DNA of 59,658 nt, from positions 1 to 59,658 of the forward strand of contig JBDKSP010000060.1 in NCBI GenBank assembly GCA_039680575.1, read 5' to 3'. The DNA is from Armatimonadota bacterium (GTDB taxonomy: Bacteria; Armatimonadota; UBA5829; DTLH01). This document shows, piece after piece, positions 1 through 59,658 of this stretch; the first letter of the stretch is position 1, and each line of letters opens with the position of its first letter. A program made the translations under genes and the position numbers. The notes under the pieces were generated by a model. That model was given only the letters and a program-made list of their open reading frames with translations. It ran no database searches and was not told where the DNA came from.

Positions 1-231
1 CCGAAAATCTTCCGGAAGAGTTTCAGGTATAAGTGTAAAATCAACAGATAAAGCTACATCAGAGAACTGTTTATATAGCTGTAAGGCTGTTACTTTATCT
101 CCTGAAACTCTGTAGGTGGTATCTGAAACTCTTTGGTTGCCAAGAGATAGCCGAAAACCTCTGGACTGACAGAATAGGCGGGGTTTTCTCAGCAGCAGAA
201 CAATTAAATAAGTAATTCACGGAATTTGGGC

Positions 232-257
232 AGGAATCCGTCCTCTCTGCGAAGAAG
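232..257 (+). promoter_or_regulatory. Candidate SigH-like promoter AGGA-N18-GAAG
   Basis: AGGA atccgtcctctctgcgaa GAAG, 155 nt upstream of the ORF at 412. The same spacing recurs at 32638 and 48018. Confidence 0.4.
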
Positions 258-411
258 TTATTACATTGGAGCGGGCAAACTCGATTTTTTGACCTTCTTG
301 TCGGGGTCGAAACGCGGGGATTTTATAATACGAGGTTGCAGAGCTTCGGCATTGTTGTCTAATGCCCTTCTTTTCGGACATTGATTAAGGCTGGTTGAAG
401 TGTAGGAGACA

Positions 412-2835
412 ATGGATCGAGACTTAACGAATACCTCGGGTTATATCGCCAAGAATTACACATGCGATTTACCGGGCAAAGATGAAATAGCCCGGCTTCT
501 CGCAGCTTCCGCGCGTCCGTTTGTAGTCGCAAGCGACCGCGAGCTGAGCGTGCTCCGCCGTGGGCTCACAAAGGAAGGCTGGAAACGCAGCCTTTACCTC
601 CAGGATGCCCCGGAAGATGCCTTTTCGCTCAGCGGTACTGGGCTCCTCGCCCGCGCCAACCAATGGCTTGCCACCTCCATCGAAATTCCAGAACGCGGAG
701 GGAGCTGCAGCGACTTCTATTGTGACGATGGTACCAAGCTGGAGCTTCCTGTCCATGGATCAACCAGCGGGGAATATCGATGTCCCGGCTGCGGCAAGAC
801 TTACAGTGGGGACAAATACAGCGCAGCCGCAAGGTGGTTCCATCACAACGCACTGGCTAACGGATGCCTTGCTCTTGCGCTTGTCCATCAGATAGACCGC
901 GATCAGGAATACGCGGAAAAGGCAATAGAGATTCTTCTCAGCTATGCAAAGGCATATCCCGCCTCAAGCACCGGTGAAGACTTGGGCGGGATGATGGACC
1001 AGCCGCAGGATGAAGCGGCATGGATTATCCCGCTGGCACAGTCCTATGATCTTGTCTACCACTCCAGATTTCTCACACCTGTCGACAGGGATGCCGTCGA
1101 AAACAAGCTGCTCAGGCAGGCTGCACAAAGACTGGCAAAACTCGATGTTACCGGCTCCGAAGCCTCGTGGCGGCTTGCCGCAGTCGGAATAGTGGGCTGC
1201 GCGCTCAAGGATGCCGGTCTTCTGAGTGCCTCGTTGGCGGATTTCTCAAATCAGATCAAGAATGAGCTCGGTCATGACGGAATTTGGCCTGAATCGGTGC
1301 ATACGCATCATTTTTCATCACTTTCCGCGTTCATTCACATTGCTGAAGCGTGCAGCCGTATAGGCATCGACCTTTTTAACTACCAACCTGCCCCGCGCAG
1401 GTGTTTGAAGTCGATGTTTACCGCACCTATCAGCTACGCATATCCATCATTCCAGCTCCCTGCAATTAACAACGGACCATACTCTTCCAATCTCCCGCTG
1501 TCGCTCTACGAAATAGCTTTCAGGCGGTGGACCGACCCGGTTTTTGCCTGGGTGCTCAGGACGGGCTATGACTATTCGAAGTATCCCGAAAGCGATATAC
1601 ATATCAATCATCGCCGGGAGTTCACGAGAAGCAGCTTTTACGCATTCCTCTTCGGAAGAGACCTGCCGGGACGGGTGCAGGAACCCAAACTGGTCTCTAC
1701 AAACCATCCCGGTCTGGGAATATGCACCCTGCGGAGCGGCGGGGGTTCCATGCTGACGTTCGATTATGGACCGTTCCTTCAGCACGGACAGCTCGACAAG
1801 ATGGGTATCACGCTTTACGCGAACAACAAACCGCTCTGCGCCGACTATGGTACGCCGGGGTCGGGATCGGCAATTGCCGACTACTATAAAGGCACATTCT
1901 GCCATAACACGGTTGTCGTAGACGGCAGCCACCAACATCCGACATCGGAGTCCAGGCTCCTCGAATTCCGGCAGGGCGAATATCTTCAGATAGCCAAGGC
2001 CGAGTCCAAAGAAGCGTATCCTGGTGTACATCACATAAGGCGGGTAATGATGGCCTGTGATATAGCCTTGGTGCAGGATACGCTGGAAAGTGATTCGGAA
2101 CATGTCTATGACTGGCTCCTGCGCTGCGAAGGCGAGCTTTGCGATCTTCCGCCCGCAACCGGCCATACAACTGATACGCCTGAATGGATCACAAAAGCGA
2201 TAAGCCTGGGTGAAATGGCTGACTTTACCGCAAGATGGCATGACGGCGACTCTGGACTAGCCTCATTCTTTTCTATGGATGCGCCGGGAACAGCAATGCG
2301 CGCGCGCTGCCCTGCCGAAACAGCCGCTCGGACAGTCCCTCTGGTCTGCCTGCGTCGTAAAGGGAAAAAGGCGAGTTACCTATCACTCCTCATCCCGTAC
2401 AGTGGTGACGCGCCGAAGATCGCCTGCAGCGGAAATGCGATCAAGATCATCCGGGGCGATACCGTCAACTGGATTTACACAGCAGGTTTATCGCAGAACC
2501 ACACCGGCAGCAGCAATAAATCCGAGATAGAGTCCGATGCCGAAATGGCGGCGGTGAGCGAGGTCAACGGAGAAGTGGTCTGCTGCGGGCTTTACAACGG
2601 CAGCTATGTGAAACTGAGGGGCGAGCCGCTCCTGATGGCCGCCGGACAGTTCGACCGGATAGAGATAAGGCTCGATTCCCGCAATCCTATAATCGCTTTC
2701 GAAGGAGCTTCGGGCGGATACCTCCGGCTGAAGTGCCATTCCCGCGCCATGCGGGTAAACGGCCACCGTATCTCCGCGACGGGCTTCGACGGAATGGCCA
2801 CAATCCGCTTGGTCGGCGTGCTGGCAGGAGCGTAA
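412..2835 (+). CDS. Heparinase II/III-family (PL12/15/17-like) protein with N-terminal alginate-lyase-like domain
   Basis: 807 aa ORF with RBS AGGAG. Motifs AQSYDLV, HGQLDK, DYGTPG and HNTVVVDG; N-terminal CPGCG; no signal peptide. Confidence 0.75.
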   Translation: MDRDLTNTSGYIAKNYTCDLPGKDEIARLLAASARPFVVASDRELSVLRRGLTKEGWKRSLYLQDAPEDAFSLSGTGLLARANQWLATSIEIPERGGSCSDFYCDDGTKLELPVHGSTSGEYRCPGCGKTYSGDKYSAAARWFHHNALANGCLALALVHQIDRDQEYAEKAIEILLSYAKAYPASSTGEDLGGMMDQPQDEAAWIIPLAQSYDLVYHSRFLTPVDRDAVENKLLRQAAQRLAKLDVTGSEASWRLAAVGIVGCALKDAGLLSASLADFSNQIKNELGHDGIWPESVHTHHFSSLSAFIHIAEACSRIGIDLFNYQPAPRRCLKSMFTAPISYAYPSFQLPAINNGPYSSNLPLSLYEIAFRRWTDPVFAWVLRTGYDYSKYPESDIHINHRREFTRSSFYAFLFGRDLPGRVQEPKLVSTNHPGLGICTLRSGGGSMLTFDYGPFLQHGQLDKMGITLYANNKPLCADYGTPGSGSAIADYYKGTFCHNTVVVDGSHQHPTSESRLLEFRQGEYLQIAKAESKEAYPGVHHIRRVMMACDIALVQDTLESDSEHVYDWLLRCEGELCDLPPATGHTTDTPEWITKAISLGEMADFTARWHDGDSGLASFFSMDAPGTAMRARCPAETAARTVPLVCLRRKGKKASYLSLLIPYSGDAPKIACSGNAIKIIRGDTVNWIYTAGLSQNHTGSSNKSEIESDAEMAAVSEVNGEVVCCGLYNGSYVKLRGEPLLMAAGQFDRIEIRLDSRNPIIAFEGASGGYLRLKCHSRAMRVNGHRISATGFDGMATIRLVGVLAGA

Positions 2836-2867
2836 AGCTTATTTCTGTACTTCGGAGACCGCAGTTA

Positions 2868-2893
2868 CCCCGTGGACCTATCGGACCACGGGG
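2868..2893. repeat. REP-like palindrome family C, copy 1
   Basis: CCCCGTGG-acctatcgga-CCACGGGG; inverted copy at 59588-59613. Confidence 0.75.
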
Positions 2894-2910
2894 AGAAGCA
2901 CAGGTTTTTC

Positions 2911-2960
2911 CCAATCTCTTTGGAGTGCGGAAGCGCTAGCTTCCGCTTTTCTATCGGCAT
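2911..2960. repeat. REP-like palindrome family B (GCGGAAGC-N-GCTTCCGC), copy 1
   Basis: TTTGGAGTGCGGAAGCgctaGCTTCCGCTTTTCTATCGG; related copies at 21169, 30644 and 36904. Confidence 0.8.
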
Positions 2961-3030
2961 ATTCTGCTAAACAAGGAAGGGCAAGGGTGAGTATTCCCTT
3001 AATTGCAGCTAACGGTCGGAGGTGATTTCC

Positions 3031-4302
3031 ATGCGAAAGCTAATAGTTGTAGCCACACTCCTGATATTGGCATCAGCGGTTTCCCATGTGAATGCGGATG
3101 GGGTATTTCTCATAGATATAAACTCAAATCTGGCTCCTGGAAGCCATGCCAGGGATATCACCGAACCCATTCAGAAAGCGCTGGTTATCTATGACAAGGG
3201 AGTGGAGACTCTTGTGCTTCAGGTCAGTTACAAGGGCAGCGTTTCCAGGTTTGCCTGGCTCGTCCCTACTCCATCAAAGCCGAAAGTTTCGAAGGTAGAC
3301 GAGCCTGTTTTCCATTGGCTGCACATCGCCACAGCGCCTAGAGTGCGTTACTGGTTCGATGCAACTCATAAGCTCTATAATTATAGTTACCCAAGATCGC
3401 TTGCCGCAGCCATGCCAGCACCAGGTGCTCTCGACGTCCAGGTTCTGGAGAAAAAGCAGGTCGGAGTATATGATATTGCAGTCCTACGTGCCGGAAACGC
3501 AGAGGATCTTCTTCAGTGGCTGAGAAACAACAACTATGAAATTACGCCGAAGCTCGCCCCGGCAGTCTCGGATTATATCCAGCGTGGATGGGTATTTACA
3601 GCAATGCGGATCAATACCGGCTACCAAAACAAAGTATCCAAGAGCCTGCACGAGGGTGTCCTTCAATCCCTTAAGTTCAAATTCCGTGTTCACGAACCTG
3701 TATATCCTCTTAAGGTATCTTCGCTCAACAAAGGAAAAACGGACATCCTCCTTTATGTCCTCGCACAACGCCGCGTTGATGCGCAACTCATGAAAACAGA
3801 GTGTTCAATCGTTTATTACAATCCATATTTACTGTCCTTGGTTGGTTCTGAGTTACCCGCCCGGCTTACGAAGCTCACAGCACAGCTTTCACCGGAACAG
3901 ATGACGCATGACCTTCTTCTCAAGCCTGCCGAAATAAACGACATAATGCTTACTAAACCTGTCTCGCCGCCTTTTCTTGAGAACCTCGGAGCTTCTTCTC
4001 TTCTGCTACTGAAAAATTCGCTTACTTACCCGAGTTCGCTGATTGTGCTCGGATGCACTGCCCTTATCGCACTGAGCCCGTTTGGACGGAAACGCTGGCG
4101 TATATGGATTGCTGCGGGAATAGTATTCGTCATTGCAGGTCTTCCTTCTTATAGCGAGTACGCTGCGAGGCTGACAGCCAGGAGGCTACAAGAAAATGGA
4201 GGATACGCTCCGGCCGGTATATGGGCACTTGTAATTATCGGCATTGTATTGGGAAGTATTGCGTTTTCTATTGTGCGAAATATTCGCAAACGTCGTGATT
4301 AG
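3031..4302 (+). CDS. DUF2330-family exported/membrane-anchored protein
   Basis: Signal peptide, then ADG; motifs FAWLVPTPSKP, VGVYDIAVL, WLRNNNY, YIQRGWVF, YPLKVSSL; C-terminal TM helices. GGAGG RBS precedes ATG 3031. Confidence 0.75.
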   Translation: MRKLIVVATLLILASAVSHVNADGVFLIDINSNLAPGSHARDITEPIQKALVIYDKGVETLVLQVSYKGSVSRFAWLVPTPSKPKVSKVDEPVFHWLHIATAPRVRYWFDATHKLYNYSYPRSLAAAMPAPGALDVQVLEKKQVGVYDIAVLRAGNAEDLLQWLRNNNYEITPKLAPAVSDYIQRGWVFTAMRINTGYQNKVSKSLHEGVLQSLKFKFRVHEPVYPLKVSSLNKGKTDILLYVLAQRRVDAQLMKTECSIVYYNPYLLSLVGSELPARLTKLTAQLSPEQMTHDLLLKPAEINDIMLTKPVSPPFLENLGASSLLLLKNSLTYPSSLIVLGCTALIALSPFGRKRWRIWIAAGIVFVIAGLPSYSEYAARLTARRLQENGGYAPAGIWALVIIGIVLGSIAFSIVRNIRKRRD

Positions 4303-4535
4303 CTGCGGATGTAAAAATCGGAGATGTGGTCCTTCGGGATGAGCACTTCTATTACTGCGACATATTTCCTGATAAATCTGAGCTTGGATGCCGGGTGATC
4401 GATCATAGTTGATTGACCTGGATTGTATGCTGCCCGAGAGAGTGGAGCTTTATGGGTCTCCACCTTCCGCGTCTCAATCTCTTCTGTGCCTCCGCGGTTC
4501 AAAATGATAGATTAGTGGATATAGATAGAGATGAG

Positions 4536-4589
4536 GGGCATGGATGCCCCGGAAAAATGGGCCCAGGGCATGGATCCCCTGGGCCATCA
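4536..4589. repeat. REP-like doublet family A (GGGCATGGATGCCC...GGGCATGGATCCCC..CCATCA), copy 1
   Basis: 54-bp unit; other copies at 15667, 52843 and 58039. Confidence 0.85.
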
Positions 4590-4607
4590 ACTGTTCTCCA
4601 CTGAAAG

Positions 4608-5636
4608 CTACTCTACCGAAGTAACCTTGCTTCCGTAGATATAATCACCCGGAACCTTGTTGTAGCGTCTTGCAATGGCTTCCAGCATCACTTCATGCGT
4701 CGCAGCTGCCGCCAGAGCGAAGAGTTCTTCCCCTACTTCCGGTACCACAAGCACCTGGTTCGCGCCGGGAAGGTCGAACTTGCGGTCTGTGATGACTACG
4801 ACATGGCTTCCCTTCTCGGCGACTTCCACTGCCATAGACTTCAGCAGTTCGTAGGTCTTGCCGTTCGGGATGAACATCATGCAGGTGTGGTTCGTCCCGA
4901 CAAGCTCGAACGGGCCATGGCGGAACTGTCCACCGACAAGCGGAGTGGCGGAAGTGTTGCATCCTTCCATAAATGTGAGTGTTGCCTGCCTTGCTGCTAC
5001 CATACTAGGTCCGCGGCCGATCATCTGCACGACATTTGCGGCGCGGCAGATATCTGCGGCACGCTCGACGCCCTCGCTGTCATACTGGTCCATTACGTCT
5101 GCAACATGTGCCAGTTCGTCGAGCGCTTTGTCTATAGCTGCCTGGCCGTTGAGCGCCTTAGCCATCAGATAGATCACTCCCAGAGTGTTGATGTAGGTCT
5201 TCGATGCTATTGAGTTCTCACTGCCCGCATACATCGGCAGCACCAGTTTTGCCGCATTGGCGAGCGTGCTCCCCTCGGTGTTCGTGATCGTGACCAGAGC
5301 CGCATCTTTGGGCAGGATGTCGAGCAGTTTTCTTGTCTCGACACTCTCACCGGACTGGCTGACCAGCACCGGCAGTCCCTTTACCGGCCTCGGGTAATGC
5401 AGCAGCTCGCTCGAATCGATCGTTGTCGCGTCGACCCCGCTTATCGCCATCGACCAGATGACCATCTCAGGGGCAAACTTTGAGGTCCCCATCCCTGAGA
5501 AAACAACCTGACCGCTCTTTTTAGCCATTTCAGCCCACTGGGAGAGAAGCGGCTGACCATCTTTCCGATAGAAATTGATGAGGTCACGCAGCGCCTCCGG
5601 CTGCATTGCGACATCCGATAAAAACTTACCCTGCAT
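4608..5636 (-). CDS. Double SIS-domain sugar-phosphate isomerase/deaminase (GlmS isomerase-domain-like)
   Basis: Motifs GMGTS, SQSGESVET, ITN, ASKTY, GRGPS and FRHGPFE; no glutaminase domain. Confidence 0.85.
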   Translation of the reverse strand: MQGKFLSDVAMQPEALRDLINFYRKDGQPLLSQWAEMAKKSGQVVFSGMGTSKFAPEMVIWSMAISGVDATTIDSSELLHYPRPVKGLPVLVSQSGESVETRKLLDILPKDAALVTITNTEGSTLANAAKLVLPMYAGSENSIASKTYINTLGVIYLMAKALNGQAAIDKALDELAHVADVMDQYDSEGVERAADICRAANVVQMIGRGPSMVAARQATLTFMEGCNTSATPLVGGQFRHGPFELVGTNHTCMMFIPNGKTYELLKSMAVEVAEKGSHVVVITDRKFDLPGANQVLVVPEVGEELFALAAAATHEVMLEAIARRYNKVPGDYIYGSKVTSVE

Positions 5637-5669
5637 ATTGCGACTCCTTCTGAATTGTCTTGTATTATT

Positions 5670-6263
5670 TTAATCCAGCACATTCACACGCTTCACAGGC
5701 CAGTAACGAAGCCATGCTTTGGCGCGGATCTTATTTATGGGAAGCTCACCCCAGTCGCGGCTGTCCCTGCTGTTATCCCTGTAATCGCCCATCACGAACA
5801 GATTACCTTTCCTGATCTTTTCAGGACCAAAATCTCCGTGCGGGGTACGTATCAGATAATGCTCGGCCAGCGGACGCTGGTCTATGAATACCTGCCCTCT
5901 GTGTATCTCGATAGTCTCGCCTGGCAAACCCACTATTCGCTTTATGAACGCTTTTTTGGGATCGCGTGGATAACTAAAGACGATAACATCTCCTCTGGCT
6001 GGAGTTTTGAACCTGTAGATGAACTTATTGCCGAGGATGCGCTCGCCGGTCCGAAGGTTCGGCTCCATGCAGCTTCCCGAGACGGCAAACCCCTGTACCA
6101 CGAACGTGACGAGGAACAGGAAAATCACAATCGTAACCACCGCTGACTGCAGCCATGTACTGGCTATTATGGCGGCGTTTATACCACTCTCGGGTTTATC
6201 ATCCTCAGCTTCGGAAACCGACAGTTGCTCTAAAGAGGTATCTAGCTCTTCGATAACCGGCAT
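5670..6263 (-). CDS. lepB: Signal peptidase I
   Basis: TM segment, catalytic Ser region (SGSCMEP), RGDVIVF, FIKRIVGLPGE, MGDYRDNSRDSR. Confidence 0.93.
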   Translation of the reverse strand: MPVIEELDTSLEQLSVSEAEDDKPESGINAAIIASTWLQSAVVTIVIFLFLVTFVVQGFAVSGSCMEPNLRTGERILGNKFIYRFKTPARGDVIVFSYPRDPKKAFIKRIVGLPGETIEIHRGQVFIDQRPLAEHYLIRTPHGDFGPEKIRKGNLFVMGDYRDNSRDSRDWGELPINKIRAKAWLRYWPVKRVNVLD

Positions 6264-6299
6264 GAAAACATCCGTCTAAAATTGATAGAGGCAACCACA

Positions 6300-6360
6300 G
6301 AGTTTTGGCAGTTGATGTAACGAGTAATAAATATCGTTTAAGCCAAAACTCTTCAGATGG
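6300..6360. promoter_or_regulatory. Conserved 61-bp element GAGTTTTGG-N34-CYRAAACTC, copy 1
   Basis: 49/61 identity by manual alignment to 47956-48016; abuts the sigH stop codon. Confidence 0.7.
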
Positions 6361-7047
6361 TTAACCAGGGTCCGATATACCCGGCCAGCGGTAAGGTGTC
6401 TCTGAAATCTTTCGTTTGATGCGGGCAAGCGCGTTATCGACCGATTTAGTCTTGCACTCAAGCTCGCAGGCAATCTCCCTGTAAGACTTTCCGACCTGAT
6501 AGCCCGCCAGAACGCGCCACTCGAAGTCGGACAGCAGTCTCCTCAGCATATTCTGAAGCCTTCTTGTATCCTCGCGCTTCAGGAGCAGTTCCTCCGGGTC
6601 CACTGTGTCATCCGCAATCAATATCTCGGCAAGGTTCCACTCCGATTCGCTGTCATCCGACGGATATTCGAGAGATACAGACGTATTGAGCGGAGCCTGT
6701 TTCTGCCTCGTAGCCGTTTTGATAGCCGTTATGACGTGGCGTTCTATGCAGATTCGGGCAAAAGAAAGGAAAGAGATGTCCTTATCGGCGCGATAGTCGA
6801 GCACGGCCTGCCAAAGCCCGATCATACCAATCTGAAGCAGGTCCTCTTTCTCCGCTCCCAGGAGGAAATAGGATCTGACCTTGGTCCGCACAAGACTGCG
6901 GTACTTGTACAACAGGTATTCGGCGGCGGACTGGACTCCTTCCTGAGCTATCTCGACAATCTCCTGATCGGAAAGATTGGCATAGCAGCTCGGGCTCATC
7001 CGGCGATCTTCCGCAAAAGCATACACCCGCTCGATGGTTTTGCTCAT
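6361..7047 (-). CDS. sigH: RNA polymerase sigma factor, Firmicutes SigH type
   Basis: Motifs YFLLGAEKEDLLQIGMIGL, FARICIERHVITAIKTATRQKQAPLN, LSDFE and KSVDNALARIKRK match the SigH family. Confidence 0.88.
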   Translation of the reverse strand: MSKTIERVYAFAEDRRMSPSCYANLSDQEIVEIAQEGVQSAAEYLLYKYRSLVRTKVRSYFLLGAEKEDLLQIGMIGLWQAVLDYRADKDISFLSFARICIERHVITAIKTATRQKQAPLNTSVSLEYPSDDSESEWNLAEILIADDTVDPEELLLKREDTRRLQNMLRRLLSDFEWRVLAGYQVGKSYREIACELECKTKSVDNALARIKRKISETPYRWPGISDPG

Positions 7048-7052
7048 AACGC

Positions 7053-7406
7053 CTATCCTTCCGGTGTCCTTTCTTCCTGCTCTATCTCAATCGTGGATCT
7101 GCTGATAATAACGGCTGCAAGCCCGACGATAACTGCTGCTGCAGCGGTGAGCGCAATAGGATATTCGCCTACCGTTCTGCCCCCGAACTTCAGACGGAGC
7201 TTATTTATGGTTCCGGAATCCATGATCCTCTGCACATCGTCCAGAAGCTCAATGCCTACGGACAGCAGATCGCCTTTGCCTTTTTCGAGGTTGACCAATG
7301 CCTGGACTACATCGCCGTTGGACTCCGCCAGCGCTTGTCTGGCATCTTCATAGCTTACATCCAACCGGCTCCGTATAGCATCCAGCTTTTCGAGCTGAGT
7401 CTCCAT
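7053..7406 (-). CDS. Small protein with UBA/EF-Ts-N-like domain plus DUF4342-like domain
   Basis: IRSRLDVSYEDARQALAESNGDVVQALV, followed by a beta segment, a hydrophobic hairpin and TIEIE. Confidence 0.7.
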   Translation of the reverse strand: METQLEKLDAIRSRLDVSYEDARQALAESNGDVVQALVNLEKGKGDLLSVGIELLDDVQRIMDSGTINKLRLKFGGRTVGEYPIALTAAAAVIVGLAAVIISRSTIEIEQEERTPEG

Positions 7407-7427
7407 AATGCATTCACCCCCGCGCAG

Positions 7428-7457
7428 ATTATAACTGATTCAAAGTGCCATTGACAA
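7428..7457 (-). promoter_or_regulatory. Sigma70-type promoter for the DUF4342-sigH unit
   Basis: TTGTCA-N18-TATAAT on the minus strand, ending 21 nt before ATG 7406. Confidence 0.6.
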
Positions 7458-7583
7458 CAGATTCCAGAGCTTGTTTGACAAAAAGATGCGATTTTTTCTG
7501 TAATAATCCCTTTTAACCCCGATTTCGGGGAGGAATTCCCGTCTGAGGTGTCGAAATGTACTGCTTAACCTCTTGAAACCTCG

Positions 7584-8336
7584 TCACTTGTGATATTGAA
7601 GGAACCACTCAGCCAGAAATTCATCCCGATAGCCTTTGTCCCAGGAGTTGTGGCCGACACCAGGGTAGATCGTAAGCCTGCACGACCCTCCTGCAGCCTC
7701 AAGGTTCTTCTTCATATCGACAGACGCAGCAACCGGAACAGCCTCATCGGCATCACCGTGAAAAGCCCAGACCGGCATCTTGGTTAACTTCTTCGCTATT
7801 GTCTCATCACCCCATCCGCAGATCGGTGCAATGGCGGCAAATATATCAGGATGCTTTGCCGCGATAGCCCATGTGCCGTGGCCGCCCTGCGATAACCCTG
7901 TCAGATAAAGCCTGGAACTGTCTACATTCAACTCCTTTTTTGTTTTTGCAAGTATCGCCATAACCATAGCGTCTTCATCCTCCCAGTTCGACTTCACCGT
8001 CTGCTTCTGGGGGAAAAGTATGATAAACGGCCATTTCTCAACGTCCGTCATCACGGCGCTTCCAAGTCCAACCACTATCTGCCTCAGACCATCGGTCCCG
8101 CATTCACCGGCACCGTTCAGGAAGACAATAGTCGGAGCCGGTTTTTTCGGATCATAGGTGGGAGGAACATAGGCCACGTATTTTATCGACTTGCCGCTGA
8201 CTTTGACCGTCTTCATCAGAAAACCTTTAGTTATCTCGCAGCTTTTCGGCTGAACAGCATCAACCTGCGCTGAAAACGCCGCTGCGGACAACAGGAAAAC
8301 TAACGCGATGATAATAAATGTTGTAGTATAATGCAT
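7584..8336 (-). CDS. Exported alpha/beta-hydrolase (predicted peptidase/esterase)
   Basis: Signal peptide; GLSQGG nucleophile elbow, FHGDADEAVP, YPGVGHNSW. Confidence 0.85.
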   Translation of the reverse strand: MHYTTTFIIIALVFLLSAAAFSAQVDAVQPKSCEITKGFLMKTVKVSGKSIKYVAYVPPTYDPKKPAPTIVFLNGAGECGTDGLRQIVVGLGSAVMTDVEKWPFIILFPQKQTVKSNWEDEDAMVMAILAKTKKELNVDSSRLYLTGLSQGGHGTWAIAAKHPDIFAAIAPICGWGDETIAKKLTKMPVWAFHGDADEAVPVAASVDMKKNLEAAGGSCRLTIYPGVGHNSWDKGYRDEFLAEWFLQYHK

Positions 8337-8349
8337 TTTTACCTCATTG

Positions 8350-9516
8350 TTACTTCTTTACCGTCGCTACCGCGTAACAGGCAGCACCGGAACCGGCTCC
8401 GATGTCTCCCAGCTTCTCAGCGGTAGTCGCCTTGATACTCACCCGCTCAGGATCGACGCCGATAGCCGCAGCTATTTTCTTCTGCATCTCAGGTACTCGC
8501 TTTGCGATCTTCGGGCGCTCCGCCACGAGCGTTGCATCCACATTAACGACCGACCAACCCGCGCCTTTCAAGACCGATGCAACCTGCTCAAGAAGGAAAA
8601 TGCTCGATATGCCGCGGTACTGTTCATCGGTATCAGGAAAGTGCCGCCCGATGTCACCGAGCGCCGCAGCGCCCAGAATTGCATCGGAGATTGCGTGAAG
8701 TATCACATCCGCGTCCGAATGACCTTTGAGCCCGTCTTCGCCGGGGAACTCCACGCCCCCAAGCATCAGCCTCCTGCCGGGTTCGAACCTGTGTATATCG
8801 TAGCCGAAACCTGTCCTTGCCTCCACCGGCGGTTTGCCTCCAAGCATCATCTCGACAAACTCCAGATCGAGAGGAGTAGTCACTTTGATATTATCATAAG
8901 ACCCTTGAACGAGCTTGACCGGATGTCCCAGCCGCTCCACGAGCGACGCGTCGTCCGTTCCCAGGTAGCCGTCGGCATCCGCCTGCCGGTAAGCCTGAAG
9001 AAGCAGAGATTTTTCGAAAGTTTGAGGAGTCTGGATGCTCCAGAGCGTGCTTCGGTCCGGTGTAGCAGTCACTATACCGTCCATTCCGGCCATCTTGATG
9101 GTATCTATGACCGGCGTAGCCGCCACAGCCGCTCCCATCTCCCGAGCCGTTTCGATGGTCGCTCTGATCGTTTCCTGATGTACGAGCGGGCGGGCACCAT
9201 CATGGACCGCGACGATATTTGTTGAGGAGTCGAGCGCTAGAAGCCCGCGCTCGACTGATTCCTGGCGGTGGCCGCCGCCGGCGCCCACCGCTCTCAGTTT
9301 ATATATGCCGTATCTTTCCGCTATCTCACGAGCATAACCGATCTCGTGTTCGGCGACTACAAGCACTATGTCGTCGACAAGCCCGCACTGCTCGAATGAA
9401 CCGAGCGTGTGGGCCAGAAGCGGCTTACCGGCGGCTTGGGCGAATACTTTGTTCGATCCCCTACCGAATCTTTCTCCTCGGCCTGCCGCCGGAATAACTG
9501 CGGATATTCCGGTCAA
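8350..9516 (-). CDS. ispDF: Bifunctional MEP cytidylyltransferase / MEcPP synthase
   Basis: IspD motifs [25 protein letters not shown]; IspF motifs GFGYDIH, GHSDADV, KATT. TTG start overlaps the upstream gene by 56 nt. Confidence 0.95.
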
Positions 9517-10633
9517 TCGTTGAATCCTCTTCCGGTTGGTCGTTAATCAGGTTCGCGAAGATCATCTTCCCCGCCGCGGTCTGAAGAACGCTCGTGACTA
9601 TGACATCCACGGTAGTTCCCACCTGATTTCTGCCGCCTTCGACGACTATCATCGTGCCGTCGTCGAGATAACCTACTCCCTGGTTCTGCTCCTTGCCTTC
9701 CTTGATGATCATTGTGGTCATCACCTCGCCGGGTAAAACCACCGGCTTCAGAGCATTGGCCAGTTCATTGACATTCAGCACCTTAATGCCGTGAAGCCCT
9801 GCGACCTTGTTCAGATTATAATCGTTGGTAACAATGGCTCCACCAAGATTCTTGGCAAGTTCGACAAGTTTTGCATCGACTTCATCGGGGTAATCGTTGC
9901 CGTTACCCGCGTCATAGGTCTCGATCTGCAGACTCATTTCCTGTTGCATCTGGTTTAAAATGTCGAGTCCTCTTCGTCCACGTGCGCGCTTCAATGAATC
10001 ACTGGAATCTGCTATCTGTTGAAGCTCTTCCAATACGAATCTGGGAATATAAATCGGTCCTTCTACAAATCCAGCTTTACAAATATCGGCAATACGCCCA
10101 TCTATGATGACATTAGTATCCAGAATCTTAGGCTTGAGTGCGTGTAACGTTTGGAGCTTGTTCGGCATCGGAGCGCCTGGAAAATAAAGTCTGATCTGCT
10201 CCGTCATGGACAATGTAGCCGTAACGCCTATATAGCAAAAGATGATCGCAACAATCAGATTGGCCATAGCCGGTAACTCCAGGCTGATGCTGATGAGAAC
10301 AGTCAGGAGCAGTCCGATAAGAAGACCGGCTACTACAGCAATTTTGTCCTGCACGGACATCGTCTCTATCCCGCGCTTAAAGCGCTGCAGTTCGGCATAG
10401 AGCACTGTCGAGATAAGGAACCCTACAAGCATCCCGCCTATGGCAAAAGCCGATATAGCAAGAATGCGCTCCACCTTACTGAGCGGGTTCAAGGCACTGA
10501 CATCCATCCAGAAAAACTGACCTCTCGGCATCCCGAGGTTCCTGACATAGATCCTTGCAAGCCATGCTCCAACTGCTGCGCCGGTCACCATGAATGCCAG
10601 GGTAAATATAGTCCAGAATGTTCGTTTTCGCAT
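9461..10633 (-). CDS. yacL: Membrane PIN/TRAM-domain protein (YacL family)
   Basis: N-terminal TMs; [51 protein letters not shown]. Sits upstream of ispD as in Firmicutes. Confidence 0.92.
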
Positions 10634-10758
10634 ATCCGTATTTCACCTCCTTTCTAAGCTCTTAGACGTGGTGCTTATAGAACAATACCCAATGTACACC
10701 AAGCCTCTGCTTTTTTCAATTCTTTTAAAGCAGCTTTCGCATGCCCTATGACCTTGAA

Positions 10759-12846
10759 TTAGTCGCCGGGCACTAAAACAGCGTAGTTTGCATCCACTGT
10801 ACGCTCGAATGTGCCTGTCACACGGCGTCCACCGAGTAAAAATGACTTGTTGGCGGGGTTCCGGGTGCATTTTATGGTTATTTTTCCGTTTGTCGCCGCA
10901 ATCGTCAGCTCTGCGCTGTGGTATGTCAGCCCCTGGACCCCTATCCCGGTCAGAGCAGCAGGAATCTTCGGCTCGATCATCAGCCCTTCGGGTGTCGCAT
11001 CGACCCCAAGGAACCCGTAGAGGAACGACAGCGGTACCAGCGCAGTTTCGACGAACTCCGAGTCTATTCCGAGCGCGCCAACCTTGCTTCCGCCCTGCAG
11101 CACGCCGTGACCGGGCTTTGCGTAATAAGTGCCGTATCCGCCCGCATCCTGAACCTCTCCATACCAGCTCAAAATTCCGAGCAGCCTTGCGTATGCGTCA
11201 TCTGCGCTTTTGTATTTTATACGGTCCATAATGTCATAGAACGAGATGTATGCCGATGTGCCGCCGTCCTGCACCTGATCGCCCCATTTACCGCTTCTCC
11301 ATCCCCAGAAATACCAGTCCTTGTTCTGCTGAGTCGTAGCCCTGGGCGCAAACCGCCAGTGGTATATATCTTTTCCCGTGCTGGTGTCTCCTTTGATGAC
11401 CCGCTCTCCATCGAGCCAGGAGTAGATGCTTTTGGCCTTATCCGAATCCCCGAGGCCGTAATAAAGTGCTTCCAGGTTCAGATATACGAAGCCGTAATCG
11501 TGGCGTTTGCCTGCTGCGTCCTGGCAGCCGATAAACCGGCCTTTAGCGGCGTCCCAGAAGAGATCACCCGCCTTTTTCGCCACTGCCGTCGCTTGAGACT
11601 TGAACGATGCTCCATCTTCATTGAAAGGGTTCGATTTGATCTTCAACTTGAGCGCCGCATTCTCGATATCCGACATGGCGTTAAGCGCTGCAACATAATA
11701 GGCATTGGTATACGCGCTTCTGTACCCCATCGGCAGAAGGCTCCAGTAGTCGCTCCCCAACCCATAGCCGGTCCGGACTTTAGGTGATACGCCGGATGTG
11801 CCGTCATGTCCCCGATAAGGTATGACTACCATGCCTTCAGCATCGCCCCTAAGCTGCCCCCTCAGATAATGTGCCGCGGCTCTGATCCGGTCGATGTTTT
11901 TCCTGAGAAAATCATCATCGCCTGTCCAGAGGTAGTAGCGCCTGCTGGCAAGGATAAAACTGGTGTTATTGACCACCTGCCGGGTGTCGTAAGCGCAGTG
12001 AATCCGGTCGAGCGTGACATTGAACCCGTCCTCCGGTACATTGATTAGCGGCCTCAGCCTGAGCCCGGTAATCTTCCCCTTCCATCCCGGATGCTGGTAG
12101 GCCGCGAGGTAGTAGACCGACGGCTGAGCGGAGGATCTGGATGTGAACTCGATGCGGTTGTCCTCGGACCAGTTCGGCTCTTGGTCGGTAGTCCATTCAA
12201 GCGAAGCCGGTCCGGAGACCGTTGCGCTGAACTGGACAATGAGATAAGGCGATTGATAGGAGTCTATCGCAAGGTCATGCGCTTCGATGCATGCGCCGGG
12301 TTCCGTCAGCATCATTTTCCATGTGCCGTCATCGCCGATGGTAAGAGTAGCGCCGCCATCGAGTGTCCACCCGTCCTGCCCTACATCCGGACTGTCCCAG
12401 TCCCAACCTTTAATCTGCCCGCCGCTGTTTTTATAGGTCGGGAACGGCCATCCCATCTTGTCCCGGTAATCGGGACCGGCATATGTAAAAACATAGCCAT
12501 CGGAATCCATCTGCACCCTGAGGAGAAAGTCTTTGAGGTCGGCATTATAGTCTCGTCCGTTGGCTCTATTGATGGATGTGTCCATCCAGAGTGTCGTAAG
12601 CGCGTTCCACTCGCGCCAGAACGTCTGCTGATTACCCGAATAAGCACCCGGTCCCGGCAGAGCGCTCCAATGCCGCAGGAAAAAATCGTTCAACAGGTAA
12701 TCCTGCTCCAGAGCCGATGAAAAGAACCTGGGAAATGCCGAACCGGGTGCAGGTAGAAACCACGGCCTGCTCAGGTTTTCCGCAGGTGCAACTCCAGCAA
12801 GCGCTGCTACCAAACCCATGATTACCAACCACTGTCTCATAATCAC
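10759..12846 (-). CDS. Exported glycoside-hydrolase-like protein, probable (alpha/alpha)6 barrel
   Basis: Signal peptide; YYLWTGDDDFL, SAYTNAYY, LFWD..KGRF, LYGFLGVDA..GLMIEP. Family not resolvable by eye. Confidence 0.6.
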   Translation of the reverse strand: MIMRQWLVIMGLVAALAGVAPAENLSRPWFLPAPGSAFPRFFSSALEQDYLLNDFFLRHWSALPGPGAYSGNQQTFWREWNALTTLWMDTSINRANGRDYNADLKDFLLRVQMDSDGYVFTYAGPDYRDKMGWPFPTYKNSGGQIKGWDWDSPDVGQDGWTLDGGATLTIGDDGTWKMMLTEPGACIEAHDLAIDSYQSPYLIVQFSATVSGPASLEWTTDQEPNWSEDNRIEFTSRSSAQPSVYYLAAYQHPGWKGKITGLRLRPLINVPEDGFNVTLDRIHCAYDTRQVVNNTSFILASRRYYLWTGDDDFLRKNIDRIRAAAHYLRGQLRGDAEGMVVIPYRGHDGTSGVSPKVRTGYGLGSDYWSLLPMGYRSAYTNAYYVAALNAMSDIENAALKLKIKSNPFNEDGASFKSQATAVAKKAGDLFWDAAKGRFIGCQDAAGKRHDYGFVYLNLEALYYGLGDSDKAKSIYSWLDGERVIKGDTSTGKDIYHWRFAPRATTQQNKDWYFWGWRSGKWGDQVQDGGTSAYISFYDIMDRIKYKSADDAYARLLGILSWYGEVQDAGGYGTYYAKPGHGVLQGGSKVGALGIDSEFVETALVPLSFLYGFLGVDATPEGLMIEPKIPAALTGIGVQGLTYHSAELTIAATNGKITIKCTRNPANKSFLLGGRRVTGTFERTVDANYAVLVPGD

Positions 12847-14594
12847 TGACGTCCTTTCAACAACTCGAATTCTTTTCTTGCTTTTTTGTTCTTCGGGTCT
12901 ATTTTCAAGCCCTTCTCGTATTCAAGGACTGCTCCTGCAATGTCTTTGCTCTTTGCCAGAGCCCTGGCAAGGTTGAACCTGGCCTTCGTATTGTTGGGCT
13001 TTATCTCAACGGCTCTCCCGAATGATTCCGCCGCCGCCGTATAGTCCTTCATGGATGCAAGTGCTACTCCAAGGTCGTTGTGCACAACCGCGTCATTCGG
13101 TCTGAGCTTCAACAGTCCCCTTAGCACCCTTGCTTCGGATTTAAAATCTCCTAATCGGGAGTATACGACCGCGAGTTTTGCGCGAGATGCTTCGTCTTTA
13201 TGGTCGCGCTTTATCACAAATTCGTATTCTCTGGCAGCCCGCGAGAAATCATTGGAATCGCAGTATGTATCACCCGCATAAAGATGAATAATACTGAATT
13301 CCGGTCCAAGCTTAAGCATTCTTTTCATGAGCGCCATATTATTCGACCAGAGCGGGGCTCCGCCATAGGTCTGCATGGCGCAATAGAGCAGCACACCTGC
13401 CACACTCGCGGCAGATGCTACCGGCCAGATGTCGGCGAGCGGGCGAGGACAGATCGAGAGAAGGCGGCTAAACAAAAATCCGAAAAGAAAGCTGAACCCT
13501 ACTGAAGGCAGATATAAAAATCTCTCGCACAAAAACGGCCATGGCAGGCGAACGATATTCGATACGGGAAGCAGCGTAAATATCATCCATATAATGCAGA
13601 AACTCACCATACCGGACCTGCGTTTTGCCGACAGTGCGTATATCAGTAACCCGGTTATCACTGCCCAACCCGCCGCGACCAGGGGGAAACTTGCAAATGT
13701 GTACTTGATAAAGTCATGAAGCGGCTGGGCAATCTGCGGAAGAAACAATATTTTCAGGTACCATAGTATCGCCGTCGGAGCGACACAAATCCTGTACCAT
13801 ATAGGCAGATCATCCATTCCCATTGCAATCACACGCCCGAGCACGACCTGTCTGACTGCAAGATATACAGCAGTTACGGCCAAAAGCGGGATGATCCTGA
13901 CGATGGCTCTTCGTCGGGAGTGTTTCCGCAGGAATGAGTCCAGGACAAACATCATCAGAGGGACGACTATTACGACCTCTTTGCTCAAAAGTCCCATCAG
14001 GAGAAAGACTGCGGCTGCGGCATACCACCTGCGGTTGCCGTCGGTCAGATACTTGTCGTATGCGATCATAGCTGAAAGGGCGAAAACGGCGGCTAAGAGG
14101 TCTGTTCTTCCCGCTATCCAGGCTACACTCTCCGTGTGAGCGGGATGGACTGCAAATATCAGCCCCGCCAGAAGCGCAGCCTTGGTATTTTTCATCAGGC
14201 GCATGCCCAGCACGAACACCAGAAGCGTAACTATGATATGAAACAACAGGTTCGTGACTCTGTAGGCTGTGGGGCGCTGGCCGGACATCGCATAGTTTAT
14301 CATATAGGATACCGTCACTACGGGACGGTAGTAATTGCTCTTCATACTGATGCCGAAGAAATGCTGAGTAAATACTTTCGGTATATTCGACAGGCTGTGG
14401 ACCGTTTTGTCCGTACCGATGAGGTCTTCATCATCCATTATCAGTTCTCCCCTGAGAGAGAACATATAAGGGGTGGCTGCCGCAAGCACAAGCAGTACCA
14501 GGCACACGATCAGTCCGGTCCGGGACCGTACTTGTGCTTTATCCAACTGCGCAGGCTCCGTTAATTCTGATTTTTTCCGCTTTTGGCTCGACAT
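12843..14594 (-). CDS. GT-C-fold membrane glycosyltransferase with C-terminal TPRs (TMTC-like)
   Basis: DD motif, YYRP, HPAHTESVAWIAGR, SKE and ERFLYLPS; many TMs, then TPR repeats. Confidence 0.85.
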   Translation of the reverse strand: MSSQKRKKSELTEPAQLDKAQVRSRTGLIVCLVLLVLAAATPYMFSLRGELIMDDEDLIGTDKTVHSLSNIPKVFTQHFFGISMKSNYYRPVVTVSYMINYAMSGQRPTAYRVTNLLFHIIVTLLVFVLGMRLMKNTKAALLAGLIFAVHPAHTESVAWIAGRTDLLAAVFALSAMIAYDKYLTDGNRRWYAAAAVFLLMGLLSKEVVIVVPLMMFVLDSFLRKHSRRRAIVRIIPLLAVTAVYLAVRQVVLGRVIAMGMDDLPIWYRICVAPTAILWYLKILFLPQIAQPLHDFIKYTFASFPLVAAGWAVITGLLIYALSAKRRSGMVSFCIIWMIFTLLPVSNIVRLPWPFLCERFLYLPSVGFSFLFGFLFSRLLSICPRPLADIWPVASAASVAGVLLYCAMQTYGGAPLWSNNMALMKRMLKLGPEFSIIHLYAGDTYCDSNDFSRAAREYEFVIKRDHKDEASRAKLAVVYSRLGDFKSEARVLRGLLKLRPNDAVVHNDLGVALASMKDYTAAAESFGRAVEIKPNNTKARFNLARALAKSKDIAGAVLEYEKGLKIDPKNKKARKEFELLKGRQ

Positions 14595-14720
14595 TCCAAC
14601 CCAAGTTTACCAAACCACCGGTTAATCGGCAAGGAAAATGAGGATGTAGTAAAAGTTCACTCTTGCAAGAATTATATATCACCCTGAACAGAGAGCGCGT
14701 CGCTCTGAACTCTTGCAGGA

Positions 14721-14748
14721 TGTAACCGAAGTGTTTCGCGCGCGTCTA
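14721..14748 (+). promoter_or_regulatory. ECF-sigma-type promoter
   Basis: TGTAAC-N16-CGTCTA, close to the TGAAAC-N16-CGTC ECF consensus, upstream of a Spy/CpxP-like gene. Confidence 0.6.
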
Positions 14749-14789
14749 AACTGATGAAAGCCTACAGATCGAATGGGAGGTATTTTTTC

Positions 14790-15455
14790 ATGTTTAGTCG
14801 TACAAATAAGTATGCAGTATTGGTCCTGGCCGTTTTGCTGGTTACAGCGCTGGTCGTTATGGCAGCCGTAGCATCTCCAGGCGGAGCGAGGTCCGGCGGG
14901 AAGATGTGCCCGAAAGGCCAGTGCATACAGCAGGCTGCTGAAAAGCTCGGCTTGACGGACGCGCAGAAGGCACAGATTCAGACAATAGTTAAGAATCACC
15001 GGGAGCAGATCCGCCAGGCAATGCAGTCTAGTCTGACTCAGGAGCAAAAGCAGGCCAAAGTGCAGGAACTCCGAAAAGAAATGAAGAGCGCAATCGAGCA
15101 GGTCCTTACGCCTGAGCAGCGTGAGAAAGCCAAGCAGATGCGCGAAGAAGCACGCAAAGAGATGAAGCAGCGAGCCCAGGAGCGAATGAAGGCTCTCGGC
15201 CTTACTGATGAGCAGCTTGCGGAGATCAAAACCATCAAAGAAGCCGGTATGGAAAAGGTAAAGGCAATCAGAGCCAATACAAGCCTGCCTGCTCAAGAGA
15301 GAAGGAGCCAGATCCAGGCAGTCCGTAAGGATACACACGAGCAGGTGATGTCCGTTTTGACCCCTGAGCAGCGCGAGAAGTTTCAGCAGATGCATCAAAG
15401 AATGGGCCAGGGTAAAAGAGCACAACAGGGCGCAGCCTGTAAATTAGCTGAATAG
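14790..15455 (+). CDS. Periplasmic Spy/CpxP-like LTxxQ-repeat protein
   Basis: Signal peptide; LGLTDAQ, LTQEQ, LTPEQRE, LGLTDEQ and LTPEQRE form two tandem modules. GGGAGG RBS before ATG 14790. Confidence 0.8.
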   Translation: MFSRTNKYAVLVLAVLLVTALVVMAAVASPGGARSGGKMCPKGQCIQQAAEKLGLTDAQKAQIQTIVKNHREQIRQAMQSSLTQEQKQAKVQELRKEMKSAIEQVLTPEQREKAKQMREEARKEMKQRAQERMKALGLTDEQLAEIKTIKEAGMEKVKAIRANTSLPAQERRSQIQAVRKDTHEQVMSVLTPEQREKFQQMHQRMGQGKRAQQGAACKLAE

Positions 15456-15465
15456 CTGCCAGCAA

Positions 15466-15813
15466 TCAGCCGTCAGCTTTTATGCTGCGGGAATGGCAGG
15501 TCTGCATAATCTATTGATTTATACAGATTTAACTCCCGCAGCAGTAACATGTCGCAATAGCTGCGGAAACTGAATTAGGAGCAATAAGAAGGATACTCGC
15601 ATATCTTCCGTTTCCGCAGCATAGAAACGCGGAAGGTGGAGACTTACAGCAGCTGCTCTTATGCGCTGATGGACCGGGGGATCCATGCCCCGGTCCCCAT
15701 TCTCCAGGACATCCATGCCCTGCTGCCTATCGAATCTCCACCAATCTCTTTTCGCGTTTTTCGTGCTTCTTCGCGTATTTCGCGATTCAAAAACTAAAAA
15801 AGCTGACGGCTGA
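15466..15813. repeat. Composite intergenic repeat bounded by a perfect 15-bp inverted repeat; contains family A copy 2 (15667-15720)
   Basis: TCAGCCGTCAGCTTT (15466-15480) and AAAGCTGACGGCTGA (15799-15813); TTCGCG-type 9-mer run at about 15752-15792. Confidence 0.7.
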
Positions 15814-15830
15814 AAGCTGATAGCTAAATT

Positions 15831-16982
15831 TTACGCCGCCTGTTTGGCTTCGAACCTCGGCCTGTAGTGCTCGCACTTATACGACGCCGAATATTCGTCG
15901 GGAGATTCCGCCTCTGACATATAGACATACGAGCCGGATGTACTGCACCGCTGGTAGGTCTGGTCGTAGTTGCCGCAGTCGTAGCATCTCCTTAGGACCG
16001 TCCAGCAGACGGCACACCTGAGGCTTCCGATAAGTTCGATCCTGCCGCAAAGCGGGCAGTGAATGTAAACTTCCTTAAACCCGTCTCCGCTTCTCTGCAG
16101 CCCGACCCGAATTGCCTGGCCGAATTTGATAAGCTCGTCGGTAAGCTCCGACACGGCGGATAGAAGCTGGTTCGACGCTGAGCCGTCGAGAAAGTCCACT
16201 ATACGGTCGTTCAGCATATCGGACATAGTTGTCGAAGTCTTCAGAATCTGCTTCATATGGTTTTCCGCAGTCTGCGGTTTAAACGGTTTTCTTTTCTCGG
16301 TGCTCTTGCCGGCATGCCTCAGGATTTCCTGTGTCACATTGAGCGGCACCCGCATGAACGCCTCAGCCTTGGCGGGCATTTCTTTAAGAGCCTCTATCAA
16401 TTTTGTTGTTTCGTCTATCGAAAGCCGCTCGGCCTTGATCTTCCTCACAAGCCGCGACTGGGTCTTTTCATCTCCTGCGAAGGCCTTAAGCAGCCGTGCA
16501 TGGCCTTCGAGGAACGAACCGTCGTTATCCTCTTCTTTTCTAGCAAGCTCCTGCTGGATAGATTCTGGCAGATCGAGCAGTTCAAGGTAGCGCCGCAAAG
16601 TCGATTCTACTACTCCGAGGGTCTTGCTGCATTTCTCCCAGCTCATAAATGTCAGAAGCTGTTTTATCGCATGCGCCCGCTCGACAGGGTTCAAGTCTTC
16701 TCTCTGGAAGTTCTCAAGAAGCGCGTCCGCTGCCGCATCCTCGTCCGAAAGCTCTCTTACGATCGCCGGTATCTGGGTAAGACCCGCAAGAAGGCTGGCT
16801 CTGTAGCGCCGTTCACCCATAACGATCTGATACTTGCCGCTCGGCATAGGGCGGACGACGATAGGTTCCAGAACTCCTCTTTCTTTGATCGATTTGGAGA
16901 GTTCATCAAGGGTTTCCTGATAAAATGTTTTGCGGGGCTGTTCCGCAGTTGCTTCTATTAACGCCAGGTCCAGTAGCTGCAT
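15831..16982 (-). CDS. ParB/Spo0J-family protein with C-terminal Cys-rich (Zn-ribbon-like) domain
   Basis: QPRKTF, GVLEPIVVRP, GERRYRA, ENFQREDLNPVE, HTH region; tail CPLC/CAVC/CYDC/C..CEH. AGGAGG RBS. Confidence 0.88.
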   Translation of the reverse strand: MQLLDLALIEATAEQPRKTFYQETLDELSKSIKERGVLEPIVVRPMPSGKYQIVMGERRYRASLLAGLTQIPAIVRELSDEDAAADALLENFQREDLNPVERAHAIKQLLTFMSWEKCSKTLGVVESTLRRYLELLDLPESIQQELARKEEDNDGSFLEGHARLLKAFAGDEKTQSRLVRKIKAERLSIDETTKLIEALKEMPAKAEAFMRVPLNVTQEILRHAGKSTEKRKPFKPQTAENHMKQILKTSTTMSDMLNDRIVDFLDGSASNQLLSAVSELTDELIKFGQAIRVGLQRSGDGFKEVYIHCPLCGRIELIGSLRCAVCWTVLRRCYDCGNYDQTYQRCSTSGSYVYMSEAESPDEYSASYKCEHYRPRFEAKQAA

Positions 16983-17155
16983 TAGGACCTCCTTTTCATG
17001 TTGCTGGTGTATTTAACTGCACATCCATATAATTCCGCATTCTATGGAAGATTAGCGATTCATCCTGCAAACATGACCGGGTAAAAGGAGGCCAACAACG
17101 AAAACAGGTAATGGTACGGGGAGAGAAAATGTCATCCTGAGACATAGTTGGTTGG

Positions 17156-18559
17156 CTACTTACTGATCTTCCAGGCGATGTCGTAATTTCCTGAATCTGA
17201 ACTTTTTCCGGGAGGCTGAGGTTTCCCTCCATCGTCCTTCAGATTCGCTCCAATACTGTATACCAGGAAGCCACTCTTCTCCCGTTTATAGATAAAGGGC
17301 TTTCCGCTGAACGGGTCAGCCGGGATTTTCCATCCGAGGTGAGATTTCAGGTCTTTCAGGGATGCAGGATAACTACCGAATTTGTCTCTATAAGCCATTG
17401 TGGCAGCAGCAGCCTGTGCCAAGCCGGTGTTGGCGTAAACCTCATCTCTGGAGCATGTGATTCTGGAAACCGGTGCCAGAAGAATGTTTGATGTTACGGC
17501 ATGCTTTGGCCCGCGAATGTTCGGCAGCTTGATGAGATCGCGGTACGGCAGAGAGATCATCGAAATTTCCTTATCGATCAGATCATTGTAAATCCGCTGG
17601 TCTTCGTAAGATACAGGCCGCCAGGCGTAGCTCGCCAGACTGGCTAAGCCTTTTTCGAAGATATTTGTGTTTTCCATAGTGAAGTTGGGAAAACAGAAGT
17701 CGCCGCTCGCCGCCATAGATACCCACCAGTACGGCACATCTCCACATCCTCGCATCTTGTAAAAAACATCATTGCCGGCAATCCTTTCACCCTTCATTAC
17801 AATCTCATATTGTGGCTGGAGGTCGATCTTTGCCAACTCATCATAGATCGAATGTGCCTGATCTTCCGAAAGACGATGATCTTCCAAAACTATGCGAAAA
17901 CCGGTCAAGGTTTTACGTATACATGATTGCCTGCAGAGAAGAGAGATCAGGGCAGGCTCGGAACTGACCGAATCCGACATACGAATACCGAGGACTACAT
18001 CCTCAGTAACCTTATCGAGATTGTTGTCTTTGGCATCTATGACTGCCTTAGCCGCGAGTATTTCGGATATCCTTCTGAGTTTGCTGGTATGTGGAAACTG
18101 GGTTTCAAAACCTTTATTCCAGTCTATTGGGAAGACGCAATGGTGGCGTTTCTGCGCTTCTTTTACATAAGCTATGGCTGTATCACATTTGGCAAGGATT
18201 TCCTGTGCCTGAGGTTCAATTTCTTCCGGTTTTGTTATAGATGACTTCTGTGTTCCGAGCAATTCACCTAAAACCATGTAATTTGAAGGAGGTTTAGTCG
18301 CAGCAAAGCAAACAGCGTAGGCATCAAGATACAACGATGCCCCGTTTTGATCCTCGGGAACGGGTTTAGGCGCAAGTTCGGCGTATGTGAGCGGCTCATG
18401 CCGGGCTTTAAGCTCAGCTAACTTCCGGTCCAGCCCTTTCTTCATCGAAGCCATCAATACCGCATGGGTGATTAACACAACGACCAGAACAATAAGAACC
18501 ACTTTTGCCAGAATCCGCATCTTTTGCATAAAACCGGAAACTGTGGGCTTGAAAATCAT
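17156..18559 (-). CDS. Hypothetical membrane-anchored helical protein with pseudopilin(GspG)-like C-terminal motif
   Basis: One N-terminal TM; C-terminal YPASLKDL...DPFSGKPFIYK..GFLVYSIGANLKDDGG. Start codon uncertain. Confidence 0.6.
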   Translation of the reverse strand: MIFKPTVSGFMQKMRILAKVVLIVLVVVLITHAVLMASMKKGLDRKLAELKARHEPLTYAELAPKPVPEDQNGASLYLDAYAVCFAATKPPSNYMVLGELLGTQKSSITKPEEIEPQAQEILAKCDTAIAYVKEAQKRHHCVFPIDWNKGFETQFPHTSKLRRISEILAAKAVIDAKDNNLDKVTEDVVLGIRMSDSVSSEPALISLLCRQSCIRKTLTGFRIVLEDHRLSEDQAHSIYDELAKIDLQPQYEIVMKGERIAGNDVFYKMRGCGDVPYWWVSMAASGDFCFPNFTMENTNIFEKGLASLASYAWRPVSYEDQRIYNDLIDKEISMISLPYRDLIKLPNIRGPKHAVTSNILLAPVSRITCSRDEVYANTGLAQAAAATMAYRDKFGSYPASLKDLKSHLGWKIPADPFSGKPFIYKREKSGFLVYSIGANLKDDGGKPQPPGKSSDSGNYDIAWKISK

Positions 18560-18581
18560 TGCTTTCACCTCTCACATTTCG

Positions 18582-19499
18582 TTACCGCGAAAACTGCTCG
18601 CGGGAAGTATCTATCGAAATGTGTTTTCCATCCGTTGTGACGGTGATTCCGCCGTTCTGGTCGGTGCGGTAGACCTCTGCACCGGCATCCTGCAGTCTGG
18701 ATATTGTTTTGACGCTCGGATGGCCGAATGGGTTCCTCCAGCCGACCGAAACGATCGCATACCGCGGCCGTACAGCACCAAGCCAAGCGGCTGATGTGGC
18801 TCTTGCGCTTCCGTGGTGGCCTATTTTGATTACCTGCGCCGATATATCTCCGCATTCGGCAAGCATTTCTTCTTCGGCTTTCTTTTCCGCGTCGCCCATA
18901 AGTAAAATAGCGGTATCTTTATATTTGACCCTGAGGACGAGCGAAGTATCATTCATTCCCTCGTCGCCATCCGCTTCGGGAGCGTTGTCGGAAGGGTTCA
19001 GCGCTTCAATCGTCACACCATCGTGAAGATCGATCATCTGCCCGCGCCTGACCCGGCTGTAAGGGATGCCTTTTTTCTCTATTTCTTCCAACAAGTCCCT
19101 GTAAATACCGGACGGATGGACGATAGCGGAGTCGATAACCCGGTCTACGGCAAAGTTTCTCACGATGGACAAAGCCCCGCCTATGTGGTCCTCATGCGGA
19201 TGGGTCAAAACAAGCGCGTCGAGCTCATTCACCCCCTGCCTTCTGAGAAACGGAGTGACAACTTTTGCGCCTGCATCAAAATCGCTTTTGGCGTTCGGTC
19301 CGGGACCGCAGTCGACCAGGACCGTCCTTCCAGACGGGCTCTCGATGACTATCGAATCGCCCTGTCCGACGCTGAGGAACGTCACCTTCAGCGCCGGAGG
19401 ACGGGGTAGAAACGCCCATATCCATATAACCGCCGCTGTGATGCACGCAACGCTAAGAACGAGTCGTTCTTTTTGCTGAATTAATTCTCGAATACGCAT
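18582..19499 (-). CDS. ComEC C-terminal metallo-beta-lactamase-fold protein
   Basis: VTFLSVGQGDS, LTHPHEDHIGG, NDTSLV, GDAE, KIGHHGS, NPFGHPS, YRTDQNG; one N-terminal TM. Confidence 0.9.
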   Translation of the reverse strand: MRIRELIQQKERLVLSVACITAAVIWIWAFLPRPPALKVTFLSVGQGDSIVIESPSGRTVLVDCGPGPNAKSDFDAGAKVVTPFLRRQGVNELDALVLTHPHEDHIGGALSIVRNFAVDRVIDSAIVHPSGIYRDLLEEIEKKGIPYSRVRRGQMIDLHDGVTIEALNPSDNAPEADGDEGMNDTSLVLRVKYKDTAILLMGDAEKKAEEEMLAECGDISAQVIKIGHHGSARATSAAWLGAVRPRYAIVSVGWRNPFGHPSVKTISRLQDAGAEVYRTDQNGGITVTTDGKHISIDTSREQFSR

Positions 19500-21018
19500 A
19501 ATATAATCCGGCCGCAAGAACTATGTAATAACCGACCACTCCGAGAGCGCCGGGAGACGTCACGTAAAGGCATGCGGAAGGCAGCTCACCGAACCAGTTG
19601 ATAGTCGAGAGCGCGAACCTGGTAATCATTGTCCCGGTAAACGATAATATATCCCCCAAAACCGGGACAGGCGAAAAAACCGGCAGCAGCAGCCCTACCG
19701 TGAATATGGGAAGCACCGTCGCTGCAACGATAGCATTGACCAGAAAGGATACCAGTGAAAACTGGTTGAAATACTGCGCGGAGAGCGGCAGCGTGCCGAT
19801 TGTGGCGGCAATTGTGGCCAAAAGTCCCTGCCAGCCTTCATTCAAGACCAGCCTCGCGGCTTTTGTTTTGGCGTCAGTGCGGTATCTTGCGCCCGGATCG
19901 ATCTTCCACTGGCGCGAAGTATGCTCTATAACGGGGAGTACAAGGATTAGAGCCATTACAGCCGCAAATGAGAGTTGAAAACCCACATCGAAGATATCCG
20001 CCGGGTTGATCGCAAGGATGATAAGCGCGGCCGCGAAAAGCAGGTTGAGCGTATCGGACGGCCTGTTGATGAGCGCGCCCAGAAGGAGCAGCGTCGCCAT
20101 TATCGTGGCTCTCACGATGGACGGCTTTGCTCCTACTACGAACATATAAAGTATCAGAATAAAAATCAGCGCCAAGTGGACATGCCTTTTCTCGAGTTTA
20201 AGGCAGTTTCTCAGGAGAAAGCCGAAGACGACGACCAGCACCGCGCAGTTGAACCCGGACGCCGCAAGCAGGTGAAGCGTTCCCGTCCGGGTGAAGTTGT
20301 CCATAAGCCTGTCGGGAAGCGTCGTATATGTCCCGAGCGCCATACCGGCTACGACCGCGCCTTCGTCTCGGGGCATCGACCGGGCAATGGAGTCCGAGAG
20401 CCCGCGTTTTATCCACATCGCCGCGGACAACAGCGGGTTGGGAGACTCGTTCCTGATGACCTTTACCTGCCGCGGATTCTGAATATACATTACGGCGTGG
20501 ATTCGCTGGCGGGAGAGATAATCTTTCCATGAAAACGCGCCGGGGTTGCTCGCGCCGGACGGACTGGAAATACGCGACCCGACGGCAAGCACATCGCCGT
20601 AATCCGGCGGGTTCCAGTCGAGGTCGTTATCCGGCATATAGTAAGTGGTCATCAGCCTGCCGGTTGCCGGGACGGACCTTCCGTTTATACGGACCGAGCG
20701 GACAGCGAGAGTGAACATGACCCTGTCTTCACGCTGGTCGATATCGGATATAACCCGGCCTATGACCCCGGTCACTCCCGTATTGGTAAAGTGCGACACA
20801 TCGTCCACGGAAAGTGTCATGTAAGAATCGTATCTCAGGAGCCCGATCGAGGCGATGACGAAAATGAGCGCAAGCGGGTATTTCTTCCAAGCAATCGCGC
20901 ACGCGAAGCCGAACCCGAACCCGCCGAGCGCGACGTAGACCGGCACATGGAACACCCCAGTGAACAATATTCCAATGACAAACGCAATCGTGACCGGAAA
21001 AAGCGGCCTCTTTAACAT
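19453..21018 (-). CDS. comEC: ComEC/Rec2 competence protein, DUF4131 plus membrane Competence domain
   Basis: NPGAFSW, GTLHLLAASGFN, PSIVRATIM, DVGFQLSFAAV; many TMs. Likely start MLKRPL at 21018. Confidence 0.9.
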   Translation of the reverse strand: MLKRPLFPVTIAFVIGILFTGVFHVPVYVALGGFGFGFACAIAWKKYPLALIFVIASIGLLRYDSYMTLSVDDVSHFTNTGVTGVIGRVISDIDQREDRVMFTLAVRSVRINGRSVPATGRLMTTYYMPDNDLDWNPPDYGDVLAVGSRISSPSGASNPGAFSWKDYLSRQRIHAVMYIQNPRQVKVIRNESPNPLLSAAMWIKRGLSDSIARSMPRDEGAVVAGMALGTYTTLPDRLMDNFTRTGTLHLLAASGFNCAVLVVVFGFLLRNCLKLEKRHVHLALIFILILYMFVVGAKPSIVRATIMATLLLLGALINRPSDTLNLLFAAALIILAINPADIFDVGFQLSFAAVMALILVLPVIEHTSRQWKIDPGARYRTDAKTKAARLVLNEGWQGLLATIAATIGTLPLSAQYFNQFSLVSFLVNAIVAATVLPIFTVGLLLPVFSPVPVLGDILSFTGTMITRFALSTINWFGELPSACLYVTSPGALGVVGYYIVLAAGLYYAYSRINSAKRTTRS

Positions 21019-21168
21019 ATAATCTCTGCTGTTTATGACAAATGTTGCACTCATCATATAGCAGCCGGGCATAAGATGCAAGATGTAACGCGGGGGGATT
21101 TTTACGAGGGTAATCTATCTTATTTCGAAGCGGTACCAGATATTCTGAATCGCGAAATCCGTTAAATC

Positions 21169-21254
21169 CGCGTAATTCGCGTTTCAAAATGATGGATAGT
21201 GAATACCGATAGAAAAGCGGAAGCTGCCGCTTCCGTACTCCAAAGAGATTAGTG
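21169..21254. repeat. REP-like family B extended unit, copy 2
   Basis: 86-bp unit nearly identical to 36904-36989. Confidence 0.85.
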
Positions 21255-21421
21255 GAGACTTGCACCATTCACACTAACCTCTATTCGCAAACTTGCCTCT
21301 TCTATATTTAGATGCGTTGGCACTGGGATTTTTACCTTTACGCATCTCCATAAGCTATCTATAATATTGCGAGGGCATAGGTATATCGGACAAAATATGT
21401 CCAAATACCCTGGAAATCACT

Positions 21422-21961
21422 ATGATCTATTTCGAAACACAGCGCCTGGTCTTCCGCGATTGGGCAGAGCAAGACTTGGCCGAATTTCAGAAAATGAACA
21501 AAGACCCGGAGGTGATGAAATATTTCCCGAAGGTTCTTTCTGACGATGAGACCGAAGCGTTCTACAACAGGATCATAGATGAGTTTAAAACTGCAGGCTA
21601 CGGGCTCTACGCGGTAGAAACGAAGCATGACGTCCGGTTCATCGGTTACATAGGGTTCCATAAGGCGGCATTCGAGGCTGATTTTACTCCATGTATCGAG
21701 ATAGGCTGGCGCTTAAAGCGCGAAGCCTGGGGAAACGGCTATGCGACGGAAGGCGCGAAAGCCTGCCTTGCCTACGGCATTCCCCGGTTCGGTTTCGACA
21801 GGATATACAGCTTCACGGCAAAAATCAACCTTCGGTCCGAGAATGTAATGAAGAAAATCGAGATGCGGAAAGTCTCGGAGTTCAGTCATCCGTCACTCGA
21901 TGCTGATAACCCCCTGTCCGGGCACGTACTTTACATGTTGGAAAGCCCACAAAAATATTGA
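21422..21961 (+). CDS. GNAT N-acetyltransferase, RimJ/RimL family
   Basis: ETQRLVFRDW, DPEVMKYFP, IEIGWRL, WGNGYATEGA, NLRSENVMKK. Confidence 0.92.
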   Translation: MIYFETQRLVFRDWAEQDLAEFQKMNKDPEVMKYFPKVLSDDETEAFYNRIIDEFKTAGYGLYAVETKHDVRFIGYIGFHKAAFEADFTPCIEIGWRLKREAWGNGYATEGAKACLAYGIPRFGFDRIYSFTAKINLRSENVMKKIEMRKVSEFSHPSLDADNPLSGHVLYMLESPQKY

Positions 21962-21986
21962 CATCTGAAAAGCAGTCCGGTATAAT
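21958..21986 (+). promoter_or_regulatory. Consensus sigma70 promoter P1 of the tRNA cluster
   Basis: Perfect TTGACA-N17-TATAAT; the -35 overlaps the GNAT stop codon. Confidence 0.85.
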
Positions 21987-22026
21987 TTCCTTGCTCTTGG
22001 AATTGGCTCGGGGATGCCTTCTCTTG

Positions 22027-22056
22027 TTGACGCCAATTGAGTAGTGATGGTATAAT
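22027..22056 (+). promoter_or_regulatory. Sigma70 promoter P2 of the tRNA cluster
   Basis: TTGACG-N18-TATAAT with an extended TG motif. Confidence 0.75.
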
Positions 22057-22082
22057 AATACCCGCCGGAGAGCAGAAGTCGT

Positions 22083-22158
<76 letters not shown>

Positions 22159-22170
22159 AGCGTGTCGCAC

Positions 22171-22254
22171 GGGCGAGTGGTGGAATGGCAGACACGCTAG
22201 ATTTAGGATCTAGTGCCGCAAGGCGTAGGAGTTCAACTCTCCTCTCGCCCACCA
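22171..22254 (+). tRNA. tRNA-Leu (TAG)
   Basis: Anticodon arm CTAGA-TTTAGGA-TCTAG, long variable arm, encoded CCA. Confidence 0.97.
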
Positions 22255-22274
22255 GTTCGCATAATTGAATACAT

Positions 22275-22349
22275 GCGGGAGTGGTTCAGTGGTAGAACGC
22301 CACCTTGCCAAGGTGGATGTCGCGGGTTCGAGTCCCGTCTCCCGCTCCA
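22275..22349 (+). tRNA. tRNA-Gly (GCC)
   Basis: Anticodon arm CCACC-TTGCCAA-GGTGG, acceptor GCGGGAG/CTCCCGC, encoded CCA. Confidence 0.97.
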
Positions 22350-22492
22350 AAATTGGGTAAAGGGTAGAAAGCGTATGCTTCTCTCTTCCCAACTCTAATC
22401 CACAGGATATGGGATAGAGGATAGATTCTATTTATCAGGAGCTATCTTTATTCTGTATCCTGTTGTTTTTTGTGAATCGGAGAGCCATTAAA

Positions 22493-23794
22493 ATGCCTAT
22501 AACTCAGCAAGAACAAGTGAGTCCGTGTGAAATATCGCTTGAGATAGAAGTCGATTCAGACGCAGTAAAAAAAGCGTTCGATAAGGCCTATAAGGAAGCT
22601 GGTAAGCACACTCAGGTCCCGGGGTTCCGCAAAGGAAAAGCGCCGAGGGCTATCCTTGAGAAGTTCGTCTCGGAAGAGCATATAAAAGAGCATGCCGCCG
22701 AGGAGCTTGTATACCCGGCGTATGATGAAGCGCTGAAAGAAGCCTCTATCGAACCGTTCGCCGCGGCCGAGTACGAAGTAATTCATCTGGAAGATGCCGA
22801 ACCATTTAAGTTTAAGGCAAAAATTCCTTTGCCACCTGCCGTAGAATTGGGTAACTACAAAGGTATGGAAGTAGAGCGGTTCTCCAGGCAGGTATCGGAT
22901 GAAGACGTCGACCAGCAGATCGAGACGCTCCGTCAGAACTCCGCGAAAGTAGAAAATGTCGAAGGCCGGCCGGTGCAGATGGGCGACCTCGCTATCATCA
23001 CCCTGACGGAGCTGGACGGAGACAGCCGCGAGACGGTTGTCGAAGCAGGTAAGAACCTCCCGAGCTTCGACGAAGGGCTGATCGGGATGAACAAGGGCGA
23101 GACGAAGTCCATAGAACTCGTCTATCCCGACGATTACGAAGAAAAAGAACTTGCAGGCACAAAGTCCATATCGATAGTCGTAATAAACGACATCAAGGAG
23201 CGGCATATCCCGGAACTGACCGATGATTTCGTAAAAGAGGTCACCCAGGGCAGCCCTGAGGAGATAGAGACCGTTCAGGCACTTAAAGATAGGGTCAAGA
23301 GCAAGCTGGAAGAGGCAGCGTCGGAGCTTGCTGACAAAGAGGCTCATGGTAAGATCGTCGATATGGTCTTGGAAGTATCCAAGATCGATTTTCCTGAAGT
23401 GATACTTTATCATGAAGTATCCCTCAGGCTCAAAAACCTGGTGGGCGATCTGAAAAGCCACGATCTGACGCTCGATGATTACCTCGATGCTACAGACAGG
23501 ACATTCGACGAACTGCAGTCGCAGATGGAAAAATCGGCGGCCAAAGATATTCGTGTGAGCCTCGTTTTAAGTGAAATAGCCGAAAAGGAAAAGATAGAGG
23601 CTACAGACGAGGATGTGGAAGAGGAAATTACTAAGATGGCGGAGGAAAGCGGTTACCCGAAAGAGTCGGTTGCCGCTTATGTCGACCGAACGGAAAGCAA
23701 AGATTCATTAAAAAACCGAATTATCCGTAGAAAAGTACTAGATTTTCTGGTCGATGCTTCCAATATTAAAAGTGTAGGACAAAAGAAGTCCTGA
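22493..23794 (+). CDS. tig: Trigger factor
   Basis: [10 protein letters not shown] ribosome-binding signature, FKBP-like domain, position upstream of clpP. Confidence 0.96.
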
Positions 23795-23811
23795 AAGGAG
23801 TTCCACTTCAT

Positions 23812-24396
23812 ATGGCACTCGTACCTATGGTTGTCGAGCAAAGTGCTCGCGGGGAACGAGCATACGATATATACTCAAGGCTGCTCAAGGACCGGATCAT
23901 CTTCATCGGCACGCCGATCGATGATGACATAGCAAACCTTGTTGTAGCACAGATGCTGTTCCTTGAGAAAGAAGACCCCGACAGGGATATAGAGCTTTAT
24001 ATCAACAGCCCCGGCGGATCGGTAATTGCCGGACTCGCCATCTACGATACTATGCAGGTGGTGAAGCCGGACATAGCAACGACATGTGTGGGGCACGCGA
24101 TGAGTATGGCAGCTATCCTCCTTGCGGGCGGCGCTAAAGGCAAGAGGTCTGCTCTGCCCAACTCCCGCATCATGATCCATCAGGGCTCCGCCGGATTCCA
24201 GGGCACACCTTCCGACATAGACATAGTCGCGCATGAAGTGCTGCGCTACAAGTCTCTTTATGTCGAGCTTCTATCCGAGCACACAGGCCAGCCGCCTGAG
24301 CGGGTAGAAAAAGATATTGACAGAGATTATTATATGTCTCCGCAAGAAGCTCTGGAATATGGAATAGTAGATGCAGTAATCGCTAAGAAGCGATAG
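23812..24396 (+). CDS. clpP: ATP-dependent Clp protease proteolytic subunit
   Basis: [33 protein letters not shown]. Confidence 0.98.
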
Positions 24397-24503
24397 TCAA
24401 TGTATAGAGGTAATGATCGCATGCGCGGTCATTACCTTGCATTCAATGCGTTTCAGCATAACATCCGAAACGCATAATACTGTAGATAAAGGAGAACGGC
24501 CAG

Positions 24504-25769
24504 TTGGCAAGGGTCGGTTATGATCGAAACGATGGGCGCTGCGCCCTCTGCGGAAAGAGTCGCGAGCAGGTAAAGAAGCTCATTCTTGGCGTATACGGCG
24601 GTGTTTGCGTAGACTGCATCGGGCTCTGCAATGAGATCATCAAAGGTGAGGCAACTCAACCGGAGGAATTCTCTTTCGGTTCCGTTCCGAAGCCAAAAGA
24701 GATCTACCGCATACTCAGTCAGTATGTGGTCGGGCAGGAGAAGGCCAAGCGGTCGCTCTCCGTCGCCGTGTATAACCATTTCAAGCGGATCAACGTCCCG
24801 AGTTCGGATGTTGAGCTGCAGAAATCCAATATTCTCCTGGTCGGTCCCACCGGCTCAGGAAAAACCCTTCTGGCTCAGACGCTCGCGCGTATACTGAACG
24901 TCCCGTTCGCTATCGCCGACGCAACATCGCTTACCGAGGCGGGATATGTGGGAGAGGACGTCGAGAACATCCTTCTGAAACTCCTGCAGGCGTCCGATAC
25001 GGGTGAGAGCATTCAGACTACGGTCAAAAATGCCCAACGCGGCATCGTCTACATCGACGAGATAGACAAGATTGCGCGCAAGTCCGAAAACCCGTCTATT
25101 ACCCGTGATGTCTCCGGTGAGGGAGTGCAGCAGGCACTGCTGAAAATCCTCGAAGGCACAGTCGCGAACGTTCCGCCGCAGGGCGGACGCAAGCATCCTC
25201 AGCAAGATTACGTTCAGATCGATACCACAAACGTGCTCTTCATCTGCGGCGGCGCATTCGAGGGGCTTGAGGGCATCATCGAGCACAGGGTCGGCAAGGA
25301 GAACAGTCTGGGGTTCAGGGCTGAGGTCGAGAGCAAAAAGGCTCGTCCGGCAGGAGATCTTCTGCAGTATGTAATGCCTGAAGACCTGCTGAAGTTCGGG
25401 CTTATCCCGGAGTTTGTCGGACGGCTGCCTGTCCTTTCCACACTGAACGTTCTGGACCAGGAAGCGCTGAGGAAGATTCTGGTCGAGCCCAAAAATTCGC
25501 TCATCAAGCAGTACTGCAAGTTCTTCGAATACGACGGGGTGGACCTTGTCCTCACTGAAGACGCCATCGACGCAGTAGCAGCGGAAGCGATGAAGCGGGG
25601 AATGGGAGCAAGAGCGCTTCGCACTATACTCGAAGAGGTCATGCTCAACATTATGTATGAGATACCTTCCAACAAGGACGTCAAGAAGTGTATAATCACT
25701 GCAGAGACAATCCTTGAGAAGAAGGACCCGACTATCGTGACGTTGAGCGAGATCAAGGCCGCTTCATAG
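24504..25769 (+). CDS. clpX: Clp protease ATP-binding subunit ClpX
   Basis: C4 zinc-binding domain, [22 protein letters not shown] loop. TTG start with AAGGAG RBS. Confidence 0.98.
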
Positions 25770-25796
25770 TATAAACGTTCATAATTCCGAACTAGT

Positions 25797-25822
25797 GGCC
25801 GGGCTGAAGTCCCGGCCTTTTT
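25797..25822 (+). terminator. Intrinsic terminator after clpX (resembles REP family D)
   Basis: GGCCGGG-ctgaagt-CCCGGCC-TTTTT. Confidence 0.7.
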
Positions 25823-25852
25823 CACATAAACCTTATAGAAAAGAGAGACGCG

Positions 25853-28270
25853 ATGCCACGCAAGAAAGCTCTTGTACCGGATAATATACTGGCTGTCGAA
25901 GAGATTCTGCTCGAAGACAAACAACCAAGCAAGCGACAATCCCGGGTATATCCGGTGCTGCCTGTGCGCGACCAGGTCTACTACACCAACATGCTCTTTC
26001 CACTGCTCGTCGGCAGGGAAAAGTCCATCCGTTCATTGGATGAAGCCGTGGCAAAGAGCAGAAAACTGGTCCTTGTAGCGCAGAGGGATATTGCCACGGA
26101 AGACCCCGAGCCGGATGACCTGTACGATGTCGGCCTTCTGGTCGAGGTCATGCAGGTGCTTAGAGTGCCGGACGGAGCCGTACGGCTCATGCTCGAAGGT
26201 CTGGAACGTGTCAAAATCGCCAAGTACAGCCACACCGAGCCGTTCCTAAAGGCGCGGGTAAGCGTAATGAACGAGAAGCCTTCATCGGGCATTGAAATCG
26301 AAGCTCTCAAGCGGAGTATCATCAACCAGTTCGAACAGATAGTCCAAAACGGGCGGCAAATACCGCCGGAAGCCATGATCACGGTCATCAGCATCAGCGA
26401 CCCTGCCCGGCTTGCGGACACTGTAGCCCACCATCTGTCTGTTCCCGTATCATCCAAGCAGGAAATTCTGGAGACGGTATCGGTCAAAGAACGGCTTGAA
26501 AAGCTGAACCTGCTCCTTGCAAGAGAAGTCGAGATCCTGGAAATCCACCGCAACATCCGCTCCCGTGTCGAGAAAGAAATGGGCGAGACCCAGAAGGAAT
26601 ACATCCTGAGGGAGCAGCTCAAGGCAATTCAGCAGGAGCTGGGAGACAGAGACGAGCGTTTGTCCGAGATTGAGGAGTATAAGGCAAAGATCGACGAAGC
26701 TAAAATGCCTCAGGAAGTGGCGGAACGCGCGCTTAAAGAGGTTGACCGACTCGAAAAAATGCCCTATGCCGCGCCGGACGGCGTCGTTGTCCGCACTTAT
26801 CTCGATTGGCTGACCTCGCTTCCCTGGAGCAAAAGCACTCAGGAAACGATCGAGATGGATGCAGCCACGGATACTCTCGATGAAGACCATTACGGACTGG
26901 CGAAGGTCAAAGAACGGATTCTGGAGTTCCTGGCGGTGCGCAAGCTCGCGGGAACTATGAGAGGCCCGATTTTGTGTTTTGTCGGCCCTCCCGGAGTCGG
27001 TAAGACTTCGATAGGTAAATCCATCGCGAAGGCTCTCGGGCGGAAGTTCGTCAGAGTATCGCTTGGCGGAATAAGGGACGAGGCTGAAATCCGTGGACAC
27101 AGGCGCACGTATGTCGGCGCGCTGCCCGGCAGGATCATCCAGGGTATAAAGCAGTGCGGTTTCAGAAACCCCGTCTTCATGCTGGACGAAATCGACAAGA
27201 TCGGAGCGGATTTCCGGGGCGACCCATCCGCCGCGCTTCTCGAAGCGCTCGATCCCGAGCAGAATAATGCGTTTTCCGACCATTATCTCGAAGTCCCGTT
27301 CGATCTTTCGGACGTGATGTTCATAACGACAGCGAACGTGCTGGACACCATTCCTCCGCCGCTCCGGGACAGGATGGAGATCATCCACTTCCCGGGCTAT
27401 ATCGAGGATGAGAAGCTGCAGATCTCCCAGAGGTTCCTTGCTCCCAAGCAGATCAAGGAAAACGGGCTTTCCAAGAACAATGTCAATGTTACGGAGGCCG
27501 CATTCAGAAAGTTAATACGCGAATATACGCGCGAAGCCGGTGTCCGCGGCCTGGAGCGCTCGATATCCGCGATTTTCCGCAAGATAGCCAAGAAGGTTGC
27601 TGAAGGAAGTATAAAGAGCGCGGTCGTGGATGAAAACGACGTCCAGACTTACCTCGGCACGAGGAAATATCATTACGGTATGGCTGAGGAGAAAGATGAA
27701 ATCGCCGCAGCAACAGGACTTGCCTACACGGAGTTCGGCGGAGACATAATCCAGATCGAAGTCGGACTGATGAAGTCCAGCGAGGGCAGGCTGCTCTTGA
27801 CCGGCCAGCTCGGTGACGTAATGAAAGAATCTGCCCAGGCTGCGCTCACTTATGTACGGTCGAAAGCGAGAGCTCTCGATATAGACGAGGAATTTTCCCA
27901 GCGGACGGATATTCACATCCATGTTCCCGCTGGAGGCATCCCTAAAGACGGCCCCTCGGCAGGTATTACAATGGCGACAGCTCTTGCCTCGGCACTGACC
28001 AGGCGCCGAGTGCGGAAAGATGTTGCCATGACCGGCGAGATAACACTTCGAGGGCGAGTGCTGCCCATCGGAGGAGTCAAAGAAAAGATGCTCGCAGCCC
28101 ACAGGGCAGGCATAAAGACGGTAATTCTCCCGGCGGAAAACGAGAAAGACCTGGAGGAGATACCGGAAAATGTGCTGGCAGACCTGACCATAAAGCTGGT
28201 CGAACATGCCGATCAAGTTCTTTCAATAGCACTTCTCGATGGAGGGAAGGAAAAATCAGTTAAGCTGTAG
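25853..28270 (+). CDS. lon: Lon protease
   Basis: [40 protein letters not shown]. Confidence 0.98.
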
Positions 28271-28297
28271 AACACAATTACTGTATATATGTAACAG

Positions 28298-28324
28298 GCC
28301 GGGGTGCCTTGCATCCCGGCTTTT
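28298..28324 (+). terminator. Intrinsic terminator after lon; duplicated at about 29448-29474
   Basis: GCCGGGGTGC-ctt-GCATCCCGGC-TTTT. Confidence 0.75.
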
Positions 28325-28352
28325 CAATTTTATTAAGCTAAGGGAGCATTAA

Positions 28353-29348
28353 ATGACCAGCAGAGAGCGCGTAAAGCGCTGCATCACATTTAAGGGGCCG
28401 GATCGTATACCTATGACTCTGCCTGCGCCGTTTCCTAATGATATCCTGTTGTACTGCCAGAACAGCGACCCTGATTGGAAGCCATCCAGGACGTGGGAAG
28501 TCGAAAACGGCGCCCAGTGGGAAGACGAGTGGGGCAATGTCTGGAAACGGTTCGACAACACGACCAGAGGAGAAGTCATCGAGGGAGCGCTGAAGGATTG
28601 GTCGGACCTGGATAACTACAAGATGCCGACTTACGACAAGCAGTTCCGCTACGAAAAAGCAAAGGGATTTTTTGATGAGCGCCCTGACAATTATCACCTT
28701 GGAGCCTTACCTGGGTTCCCGTTTGCCATTATGCGATACATGCGGCTTATGGAAGTCTTCCTTGCCGACGTGCTGCTTTACCCGGACGAGGTTATGAGGC
28801 TTCAGCGAATGGTGATCGACCATCTGAAGAGATGTATCGACTGCTGGAAATGGGCAGGAGCTGACGGATTCCTATTTGCTGAGGACTGGGGAACACAGGA
28901 GCGGCTTCTCATTTCTCCGGCTCTTTGGAGAAAAATGTTCAAGCCAGGGTTCGAAGAGCTAATCAACCATGCACATTCCCTTGGAATTGCTGTATTTATG
29001 CATTCCTGCGGTTACATCAAGGACATCATTCCTGACCTCCGAGACATTGGACTGGACGTACTTCAGCTCGACCAGCCGGAACTCTCAGGAATTGACTGGC
29101 TTCGTGAGACTGTAGGCGGACGGATGACGATCTGGAGCCCTGTTGACATACAGGGGAGATTACCAAAAGGCAATAAAGAGGACATTCAGGCCGCTGCCAA
29201 GGAATATATCGAGAAGCTGGGAAGCTTCAACGGCGGATATATAGCCGGATGCTACGTCGACTACAAGAGCCTCGGCATAGAAGAAGGTTGGCAGGTCTGG
29301 GGCTATGAAGCGTTCATGAAATACGCCGACAGCGTATATAGGAAGTAA
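28353..29348 (+). CDS. Uroporphyrinogen decarboxylase/MtaA-CmuA-superfamily protein, paralogue 1
   Basis: MTSRERV..GPDRIP, DEWG, AEDWGTQ..LLISP..WR, HSCG, VDIQ, GGYI. Confidence 0.88.
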   Translation: MTSRERVKRCITFKGPDRIPMTLPAPFPNDILLYCQNSDPDWKPSRTWEVENGAQWEDEWGNVWKRFDNTTRGEVIEGALKDWSDLDNYKMPTYDKQFRYEKAKGFFDERPDNYHLGALPGFPFAIMRYMRLMEVFLADVLLYPDEVMRLQRMVIDHLKRCIDCWKWAGADGFLFAEDWGTQERLLISPALWRKMFKPGFEELINHAHSLGIAVFMHSCGYIKDIIPDLRDIGLDVLQLDQPELSGIDWLRETVGGRMTIWSPVDIQGRLPKGNKEDIQAAAKEYIEKLGSFNGGYIAGCYVDYKSLGIEEGWQVWGYEAFMKYADSVYRK

Positions 29349-29504
29349 GGTTCTGCATAAAGGCGGTAAACCTCATCTCCTGAAACTCAATAGGTGGAAG
29401 AAAATTCTATTAAGCTGTAGAATATAATTGCTGTATGCATGTAACAGGCCGGGGTGCCTTGCATCCCGGCTTTTCGATATTGGTAAATTAAAAGGAGCAT
29501 TTAA

Positions 29505-30500
29505 ATGACCAGCAGAGAGCGCGTAAAGCGCTGCATCAGTTTTTCAGGACCGGACCGGATACCGATGGGCCTGCCTGCACCATATCCCGACGATTTTCAG
29601 TGGGCCGGTCAGAGCGGCGACCCCGATTGGAAACCATCCAGGACGTGGGAAATCGAAAACGGTGCCCAGTGGGAAGACGAGTGGGGCAATGTCTGGAAAC
29701 GGTTTGACAACACGACCAGAGGAGAAGTCATCGAGGGAGCGCTGAAGGATTGGTCGGACCTGGATAACTACAAGATGCCGACTTACGACAAGCAGTTCCG
29801 CTACGAAAAAGCAAAGAAAACTTTTGAAGACAAACCTGACAAATATCACCTCGGCGGCTTGCCTGGGTTCCCGTTCGCCATTATGCGATACATGCGGCTT
29901 ATGGAAGTCTTCCTTGCCGATGTGCTGCTTTACCCGGACGAGGTTATGAGGCTGCAGCGGATGGTAATCGACCACCTGAAAAGATGCCTCGACTGCTGGA
30001 AATGGGCAGGAGCGGACGGAGTTATTTTCGCTGAGGACTGGGGAACACAGGAGCGGCTTCTCATTTCTCCGGCCCTCTGGAGAAAGATGTTCAGACCAGG
30101 GTTCGAAGAACTGGTAGCCCATGCGCATTCCCTTGGAATCGCAATGTTTCATCACTGCTGCGGTTACATAGTGGATATCATTCCTGATCTCCGAGACCTC
30201 GGAATGGACGTGCTTCAGCTCGACCAGCCTGAACGCTCAGGAATAGATTTTCTGCGGGAGACTGTCGGCGGACGAGTGACGATCTGGAGCCCTGTAGACA
30301 TACAGTGGAAACTGCCCAAAGGAAACAAAGCAGACATTCAAGCCGCTGCCAAGGAATATATCGAGAAGCTGGGAAGCTTCAACGGCGGATATATGGCCGG
30401 ATTTTACGGCGACGTCAAGAGCCTCGGCATAGAGAAAGAATGGCAGATGTGGGCATGTGAAGCGTTTGCCAAATACGCCGACAGTATATATAAGAAGTAA
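29505..30500 (+). CDS. Uroporphyrinogen decarboxylase/MtaA-CmuA-superfamily protein, paralogue 2
   Basis: Same length (331 aa) and colinear with 28353..29348; HCCG in place of HSCG. Confidence 0.88.
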   Translation: MTSRERVKRCISFSGPDRIPMGLPAPYPDDFQWAGQSGDPDWKPSRTWEIENGAQWEDEWGNVWKRFDNTTRGEVIEGALKDWSDLDNYKMPTYDKQFRYEKAKKTFEDKPDKYHLGGLPGFPFAIMRYMRLMEVFLADVLLYPDEVMRLQRMVIDHLKRCLDCWKWAGADGVIFAEDWGTQERLLISPALWRKMFRPGFEELVAHAHSLGIAMFHHCCGYIVDIIPDLRDLGMDVLQLDQPERSGIDFLRETVGGRVTIWSPVDIQWKLPKGNKADIQAAAKEYIEKLGSFNGGYMAGFYGDVKSLGIEKEWQMWACEAFAKYADSIYKK

Positions 30501-30556
30501 GAGACTGCATTCCGTGTTCTTTACACTGTGCGGTTCGTCGAAATAAGGTGCTTTCT

Positions 30557-30599
30557 AAGCCCCTCTTCATCCCTGTATAAGGTTCGAGAGGGGCTTTTT
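30557..30599 (+). terminator. Probable terminator between the UroD paralogue and convergent rsmI
   Basis: AAGCCCCTCT...AGAGGGGCTT followed by a T run. Confidence 0.55.
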
Positions 30600-30643
30600 A
30601 TGTTACTCAGAAGCGCAAAAATGCGAAATTCCAAGCCGGCTGT

Positions 30644-30681
30644 CGATAGAAAAGCGGAAGCCAGCGCTTCCGCGTTCCAAA
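30644..30681. repeat. REP-like family B, copy 3
   Basis: CGATAGAAAAGCGGAAGCcagcGCTTCCGCGTTCCAAA. Confidence 0.8.
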
Positions 30682-30690
30682 TTTCCGCCC

Positions 30691-31539
30691 CTACTCTTTC
30701 ATCCCGATAGCGACAGCATAGACCTCCCGGCGGGGGAGTTTCATCTCCGCCGCAACCTGCCGTACGGCGTCGCGCTCGCTCATCCCCTGGGCTGTAAGCG
30801 CTTTCAGGCGTTCTTCGACTGTTTCCGAGGCTGCTTCGGGCGCAGTAGCAGCCTCCTCCGGCCCGGCTCCTTCTATAATAATCACTATTTCGCCTTTGGC
30901 CTTCCGCTCAGTGAACCTGGCTATCGTTTCCGAGAGCTTTCCGCGAAAAACTTCCTCGAACATCTTGGTAGCTTCCCGTACTACGGCGGCACGGCGGTCT
31001 CCGAGTTCGGCAAGCGCGGATTTCAGCGTAGAAAGCAGCCTCAGCGGGGATTCATACAGGATAATCGTCCTGGGGTCGGGCTTGATTCCACGAAAAAAGG
31101 CTTTTCTCTCGCTTTCTTTCCTCGGCGGGAAGCCGTCGAAGGCAAAGTGCGCTGTCGGAAGCCCTGAAACAACCAGCGCGGTAATCATAGCTGTCGGACC
31201 GGGAACGGAAGTTATGGCTATCCCTTCTTCTATGGCAAAAGCGATCAGCTCATGCCCTGGGTCGGACACCCCGGGGGTCCCCGCGTCCGAGACGAGCGCT
31301 ACGTCGTCGCCTGCTTTCAGCCGTTCGATTATCTCTTCGGAGCGTTTCCCTTTGCTGTGCTGATGATAGGCGGTCATGGGGGTGTGGATGTCGTAATGCG
31401 ACAGCAGTTTTCGCGTGACACGGGTATCCTCCGCCGCAATGAGCGCAACTTCTTTCAGCACCCTAAGCGCCCTGAGAGAAATATCCTCGAGATTCCCTAT
31501 CGGCGTAGCTACTATATATAAACTGCCTGTTTTTTCCAC
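30691..31539 (-). CDS. rsmI: 16S rRNA C1402 2'-O-methyltransferase
   Basis: LYIVATPIGNLEDIS, AAEDTR, VSDAGTPGVSDPG, YESP, REATKMFEE. GTG start behind AGGGG RBS. Confidence 0.95.
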   Translation of the reverse strand: MEKTGSLYIVATPIGNLEDISLRALRVLKEVALIAAEDTRVTRKLLSHYDIHTPMTAYHQHSKGKRSEEIIERLKAGDDVALVSDAGTPGVSDPGHELIAFAIEEGIAITSVPGPTAMITALVVSGLPTAHFAFDGFPPRKESERKAFFRGIKPDPRTIILYESPLRLLSTLKSALAELGDRRAAVVREATKMFEEVFRGKLSETIARFTERKAKGEIVIIIEGAGPEEAATAPEAASETVEERLKALTAQGMSERDAVRQVAAEMKLPRREVYAVAIGMKE

Positions 31540-31820
31540 TGTAACCCCCTTAAAACGCATTAATTATACCAGGTTTCGGTGATTAACGATTTTCTGAAGA
31601 AGACAGCGGGTTACACGGCGCGAACCTCGACGGATACAACAATGCACTTAGAGCGAAATACAAAGGGTGGATAAGGGGGCTATGATGGGCAAGCAGTAGC
31701 ACTGAATAAATAATCGACTATCACAACAAAGATTTGCAGTGGTCTTCAATATTTAGTAATATATACTTGATAATTCTACAATTAAGATAATTGCCATTAG
31801 TATGCAGAAATGAGAACTGA

Positions 31821-32420
31821 ATGTTAGCAGAATGTAAGCAGTGTGGCGCTATTGTCGATGCAAAGGTGCATGGCGAGCATAATGAATTCGACTTTGATGG
31901 AGACTTGCTTGGTAGATATATATTAGTATCTTGTCCTGCTTGTGATTCCACCATACTAGTTTACCAAGATGCATTTCATGCATCGGAAGACAACTATGCA
32001 TGGGGCAATACGTACAGGCTGTACCCAAGCCGAGATAGAGTTGCAAATTTGGCATGGCCAGAAGAAATAGGAGACATCTACTCCGAGGCAGTGGTCTGTT
32101 ATGAACATGCAGCCTATACTGCATCAGCAGTAATGTGCAGAAAAGTAATAGAAGGGATGTGCGATAAGCACGGGTATGGCAAAGGGCCTCTGGAAAATTC
32201 TTTAAGCAAGATGAAGGCTGACGAAGTTATTGACACTCGCCTTTTTGAATGGGCTGATGCGCTTCGGCTCCTAGGAAATGAGGCCGCGCATGGCATAAGC
32301 AGAAAATTCTCAAAAATTGATGCAGGAGATATTCTAGATTTCACGGAGGCTATACTTGACTATGTCTTCACATTCAGGGAAAAATTCGATCGGTTTAAAT
32401 TAAGGCAATCAAAGCCGTGA
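31821..32420 (+). CDS. DUF4145-domain protein with N-terminal zinc ribbon
   Basis: CKQC...CPAC; ASAVMCRKVIE and LRLLGNEAAH (HEPN-like R-x-H motif); locally AT-rich. Confidence 0.8.
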   Translation: MLAECKQCGAIVDAKVHGEHNEFDFDGDLLGRYILVSCPACDSTILVYQDAFHASEDNYAWGNTYRLYPSRDRVANLAWPEEIGDIYSEAVVCYEHAAYTASAVMCRKVIEGMCDKHGYGKGPLENSLSKMKADEVIDTRLFEWADALRLLGNEAAHGISRKFSKIDAGDILDFTEAILDYVFTFREKFDRFKLRQSKP

Positions 32421-32637
32421 AAGCTACTAAAAGCGCACTTTGATATTCCATAGATATTGTTCATAAACAATTGGCTATTGTAGTTTACCCACCTAGTTTC
32501 CGAAACTCCTCCCCTCTACACCCCCATCCTCAACCGTAGAAAAATATTTGCCATAATGCATATAGGCTGCGGCGGGCAGCTGTTGTATTACAAGCAGGCT
32601 GGCATTCACATAAAATGAAGATAAACAAGGTCTAAGC

Positions 32638-32663
32638 AGGAATTTCCGGCGTATATGAGGAAG
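32638..32663 (+). promoter_or_regulatory. Candidate SigH-like promoter AGGA-N18-GAAG
   Basis: GCAGGA atttccggcgtatatgag GAAG, 33 nt before GTG 32697. Confidence 0.45.
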
Positions 32664-32696
32664 TTCTGAATAAATAATGTTTGCCGGAGGTTTGTT

Positions 32697-34700
32697 GTGA
32701 GAAGAAGCTATTGTTTGGCCCTACTTTTGCTTATTGCAGCCTGTGCGGGGTTTCAAGCTGCCGCTGTCACCGGGGTGCTGACGGACCAGAAAAAGAACCC
32801 CGTCCCAGGCATCAGGATTTTCTCGTTCTTGATTACCGGAGAAGAAGGACAGCTTTATACGACAAAGACAGAGGCATCGACAGTTTCGGGCGCCGATGGC
32901 AAATATTCACTGGGCGAGCTTCCTGACCTCAGCAAAAACCAGTGCCGCTTCATAGTCGCTTATATTCCCGGCAGATACCTCGGCTGGACGATGCTATTAC
33001 CGGATATGCCAAAAACGGGAAACTCCATTTCCATTATAGCCAGGCCGGTTACCACGAAATTCGGCAGTGTGGTAGATCAAAAGGGACAACCGCTCGCAAA
33101 TGTCCACATTAAATACAACGGACTTCTGGTTCAAGGCGATTATCCGATGTGCAGTTACCTGCCCGCCGAAGTGATAAAGCTATTGGACATCCCGACAGAA
33201 ATCACCACCGGTAAAGACGGCACATACATAATCATAGACGCGGCAGAGGGCGCCGCCGTCCTCTTAACGCCGAACAAGAAGGGCTTTGCTGCCAAAAATC
33301 TCTCCGTGGATCAATCCAGCCTGAAAATTGTCCTTGTTCCTGCGGGGAAAATCGCGGGGCAGGTTTTGGATGCCGATGGAAAGCCTTTGAAGGACGCCCA
33401 AGTGACGGCAGGATGGGAGATAGGAGATTATCCAAATTCAACAACTACCGACACAAATGGACAATTCCTTCTGGAAGACCTTACACCGGGTGAATGGCGC
33501 ATCAGCGTAGGCTCACCAGGACACATATTTATTATTACCGGCAAGGCCAAAGTAAAAGCGGCACAGACCACACAGGTTCCTACCATCAAGGCACTTGCCA
33601 CAGCCGAAGTAACGGGCAAAGTGATATACGGCGACAGCGGTAAGCCCGCTGAAGGGGTTAAGGTGACTATATCACGAAGAGCCTTGCTTAATAGCGATTT
33701 CTCGGCAACAGGCGAGGATTGCGTAACGACAGACGCAAACGGCAGTTTCAAGGCTTATGCTTCGATAGGATGGAACTCTCTGATCATCTATGAAGCTCCA
33801 ACCGGTTATGTCTGTGAAAATAATTATAAAGAAATCACCGTCCCAAAAACCGGACTGTCCGGTGTGACAATCAAGCTTAAAAAGGCTGCTGTCGCTAAGG
33901 GGCGTGTCGTGGACGAAGACGGCAAGCCGGTAGAGAGTGCGTCTGTCTCGTTCGACACTTATGGCAGCTCTCCCGCGCTGACCGATGCGGAAGGCAGGTT
34001 CACTATAACATTATCTCCCGCTGACCGTGACGTCTTTTCCTCATACAACGAAGCTGGTTACACGTTCAATGTGAGGCAGAAGGAACGGAATTTAGGGGTT
34101 TGCAAATACATAGCCGAGTCCGACATCAATGCGAACGACATAGTAATCACTGTAAAACCTATAATCTCGGCTAAAGTGCATGTTACACTGCCTTCCGGTA
34201 AGCCGGCAGCAGGTGCAAGGCTGCGCTTGATTACTGAATTCAACCATATTACTACATATTACTCACCTGGCGATATATTCGCTGATGCGAGTGGAAATGC
34301 GGTTATAAAAGACTTGATACCTGGAGCCGCTTACAGCATATCGGTGTCCAAACCGGGGTATTTCGACAATGGAAAACGTCCGAAGATCACCACCGGAACA
34401 GCCGCTACGAATATCATAGAGATCAGGCTGCAGCCTGCCAAACGGGTGCAGAAGGGCAAAGTTATCGACGGAAAAGGCAAGCCGGTAGCAAATGTTGTGG
34501 TCAATGCAGAGGGACGGGGAATGGAAACCATCGCCTCTACCAAGACGGACGCTAACGGTAAATTCATCCTTCGAGGGCTTCCTGATTGCAGCATACAGAT
34601 AACTGCCGAGAAGGGCAGTATTTATGGGAGTATGTCGGTGGACAAATCGAGCGGCGCCGTTGTTTTACAGATCACAAGGCAGTTCAGTTTAGATGACTGA
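32697..34700 (+). CDS. Exported protein with tandem carboxypeptidase-regulatory-like (transthyretin-like beta-sandwich) repeats
   Basis: Signal peptide; repeated GxVxDxxGKP...TDxxGxF units. GGAGG RBS. Confidence 0.85.
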   Translation: MRRSYCLALLLLIAACAGFQAAAVTGVLTDQKKNPVPGIRIFSFLITGEEGQLYTTKTEASTVSGADGKYSLGELPDLSKNQCRFIVAYIPGRYLGWTMLLPDMPKTGNSISIIARPVTTKFGSVVDQKGQPLANVHIKYNGLLVQGDYPMCSYLPAEVIKLLDIPTEITTGKDGTYIIIDAAEGAAVLLTPNKKGFAAKNLSVDQSSLKIVLVPAGKIAGQVLDADGKPLKDAQVTAGWEIGDYPNSTTTDTNGQFLLEDLTPGEWRISVGSPGHIFIITGKAKVKAAQTTQVPTIKALATAEVTGKVIYGDSGKPAEGVKVTISRRALLNSDFSATGEDCVTTDANGSFKAYASIGWNSLIIYEAPTGYVCENNYKEITVPKTGLSGVTIKLKKAAVAKGRVVDEDGKPVESASVSFDTYGSSPALTDAEGRFTITLSPADRDVFSSYNEAGYTFNVRQKERNLGVCKYIAESDINANDIVITVKPIISAKVHVTLPSGKPAAGARLRLITEFNHITTYYSPGDIFADASGNAVIKDLIPGAAYSISVSKPGYFDNGKRPKITTGTAATNIIEIRLQPAKRVQKGKVIDGKGKPVANVVVNAEGRGMETIASTKTDANGKFILRGLPDCSIQITAEKGSIYGSMSVDKSSGAVVLQITRQFSLDD

Positions 34701-34809
34701 TCAGTAGAACATATTTCTATATTGCGGAATTGAGGGGTGGGCAAGCTGACTGTCCCTCAATTTTATAGTGCAAGCCCCAAATGTTTCGCTGCAACGATTT
34801 CCTCCAGGT

Positions 34810-34838
34810 TTGCACCCAACGGCGGAGGTTGCTATAAT
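34810..34838 (+). promoter_or_regulatory. Sigma70-type promoter
   Basis: TTGCAC-N17-TATAAT with extended TG. Confidence 0.6.
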
Positions 34839-34947
34839 GACGTAGTCAAAACGCCGGTCGTTTGCGCGCCGCTGATGCAAGGGTACAGTGTTTTAGGAGG
34901 CCGCGGCGACAGGCGCTCGGGCTATCGTGACTGTAAGAGGAATAGCT

Positions 34948-35451
34948 ATGAGATGCCTGACCTTATTCTTTCTGGTCGCTGTGCTTGGACTTACATGTTA
35001 TAACAGTTGGCAGATCCGTCGGATCAACCTTGAGCTGACTGCTGTTGAAAAGCAGGCTAACATCGATGTTGAATCGGTCGAGAGAGATCTGGATTATCAA
35101 ACAGCGTTGAAGCTCGCGGAGGATTGTACGGACCGCGCCCGCAAGCTTATTAAGAAAGGTCAGACAGACGCCGCCCGCCTGGAACTGGACAAAGGTCTCC
35201 GAAAGCTGGAAACTGCTGCCAGGCTTTCTCAGGGATTCGCCTCGGGTGCAGCGCACAGAGCCGGATCTTCCTGGCATACCGCTTATGAGCAGGTCGAGAA
35301 AGCTATGGATGAGCTCTCCAGCCAAACCAAAAATGGGAGGCCGGAAGGTAATGAAACGGCAAGTGGCGAACATAGTAATATTGCTGGTCATAACGGCAGC
35401 AAGCGTGCTGCTCGCAGGGTGCCCGCCGGAAAAGCTGGTATCGACAAGTGA
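34948..35451 (+). CDS. Hypothetical membrane-anchored helical protein
   Basis: GAGG RBS, N-terminal TM, amphipathic helices; 3' end overlaps the next gene by 101 nt. Confidence 0.6.
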   Translation: MRCLTLFFLVAVLGLTCYNSWQIRRINLELTAVEKQANIDVESVERDLDYQTALKLAEDCTDRARKLIKKGQTDAARLELDKGLRKLETAARLSQGFASGAAHRAGSSWHTAYEQVEKAMDELSSQTKNGRPEGNETASGEHSNIAGHNGSKRAARRVPAGKAGIDK

Positions 35452-36082
35452 TGAGGTTTCTATTGGCCGCCAGTCTGCGGCGGAAGTCGAGGCTCAGTAC
35501 CCGGTCAGCCGCGACCCTCGGCTAAACCAGCTTGTCAATACCATAGGACAGAATATTCTTCGGCAGACAACTCCACGGAAGGGGATCACTTATACATTTA
35601 AGGTTCTCGATATCAGTGAAATCAATGCGTTTTCACTGCCGGGAGGCTGGATCTATGTCGATAGAGGACTCATCGATTCGACCGGTGGGAATGTAAATGA
35701 ACTCGCGGGAGTCATAGCTCACGAAATTGGCCATGTTCAGGCGAGGCATCACGCAGAGTTGATGGGACGCTCTACGCTCTACGGAATCGCAATCGGCACA
35801 TTGACCAGAGGCAATACAGCCCAGTGGGTCAGCTTTTTTGCTAATCTTAACCTGCTCAGATGGAGCAGAAGCCAGGAATACGAAGCGGATAAACTGGCTA
35901 TCGACTATACACTGAATTCACCCTATAATCCAGAGGGACTGATAGACTTTTTCAGGGTGCTTGAGGCAAAAGCAGGCAGGGGATCAACCCCTGCGTTTCT
36001 GAGCACGCACCCTTTGACGGAAGACCGTATAGAGCGAGCCCAGGCCTATCTCAACGAGAAGAGGATCCAGATGGGACGCTGA
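35351..36082 (+). CDS. M48-family zinc metalloprotease lipoprotein
   Basis: Lipobox LAGC; INAFSLPGG, ELAGVIAHEIGH, SRSQEYEAD, FLSTHP. Confidence 0.92.
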   Translation: MKRQVANIVILLVITAASVLLAGCPPEKLVSTSDEVSIGRQSAAEVEAQYPVSRDPRLNQLVNTIGQNILRQTTPRKGITYTFKVLDISEINAFSLPGGWIYVDRGLIDSTGGNVNELAGVIAHEIGHVQARHHAELMGRSTLYGIAIGTLTRGNTAQWVSFFANLNLLRWSRSQEYEADKLAIDYTLNSPYNPEGLIDFFRVLEAKAGRGSTPAFLSTHPLTEDRIERAQAYLNEKRIQMGR

Positions 36083-36095
36083 CGGGGGTAATGTA

Positions 36096-36812
36096 TTGAA
36101 GGTTGCCGCAGTAATACCTGCGTATAATGAAGAAGACCGACTTGGCTACGTGCTCGAATCGCTCAGCCGTGCCACGCTGGTAGATGAGATAATTGTAGTC
36201 AACGACGGCTCGACCGACGATACGTACGGTGTGGCCAGCCGCCATCCCGGAGTCCATGCAATAGACCTTCCAACGAATGTTGGCAAGGGCGGTGCTATGT
36301 ACGCCGGGGCAATTGAGACGGATTCAGACATTGTCCTGTTTCTGGATGGTGATCTGCTCGGCATAACAGGCGAACAGATCGATCTCATAGTAAGACCTGT
36401 GAAAGAAGATAGTGTCGATATGTGCATCGGCGTATTCAGAGGCGGCAGGAGCCTGACCGATCTCGCGCAGATCATCACCCCCTACATCTCAGGCCAGCGA
36501 GCGCTGCGGCGACACCTGTTTCTCCAGATCTCCAACATTCAAGTCGTTCGTTCGGGAGTGGAAGTAGCCATTACAAAGCACTTCCGAACGAACGGCTTGA
36601 GAATGGATACTGTTACGCTCACCGGCTGCACTCATCTGATGAAAGAAGAAAAGATGGGCTACATCCGGGGGTTTGCCGCAAGGCTCAGGATGTACTACGA
36701 CATCGGCAAGATCACTCTGGACACCCACCGCATAACCACCAGGGGAAACCTGTCGACCCGGATCGAAAAACGCTTCCGCAGGAAAAAAGCTTACAGGGAC
36801 AGCCGCCAGTAA
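36096..36812 (+). CDS. Glycosyltransferase family 2
   Basis: VIPAYNEE, VNDGSTDDT, NVGKGGA, FLDGD, SGQRA. Confidence 0.92.
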   Translation: MKVAAVIPAYNEEDRLGYVLESLSRATLVDEIIVVNDGSTDDTYGVASRHPGVHAIDLPTNVGKGGAMYAGAIETDSDIVLFLDGDLLGITGEQIDLIVRPVKEDSVDMCIGVFRGGRSLTDLAQIITPYISGQRALRRHLFLQISNIQVVRSGVEVAITKHFRTNGLRMDTVTLTGCTHLMKEEKMGYIRGFAARLRMYYDIGKITLDTHRITTRGNLSTRIEKRFRRKKAYRDSRQ

Positions 36813-36903
36813 AGAAAACATCCGTGATGCGGTCCCGATGCATAAAGGATGGATCAGTGAAGACTTGAGGGTCTTATTGTAGATGCTTTAGGTCTCCACC
36901 ATT

Positions 36904-36989
36904 CGCGTAATTCGCGTTCCAAAATGACGGATAGTGAATGCCGATGGGAAAGCGGAAGCTGCCGCTTCCGCAATCCAAAGAAATTGGTG
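36904..36989. repeat. REP-like family B extended unit, copy 4
   Basis: Near-identical to 21169-21254. Confidence 0.85.
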
Positions 36990-37109
36990 TAAAATTGTGT
37001 TTTGGGACACTTTTTTTCTAAAATTGACCCCGCTATCCCCTATCTCCTGACCCCCTCCCCTTTTCTGAGCAGGAAATGTTGCGCTAAAGCTGAGTTGGGA
37101 GTATAAAAT

Positions 37110-37496
37110 ATGAGGATATGGTTCGTTCCCGTCGAGGAACTCGACGACAGGCATCTTTTGGGTGAGCATCTGGAGCTACATGTGATGGCAGACGGGCTGA
37201 TCCGAGGCGGCGGAGGCTGGTATAACCACCCCGCGACGCAGTTCTTCAAGGGGAAACTCGGCGCACTTTACCGCAGACACGAGGAACAGGTCGTCGAAAT
37301 GCGGAAAAGGGGCTGGACAGGGCACAAAAGCGCCTTTCCGGTCGATAAGATTCCGCCGGAGGAGATGGACGCTTCGTTTGAAGTGACCCCTGAGATGTTG
37401 GAAAAAGACAGACGCGACCTTGCGGAGCGTAAACGGCTGACAGAACTGGCCGGAGGCAGAAGCTGGCGCAAGGTTGAAACAGGCAGTAAACGATAG
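37110..37496 (+). CDS. Pyrimidine-dimer DNA glycosylase / T4 endonuclease V-like protein
   Basis: MRIW..P.EELDDRHLLGEHLELH, NHPAT, LYRRHE..V.EM.KRG..HKS. Confidence 0.75.
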   Translation: MRIWFVPVEELDDRHLLGEHLELHVMADGLIRGGGGWYNHPATQFFKGKLGALYRRHEEQVVEMRKRGWTGHKSAFPVDKIPPEEMDASFEVTPEMLEKDRRDLAERKRLTELAGGRSWRKVETGSKR

Positions 37497-37531
37497 ATTA
37501 TCGTTATTAGCAATACTAATCTTTTCTTTAA

Positions 37532-38035
37532 GTGGAGGTACAGTTGCAACCAGGTAACATCAAAGATGTGGCGCAGGTCTCTCAGGCAATAAGCGGAATA
37601 CTTGCCCCTGCTGTTATGATCAACGCCAGCGCACTCGTTATTCTTGCTTTGCAGAATAAGTATTCACAGCTTATCGACAGACTCCGCGCTCTGAACAATG
37701 AACGCAGGAACCTGAAACAATCAGAGCAGCCCTCTAAACAGCGGCTTGCGAATGTAGTTGAGCAGATAGATGCGATCTTGCTCAGGGCAAAGATGGTCAG
37801 AAACTCCATCGTCAGCCTTTATGCGGCAATTATGCTCTTCGTTTTATCTTCGCTCATCATCGGCGGCAGATTTATAAACGCGATAAAAATACCGATCAGT
37901 CTCTCATTGGGTCTGTTCATGATTGCTATGATCCTTGTTTTCGCAGGCGGGTTTTATGCGCTTCGCGACATCGGGCACGCTTTTACGGTAGCACGGCTTG
38001 AAGTACGCGGCGTGGAAGAGCTTGAGAACAAGTAA
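37532..38035 (+). CDS. DUF2721-family membrane protein
   Basis: ILAPAVMINA..L..NKY..LIDRLR.L, then R...RNS and two further TMs. Confidence 0.75.
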   Translation: MEVQLQPGNIKDVAQVSQAISGILAPAVMINASALVILALQNKYSQLIDRLRALNNERRNLKQSEQPSKQRLANVVEQIDAILLRAKMVRNSIVSLYAAIMLFVLSSLIIGGRFINAIKIPISLSLGLFMIAMILVFAGGFYALRDIGHAFTVARLEVRGVEELENK

Positions 38036-38082
38036 TTGGCTGTCAGTGACAGAAGGATTTCCTTCAAACAGCGAGAGCGCCC

Positions 38083-39285
38083 GTGAGAAAATTAGTTCCT
38101 CTGGCAATTGTTATCGTGATACTCCTCGCAGGCTGCAAGCCTGTGGGTCAGATCTGCTCGTCGCTGCAGTACCATAACATCCACCTGAGGCTCGTCAAAA
38201 GCGTTATGACGATAACAACCGGCAGAGGCAAGACCGATATGCGCCGGTTGATGGAGCAGGGGACCTATGACGGCAAGGTCGTCCGGGGGCATGTTACGGT
38301 CGAATATTCCGAAGGGCTCGATGCAGCCGCGAAAGAGCTTGCCGAACAGTTCGACAGGGCATATCCGTTCATCAAAGACCGGCTTGGGATCGAGTGGAGC
38401 TTCGATCTTGTGCTCAAACTTGTCCGGGTGGAACCGGAAACAGGCGGATATAGATATTCCGTCAAGCTCGGGCGAAACAGAAAGCTGACTTTTCCGGTAC
38501 CGGTGAGCAAAACAGGGCCGAACATGCGATGGGCTCACATCGTAGCGCACGAGATGACCGAGGCCTCTATGATCGCCCCTCGAAAGCGGTCCGGCCTGGT
38601 GCTTGCCGATCTCTACACCGGGCCTTTCTGCGTCCCGACAGGCGCGAGGTGGTTCCGTGACGGCACGTCCGATTACGCTCAGTATATTCTCGGACAGCCG
38701 ATGCCGGGAAATATCTACCCTGAACTCAACGCAGTAAGAGAGCGCCTGCTATCGTGGGCAAACTGTGAAGATGACCCTGACTGGTACGCCGCCGCCACAG
38801 GACTCATAGTCGAGCTTACGAACAGGTACGGGGAAAATACGGTGAAACGGATCATGAAAGAGCTGTCCAAAGAGCCTGCCCCGGGAGGGTCAGGGCTTAA
38901 CCGTGCCGTAAGAAGAGCGACCGGCATGGATGTAAGAGAATTTTTGAAAAATTACGAGACACCCTGGGCGGGGTTTACGGCGTATGACTCTGGCGGAAAG
39001 GTGCGGATAAGCAAGGTATATCCGGCCACACCTGCAAGCAGGCGGGGGATAAAGCCAGGTGACACAGTGCTGATCTTTGCCGGAGAACAGGTAAACTCAT
39101 CGGACAGTCTCGCGCACATCCTGGCCCGGCAGCACCCTGGGCAGATGGTATCCATCGAAGTGCTGCGTGGGGCTGAGACCATCCCCATGCGGTTGAAGCT
39201 CATTCCTATGCCTGTGGATATGGGGCTGTTTCTCCGGCTTTCAGGCGTCGGCGTCGCTGAAGATCCTCCGCAGATTGCCAAGTAG
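38083..39285 (+). CDS. Lipoprotein with zincin-like domain and C-terminal PDZ domain
   Basis: Lipobox LAGC; AHEMTE and RWFRDGTSDY; PDZ motif VYPATPA..GIKPGD.V..G.V. Confidence 0.75.
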   Translation: MRKLVPLAIVIVILLAGCKPVGQICSSLQYHNIHLRLVKSVMTITTGRGKTDMRRLMEQGTYDGKVVRGHVTVEYSEGLDAAAKELAEQFDRAYPFIKDRLGIEWSFDLVLKLVRVEPETGGYRYSVKLGRNRKLTFPVPVSKTGPNMRWAHIVAHEMTEASMIAPRKRSGLVLADLYTGPFCVPTGARWFRDGTSDYAQYILGQPMPGNIYPELNAVRERLLSWANCEDDPDWYAAATGLIVELTNRYGENTVKRIMKELSKEPAPGGSGLNRAVRRATGMDVREFLKNYETPWAGFTAYDSGGKVRISKVYPATPASRRGIKPGDTVLIFAGEQVNSSDSLAHILARQHPGQMVSIEVLRGAETIPMRLKLIPMPVDMGLFLRLSGVGVAEDPPQIAK

Positions 39286-39597
39286 TGTACGGAGGTCTGT
39301 CAGTATTTCACAGTCCGCGGCGGACTGGTCATCCCGATGCTGTTTCAGGCGGGCGGACATTGCCCTGGCTGTATCCGTAACGGCCGGGTACCCGTAGGAA
39401 GCCCCGGAGCCGATGAGGTTGTGGAGCAACTGCCGCAGCCGACGCTCATGAGCGTGGCTGGCAGGGTTCATTTCGAGCCCAAGTATCGCCCGCTCCAACT
39501 CGGCCAGCTTCCTCGATGCCCCGGCAAGGTAAATCCGCCGTACATCCCTCAGCCAATCGCTGTTTACTCCAAATTTCTCTTCGCTCATCTCATTCAT
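39241..39597 (-). CDS. Stand-alone Hpt phosphotransfer protein
   Basis: LHNLIGSGASYGY (HxLxGS) in a helical bundle; coupled to the kinase stop. Start at 39597 or 39588. Confidence 0.8.
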   Translation of the reverse strand: MNEMSEEKFGVNSDWLRDVRRIYLAGASRKLAELERAILGLEMNPASHAHERRLRQLLHNLIGSGASYGYPAVTDTARAMSARLKQHRDDQSAADCEILTDLRTLLGNLRRIFSDADA

Positions 39598-40837
39598 TCG
39601 ATAAACAAGGTTCCTCACCAGGTATAGACAGCACAAAACTGAATGTACTGCCCTTTCCGGGAGCGCTTTTTACACTAATTTTACCGCCGTGCTGTTCGAT
39701 AATCCCTTTACTGATAGGAAGTCCGAGCCCGCTGCCGTTTGTTCTCGGTTGATCCTGCCCCGCCGCCCGGTAGAACTTTTCGAATATCTTCTTCTGCTCG
39801 GTGGGCGCAATCCCTGGTCCGTGATCGGTCACGCTGACCTTCACGCAGCTGCCTGTACGCCCGACCGTAACTTCTATGGAAGCCCCGGCAGGCGAGAATT
39901 TTATGGCATTCGAGAGCAGGTTAATCACGACCTGCTCTATCCTGTCTCCGTCACCGATTACCTTGCGCTGGCGGCCGGTTACTTTAACGGAAAGGTTCAC
40001 CTGCCGCTCATTTGCAAACTGCCGCATCCGGTCAACGGCGCTCTTTACCCGGTCCTGCACAGAGATGATGTCCATCTCAAGCCCCAAATACCCGGCCTCG
40101 ATCTTCGCTATATCGAGCATATCGTCTACCAGCCGTATGAGCTTGTTGCAACTGTTCTCCGCGATACCCAGCATCTCGCGCAGTCCGGGATCGATTTCCC
40201 CGACCGCTCCGCCCAGGACCAGTCCCAGCGATCCTTTGAGCGATGTCAGGGGAGTCCTGAGCTCGTGGGCGACGGTGGATATGAATTCCTTCTTCGCTTC
40301 ATCGAGGGCTACGGTCTCGGTTATGTCCTGCAGGAGCGAGGCTATCCCCACGAACACCCCGCTTTTCAGGAATACCGGACGCATATTGGCGCGGATCACT
40401 TTCCCGCCGGGCAGGCTTATGTTCTGCTCCCAGAACAATCCGGCAGCCGGTTTTGAACAAGAGAGCTGCTCCAGGACCATCCTGACTTCCACACGAAAAG
40501 GCTTCGGATAAATATCCATCAGACTCATGCCGAGAACGTCTTCATGCGCCAGCCCAATGATCTTTTCGGCGGCGCTGTTTACCATTATCACCCTGTTTCG
40601 GGCATCACTGACCACAACACCGTCCCCAAGCTGAGCAAGGACCGCTTCGATATTGGTCTTTTCTTTCTCCAGTTGTAAAAAGGCTGCCCTTGCCATCTGA
40701 AGCGCGCTGGATAGCTCCTTTTCGCTTATTATTGCCTCGCTTATCTCAAGCAGCCCATCTATGATGCTTAACCGGTCAGCCGCGGCAAGGTCATCATGGG
40801 CTATTGGAGGGTCGTTCATACCCCGGCCTGAAGTCAT
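39590..40837 (-). CDS. Cytoplasmic PAS sensor histidine kinase
   Basis: PAS domain; AHELRTPLT, NLLSNAIKF, DHGPGI, GSGLGL; no TM. Confidence 0.93.
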   Translation of the reverse strand: MTSGRGMNDPPIAHDDLAAADRLSIIDGLLEISEAIISEKELSSALQMARAAFLQLEKEKTNIEAVLAQLGDGVVVSDARNRVIMVNSAAEKIIGLAHEDVLGMSLMDIYPKPFRVEVRMVLEQLSCSKPAAGLFWEQNISLPGGKVIRANMRPVFLKSGVFVGIASLLQDITETVALDEAKKEFISTVAHELRTPLTSLKGSLGLVLGGAVGEIDPGLREMLGIAENSCNKLIRLVDDMLDIAKIEAGYLGLEMDIISVQDRVKSAVDRMRQFANERQVNLSVKVTGRQRKVIGDGDRIEQVVINLLSNAIKFSPAGASIEVTVGRTGSCVKVSVTDHGPGIAPTEQKKIFEKFYRAAGQDQPRTNGSGLGLPISKGIIEQHGGKISVKSAPGKGSTFSFVLSIPGEEPCLSNE

Positions 40838-41223
40838 GTTCCCGTTGCTCCTTCGACTATCTTATCGATCTCGGCAGCAAGCTGCAGCGGGTCGAACGGC
40901 TTCGTAAGATAACCACAGGCACCCGCGCGGATGGCGCGGTCTATCTCTTTGCGGCCGGTTTTAGCCGTCAGGAAGATAACTGGAATGTTTTTGAGTGATT
41001 CATCATGCTTGATGAGCCTGCAGGCGGCATAACCATCCATCCGGGGCATCAGCGCATCCAACAATATCAAGTCCGGCTTCTCCCGCCGGGCTGTCTCGAT
41101 GCCTTCGACGCCGTCGCAAGCCAGGATCGGCTCGAAACCGCCGGAATATTTGAGGGACATTTCGAGGATCAATCTTATCTCGGCATCATCTTCAATTATA
41201 AGTATCCTGCGCGGCTTCATCAT
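40834..41223 (-). CDS. Single-domain response regulator (REC only)
   Basis: IIEDD, LLDALMPRMDG, FLTA, KPF. Confidence 0.93.
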   Translation of the reverse strand: MMKPRRILIIEDDAEIRLILEMSLKYSGGFEPILACDGVEGIETARREKPDLILLDALMPRMDGYAACRLIKHDESLKNIPVIFLTAKTGRKEIDRAIRAGACGYLTKPFDPLQLAAEIDKIVEGATGT

Positions 41224-41940
41224 CTAGCCAGGCATCTTGTAGCCGAGTCCAGCCACTGTAACGATATATTGAGGCCGAGCCGGATCATCCTCTATTTTCT
41301 TTCTGAGACGCCCGATATGAACATCTACCGTGCGGGTATAGATGCCCTCAGCTCGGAGGTCCCAGACACAGTCGAGCAGTTGGTCGCGCGTAAGCACGCG
41401 GCCGGGGTGCTCCGCCAGCGCCTGCAGCAGCTTGAACTCGGTAGTCGTCAACTGAACCAGCTCACCTTTCTTTCGGACTTCGAAGGCAGAGAGGTCGATC
41501 AGGAGGTCTTTCACCGATATGACGCTGCGATGTCTTTTCCGCTCCGCGTAGACCGTCTCTCTACGAAGCGCAGCTTCTACCCCCGCAATAAGCGCGGGTA
41601 CCCTAAACGGCTTTGTGACGTAATAGTCCGCGCCGACCCCGAGTCCCAATACGACATCGGTCTCATCGCTTCTCACAGTAAGGAACAGAATCGGCGCAAG
41701 GTTGGTAAGGCGGATCTGCTGACAGACATCCGTGCCGCTCATATCTGGAAGCTCAATATCGAGGATAATCAAGTCCGGCTGTTCGGCTACGGCCAATGCC
41801 ACTCCGCTAGCACCCGTGCTGGCGGTGACTATGTCGTATCCACGCGCCTTAAGCGCGCCGCCGACAAGCCGCAGGATATCCTCATCGTCATCAACTATAA
41901 GGATTTTGCCCTTACGCAAACGCAGGATCACCTCCACCAA
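41224..41940 (-). CDS. OmpR/PhoB-family response regulator
   Basis: REC domain plus LTTTEFKLL, TRDQLL, RTVDVHIGRLRKKIE, TVAGLGY. Confidence 0.95.
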   Translation of the reverse strand: MVEVILRLRKGKILIVDDDEDILRLVGGALKARGYDIVTASTGASGVALAVAEQPDLIILDIELPDMSGTDVCQQIRLTNLAPILFLTVRSDETDVVLGLGVGADYYVTKPFRVPALIAGVEAALRRETVYAERKRHRSVISVKDLLIDLSAFEVRKKGELVQLTTTEFKLLQALAEHPGRVLTRDQLLDCVWDLRAEGIYTRTVDVHIGRLRKKIEDDPARPQYIVTVAGLGYKMPG

Positions 41941-42056
41941 TTATCAAGAAATTTACGATGTATTTCTTCTGGAGGAACCAATAACTTCTTACAGTTCTTT
42001 AATTATAATTCCTGCACAAAGTACCGGCAAATATTAATCTGTCATAAAAGGGAATC

Positions 42057-43472
42057 ATGGTAAATATGAACGACGATCTGAAACACGAAAGCAAAATACT
42101 GCTTACAGACCTTTATGAGCTGACCATGATGGCGGCTTATTACGATTCCGGTATGGAGGACAGGCAGGCGGTCTTCGAGTATATCTTCCGCAGGCTTCCG
42201 CACAACACCGGGTTTGCTATCCTGGCCGGGTTGGGCCCGCTGCTCGATGATCTGGCGGAGCTTCATTTCTCACCGGACGATCTGGAGTATCTGCGCTCGC
42301 TCGAGATATTCGCAGATGAGTTTATCGAAGCGATAAAAGACTTCCGGTTCGAATGCGATGTCTATACCGCGCCAGATGGGAGCCTTATCTTCCCGAATGA
42401 GACGGTTTTATGGGTCCATGGCCCGCTTGCGCAGTCACAGATAATCGAGACTCTTGTCTTGAACAGGTTGAACTATCAGACGCTGATCGCTACCAAAGCC
42501 GCGCGCTGCGTTGCCGCGGCACAGGGCGACCCGATTGTGGAGTTCGGACTGAGAAGAGCGTAGGGACCTGACGGAGGAATCTCTGGATCTAGGGCGGCCT
42601 ACATCGTGGGCGCACGTTCGACATCCAATGTGATGGCGGGGAAACTATTCGATATCCCTGTAATGGGCACTCACGCCCACAGTTGGGTAATGGCATTCGA
42701 CACCGAACTTGAGTCGTTCAGGGCTTATGTCAGGGCGTTTCCCAATAACCCAGTCCTGCTTCTGGACACCTATGATACGCTCGAGAGCGGGGTACCTAAC
42801 GCCATTATCGCGCTCAACGAACTGAGAGCCGGCGGAAGGCAGGTCCGGGCAGGTGTACGGCTAGATTCGGGAGATATTGCGAAGCTCTCGAAGGAGGTCC
42901 ACCGGAGACTGGAAGCAGCCGGTTTCCCCGACCCGCTCATAGTGGCGTCGAACGAGCTCGAAGAATACCTGATTGCGGACATGAAACGCCAGGGGGCTAA
43001 AGTGAACTCGTGGGGCGTCGGAACCAAGCTGGTGACCGGCGGAAATGAGCCTGCGCTGGGAGGCGTGTACAAGCTCGCTGCCGTTCTCAAAGACAACGGC
43101 TGGGACATCAAGATGAAGATTTCGAACAACCCGGAAAAGACGACAGACCCTGGGGTCAAGATGCCGTACCGGTTCTATTCGCGCGATGGAGAGATGCTAG
43201 GCGATGTGATGTTCCTGGAAAACGAGGATACCGGACCTGCAGGGACTATTATCTCTCACGACCGGATGGTCTTCGAGCGTACCAGGACATTTCGAGAGAT
43301 TTATGAATGGCAGCGGCTGGTAAACCCGGAAATCTACTGGGTGGGACTGAGCGAGACACTCGCGGGAAAGAAACGCGCCGCCATGAGGGAGTTCTGGGCG
43401 GGGAAGGAGGCCACTCCCGCGGAACCAGGTGCGCCCACAGCAGGAGGCCAGGAGATCGGAGGAGAGAGTTGA
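42057..43472 (+). pseudogene. pncB: Nicotinate phosphoribosyltransferase with in-frame amber stop
   Basis: LLTDLYELTM, EFGLRRA*GPDGG (TAG at 42561-42563), GTHAHSW, RLDSGD. Both ORF halves are in one frame. Confidence 0.85.
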
Positions 43473-43562
43473 GCAATGGGATAAGGTTATTTCTCGGGTT
43501 GTATTTGCAATGCAGCCTCGATCCCTGCCCCGTCCCCTATCCTCTAATACCCAACCACTGCC

Positions 43563-45398
43563 CTAATCTCCACTTACGTGGACTGAGGATACTTTGATGT
43601 CGGAGACCTTTTTCTTGCCGTAGTATACATCGAGGATTGCCCTTGCAACAGGCGCTGCGGCAGATGCGCCGTGGCGGCCGTGCTCGACTATGACGGCGAT
43701 TGCAATCTTGGGGTCTTCCGTAGATGCATAACAGATGAACCAAGCGTGAGCAGCGCCAGCGTTCTCCGCTGATCCGGTTTTTCCTGCGACTGAAACGCCT
43801 TCCAGATTGACGACCTTACCGGTCCCTCCTGGTCCGACTACCGTCTGCCGCATACCGTACTGGACAGCCTTGAATGTCTCCAGTGACGCCGGGACCTGCC
43901 GCTCGAAATGCCTTGCGACTTTCTTTACCGTTTTACCATACGGATTGCGCACTTCAAAAAGCACGTGAGGACGGTACATCTTGCCTGAGGTCGAAACTGC
44001 GGCAGCTACGAGTGCCATCTGGAGCGGTGTCGTCTGGACATAGCCCTGACCTATAGCCACCGGAAGCGTTTCGCCCGGATACCATTTCTGCATGTCCGGA
44101 CGTTTGAACCGCTTCCTCTTCCATTCCTCATCAGGCATCGTGCCTTTGGAACCGTCCTTGCCCGGAGACTCTTCGGGGAGATCGATCATCGTGGCACGCC
44201 CTATACCGAACGATCTCGCCATCTTGGCGAGTTTGTTTACTCCCATCCGCTGGCCCATCTGATAGAAGAACACATCGCATGACTGGGATATGGCGGTCGT
44301 GAAGGTAACGCGCCCATGCCGCTTCCAGCAGTGGAAAACCCGTCCCATCCGGTAGCCTCCCGAACAATACAGGCTTGTATTGGGAGTCGCGACCTTGTAT
44401 TCGAGTGCCGCGGTCGCTGTGATCGGCTTAAACGTGGAGCCAGGCGGATATTTATTCGCTACAGCCCGGTTCTGGAGCGGATTCGACTTATTGCCTATAA
44501 TCTTGTTCCAATCCGAGACTTTGACCTTCTTTACGAATATGTTCGGGTCGAAGCCCGGATTGCTGACCATCGCCAGGACCTCTCCGTTTTGCGGATTGAT
44601 CGCAACAGCCGCGCCGACTTTCCCTTCCATAGTCCTTTCCGCAGCCAACTGCAGGTCTTTGTCTATCGTGAGCACGAGCGTGTGCCCCGGAACCGATCCC
44701 TTGTCATCAAGCATGCGCCTCGTGCGGCCACGGGCATCTACTTCTATTTCCTGGCCGCCGTCCGTGCCGTGAAGGAGCGTTTCATATTCCTTTTCTATGC
44801 CGGACTTGCCGACATAATCCCCCGGTCTGTAACGTATAGCCGAACCGCTCAACCGTTCCAGTTCTTCTTTATTGACCTCTCCGATGTAACCGAGAACATG
44901 AGCGACGGCGGGACCGTCCGGGTAGCTTCTGAGCTGGTCCAGCTCGACTGTAACACCAGGAAGTATCGGCTTTCGTTCCTGCAGCTTGGCAACTACATCC
45001 AACGGGACATCGATGGCTACTCTGACCGGGGCGTACGCGGCAGCGCGTTCCTTGCGCATAATCGCCTGCAGGTCTTCTTTGGTGACGTTAAGAATCTTGC
45101 AGAGCGCGGTGAAAGCATTCGGGTTCTCTGCCAGGAGCTCAGGCACAGCCAGCACGACAAACTGCGGGCGGCTGGTGGCAAGCACTTTTCCGTGCCTGTC
45201 CAGGATGAGTCCGCGAGGCGCGCGAACACGGATCAGCCTTTTCCGGTTCGTCTCCGACTCCGCGAGAAGCGATGCACCGGAGGCTATCTGAAGGTACCAA
45301 AGCCTCGCGAGCAGTATGACGAAAAGGGTTATGCACAGGATCGCAAACACTTTCATCCTGTTCCGCTGGATCACTCTATCTTCATGTGGGGTAAGCAT
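43563..45398 (-). CDS. mrdA: Penicillin-binding protein 2
   Basis: APRGLILDR, YPPGSTFK (SxxK), SCD, KTGSAE. Confidence 0.93.
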   Translation of the reverse strand: MLTPHEDRVIQRNRMKVFAILCITLFVILLARLWYLQIASGASLLAESETNRKRLIRVRAPRGLILDRHGKVLATSRPQFVVLAVPELLAENPNAFTALCKILNVTKEDLQAIMRKERAAAYAPVRVAIDVPLDVVAKLQERKPILPGVTVELDQLRSYPDGPAVAHVLGYIGEVNKEELERLSGSAIRYRPGDYVGKSGIEKEYETLLHGTDGGQEIEVDARGRTRRMLDDKGSVPGHTLVLTIDKDLQLAAERTMEGKVGAAVAINPQNGEVLAMVSNPGFDPNIFVKKVKVSDWNKIIGNKSNPLQNRAVANKYPPGSTFKPITATAALEYKVATPNTSLYCSGGYRMGRVFHCWKRHGRVTFTTAISQSCDVFFYQMGQRMGVNKLAKMARSFGIGRATMIDLPEESPGKDGSKGTMPDEEWKRKRFKRPDMQKWYPGETLPVAIGQGYVQTTPLQMALVAAAVSTSGKMYRPHVLFEVRNPYGKTVKKVARHFERQVPASLETFKAVQYGMRQTVVGPGGTGKVVNLEGVSVAGKTGSAENAGAAHAWFICYASTEDPKIAIAVIVEHGRHGASAAAPVARAILDVYYGKKKVSDIKVSSVHVSGD

Positions 45399-45516
45399 AT
45401 GAATATCAACAAATTAAATTCATGTTTCGGGTCCTTACCCCGAAACTTGTTTATGGACGCTAGAGAAGTATCGGGAAAAGGGTTTCCCGATACAACGATA
45501 GGTTGTATATCTCGAT

Positions 45517-47760
45517 TTACCGGTCCGGTGACATCGGCGGCGGCGGGGTCATTCTGAGACCTCTGTCCGATCCCTCCTGCTGTGTTCCGGAACCGGTGCT
45601 GCCTGACGAGCTGCCCTTTGGACGGTGAACGGTACAGTAGGACGTAGGCTGATTGCCTTCTACGAACACTTCCGTGTGTGTGGACGGGCAAGCGCTGGTC
45701 GCCAGAAGAGCCGTTTCATTACATATAGTTACGCGTACGGTACCGAGTGCAGGTTCCTCCGGCTGATTATTTTCATCACCGGTATTGGTCTCCGTTGGAG
45801 TATTATCCTGTGTCGGACGGCTCCGCTCCACCGTGCCGGTATCTGCGGCAGGCTTTTCCGTGGTAGTCGTATGCGGACGGTGGTTGTCGTTATGGATCCT
45901 CAGCGCCGTTCCCATGAACTCTTTCCAGATTGGGCCGCATACACCGCTTCCCGAGACGTGTCTCATCGGCCTATTATTATCGTTTCCGGCCCAGACGGCT
46001 GTCACGAGCTTGTTCGGAACGTAACCAATAAACCAAACGTCCCTGCCGTCGTTCGTCGTGCCTGTTTTGCCTCTGGCGCCGGCTATGCTGTTTACAGTGC
46101 GGCCGGTCCCCGATGTGACAACCCCTCGGAAGAGCTCATCCATAACTTTCGCCGTCCGATCGCCGAGCACACGTCTGCGTTCTATGGTCTGCTCATCGTA
46201 AAGCTGCCCGCGGCTGTCGACTATCTTGGCTATCGGTGACGGCTCGGCATAGTAACCTCCCGTGGCGAACACCCCGTAAGCAGACGTCATTTCGAGCACC
46301 CTGATCCCCTTGATTCCACCGATAGCCAGCGCCGGATAAGGCTCGATCTCGGACTTTATCCCCAAGCGGTGTGCGTAGTCGATTACATTCTTCAGCCCGA
46401 CCTGAAGAGCCGCCTGCACAGCCGCCACGTTGACCGAGCGGGCTACTGCCTGCCTTACAGTCAAGTTGCTCGGATACCTGCCGTCATAGTTCTTGGGCGA
46501 CCATCTGGTCCCGATATCGCTTATGTATGTAAAGTGCCCGCCCGGGAGCCTGTGATTAGCGTCCCAGCCGAGTTTATCGACAGCAGCGGTATAAACGAAC
46601 GCTTTAAAGGAACTTCCAGGCTGGCGTTCCGCCTGAACAGCCCTGTTGAATTCGTTTCTCGCGTAGTCTTCGCCGCCGACCATCGCCCGGATGTAGCCGG
46701 TGGATGGCTCGATGCAGACCAGCGCTCCGTTGCCGCTGATATCGTCCATCTGGCCACGGCGTCTTGCGCTGCGTATTCCGTCTGTCAGGGCTCTCTGTGC
46801 CGCGACCTGCATCTTATAGTTGAGTGTTGTGTATATTCGGAGTCCGCCCCGTTCGATCAGGTCATCGCCGAACTGGTTGTGCTCCCTTAGATATTTCTTG
46901 ACATAATCGGTGAAATACGGAGCTTTCGACCTGTATTTCGTCGGTTTCATCGGCATTATGCGCGGAGTCCGAGCTTTTGCTTCTTCACACTCTTCATGGG
47001 TGATATATTTGAGCTCTTCCATGCGGTTCAGCACGATGTCGCGCCTGTTGACCGCAGCCTCCAGGTCGACATGAGGTGAATAACTGGACGGCCGCTGAGG
47101 CAGTCCGGCCAGAAGTGCGGACTCGGACAGCTTGAGGTTGCTTACATTCTTGCCGAAGTATATCTTGGACGCTGCTTCGACGCCGTACGCGCTCGAACCG
47201 TAGTATACCTGGTTCAGATAAAGCTCGATGATTTTGGACTTGGTGTAGTTTCGTTCAATAACTACAGCCAAAACCGCCTCGCGAAGTTTTCTGTTCAGGG
47301 TTTTTTTGGGACTTAAGTAGACGTTTCGCGCAAGCTGCTGCGTGATCGTGCTCCCGCCTTCGGCCATCCGTCCGCCGCGGATATTTTTGACGATCGCGCG
47401 CCCGATACCCCGCAGGTCGACGCCGCTGTGCTCGTAAAACCGCCTGTCTTCTATCGCAACAGTGGCATTGATCAGGTCCTTGGGAATTTTATTGAGTTCG
47501 ACAAACTCACGGTTTTCCTCACCGAACGTGGCGAGGAGGACATTATCGCTGGAATATATCTTTGATGCCTCATGAGGGCTGTATCCGGAGACTTTCGGAA
47601 GTTCGCGTGAAATACTGACAAAAAGGCCGATAACCACGCCTATTCCGATGCAAAACGCCAGAAGCACCCCAGCCTGAAGCTGGGTCACTATCTTTCTGAG
47701 CTTGCTTGGCTGTTTTCCTGACCTGAGTCTTCCTTTATTGACTTTAACCTGATTTACCAT
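45517..47760 (-). CDS. Class A penicillin-binding protein (PBP1A family)
   Basis: EDRRFYEHSG, GGSTITQQL, RKLRE, YLNQVYYG; QPGSSFK, SVN, KTGT; C-terminal C..C..C-H tail. Confidence 0.95.
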   Translation of the reverse strand: MVNQVKVNKGRLRSGKQPSKLRKIVTQLQAGVLLAFCIGIGVVIGLFVSISRELPKVSGYSPHEASKIYSSDNVLLATFGEENREFVELNKIPKDLINATVAIEDRRFYEHSGVDLRGIGRAIVKNIRGGRMAEGGSTITQQLARNVYLSPKKTLNRKLREAVLAVVIERNYTKSKIIELYLNQVYYGSSAYGVEAASKIYFGKNVSNLKLSESALLAGLPQRPSSYSPHVDLEAAVNRRDIVLNRMEELKYITHEECEEAKARTPRIMPMKPTKYRSKAPYFTDYVKKYLREHNQFGDDLIERGGLRIYTTLNYKMQVAAQRALTDGIRSARRRGQMDDISGNGALVCIEPSTGYIRAMVGGEDYARNEFNRAVQAERQPGSSFKAFVYTAAVDKLGWDANHRLPGGHFTYISDIGTRWSPKNYDGRYPSNLTVRQAVARSVNVAAVQAALQVGLKNVIDYAHRLGIKSEIEPYPALAIGGIKGIRVLEMTSAYGVFATGGYYAEPSPIAKIVDSRGQLYDEQTIERRRVLGDRTAKVMDELFRGVVTSGTGRTVNSIAGARGKTGTTNDGRDVWFIGYVPNKLVTAVWAGNDNNRPMRHVSGSGVCGPIWKEFMGTALRIHNDNHRPHTTTTEKPAADTGTVERSRPTQDNTPTETNTGDENNQPEEPALGTVRVTICNETALLATSACPSTHTEVFVEGNQPTSYCTVHRPKGSSSGSTGSGTQQEGSDRGLRMTPPPPMSPDR

Positions 47761-47798
47761 CAGCCGTTTCTACTCCATGCACTCTACCGCACTCTAGA

Positions 47799-47827
47799 AT
47801 TATAAGTCCGAGGCCGCGCTGCGTCAA
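47799..47827 (-). promoter_or_regulatory. Sigma70 promoter for pbp1A-mrdA
   Basis: TTGACG-N17-TATAAT on the minus strand. Confidence 0.7.
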
Positions 47828-47955
47828 ACCGCAGCATCAGGGCAGTATATCCTATTTTTGTATAACGCGACACATGCCGGAAAGGATTCGCGCATTTCCC
47901 TATGTACACCGCGGCACTGCCTTTTCACTGTGCACTGATTATACATTTACCTACG

Positions 47956-48016
47956 GAGTTTTGGTAGCTGATATAGCGAGTAATAAATACCATTTCGGCT
48001 GAAACTCTTTAGATAG
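47956..48016. promoter_or_regulatory. Conserved 61-bp element GAGTTTTGG-N34-CYRAAACTC, copy 2
   Basis: Aligns without gaps to 6300-6360; followed immediately by AGGT-N18-GAAG at 48018-48043. Confidence 0.7.
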
Positions 48017-48116
48017 GAGGTAAAGTCGAGTTACATGTCGAAGTAATTCAAATGATGCTTTTTTCTGTGGAACAACACTCAGTCAGACGAAGCATTTTTG
48101 AGGTTGAAGTAACCAT

Positions 48117-48725
48117 ATGGATGAACAATTAGAACAAGAAGACCGGGAGGAGCGCCCACAGCAGGACGAAAAGGACCTGCCTGCCGGGATTGCGCGCCTC
48201 CATGATGAATGGCTCCAGCAGGGACTGATTCCAACCGAATTGAAAGAGCCCGTGGAGCTGGAACCGGTAGTGTTTCCGGAACCGGTCGGTGATTATAAAA
48301 TAAATGTCGAAGATGCGCGGGCGATGCTCGGTCTTTCACCCGATGCTATGGAACGGCTGTTGGTCGGTGGTGAACTCGACTCCATACAAGTCCGGTTTGA
48401 GGACGGTGTAAGGCGTATGATCAGCCAATCGGCGCTGTCCCGGTTCGTCGAGGACACCGGAATGGCTCCCGAAATTTCGGAAAAGCTCAATTTTCCGGCA
48501 GAGGAAATCAACGCCGCGCTTGAATCGATCCGCGAGGAGATGCGAGAGATGAAAGAGCTGCATACCCGCCAACTTCAGCAGTTCAAGGATATCCTGCTGC
48601 TCGAACTACGCAATCTGAAAGAGCAGGATCGGGACCTGACGTCGTTTGTGTACGACCTGACGGCAGCTCTTGAGGAGCTTAATCCCAAACTGAAGAAGCG
48701 GAAGCGCACGCCTCCGCCCGAGTAA
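48117..48725 (+). CDS. Hypothetical protein with excisionase/MerR-like HTH and C-terminal coiled coil
   Basis: INVEDARAMLGLS...LLVGGELDS...RRMISQSALSRF resembles an HTH_17-type domain; heptad-rich tail ending KKRKR. Confidence 0.65.
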   Translation: MDEQLEQEDREERPQQDEKDLPAGIARLHDEWLQQGLIPTELKEPVELEPVVFPEPVGDYKINVEDARAMLGLSPDAMERLLVGGELDSIQVRFEDGVRRMISQSALSRFVEDTGMAPEISEKLNFPAEEINAALESIREEMREMKELHTRQLQQFKDILLLELRNLKEQDRDLTSFVYDLTAALEELNPKLKKRKRTPPPE

Positions 48726-48760
48726 TACCGCCCCTTAGACCGGAAGTCTCAGGAGGAACA

Positions 48761-49942
48761 GTGAAATACAAAGATATTTTCGAGCTTGACAGTAAATACG
48801 TAATGTCCACCTGCACGCGTCAGCCGCTGGCTATCGTCAGAGGAGAGGGTGCACGTGTGTGGGATGATACGGGAAAAGAATACCTCGACTTTGTCGCCGG
48901 TATCGCGGTAAACGGCCTCGGGCACTGCCACCCCAAAGTGGTGGAAGCAATACAAAAGCAGGCAGCGGTGCTGATGCATACCAGCAACCTGTACTACACC
49001 GAGCAGCAGCCCGCGCTTGCGGAAATGCTCATAAAGTGGTCGGACTTCGACAAAGTATTTTTCTGCAACAGCGGAACCGAGGCGAACGAAGCTGCGATAA
49101 AGCTTGCCCGAAAATGGGGGAAGCAGCGTTCGGAGAAGAAAATAGAGATCGTCACTGCGATTGGGTCGTTTCATGGCAGGACAATGGGCTCACTTACAGC
49201 CACGAGCCAGGCCAAATACCAAAAATGGTTCGCTCCGCTCGTACCGGGGTTCAAATATGTCCCTTACAATGATATAGGGGCGCTTGAAGAGACGATCTCC
49301 GAAAACACCTGCGCGGTAATACTCGAGCCGGTGCAGGGTGAAAGCGGCGTCCATCCGGCCTCTCCTGAGTATCTGCAGTTCGCACGGACGGCATGCGACT
49401 CGGACGGAGCCCTGCTTATCTTCGACGAAGTGCAGACTGGAATCGGTAGGACCGGCAAAATGTTCGCTTACGAGCATTTCGGCGCAATCCCTGATGTAAT
49501 GACCCTTGCAAAAACGCTCGGTGGAGGTTTCCCGATAGGCGCGTGCCTTGCCCGGGGAGACGCAGCCGGCGTGCTGCAGCCGGGAGACCACGCTGCGACG
49601 TTTGGAGGCAATCCCCTCGCCTGCGCGGCCGCCATGGCTGCGTTTTCGACAATCCACGATGACGGGCTTATCGAAAACGCGAGGGATAACGGAGAGTATC
49701 TCAAAAAAAGGCTCAAATCGCTGAAGAAGACCGGCGCGCCGATAGAGGAAGTCCGCGGGATTGGGTTGATGATCGGTGTCCAGTTGACTGAACCGGTTGC
49801 CAAAGCCCTGGTATCGGCCTGCATGGACAAGGGACTCCTGCTGAACGCGGTAGGAGACAGTATTCTGAGATTTCTTCCTCCTCTCATCATTACCAAAGAA
49901 GATATAGATTTAGCCATCGGCATAATCGCCGAAGGCATGTAA
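48761..49942 (+). CDS. argD: Acetylornithine aminotransferase
   Basis: YLDFVAGIAV, NSGTEANE, SFHGRT, EPVQGESG, FDEVQTG, TLAK. Confidence 0.95.
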   Translation: MKYKDIFELDSKYVMSTCTRQPLAIVRGEGARVWDDTGKEYLDFVAGIAVNGLGHCHPKVVEAIQKQAAVLMHTSNLYYTEQQPALAEMLIKWSDFDKVFFCNSGTEANEAAIKLARKWGKQRSEKKIEIVTAIGSFHGRTMGSLTATSQAKYQKWFAPLVPGFKYVPYNDIGALEETISENTCAVILEPVQGESGVHPASPEYLQFARTACDSDGALLIFDEVQTGIGRTGKMFAYEHFGAIPDVMTLAKTLGGGFPIGACLARGDAAGVLQPGDHAATFGGNPLACAAAMAAFSTIHDDGLIENARDNGEYLKKRLKSLKKTGAPIEEVRGIGLMIGVQLTEPVAKALVSACMDKGLLLNAVGDSILRFLPPLIITKEDIDLAIGIIAEGM

Positions 49943-49982
49943 AGAGTAAACAAGACGCTGGAGTCGAAAGGATAATTACGGT

Positions 49983-51455
49983 ATGTGGGATAAATTTACG
50001 GAACGCGCGCGCAGAGTGATCTTCTTCGCTCAACAGGAAGCGGGCAGGTTCGGGGAAAACCATGTATCAACGGAGCATCTCCTGCTCGGACTGATAAGAG
50101 AGCCGAGCAGTATCGCAGTGAAGGTGCTGAAGAACCTGGATGTGTCGCTCGACATCATAAGGGCCGAACTGGATTCGAATGTGAAGCGGGGTGAAGGCAG
50201 ATTAGGCGATGACATGCAGCTCGCACCTCGCGCCAAACGGGTAATAGACCTGGCTTATGACGAGGCCAGGGAGCTCGACAACAGTTACATCGGCACAGAA
50301 CACCTGCTTCTGGGGCTTATCCACGAGCGTGAAGGGATCGCAGCCAAAGTCCTTGCACGGCTTGGCGTAACGCTCGACAGAGCCCGCGTAGAAACGTGTG
50401 ATCTCCAGGAAAGACGGGACCAGGAAGCCAGGGAACAGAGCGGAGAAGTCGCAAGGATGCTGATAGACGATGTTGGGTTTGGCCCGAACCATCCTCAAAG
50501 TATTGCAGGCCTGAAAAATACCAGGCGGCTTCGCGGCAGGAGCATCATGTCCATACTCGACCTGTCGACAAGTGAGATCGACCTTGTTCTGGGCGTCGCG
50601 GAACTGCTGAAAAGGACCATCAAGGAAGACCCGACTTCTCACAGGTCTATCCTGCCCGGCCGGACGCTTGCAATGATCTTCGAGAAACCCAGCCTGAGGA
50701 CCAGGGTCACGTTTGAGACGGGAATGACCCAACTCGGCGGACATGCGATCTATCTTGCGCCCACAGACATAAGCATCGGAGTCCGCGAGACTGTGGAAGA
50801 TGTAGCGAAGAACCTTTCACGGTGGTGCAACGTCATCATGGCCAGGGTGTTTTCTCACGATACGGTAACCGGGCTTACCAATAACGCGACTATTCCTGTA
50901 ATCAACGGCCTTTCGGACCTCGAGCATCCGTGCCAGGTGCTTGCCGATTTCCAGACGATCAAAGAGAGAAAAGGCGAGTTCAATGGGCTGAAGCTCGCGT
51001 TCATCGGCGATGGGAACAATGTGGCGAACAGCCTGATGCTCTGCGCCGCGAAAGTCGGGACCCATTTTTCCATAGCATGTCCCGAAGGCTACGAACCTGG
51101 CGAAGAGATTACGCAGACCGCTCGTGAGATCGGTGAAAAAACCGGCTCCAGGATCGAGATAGTGAGAAACCCCGCTGAAGCTGCCGAAGGCGCGGATGTG
51201 CTTTACGCAGATGTCTGGGCGTCGATGGGACAGGAAGCGGAGCAGGAGCTTCGGAAAAAAACTTTTGCTTCGTATCAGATCAACAGTGAGCTGATGGCTA
51301 AGGCAAAACCGGATGCCATCGTACTCCATTGCCTGCCGGCACATCGAGGCGATGAGATCACATCCGAAGTGCTGGACGGACCGCAATCGGCCGTATTCGA
51401 CGAAGCGGAGAACCGGCTCCACGCACAGAAGGCACTTCTCTCGTTGATCGTATAA
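49983..51455 (+). CDS. argF: ClpC N-terminal-domain / ornithine carbamoyltransferase fusion
   Basis: Residues 1 to about 143 form two Clp-N repeats (FTERARRV..TEHLLLGL; PRAKRVI..GTEHLLLGL). Residues from about 182 carry OTC motifs FEKPSLRTR, HPCQ, SMGQE and HCLP. Single open frame. Confidence 0.95.
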   Translation: MWDKFTERARRVIFFAQQEAGRFGENHVSTEHLLLGLIREPSSIAVKVLKNLDVSLDIIRAELDSNVKRGEGRLGDDMQLAPRAKRVIDLAYDEARELDNSYIGTEHLLLGLIHEREGIAAKVLARLGVTLDRARVETCDLQERRDQEAREQSGEVARMLIDDVGFGPNHPQSIAGLKNTRRLRGRSIMSILDLSTSEIDLVLGVAELLKRTIKEDPTSHRSILPGRTLAMIFEKPSLRTRVTFETGMTQLGGHAIYLAPTDISIGVRETVEDVAKNLSRWCNVIMARVFSHDTVTGLTNNATIPVINGLSDLEHPCQVLADFQTIKERKGEFNGLKLAFIGDGNNVANSLMLCAAKVGTHFSIACPEGYEPGEEITQTAREIGEKTGSRIEIVRNPAEAAEGADVLYADVWASMGQEAEQELRKKTFASYQINSELMAKAKPDAIVLHCLPAHRGDEITSEVLDGPQSAVFDEAENRLHAQKALLSLIV

Positions 51456-51560
51456 TCCGAACAATTTAGAGATGCTTTTTGGACTGGTAGAGAACCGCAT
51501 GTTTTCGCGGCAAAAAGCTCTGCCGGTTTCCGTTTATTAACGTAGTTAAAGGAGATACAA

Positions 51561-52745
51561 ATGAGCACCGTTTTACTCGTCTATTCGGGTGGGTTGGACA
51601 CATCTGTCTGCATCCCGATGATGAGAGAGGATTATGGCTTCGATCACGTCGTGACCGTAACCATAGATGTCGGCCAGCCGGCCGCTGATATAAAAGAAGC
51701 TGAGACGAAAGCTAAAGCCCTCGGTACGGAACACTACACCATCGATGCGAAGGAAGAATTCGCAAGAGACTTCATCTTCCCCGCCATCAAAGCCAACGCC
51801 GATTATGAGGGTTATCCGCTCAGTACATCCATCGCCAGACCGCTGATCGGGCTCAAGGTTGTGGAAATTGCGAAGAAGACCGGAGCTGAGGCATTCTGCC
51901 ACGGCTGCACCGGCAAGGGCAACGACCAGTTCCGCATCGAGTTCGCAATACGTGCATTCATGCCGGATGTGAAGATCATCGCGCCTATGCGCGAGAGAAA
52001 TATGACCCGCACATGGGAAATCGATTACGCCAAGAAAAAGGGCGTTCCCGTATCGCAGAGCGCAGCCAAAATCTGGTCTATCGACGAGAACATGTGGGGA
52101 CGTTCCATTGAGGGCGGCAGGCTCGAAGAGCCGGATTATGTCGCACCGGAAGAGATTTTCAAGTGGACTAAGAGCCCGTTGGATGCGCCGGACCAGCCGC
52201 GCGACGTCGAACTCGGGTTTGAAAACGGTGTACCTGTGTCTATAGATGGAAAGTCTTTGTCTCCCACACAGCTCGTGATAGAGATGAACCATATATCAGG
52301 TGAATACGGCGTCGGCAGGCTCGACATGATGGAAGACAGGATGATGGGGCTCAAGGTCCGCGAGAACTACGAGTGTCCCGGCGCAGTAGCGATCCTGAAA
52401 GCCCACAAAGCGCTCGAAGCGCTGGTATGCACTAAGGAAGAGCTCAGATTCAAGTCGATAGTGGATGTCGAGTGGGGCAAGCTGGTCTACGAGGGGTTGT
52501 GGTTCGACCCGTTCAAGGAAGACCTGGATGCATTCATCAACAGGATTCAGGAACGCGTGACGGGCACGGTCAAACTGAGGTTCTATAAGGGCAATGTGAG
52601 CGTCATCGGACGGGCGAGCAAGCATGCGCTTTACTCCGAGGAGATGGCGAGCTTCGACACCGACTCGTTCGACCAGTCCAGAGTGGCAGGTATGGTGGAA
52701 CTCCACGGCCTGCAGGCCCGGATGTACCGGCAGGTGAAGGGTTAG
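51561..52745 (+). CDS. argG: Argininosuccinate synthase
   Basis: YSGGLDTS, STSIARP, HGCTGKGNDQFR, SIDENMWGRSIEGG. Confidence 0.97.
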   Translation: MSTVLLVYSGGLDTSVCIPMMREDYGFDHVVTVTIDVGQPAADIKEAETKAKALGTEHYTIDAKEEFARDFIFPAIKANADYEGYPLSTSIARPLIGLKVVEIAKKTGAEAFCHGCTGKGNDQFRIEFAIRAFMPDVKIIAPMRERNMTRTWEIDYAKKKGVPVSQSAAKIWSIDENMWGRSIEGGRLEEPDYVAPEEIFKWTKSPLDAPDQPRDVELGFENGVPVSIDGKSLSPTQLVIEMNHISGEYGVGRLDMMEDRMMGLKVRENYECPGAVAILKAHKALEALVCTKEELRFKSIVDVEWGKLVYEGLWFDPFKEDLDAFINRIQERVTGTVKLRFYKGNVSVIGRASKHALYSEEMASFDTDSFDQSRVAGMVELHGLQARMYRQVKG

Positions 52746-52842
52746 GGACGAAAAGGGATTTAGGATTTACCTATGCTTCGGGACCGCAGTTCGTCCCGAA
52801 GCATGAATCTCCACTACTCCGAAGCAATGGAAAGATAGCAGA

Positions 52843-52930
52843 GGGCATGGATGCCCTGGAGAATGGGGGCCGGGGCATGGATCCCCCGGCCCATCAGAGG
52901 ATGTAGTGGCCGGGCTCTGTCCCGGCCATC
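52843..52930. repeat. REP-like family A copy 3 (52843-52896) plus GTAG-type palindrome family D (52903-52930)
   Basis: GGGCATGGATGCCC...CCATCA, then GTAGTGGCCGGgctctgtcCCGGCCATC. Confidence 0.85.
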
Positions 52931-52997
52931 GGCAGCGAAGCTGCCAGAATCCTAAATCCTTCTGTTCCCCCATTTTCCCACTGAAAGCTAACAACAA

Positions 52998-54404
52998 ATG
53001 ACTGATAACTCAAAAAAACTCTGGGGCGGCAGGTTCGCCAAGTCTACTGATAAGGCTGTGGAGGAATTTACCGCCTCGGTGCATTATGATTCGCGGCTTT
53101 TCGTGCAGGATATAAGGGGCTCGATTGCCCACGCGCAGATGCTAGGCAAATGCGGTATCATCCCAGCGGACGATTCATCAAAGATTGTGGAAGGGCTCAA
53201 GTCGCTTCTCGAAGATTACCGCGCCGGCAAGGTCGAGTTCGACCCTTCAGCCGAAGATGTCCATATGAACGTCGAAAAGCTGCTTTACGCGCGTATAGGA
53301 GATGCGGCAGGGCGGCTCCACACCGCTAGAAGCCGCAATGACCAGGTTGCGACGGATGTCCGGCTGTGGATGAAGGATGAAACCAGCGTAATCACGGAGC
53401 TTATAACCGATTTTCAGCGCGTGCTTGTCGATCTGGCCGGAGACCACCTTGACACGCTCATGCCGGGCTACACCCACATGCAGCACGCCCAGCCGGTGCT
53501 TCTGGCACACCACCTGCTTGCGTATTTCTGGATGCTGGAACGGGACAAGGGCCGGTTCAACGACTGCCGGAAACGCGCGGATGTGCTGCCGCTTGGGTCG
53601 GGCGCGCTCGCCGGGACAGGATTTCCTATAGACCGAGAATTCGTCGCACGGGAGCTTGGATTCTCCTATATATCTGAAAACAGCCTGGATGCTGTGTCTG
53701 ACAGAGACTTTATCTCCGAATTTCTCGCCGCAGCCGCGATTGCAATGACACATCTCTCACGGTTTGCCGAAGAGTTGGTCTACTGGTCGACGCCGGAGTT
53801 CGGGTTCGTCGAGCTTGACGACTCCGTCACCACCGGATCGAGCATCATGCCCCAAAAGAAGAACCCCGACGCTGCCGAGCTCACCCGCGGCAAGACCGGA
53901 AGGGTGTTCGGGGACCTGATGACTATCCTGACAGTCCAAAAAGGGCTGCCGCTCTCGTATAACCGCGACCTGCAGGAAGACAAGGAGCCCATTTTCGATG
54001 CTGCGGATACACTCCGCGGCGCGCTCAGTGTCTTTATACCGATGGTAGCGACAGCAAAGTTCAATAAAGACAGGATGCGCCGGTCTCTCAAGGGAGATTT
54101 TTCGACTGCGACCGATCTCGCGGACTATCTCGTGCGGACGGGAATGCCGTTCAGAAACGCCCATGCGGTAGTCGGCAAGCTCGTAGCCGACTGCATAGCT
54201 TCAAACAAGGATTTGTCGGACTTGACGCTCGATGAGTTAAGACACCTCGTCCCGGAGGCGGCGGAAGAAGCCCTTCGGGTCCTCAATCCTGAGGAAAGTG
54301 CCGCCGCAAGGTCGGTACCCGGTGGTACAGCCCGTTCCGCCGTCGAACACCAGCTCGATGCTGCGCGTGCGGCTTTGTCTATAGATTTTCGGCTGATTAA
54401 TTAA
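52998..54404 (+). CDS. argH: Argininosuccinate lyase
   Basis: LWGGRF, HTARSRNDQ, PGYTHMQHAQP, TGSSIMPQKKNPD, YNRDLQEDKE. Confidence 0.98.
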   Translation: MTDNSKKLWGGRFAKSTDKAVEEFTASVHYDSRLFVQDIRGSIAHAQMLGKCGIIPADDSSKIVEGLKSLLEDYRAGKVEFDPSAEDVHMNVEKLLYARIGDAAGRLHTARSRNDQVATDVRLWMKDETSVITELITDFQRVLVDLAGDHLDTLMPGYTHMQHAQPVLLAHHLLAYFWMLERDKGRFNDCRKRADVLPLGSGALAGTGFPIDREFVARELGFSYISENSLDAVSDRDFISEFLAAAAIAMTHLSRFAEELVYWSTPEFGFVELDDSVTTGSSIMPQKKNPDAAELTRGKTGRVFGDLMTILTVQKGLPLSYNRDLQEDKEPIFDAADTLRGALSVFIPMVATAKFNKDRMRRSLKGDFSTATDLADYLVRTGMPFRNAHAVVGKLVADCIASNKDLSDLTLDELRHLVPEAAEEALRVLNPEESAAARSVPGGTARSAVEHQLDAARAALSIDFRLIN

Positions 54405-54450
54405 CGGCCAATCATATGTTGGCTGTTACCGAAAATCCTCCGAAAGGCCA

Positions 54451-54580
54451 TCAATCGCTCAAACTGCCGCAATCGGCCCCGATTATGTCCGCTGTGATCC
54501 ACTGCGACCTCGGACTTGCCAGAAGCGCTACCGCATTTGCGACGTCTTGGGGTGGTCAACCGCCCCATCGGGTTTCGCGC
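54451..54580 (-). pseudogene. Frameshifted 3' remnant of a short-chain dehydrogenase/reductase
   Basis: Manual translation gives ARNPMGRLTTP, a frameshift, then DVANAVALLASPRSQWITADIIGADCG..stop, the typical SDR C-terminus. Confidence 0.7.
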
Positions 54581-54813
54581 GGGCTAGTAACTCCCCACAT
54601 TATTGCAGATACAGCAGCTCTAGAAAAGATGGAACAATGGGCAACATAAGCCGTCAAAAACGTTGTAGTGTGTAAACCTCATGACATCTCACACGTTATT
54701 ATAAATGATAGCAGGCGTATGAGTCGCCTGCGGCATACCCCCGGATGGGTAAGCTATTATTGCTTAACGTAATCGAACTTGGGGGTACACTCAGACTGCC
54801 ATTGTGTAGGAAT

Positions 54814-54861
54814 TGTGGATAAGGAACACTGCTTGACACTGACCGGGGCTTCCTATATACT
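54814..54861 (+). promoter_or_regulatory. DnaA-box-like 9-mer plus sigma70 promoter of the murA operon
   Basis: TGTGGATAA (reverse complement of TTATCCACA) at 54814-54822; TTGACA-N17-TATACT at 54833-54861. Confidence 0.7.
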
Positions 54862-54938
54862 TGAGCCAGGATTATTACCCGGTTTCAAGGAAGGCCTGGA
54901 AGAGAATGGAGTGTTCTCTGACAGGAGGTTGACATAAT

Positions 54939-56222
54939 TTGGACAAGTTATACATAATAGGTGGCACTCCACTCAGGGGAACCATCCGAGCCAGCGGCAG
55001 CAAAAACGGCGCACTGGCTATCATGGCAGCCTCGCTGCTTGCAAAAGGACGAACTGTACTTTCTAATGTGCCTAAGATAGGCGATATCTATACAATGGTA
55101 GAGATGCTCAGCGCACTCGGTGCTGATTGTGAAGTAAGCGGCGACAACGTTTCGATAGACGCCACCAACCTGCGCTCATCAGAAGCCCCATATGACCTGG
55201 TCAAGAAGATGCGGGCTTCTTTCACCGTACTGGGACCACTCCTTGCCAGAAAAGGTTATGCCAAGGTAGCAATGCCCGGCGGCTGCGATATAGGAGCAAG
55301 GCCGATTGATTTTCATGTAAAAGGGATCCAGGCGCTCGGCGCTCATATCGAGACCGAGCATGGGTTCGTGGAAGCTGAGGCCGAAAGGCTTCACGGCTCG
55401 GAGATTTATCTGGACTTCCCGAGTGCCGGTGCCACGCAGCATATTATGACCGCAGCATGTCTGGCTGAAGGCATGACTGTCATTCAGAATGCAGCCATGG
55501 AACCGGAGATAGCAGACCTTGCGAAGTATCTTACCGCCATGGGCGCGCGAATAGAGGGCGCCGGGACTACTACTATCAGTGTAGAAGGTGTTAAGGAACT
55601 GATCGCTGTTTCTCATCGCATAATTCCGGACCGAATGGAAGCCGGAACATTTGCCGTCGCGGCTGCAATGACTCAGGGTGATATAAAAATCGAAGGAGCC
55701 TGCCCCAGGCAAATGGAACCGTCTATATTGAAGCTGCGCGAGACAGGCGCGGTAGTCACAGTCGGCGAAGACTGGCTGAGAGTACGCGAGAATGCCAGGC
55801 CGCTTGCAACGGATGTCGTGACAATGCCCCATCCGGGCTTCCCGACGGATATGCAGCAGCCGTTCGTCGCACTGCTTTCAATAGCCCAGGGGACTTCTAT
55901 AATAACTGAGAACGTCTATGAAAGGCGGTTCAGGTATATCAGCGAACTCCAGAGAATGGGCGCGGACATCAAACAGGATGGCCGGACTGCCATAGTCAAG
56001 GGAGTCGATAAACTGACAGGCGCCCAGGTGACGGCAACTGATCTGAGAGCCGGAGCTGCTATGATCGTCGCGGCGCTCGGCGCCGAAGGCGAATCTGAAA
56101 TATCCGGCCTGGAGCACATCGACAGGGGCTATGAGCGGCTGGTCGATAAGCTGCAGGAACTAGGCGCGGAAGTTATGCGCGCGGATTCGGAAAGAAAGGG
56201 AAGTACTCTGTGTTCAGTATAG
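54939..56222 (+). CDS. murA: UDP-N-acetylglucosamine 1-carboxyvinyltransferase
   Basis: [45 protein letters not shown] start with AGGAGG RBS. Confidence 0.97.
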
Positions 56223-57229
56223 TCCCAGAACTTGGAATCGACCTCGGGACTGCTAATATAGTCGTCTTTTTGAAGGGTAAAGGAATTCTACTTCGAGAAC
56301 CGAGCGTGGTTGCCATGTCCACGGTAACCAAGAAAGTCCTCGCTGTTGGTGAAGAGGCTCGGTTAATGATAGGCCGCACTCCAGGCAATATCGTAGCCAT
56401 ACGCCCGATGAGTGAAGGTGTTATAGCGGATTACACGACCACCCACAAGATGCTCGAATACCTTATTGCCAAGGTATGCGGGCGCAAGCGCATGTTCAAG
56501 CCCAGAGTGCTTATATGCGTGCCATCCGGCGTTACGAGCGTGGAAAGACGCGCTGTTATACAGGCATCCAAAAGCGCCGGTGCAGGCGAAGCCTTCACCA
56601 TAGAGGAACCGATGGCCGCAGCCATAGGCGCGGGACTGCCTATATCTTTGCCCGGCGGAAATATGGTCATAGACATAGGCGGAGGGACCACGGATATAGC
56701 CGTCATATCGCTCGGAGGAATAGTTGTTTCCCGTTCGGTACGTGTAGGTGGCAATAAGATGGATGAAGTTATCGTCCGTCATATAAAGAGCAGATACAAC
56801 CTTATGATAGGGGAGCGTACAGCGGAGGAGATCAAAGTCAAGATCGGTTCCGCGTATCCGCTGCATACAGAGATGACTCTGGAAGTCCGGGGCAGAGATA
56901 TGGTTGCCGGACTCCCTAAAACGATTGAAGTCACGTCCGAGGAGATCCGGGCGGCGCTTTCCGAACCGGTAAGTATGATTGTAGACCGGGTCAAGAGCGT
57001 GCTCGAACTTACGCCACCTGAACTGTCGTCTGACATTATAGAACGCGGCGTCATGCTGACTGGCGGGGGCGCGCTTCTCCGAGGGCTCGACAAGTTATTG
57101 GCTATCGAAACTAATATTCCGATTCATGTGGCCGAAGACCCGCTTTCCTGTGTCGCTCTCGGCACTGGAAAAGCGCTTGACGAATGGGATGAGATACGGG
57201 ATAACTTCAGCCAATACGGCTTGGAGTAA
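56210..57229 (+). CDS. mreB: Rod-shape-determining actin homologue (MreB/Mbl)
   Basis: [34 protein letters not shown]. No mreC or mreD follows, so the context is Mbl-like. Confidence 0.93.
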
Positions 57230-57275
57230 CCGTAACCGCATCTACCGCTGTTTTCCGGCTAGGGAAAGGTCACCT

Positions 57276-57611
57276 ATGGAACTAAAGATGGCAATTACAA
57301 TGTCGCAAACGCCGGAAGAAGTCTCGGTGAATGTTACCGGTGACCTGGACCTCACGACTATCAATGCCTTTCAAACGAATGTTGAGCAGGCATTTGAACT
57401 GCGTGGGGGAAGAAAGCTCGTAGTCGATCTGCGAAAGACGGATTACATCGACTCAGCCGGGCTCGAGCAATTGCTTATAGCCAACCGGAAGCTCTTCGCG
57501 GACTCCGATAAGCTGCTGGTACGAGTGGCTCATGGCCGCCAGCCTCAGACAGTTCTCGCCGTGACCGGATTCAGCGCGGTCATGGATGTGGAGTCTTTAG
57601 ACGAGGCTTAG
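57276..57611 (+). CDS. STAS-domain anti-sigma-factor antagonist (SpoIIAA/RsbV family)
   Basis: GDLDL, VVDL...DYIDSAGL with the phospho-acceptor Ser. Confidence 0.88.
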   Translation: MELKMAITMSQTPEEVSVNVTGDLDLTTINAFQTNVEQAFELRGGRKLVVDLRKTDYIDSAGLEQLLIANRKLFADSDKLLVRVAHGRQPQTVLAVTGFSAVMDVESLDEA

Positions 57612-58024
57612 TGATGGTCACCGGACCGGTACTTCAGGCTAAACTCGACTTGCCAGGCTCTTCAAAGAATCTCCAGAGTGTGCGTGAAGTTATCGAAAGC
57701 ACTGCCAGTGAAGTGGGATTTTCGGTAGATGATGTGCGTAAAATCGTTACAGCAGCCTTCGAGGCCGTAGCTAACGCCGTCACCCACGGCTCGCCCCTTG
57801 AGAGTAAGAATACCATCAGCATCACTATATCCGTTTATGCCGATAAACTGGTCGTCGAAGTAGCAGACCAGGGCGAAGGCTTTCCTCTCAACATACTGAA
57901 GAAAATGCCCGATACATCATCCCCGCGAGGCAGAGGTATCCCGTTGATGTACTCCCTTGTCGACGAGGTCAAATTCGAAAACAACAGCGGCGGCAGGGTG
58001 ATCCTGACGAAGTATCGAGGCTGA
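57611..58024 (+). CDS. Anti-sigma factor / Ser kinase (SpoIIAB/RsbW family)
   Basis: EAVANAVTHG, DQGEGF, GRGIPLM..LVDEV. Confidence 0.88.
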   Translation: MMVTGPVLQAKLDLPGSSKNLQSVREVIESTASEVGFSVDDVRKIVTAAFEAVANAVTHGSPLESKNTISITISVYADKLVVEVADQGEGFPLNILKKMPDTSSPRGRGIPLMYSLVDEVKFENNSGGRVILTKYRG

Positions 58025-58038
58025 TCGCGGCATCTTCT

Positions 58039-58090
58039 TGATGGACCTGGGGATCCTGCCCAAGTCCCGTTTCCGGGACATCCATGTCCC
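58039..58090. repeat. REP-like family A, degenerate copy 4
   Basis: TGATGGACCTGGGGATCC-TGCCC...GGACATCCATGTCC, reverse orientation. Confidence 0.7.
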
Positions 58091-58114
58091 AGCCTATCAT
58101 AGTCTCCATTAATT

Positions 58115-59401
58115 CTAAATACCTTCTGTAAAAACCTCTTTTGCGGCGTCTATAGTAGCGTTAATGTCCTCCTCGGAATGCGCCAGCGAGACAAAAGCGG
58201 CTTCGAACTGAGACGGGGCAAAGTAGAATCCGCGCTCCAGCATCCCCCGGAAGAACCGGGCATACCGCGCAGTGTCGGATGTCTTGGCTGATTCGTAGTC
58301 CGTAACCTCTTTATCCGTGAAAAAGAGCGTCGACATCGAGCCGACAGCATTAATCCTTACATCCACCCCGGCTGATGCAGCGGCGTTCGCTAACCCTTTC
58401 GCTAGCATCGAGCCATTTTCGTCCAAACGATCGTATATACCCGGATCCTGAAGCATTTTGAGCATCTCGATGCCTGCCGCGACAGCGAGTGGGTTACCGG
58501 ATAGCGTCCCTGCCTGGTAGACAGGCCCTGACGGGGCTACAAACTCCATAATATCGCACCTGCCACCGTAAGCGCCCATCGGCAGCCCTCCGCCGATGAT
58601 CTTGCCCATCGTGGTAAGGTCCGGCATCACCCCAAACCGCTTCTGCGCGCCTCCATAGGCCAGTCTGAACCCCGTGATGACCTCGTCGAAGATCAAAAGT
58701 ATCCCATTTTCTACGGTTATCCGCCTGAGTGACTCCAGAAAGCCCGGATTTGGAGGAATGACGCCCATATTTCCTGCTACAGGCTCGACAATGATGCAGG
58801 CTATGCTCTTTCCGTAGAGCGCTACCGCCGCGCGGACAGCTTCGACATTGTTATAAGGCAGTGTGATCGTATCTACCGTGAGATTCGGAGGCACCCCGGC
58901 GCTGTCCGGCATTCCGAGCGTAGCGACGCCTGAACCGGCTTTGGCAAGCAGGCTGTCGCTGTGGCCGTGGTAGCCGCCCTCGAATTTCACGATCCTGTTT
59001 CGGCGGGTGAACCCTCGCGCAAGCCTGATCACGCTCATTACGGCTTCCGTACCGGAGTTTACCAGCCGTACCATCTCGACCGACGGGACAGCACCCACAA
59101 TCATCTCCGCAAGCGTCACCTCGGCGGCTGTAGATGCCCCAAACGTCGTTCCACACTCGGCTGCTTGCTTGACCGCCTCGACTATCCTCGGATGAGCATG
59201 CCCGAAGATGAGCGGTCCCCAGGATGAGACGTAATCTATATATGAGTTGCCGTCTTCGTCGATCATCCGGCTGCCCTCACCCTTTTTGATGAAGACCGGC
59301 TCACCCCCGACGGATTTAAACGCCCTGACCGGGCTGTTCACCCCGCCGGGAATCAGTTTTTGTGCCTTATCGAATAGTTCTCTAGAACGTGAGATTTGCA
59401 A
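58115..59401 (-). CDS. hemL: Glutamate-1-semialdehyde 2,1-aminomutase
   Basis: [57 protein letters not shown]. Start is probably TTG 59401. Confidence 0.96.
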
Positions 59402-59587
59402 GTTGGTCACCTTCCAAACGCACTGCAAAATGTAAAGTTCGCGCGTAAACTTTACATTTGGCGACTCTTCATGTAAGGATACTGCCGTAACCTTACTAAT
59501 GAAACATCGTAATCACACAATAATTTTCTCTCTAAGTAGTCTCCGTTTCTAGTAGCAGCTATGGTAGAGTCCGGCTCTTGCAGAGCT

Positions 59588-59643
59588 CCCCGTGGTCCGG
59601 TGGGTCCACGGGGTAGATGGCCGGCACGGAGACCGGCCACTAC
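59588..59643. repeat. REP-like family C copy 2 (59588-59613) plus GTAG-type family D copy (59616-59643)
   Basis: CCCCGTGG..CCACGGGG, then the reverse complement of GTAGTGGCCGGtctccgtgCCGGCCATC. Confidence 0.8.
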
Positions 59644-59658
59644 GTCAAGCTGGCCTGC

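Follow-up and report, generated by a model that had tools for sequence, protein, structure and literature searches.

Phosphorylated arginine is best known as a mark for degradation that is read by ClpC. Ornithine carbamoyltransferases (OTCs) are normally trimers, and within the transcarbamoylase superfamily PyrB with its regulatory chain PyrI pairs a transcarbamoylase core with a separate ligand-binding regulatory module. In ClpC from Bacillus subtilis and Staphylococcus aureus and in ClpC1 from Mycobacterium tuberculosis, the N-domain, a double Clp_N fold, is followed by the AAA+ rings, the M-domain and the ClpP-binding part, and the ClpC N-domain has been co-crystallised with phospho-arginine (pArg; PDB 5hbn). 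The only other pArg reader described in the publications consulted is the ClpC2 repressor of actinobacteria, for which the accessible part of the report describes, in mycobacteria and Streptomyces, a ClpC-N-like module with one pocket and about 40% identity to the ClpC1 N-domain that occurs apart from the unfoldase and is linked instead to a DNA-binding repressor part; it binds pArg with a KD of ~5 µM, responds to it and was proposed to act as a sponge (PMC13345244). ClpC-like modules lacking the ATPase also occur in stand-alone or tandem Clp_N proteins, e.g. in Paractinoplanes globisporus (P0130), to which no enzyme is attached.

In a stretch of 59,658 nucleotides from an Armatimonadota bacterium (contig JBDKSP010000060.1; hereafter the window), a ClpC-type N-domain is followed by an OTC. 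The fused gene (49983..51455, + strand; ORF list, Pfam, NCBIfam) is a single frame of 490 amino acids plus stop with an ATG start and encodes, all on the + strand, the N-domain with its two Clp_N repeats (aa 1-143, 49983..50411), a linker characterised by the AF2 model, homologue lengths and dN/dS (aa 144-185, 50412..50537), the carbamoyl-phosphate-binding domain of OTC (aa 186-328, 50538..50966; PF02729, OTCace_N, E 1.1e-43) and the ornithine-binding domain (aa 335-488, 50985..51446; PF00185, OTCace, E 2.4e-61). Pfam matched Clp_N (PF02861) in two stretches (E 1.1e-30, 106 bits vs a gathering cut-off of 20.7), and a genome-wide profile search recovered both repeats at 50028-50177 and 50253-50390. 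The gene lies between an argD-like class-III aminotransferase gene (48761..49942, + strand; PF00202, E 2.8e-129) and argG for argininosuccinate synthase (51561..52745, + strand; PF00764, PF20979), and argH for argininosuccinate lyase is located further downstream (52998..54404, + strand; PF00206, PF14698). This position between argD and argG as well as the anatomy, comprising a 490-aa ORF with a double Clp-N domain, a linker of about 40 residues, an intact OTC and no AAA+ module, had been described in the original prediction and were borne out by the ORF list, the sequence and the Pfam and NCBIfam searches. Classification as an Hsp100/Clp ATPase (ClpC, ClpB or ClpA) was rejected because Pfam matched no AAA+ family in the fused protein and the NCBIfam Clp models matched only residues 5-157, with scores far under their cut-offs. 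A ClpC2-type repressor was discarded as well, because ClpC2 begins with its DNA-binding part, whereas here the N-domain is N-terminal and followed by OTC, and Pfam found no HTH in the fused protein.

Apart from about 185 additional N-terminal residues, the protein resembles ordinary anabolic ArgF (TIGR00658/NF001986), with which it shares the equivalog score, four motifs and the argD-argF-argG-argH cluster. Both NCBIfam models were passed (394.8 vs 280.85 bits for TIGR00658, 427.6 vs 306 for NF001986), and the columns of SLRTR (aa 237-241, 50691-50705), HPCQ (aa 315-318, 50925-50936), SMG (aa 414-416, 51222-51230) and HCLP (aa 449-452, 51327-51338), all on the + strand, are invariant in an alignment of 58 sequences (A1). 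These stretches match S-x-R-T-R, H-P-x-Q, S-M-G and H-C-L-P, which we take to be the carbamoyl-phosphate and ornithine binding motifs of OTC. The OTC part was modelled confidently by AF2, and the gene product is predicted to be a catalytically complete anabolic OTC. It is the sole OTC of the genome, the other OTCace match being PyrB. Structure comparison against the ESM Atlas aligned only a plain OTC cluster, to residues 179-490, and feature comparison gave no usable match.

The fusion could in principle be an artefact or a functionless accretion: a stop codon might have been lost, the assembly might be chimeric, or a remnant might be in decay. The two parts are separate genes in three genomes, and the NCBI annotation of the congener protein P0035 starts at an internal CTG and comprises 314 amino acids, which hides the N-domain from view. 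However, P0035 lies in the same open frame, which runs 176 codons further upstream to an ATG, and in the congeneric genome G198 the 490-aa frame is intact with 92% identity. The original prediction had proposed to check reads across the junction, the gene structure in relatives and the use of an internal start. An independent study yielded a contig (run X2, record 5) that covers positions 49919-51109 with seven substitutions and free of gaps and is contiguous across the junction, whereas the metatranscriptome runs X7 and X8 gave no match to this stretch and carry no information on expression. The relatives mostly carry the fused form: 38 of 63 inspected genomes of the phylum encode the fusion, three the split form and 22 an OTC without the N-domain. 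The frame is also open in 119 of the best 120 database homologues. Together with an N-domain dN/dS of 0.027, the junction contig, the relatives and the frame of P0035 contradict an artefact, which we consider almost certainly the wrong explanation. Synthesis of a short OTC from Met188 seems unlikely: the codon is preceded by AGGAG, but the position is occupied by Thr even in relatives at the 88-90% level.

The N-domain is 66% identical to the ClpC N-domain of the same genome (95/143 residues, gap-free), and its residues 1-140 align with ClpC N-domain chains of B. subtilis, among them that of PDB 5hbn, with an E of ~4e-39, while PDB chains named ClpC2 match far more weakly (E 1.6e-18 and 1.5e-14). 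In pArg pocket 1, both T6 and E31 (50073-50075, + strand), corresponding to T7 and E32 of B. subtilis, are kept. In pocket 2, formed by T81 and E106 in B. subtilis, E106 (50298-50300, + strand) is retained, but the Thr of ClpC is replaced by Ala81 (gca, 50223-50225, + strand). The original prediction had correctly read from the sequence that E31, E106, R8 and R83 are retained and that APR replaces TPR in the second repeat. In contrast to ClpC2, the partner is a metabolic enzyme and both pocket glutamates are present. Among 162 OTC-associated N-domains, the pocket and anchor residues rank with the best-conserved positions (T6 0.90, E31 0.98, H32 0.97, P82 0.90, K85 0.91, T105 0.90, E106 0.98 and H107 0.99), whereas Thr at position 81 is found in 0.81 of them compared to 0.96 of ClpC N-domains. 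R122, which in ClpC pairs with N462 of the M-domain, is invariant (1.0) in 25 ClpC N-domains but present in only 0.54 of the 162 OTC-associated ones. Between genomes G000 and G198, the OTC part has a dN/dS of 0.102 and the linker one of 0.316, and the still lower value for the N-domain indicates that it is under strong purifying selection. As judged from these comparisons, the N-domain appears to be derived from clpC and held ClpC-like by selection. We infer that pArg-type ligands can still occupy the pockets and that such binding would alter activity, place or stability of the OTC. The high ClpC identity across the whole domain, beyond the pockets, suggests shared protein partners.

The first part of the linker prolongs the last helix of the N-domain in the AF2 model (helix 131-162), whereas residues 157-167 have a pLDDT below 50 and are predicted to be disordered. 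Both domains were modelled with pLDDT values above 90, while the pTM of the whole model was 0.66. In homologues, the linker varies in length from 17 to 192 amino acids and is rich in Pro, Ala, Ser and Glu. An Arg-rich linker as built-in phosphorylation site was dropped as an idea because Arg accounts for 6.5% of the linker residues and is not enriched. The tether between N-domain and OTC is thus predicted to be floppy, which would suit a recruiting module, and a floppy tether of variable length speaks against a fixed allosteric interface. A predicted complex of the N-domain (aa 1-145) with the OTC core (aa 177-490), both drawn from A1, had an ipSAE of 0.00 in two runs without controls, which speaks neither for nor against contact. 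PyrI, in contrast, has an unrelated fold and a fixed interface with PyrB.

The association between N-domain and argF, either fused or split and adjacent in the operon, spans at least ten families. One N-domain module is present in 97, two in 20 and three in two of the 119 fused proteins among the best 120 homologues. In the three split genomes (G230, G017 and G001), a separate N-domain gene lies directly upstream of argF, a layout that resembles that of a transcarbamoylase with a separate regulatory chain, and in G001 and G017 an in-frame stop separates the two frames. In genomes G267 and G004 from the same family, this operon contains a plain argF, and a search for a replacement N-domain gene in G004 had ClpC as its sole match. 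The OTC tree requires 11 changes of state, at least six of which are forced by starred branches, indicating that the N-domain was gained or lost at least six times and is seemingly dispensable and often lost. The N-domain tree (78 rows, 145 columns) is mostly unresolved, with 37 open branches among 70 inner ones, and only the few supported joins were used; there, certain OTC N-domains cluster with ClpC from the lineage to which they belong (SH-aLRT 94-96) and starred branches force at least three label changes. These joins would fit repeated copying from clpC. Searching genome contigs with an OTC-motif pattern and A1 returned 80 loci from many phyla that matched only from about residue 144-224 to 490 of the query; as the patterns were chosen from OTC motifs, this result is no census of fusions beyond Armatimonadota. 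Our literature search found no publication on a Clp_N-OTC fusion, on OTC or Clp_N domains in Armatimonadota, or on OTC in connection with McsB and arginine phosphorylation.

In the genome carrying the fusion, mcsA-like, mcsB-like and clpC genes are adjacent. The mcsB-like gene (PF00217, E 6.1e-49) is located directly upstream of clpC and is preceded by a Cys-rich ORF of 125 amino acids; its product scores below the NCBIfam protein-arginine-kinase equivalog cut-offs (293.7 vs 385). The genome also encodes a low-molecular-weight phosphatase, and a search for MecA found none in it. PF00217 was not found in seven of 37 genomes with the N-domain-OTC association, namely in all three genomes of family f10 (95-98% complete), both genomes of family f6, G230, which consists of one contig and is 100% complete, and G298. 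Conversely, it was detected in five of seven genomes without the association. From this distribution, McsB appears not to be required for the association. A ClpC-type N-domain with 54-100% identity to that of our genome is present in 43 of 44 genomes, including those without an McsB match; only the search of G298 was negative. The C-domain of ArgR (Arg_repressor_C) was found neither in our genome nor in any of the 44 phylum genomes searched, suggesting that arginine control must be unconventional. ArgR was consequently rejected as a discriminator between fused and unfused genomes.

Our main reading, to which we assign a probability of roughly 0.4, is that the N-domain imitates that of ClpC in portable form, binds the ligands of ClpC and makes the OTC answer to the ClpC/arginine-phosphorylation system. 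Each subunit of the OTC trimer would then carry a single, flexibly tethered ClpC-type N-domain. Candidate ligands are pArg marks set by the McsA/McsB-like kinase whose gene adjoins clpC, McsB in its phosphorylated form or a different adaptor, or perhaps the M-domain/AAA1 surface of ClpC itself. In this way, the OTC might become answerable to ClpC proteostasis by regulated recruitment, sequestration or turnover, or it might compete with ClpC for ligands. The gap-free identity to the genome's own ClpC N-domain, the well-kept pocket residues and the dN/dS, which is the lowest of the three parts, argue for this reading, as do the recurrence of the association in fused and split form and with one to three modules, the presence of mcsA-like, mcsB-like and clpC genes in a genome whose only OTC is the fusion, the floppy tether, the occurrence of the module on other proteins of the phylum and the precedent of mycobacterial ClpC2. 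Against it stands Ala81 in pocket 2, since mutation of the conserved pocket Thr in ClpC2 (T99A) was reported to abolish pArg binding (PMC13345244, accessible part). The carriers in which McsB was not found, the sub-cut-off score of the McsB-like protein and the dispensability of the domain, as seen from the plain argF of G267 and G004 and the 11 state changes, are further difficulties. Split forms are hard to fit with pure tethering, unless the free N-domain protein binds OTC, and no observation accounts for OTC in particular as the carrier.

In a rival reading, the pockets would bind a free phospho-guanidino compound or a related metabolite, such as free pArg or carbamoyl phosphate, and thereby tune the OTC or hold its labile substrate, in the manner of the regulatory chain of the homologous aspartate carbamoyltransferase. 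In shape, pArg probably comes close to the adduct of ornithine and carbamoyl phosphate as well as to PALO, an inhibitor of OTC. Conservation within the N-domain is highest at the pocket residues, some relatives have MshEN as another ligand-sensing domain within this N-terminal extension, the association persists in genomes without an McsB match, and the lack of an ArgR C-domain match in the searched genomes points to unconventional arginine control. Free pArg is effective on ClpC N-domains, with half-maximal activation of ClpC at ~0.22 mM in the available part of one report (PMC12583610), and it is the ligand of the ~5 µM KD for ClpC2 (PMC13345244). Nevertheless, a floppy linker of 17-192 residues with one to three modules is ill suited to a fixed allosteric interface, the whole-domain identity to ClpC suggests protein partners, and non-phosphorylated arginine does not activate ClpC via the N-domain, as far as the available text states (PMC12583610). 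Our literature search also found no publication joining ClpC, ArgF and phosphoarginine, and the titles listed for phosphoarginine together with OTC dealt with arginine metabolism in general and with a foraminifer; we regard a metabolite sensor or substrate holder as unlikely.

Alternatively, the OTC could be only a scaffold, an abundant and stable enzyme displaying ClpC N-domains that soak up ClpC-directed ligands, i.e. pArg-marked proteins during stress or natural-product antibiotics, and thereby buffer ClpC, as proposed for ClpC2. In the accessible part of the report, ClpC2 is described both as antibiotic sponge and as pArg binder (PMC13345244), and K85, which makes contact with each of the cyclic peptides that are bound by the ClpC1 N-domain (PMC12583610, available part), is kept in 91% of OTC-associated N-domains. 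The one to three modules on OTC, the proteins consisting of modules only and the apparent repeated refreshment of N-domains from the resident clpC would also suit a sponge. However, any carrier would do for a sponge, but the domain has stayed linked to argF across at least ten families, and close relatives lost the domain with no replacement N-domain gene found (in G004, the match was ClpC only), which makes this function rather improbable in our view. We are similarly doubtful about docking in trans, whereby the OTC N-domain would occupy the M-domain/AAA1 sites used by the N-domain of resting ClpC itself, and OTC would be delivered for regulated degradation or ClpC activation would be modulated. 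The resting-state anchors, numbered T7, R9 and K85 in PMC12583610 (accessible part), correspond to T6, R8 and K85 here and are kept at 0.90, 0.86 and 0.91, and ClpC-type N-domains occur in 43 of 44 genomes, McsB-negative ones included. The anchor R122 is relaxed, though, from 1.0 in ClpC to 0.54, and the kept anchors lie within or next to the pArg pockets, so that their conservation does not discriminate between the models. More generally, pocket conservation, purifying selection, ClpC likeness and the putative mcsA-mcsB-clpC operon fit the sensor, the decoy and the link to the Clp machinery suggested in the original prediction alike, and T81A, McsB-negative carriers, frequent loss and the floppy, variable tether complicate all three.

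The data point to a phylum-wide and repeatedly re-invented attachment of a pArg-reader-type domain to OTC as well as to a pilus-type ATPase and membrane proteins. This would mean that the ClpC N-domain serves as a general signalling module. In a bolder and improbable extension, the Armatimonadota ClpC N-domain would be a portable module for reading phosphorylated arginine, much as SH2 domains read phosphotyrosine, that acts on OTC, a PilB-like ATPase, membrane proteins and in tandem arrays, and on OTC would tie arginine synthesis to arginine phosphorylation, either by sensing pArg-marked proteins or through free pArg as both signal and active-site mimic. The fusion is a simple soluble test object with an easy enzyme assay with and without the domain, and with it the ligands of ClpC N-domains could be sought in bacteria that gave no McsB match. 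The variety of partners suggests a portable input domain: within the phylum, the module also occurs fused to HTH_17 together with a complete T2SSE (PilB-like) ATPase, as well as to membrane proteins, and some OTC fusions contain the MshEN domain or the N-terminal part of T2SSE between N-domain and OTC. Among the best 150 representatives, 47 are module-only proteins with two to eight N-domain modules and no OTC.

The gene at 49983..51455 (+) is a single open reading frame with an ATG start that encodes a protein of 490 aa, flanked by an argD-like aminotransferase gene on one side and by argG/argH on the other. Pfam detected two Clp_N repeats (E 1.1e-30), followed by OTCace_N at aa 186-328 and OTCace at aa 335-488, and no match to an AAA+ family in the fusion protein. 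The C-terminal 305 residues scored above the cut-offs of two NCBIfam models for ornithine carbamoyltransferase (OTC; TIGR00658, 394.8 bits vs 280.85; NF001986, 427.6 vs 306), and the motifs SLRTR, HPCQ, SMG and HCLP are all present and remain unchanged throughout a 58-sequence alignment of fused homologues. Because the sole other OTCace-fold gene of the genome (n = 1) encodes PyrB (403 bits, cut-off 263), the fusion is the sole OTC.

The in-frame fusion claimed in the original prediction is real and not an artefact. A 1191-nt contig from a sequencing run of an independent study (X2) covers 49919-51109 and bridges the domain junction with 7 substitutions and 0 gaps, and a further run (X1), which may be the source sample, contains the whole stretch. 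In the congener G198, the 490-codon frame is likewise intact (92% identity). N-domain and OTC were combined in 119 of the 120 best database homologues, the window's own protein counted, with one N-domain module in 97, two in 20 and three in 2 of them and with linkers of 17 to 192 aa. The exception, P0035 (314 aa, NCBI, 'Armatimonadota bacterium'), equals the frame of the congener letter for letter and is annotated from an internal CTG, with the open frame extending 176 codons further upstream to an ATG. It is a start-site call and not a separate gene, and the public NCBI protein of the congener's gene consequently omits the whole N-domain.

The fusion N-domain can be aligned without gaps to that of the ClpC encoded by the same genome, with 95 of 143 residues identical (66%). 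R8, R83, E31 and E106, named in the original prediction, were indeed found, together with T6, and the predicted APR for TPR in the second repeat corresponds to Ala at position 81, where ClpC has Thr (up to a one-residue insertion near position 72, residue n here corresponds to B. subtilis n+1; beyond it, the two numberings coincide). OTC-associated N-domains (n = 162) retain the residues in and next to the pockets, with kept fractions of 0.90 for T6, 0.98 for E31 and 0.97 for H32; T81, P82 and K85 were kept at 0.81, 0.90 and 0.91, and T105, E106 and H107 at 0.90, 0.98 and 0.99. R122 was kept at 0.54, versus 1.0 in ClpC (n = 25). Relative to the ClpC N-domain of the window's genome, those of ClpC proteins in the phylum are 74-100% identical (at least 85% in all but three lineages), whereas OTC-associated N-domains share only 32-87% identity with it, indicating faster evolution of the latter and widely differing rates among them. 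In the comparison of the window's genome with the congener, dN/dS was lowest in the N-domain (0.027), higher in the OTC part (0.102) and highest in the linker (0.316), so that in this lineage the N-domain is under more constraint than the enzyme. In a poorly resolved N-domain tree, three joins united OTC N-domains and the ClpC found in the same lineage (SH-aLRT 94, 96 and 96), and at least three label changes were forced by starred branches. With low certainty, OTC N-domains may have been copied or converted repeatedly from clpC. In an AlphaFold2 model (pTM 0.66), both domains were predicted with confidence (mean pLDDT 90.2), residues 131-162 formed one long helix and residues 157-167 were disordered. 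A long-linker clade (54 of 119 fused homologues, e.g. P0049, P0053 and P0085) has a conserved motif, approximately PSQRMAPPxGxSxxADVLxExRLRGRDILGIE, directly before the OTC start, which the window's protein lacks.

All five organism-named proteins of the fusion family, including the truncated P0035, are from Armatimonadota or Chthonomonadales. Among the 150 best matches listed for a sample of 401 phylum genomes, 56 aligned end to end (starting no later than query residue 4 and reaching at least residue 488), with 566 further matches beyond these 150; the 56 fell into families f1, f2, f3, f4, f10, f11, f16, f18, f27 and f29. Of 63 genomes of the phylum compared at the argF locus, 38 had the fusion, 3 had split genes and 22 had no N-domain within ~1.5 kb upstream of argF, a region interrupted by a contig end in two of the latter (G313, G326). 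In the split forms, the two parts are true separate genes. The N-domain frame of G017 and G001 has two modules and stops at TGA or TAA, and the argF behind it is preceded by a Shine-Dalgarno sequence of its own and starts with GTG; that of G230 has one module (180-aa open frame), and ~215 nt of AT-rich spacer separate it from argF. Apparent fusions of 701 and 739 aa in G001 and G017 were rejected, since these lengths add up two frames across an in-frame stop (331+1+369 and 343+1+395), and such open-frame lengths can therefore overstate fusions. Four genomes (G288, G321, G351 and G184) have an additional N-domain frame closely upstream of the fusion. Fused or associated and plain states are interleaved in the OTC tree; 11 changes of state are required, and starred branches force at least 6 of these. 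Within the family to which the window belongs, two genomes (G267 and G004) retain this operon (HTH-like gene, argD, argF, argG) with a plain argF in it, and no spare N-domain gene was found elsewhere in them. Matches from other phyla in a species-genome scan were all plain OTCs, but the scan patterns were OTC motifs and the scan is thus no census of fusions outside the phylum.

We consider it possible, with a probability of about 0.4, that the tethered N-domain is a mimic of the resident ClpC N-domain and couples OTC to the ClpC system; it would bind the ligands of the resident domain, and this binding would bring about the coupling. This reading is based on the high identity to ClpC, the conserved pockets, the strong selection and the putative repeated renewal from clpC, and additionally on the ClpC2 precedent, a low-molecular-weight phosphatase encoded in the genome and a row of adjacent genes at G000:C40:7052-11175 (-) (locus L040). 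The row comprises a Cys-rich mcsA-like ORF (125 aa), an mcsB-like gene for a phosphagen-kinase-fold protein (379 aa) and clpC for a ClpC-type ATPase (828 aa); MecA was not found in this genome. A strictly McsB-dependent variant is disfavored, because a PF00217 match was not found in 7 of the 37 genomes that have the association (all 3 of f10, both of f6 and the complete genome G230 among them) and 5 of the 7 genomes lacking it had one, because the window genome's own kinase is under the NCBIfam McsB equivalog cut-offs and because pocket 2 carries T81A. The split forms suggest that a free N-domain may itself bind OTC.

ClpC is reported to be activated by free pArg (half-maximum near 0.22 mM) but not by arginine (PMC12583610). 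Mycobacterial ClpC2, a ClpC1-N-domain-like module on a repressor, is described as binding and responding to pArg, with a KD of ~5 uM and loss of binding in T99A (PMC13345244); a detached pArg sensor resembling the ClpC N-domain is already known, as are both domains individually. That the OTC-linked N-domain senses free pArg or carbamoyl phosphate seems rather unlikely to us, as a floppy tether whose length varies, together with a varying number of modules, suits avidity recruitment more than a fixed allosteric contact and favors mimicry of the ClpC N-domain. The two pArg pockets of ClpC's N-domain are reported also to anchor the inactive resting state, through contacts of T7 and R9 with the neighboring M-domain, of K85 with D356 (AAA1) and of R122 with N462; a hydrophobic groove is reported to bind substrate (PMC12583610). 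Docking of the tethered domain on ClpC in trans and capture of ClpC ligands by a decoy are each somewhat less probable again. No paper on the OTC fusion or on a link between ClpC or pArg and OTC was found in the literature, nor any that describes the joining of the N-domain to a metabolic enzyme, how this combination has spread and turned over inside one phylum, or its occurrence where McsB was not found.

The same module occurs on other proteins. Genome G210 encodes a 655-aa protein (L164:963-2927) with a ClpC-like N-domain, HTH_17 and a complete T2SSE (PilB/GspE-type) ATPase, so that in this phylum a motor of the pilus/secretion type carries the N-domain as well, and G103 (L165) has an N-domain-HTH_17 protein. 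Clp_N-domain proteins in G210, G351 and G184 (L167, L168 and L169) have hydrophobic, membrane-like N- or C-terminal segments and may be membrane-anchored copies. Between N-domain and OTC, the fusion P0031 contains an MshEN domain and P0052 a 110-residue N-terminal piece of a T2SSE ATPase; P0064, P0092 and P0113 have precomputed PF00437 matches and linkers of ~180-190 aa. From these sequences, argF seems to have taken up the 5' part of a gene of the N-domain-T2SSE type. Taken over these contexts, the module behaves as a portable input domain. The 150 best representatives after clustering at 50% identity comprised 14 N-domain-OTC clusters, 89 plain OTCs and 47 proteins consisting only of 2 to 8 tandem ClpC-like N-domain modules (e.g. 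P0135 with 1762 aa, P0173, P0134 and P0130), one of which is annotated as 'Clp protease N-terminal domain-containing protein' (Paractinoplanes globisporus).

Upstream of argD, the window encodes a 202-aa protein (48117-48725, +) with a weak excisionase-type HTH_17 match (E 0.0027, under the cut-off) and a coiled-coil tail, which is conserved at the equivalent position in the same-family genomes G267 and G004 (L041:728-1393 and L042:1053-1730). Since no ArgR C-domain was found in the window's genome or in 44 genomes of the phylum, this HTH-like protein is a candidate for the role of arg-operon regulator.
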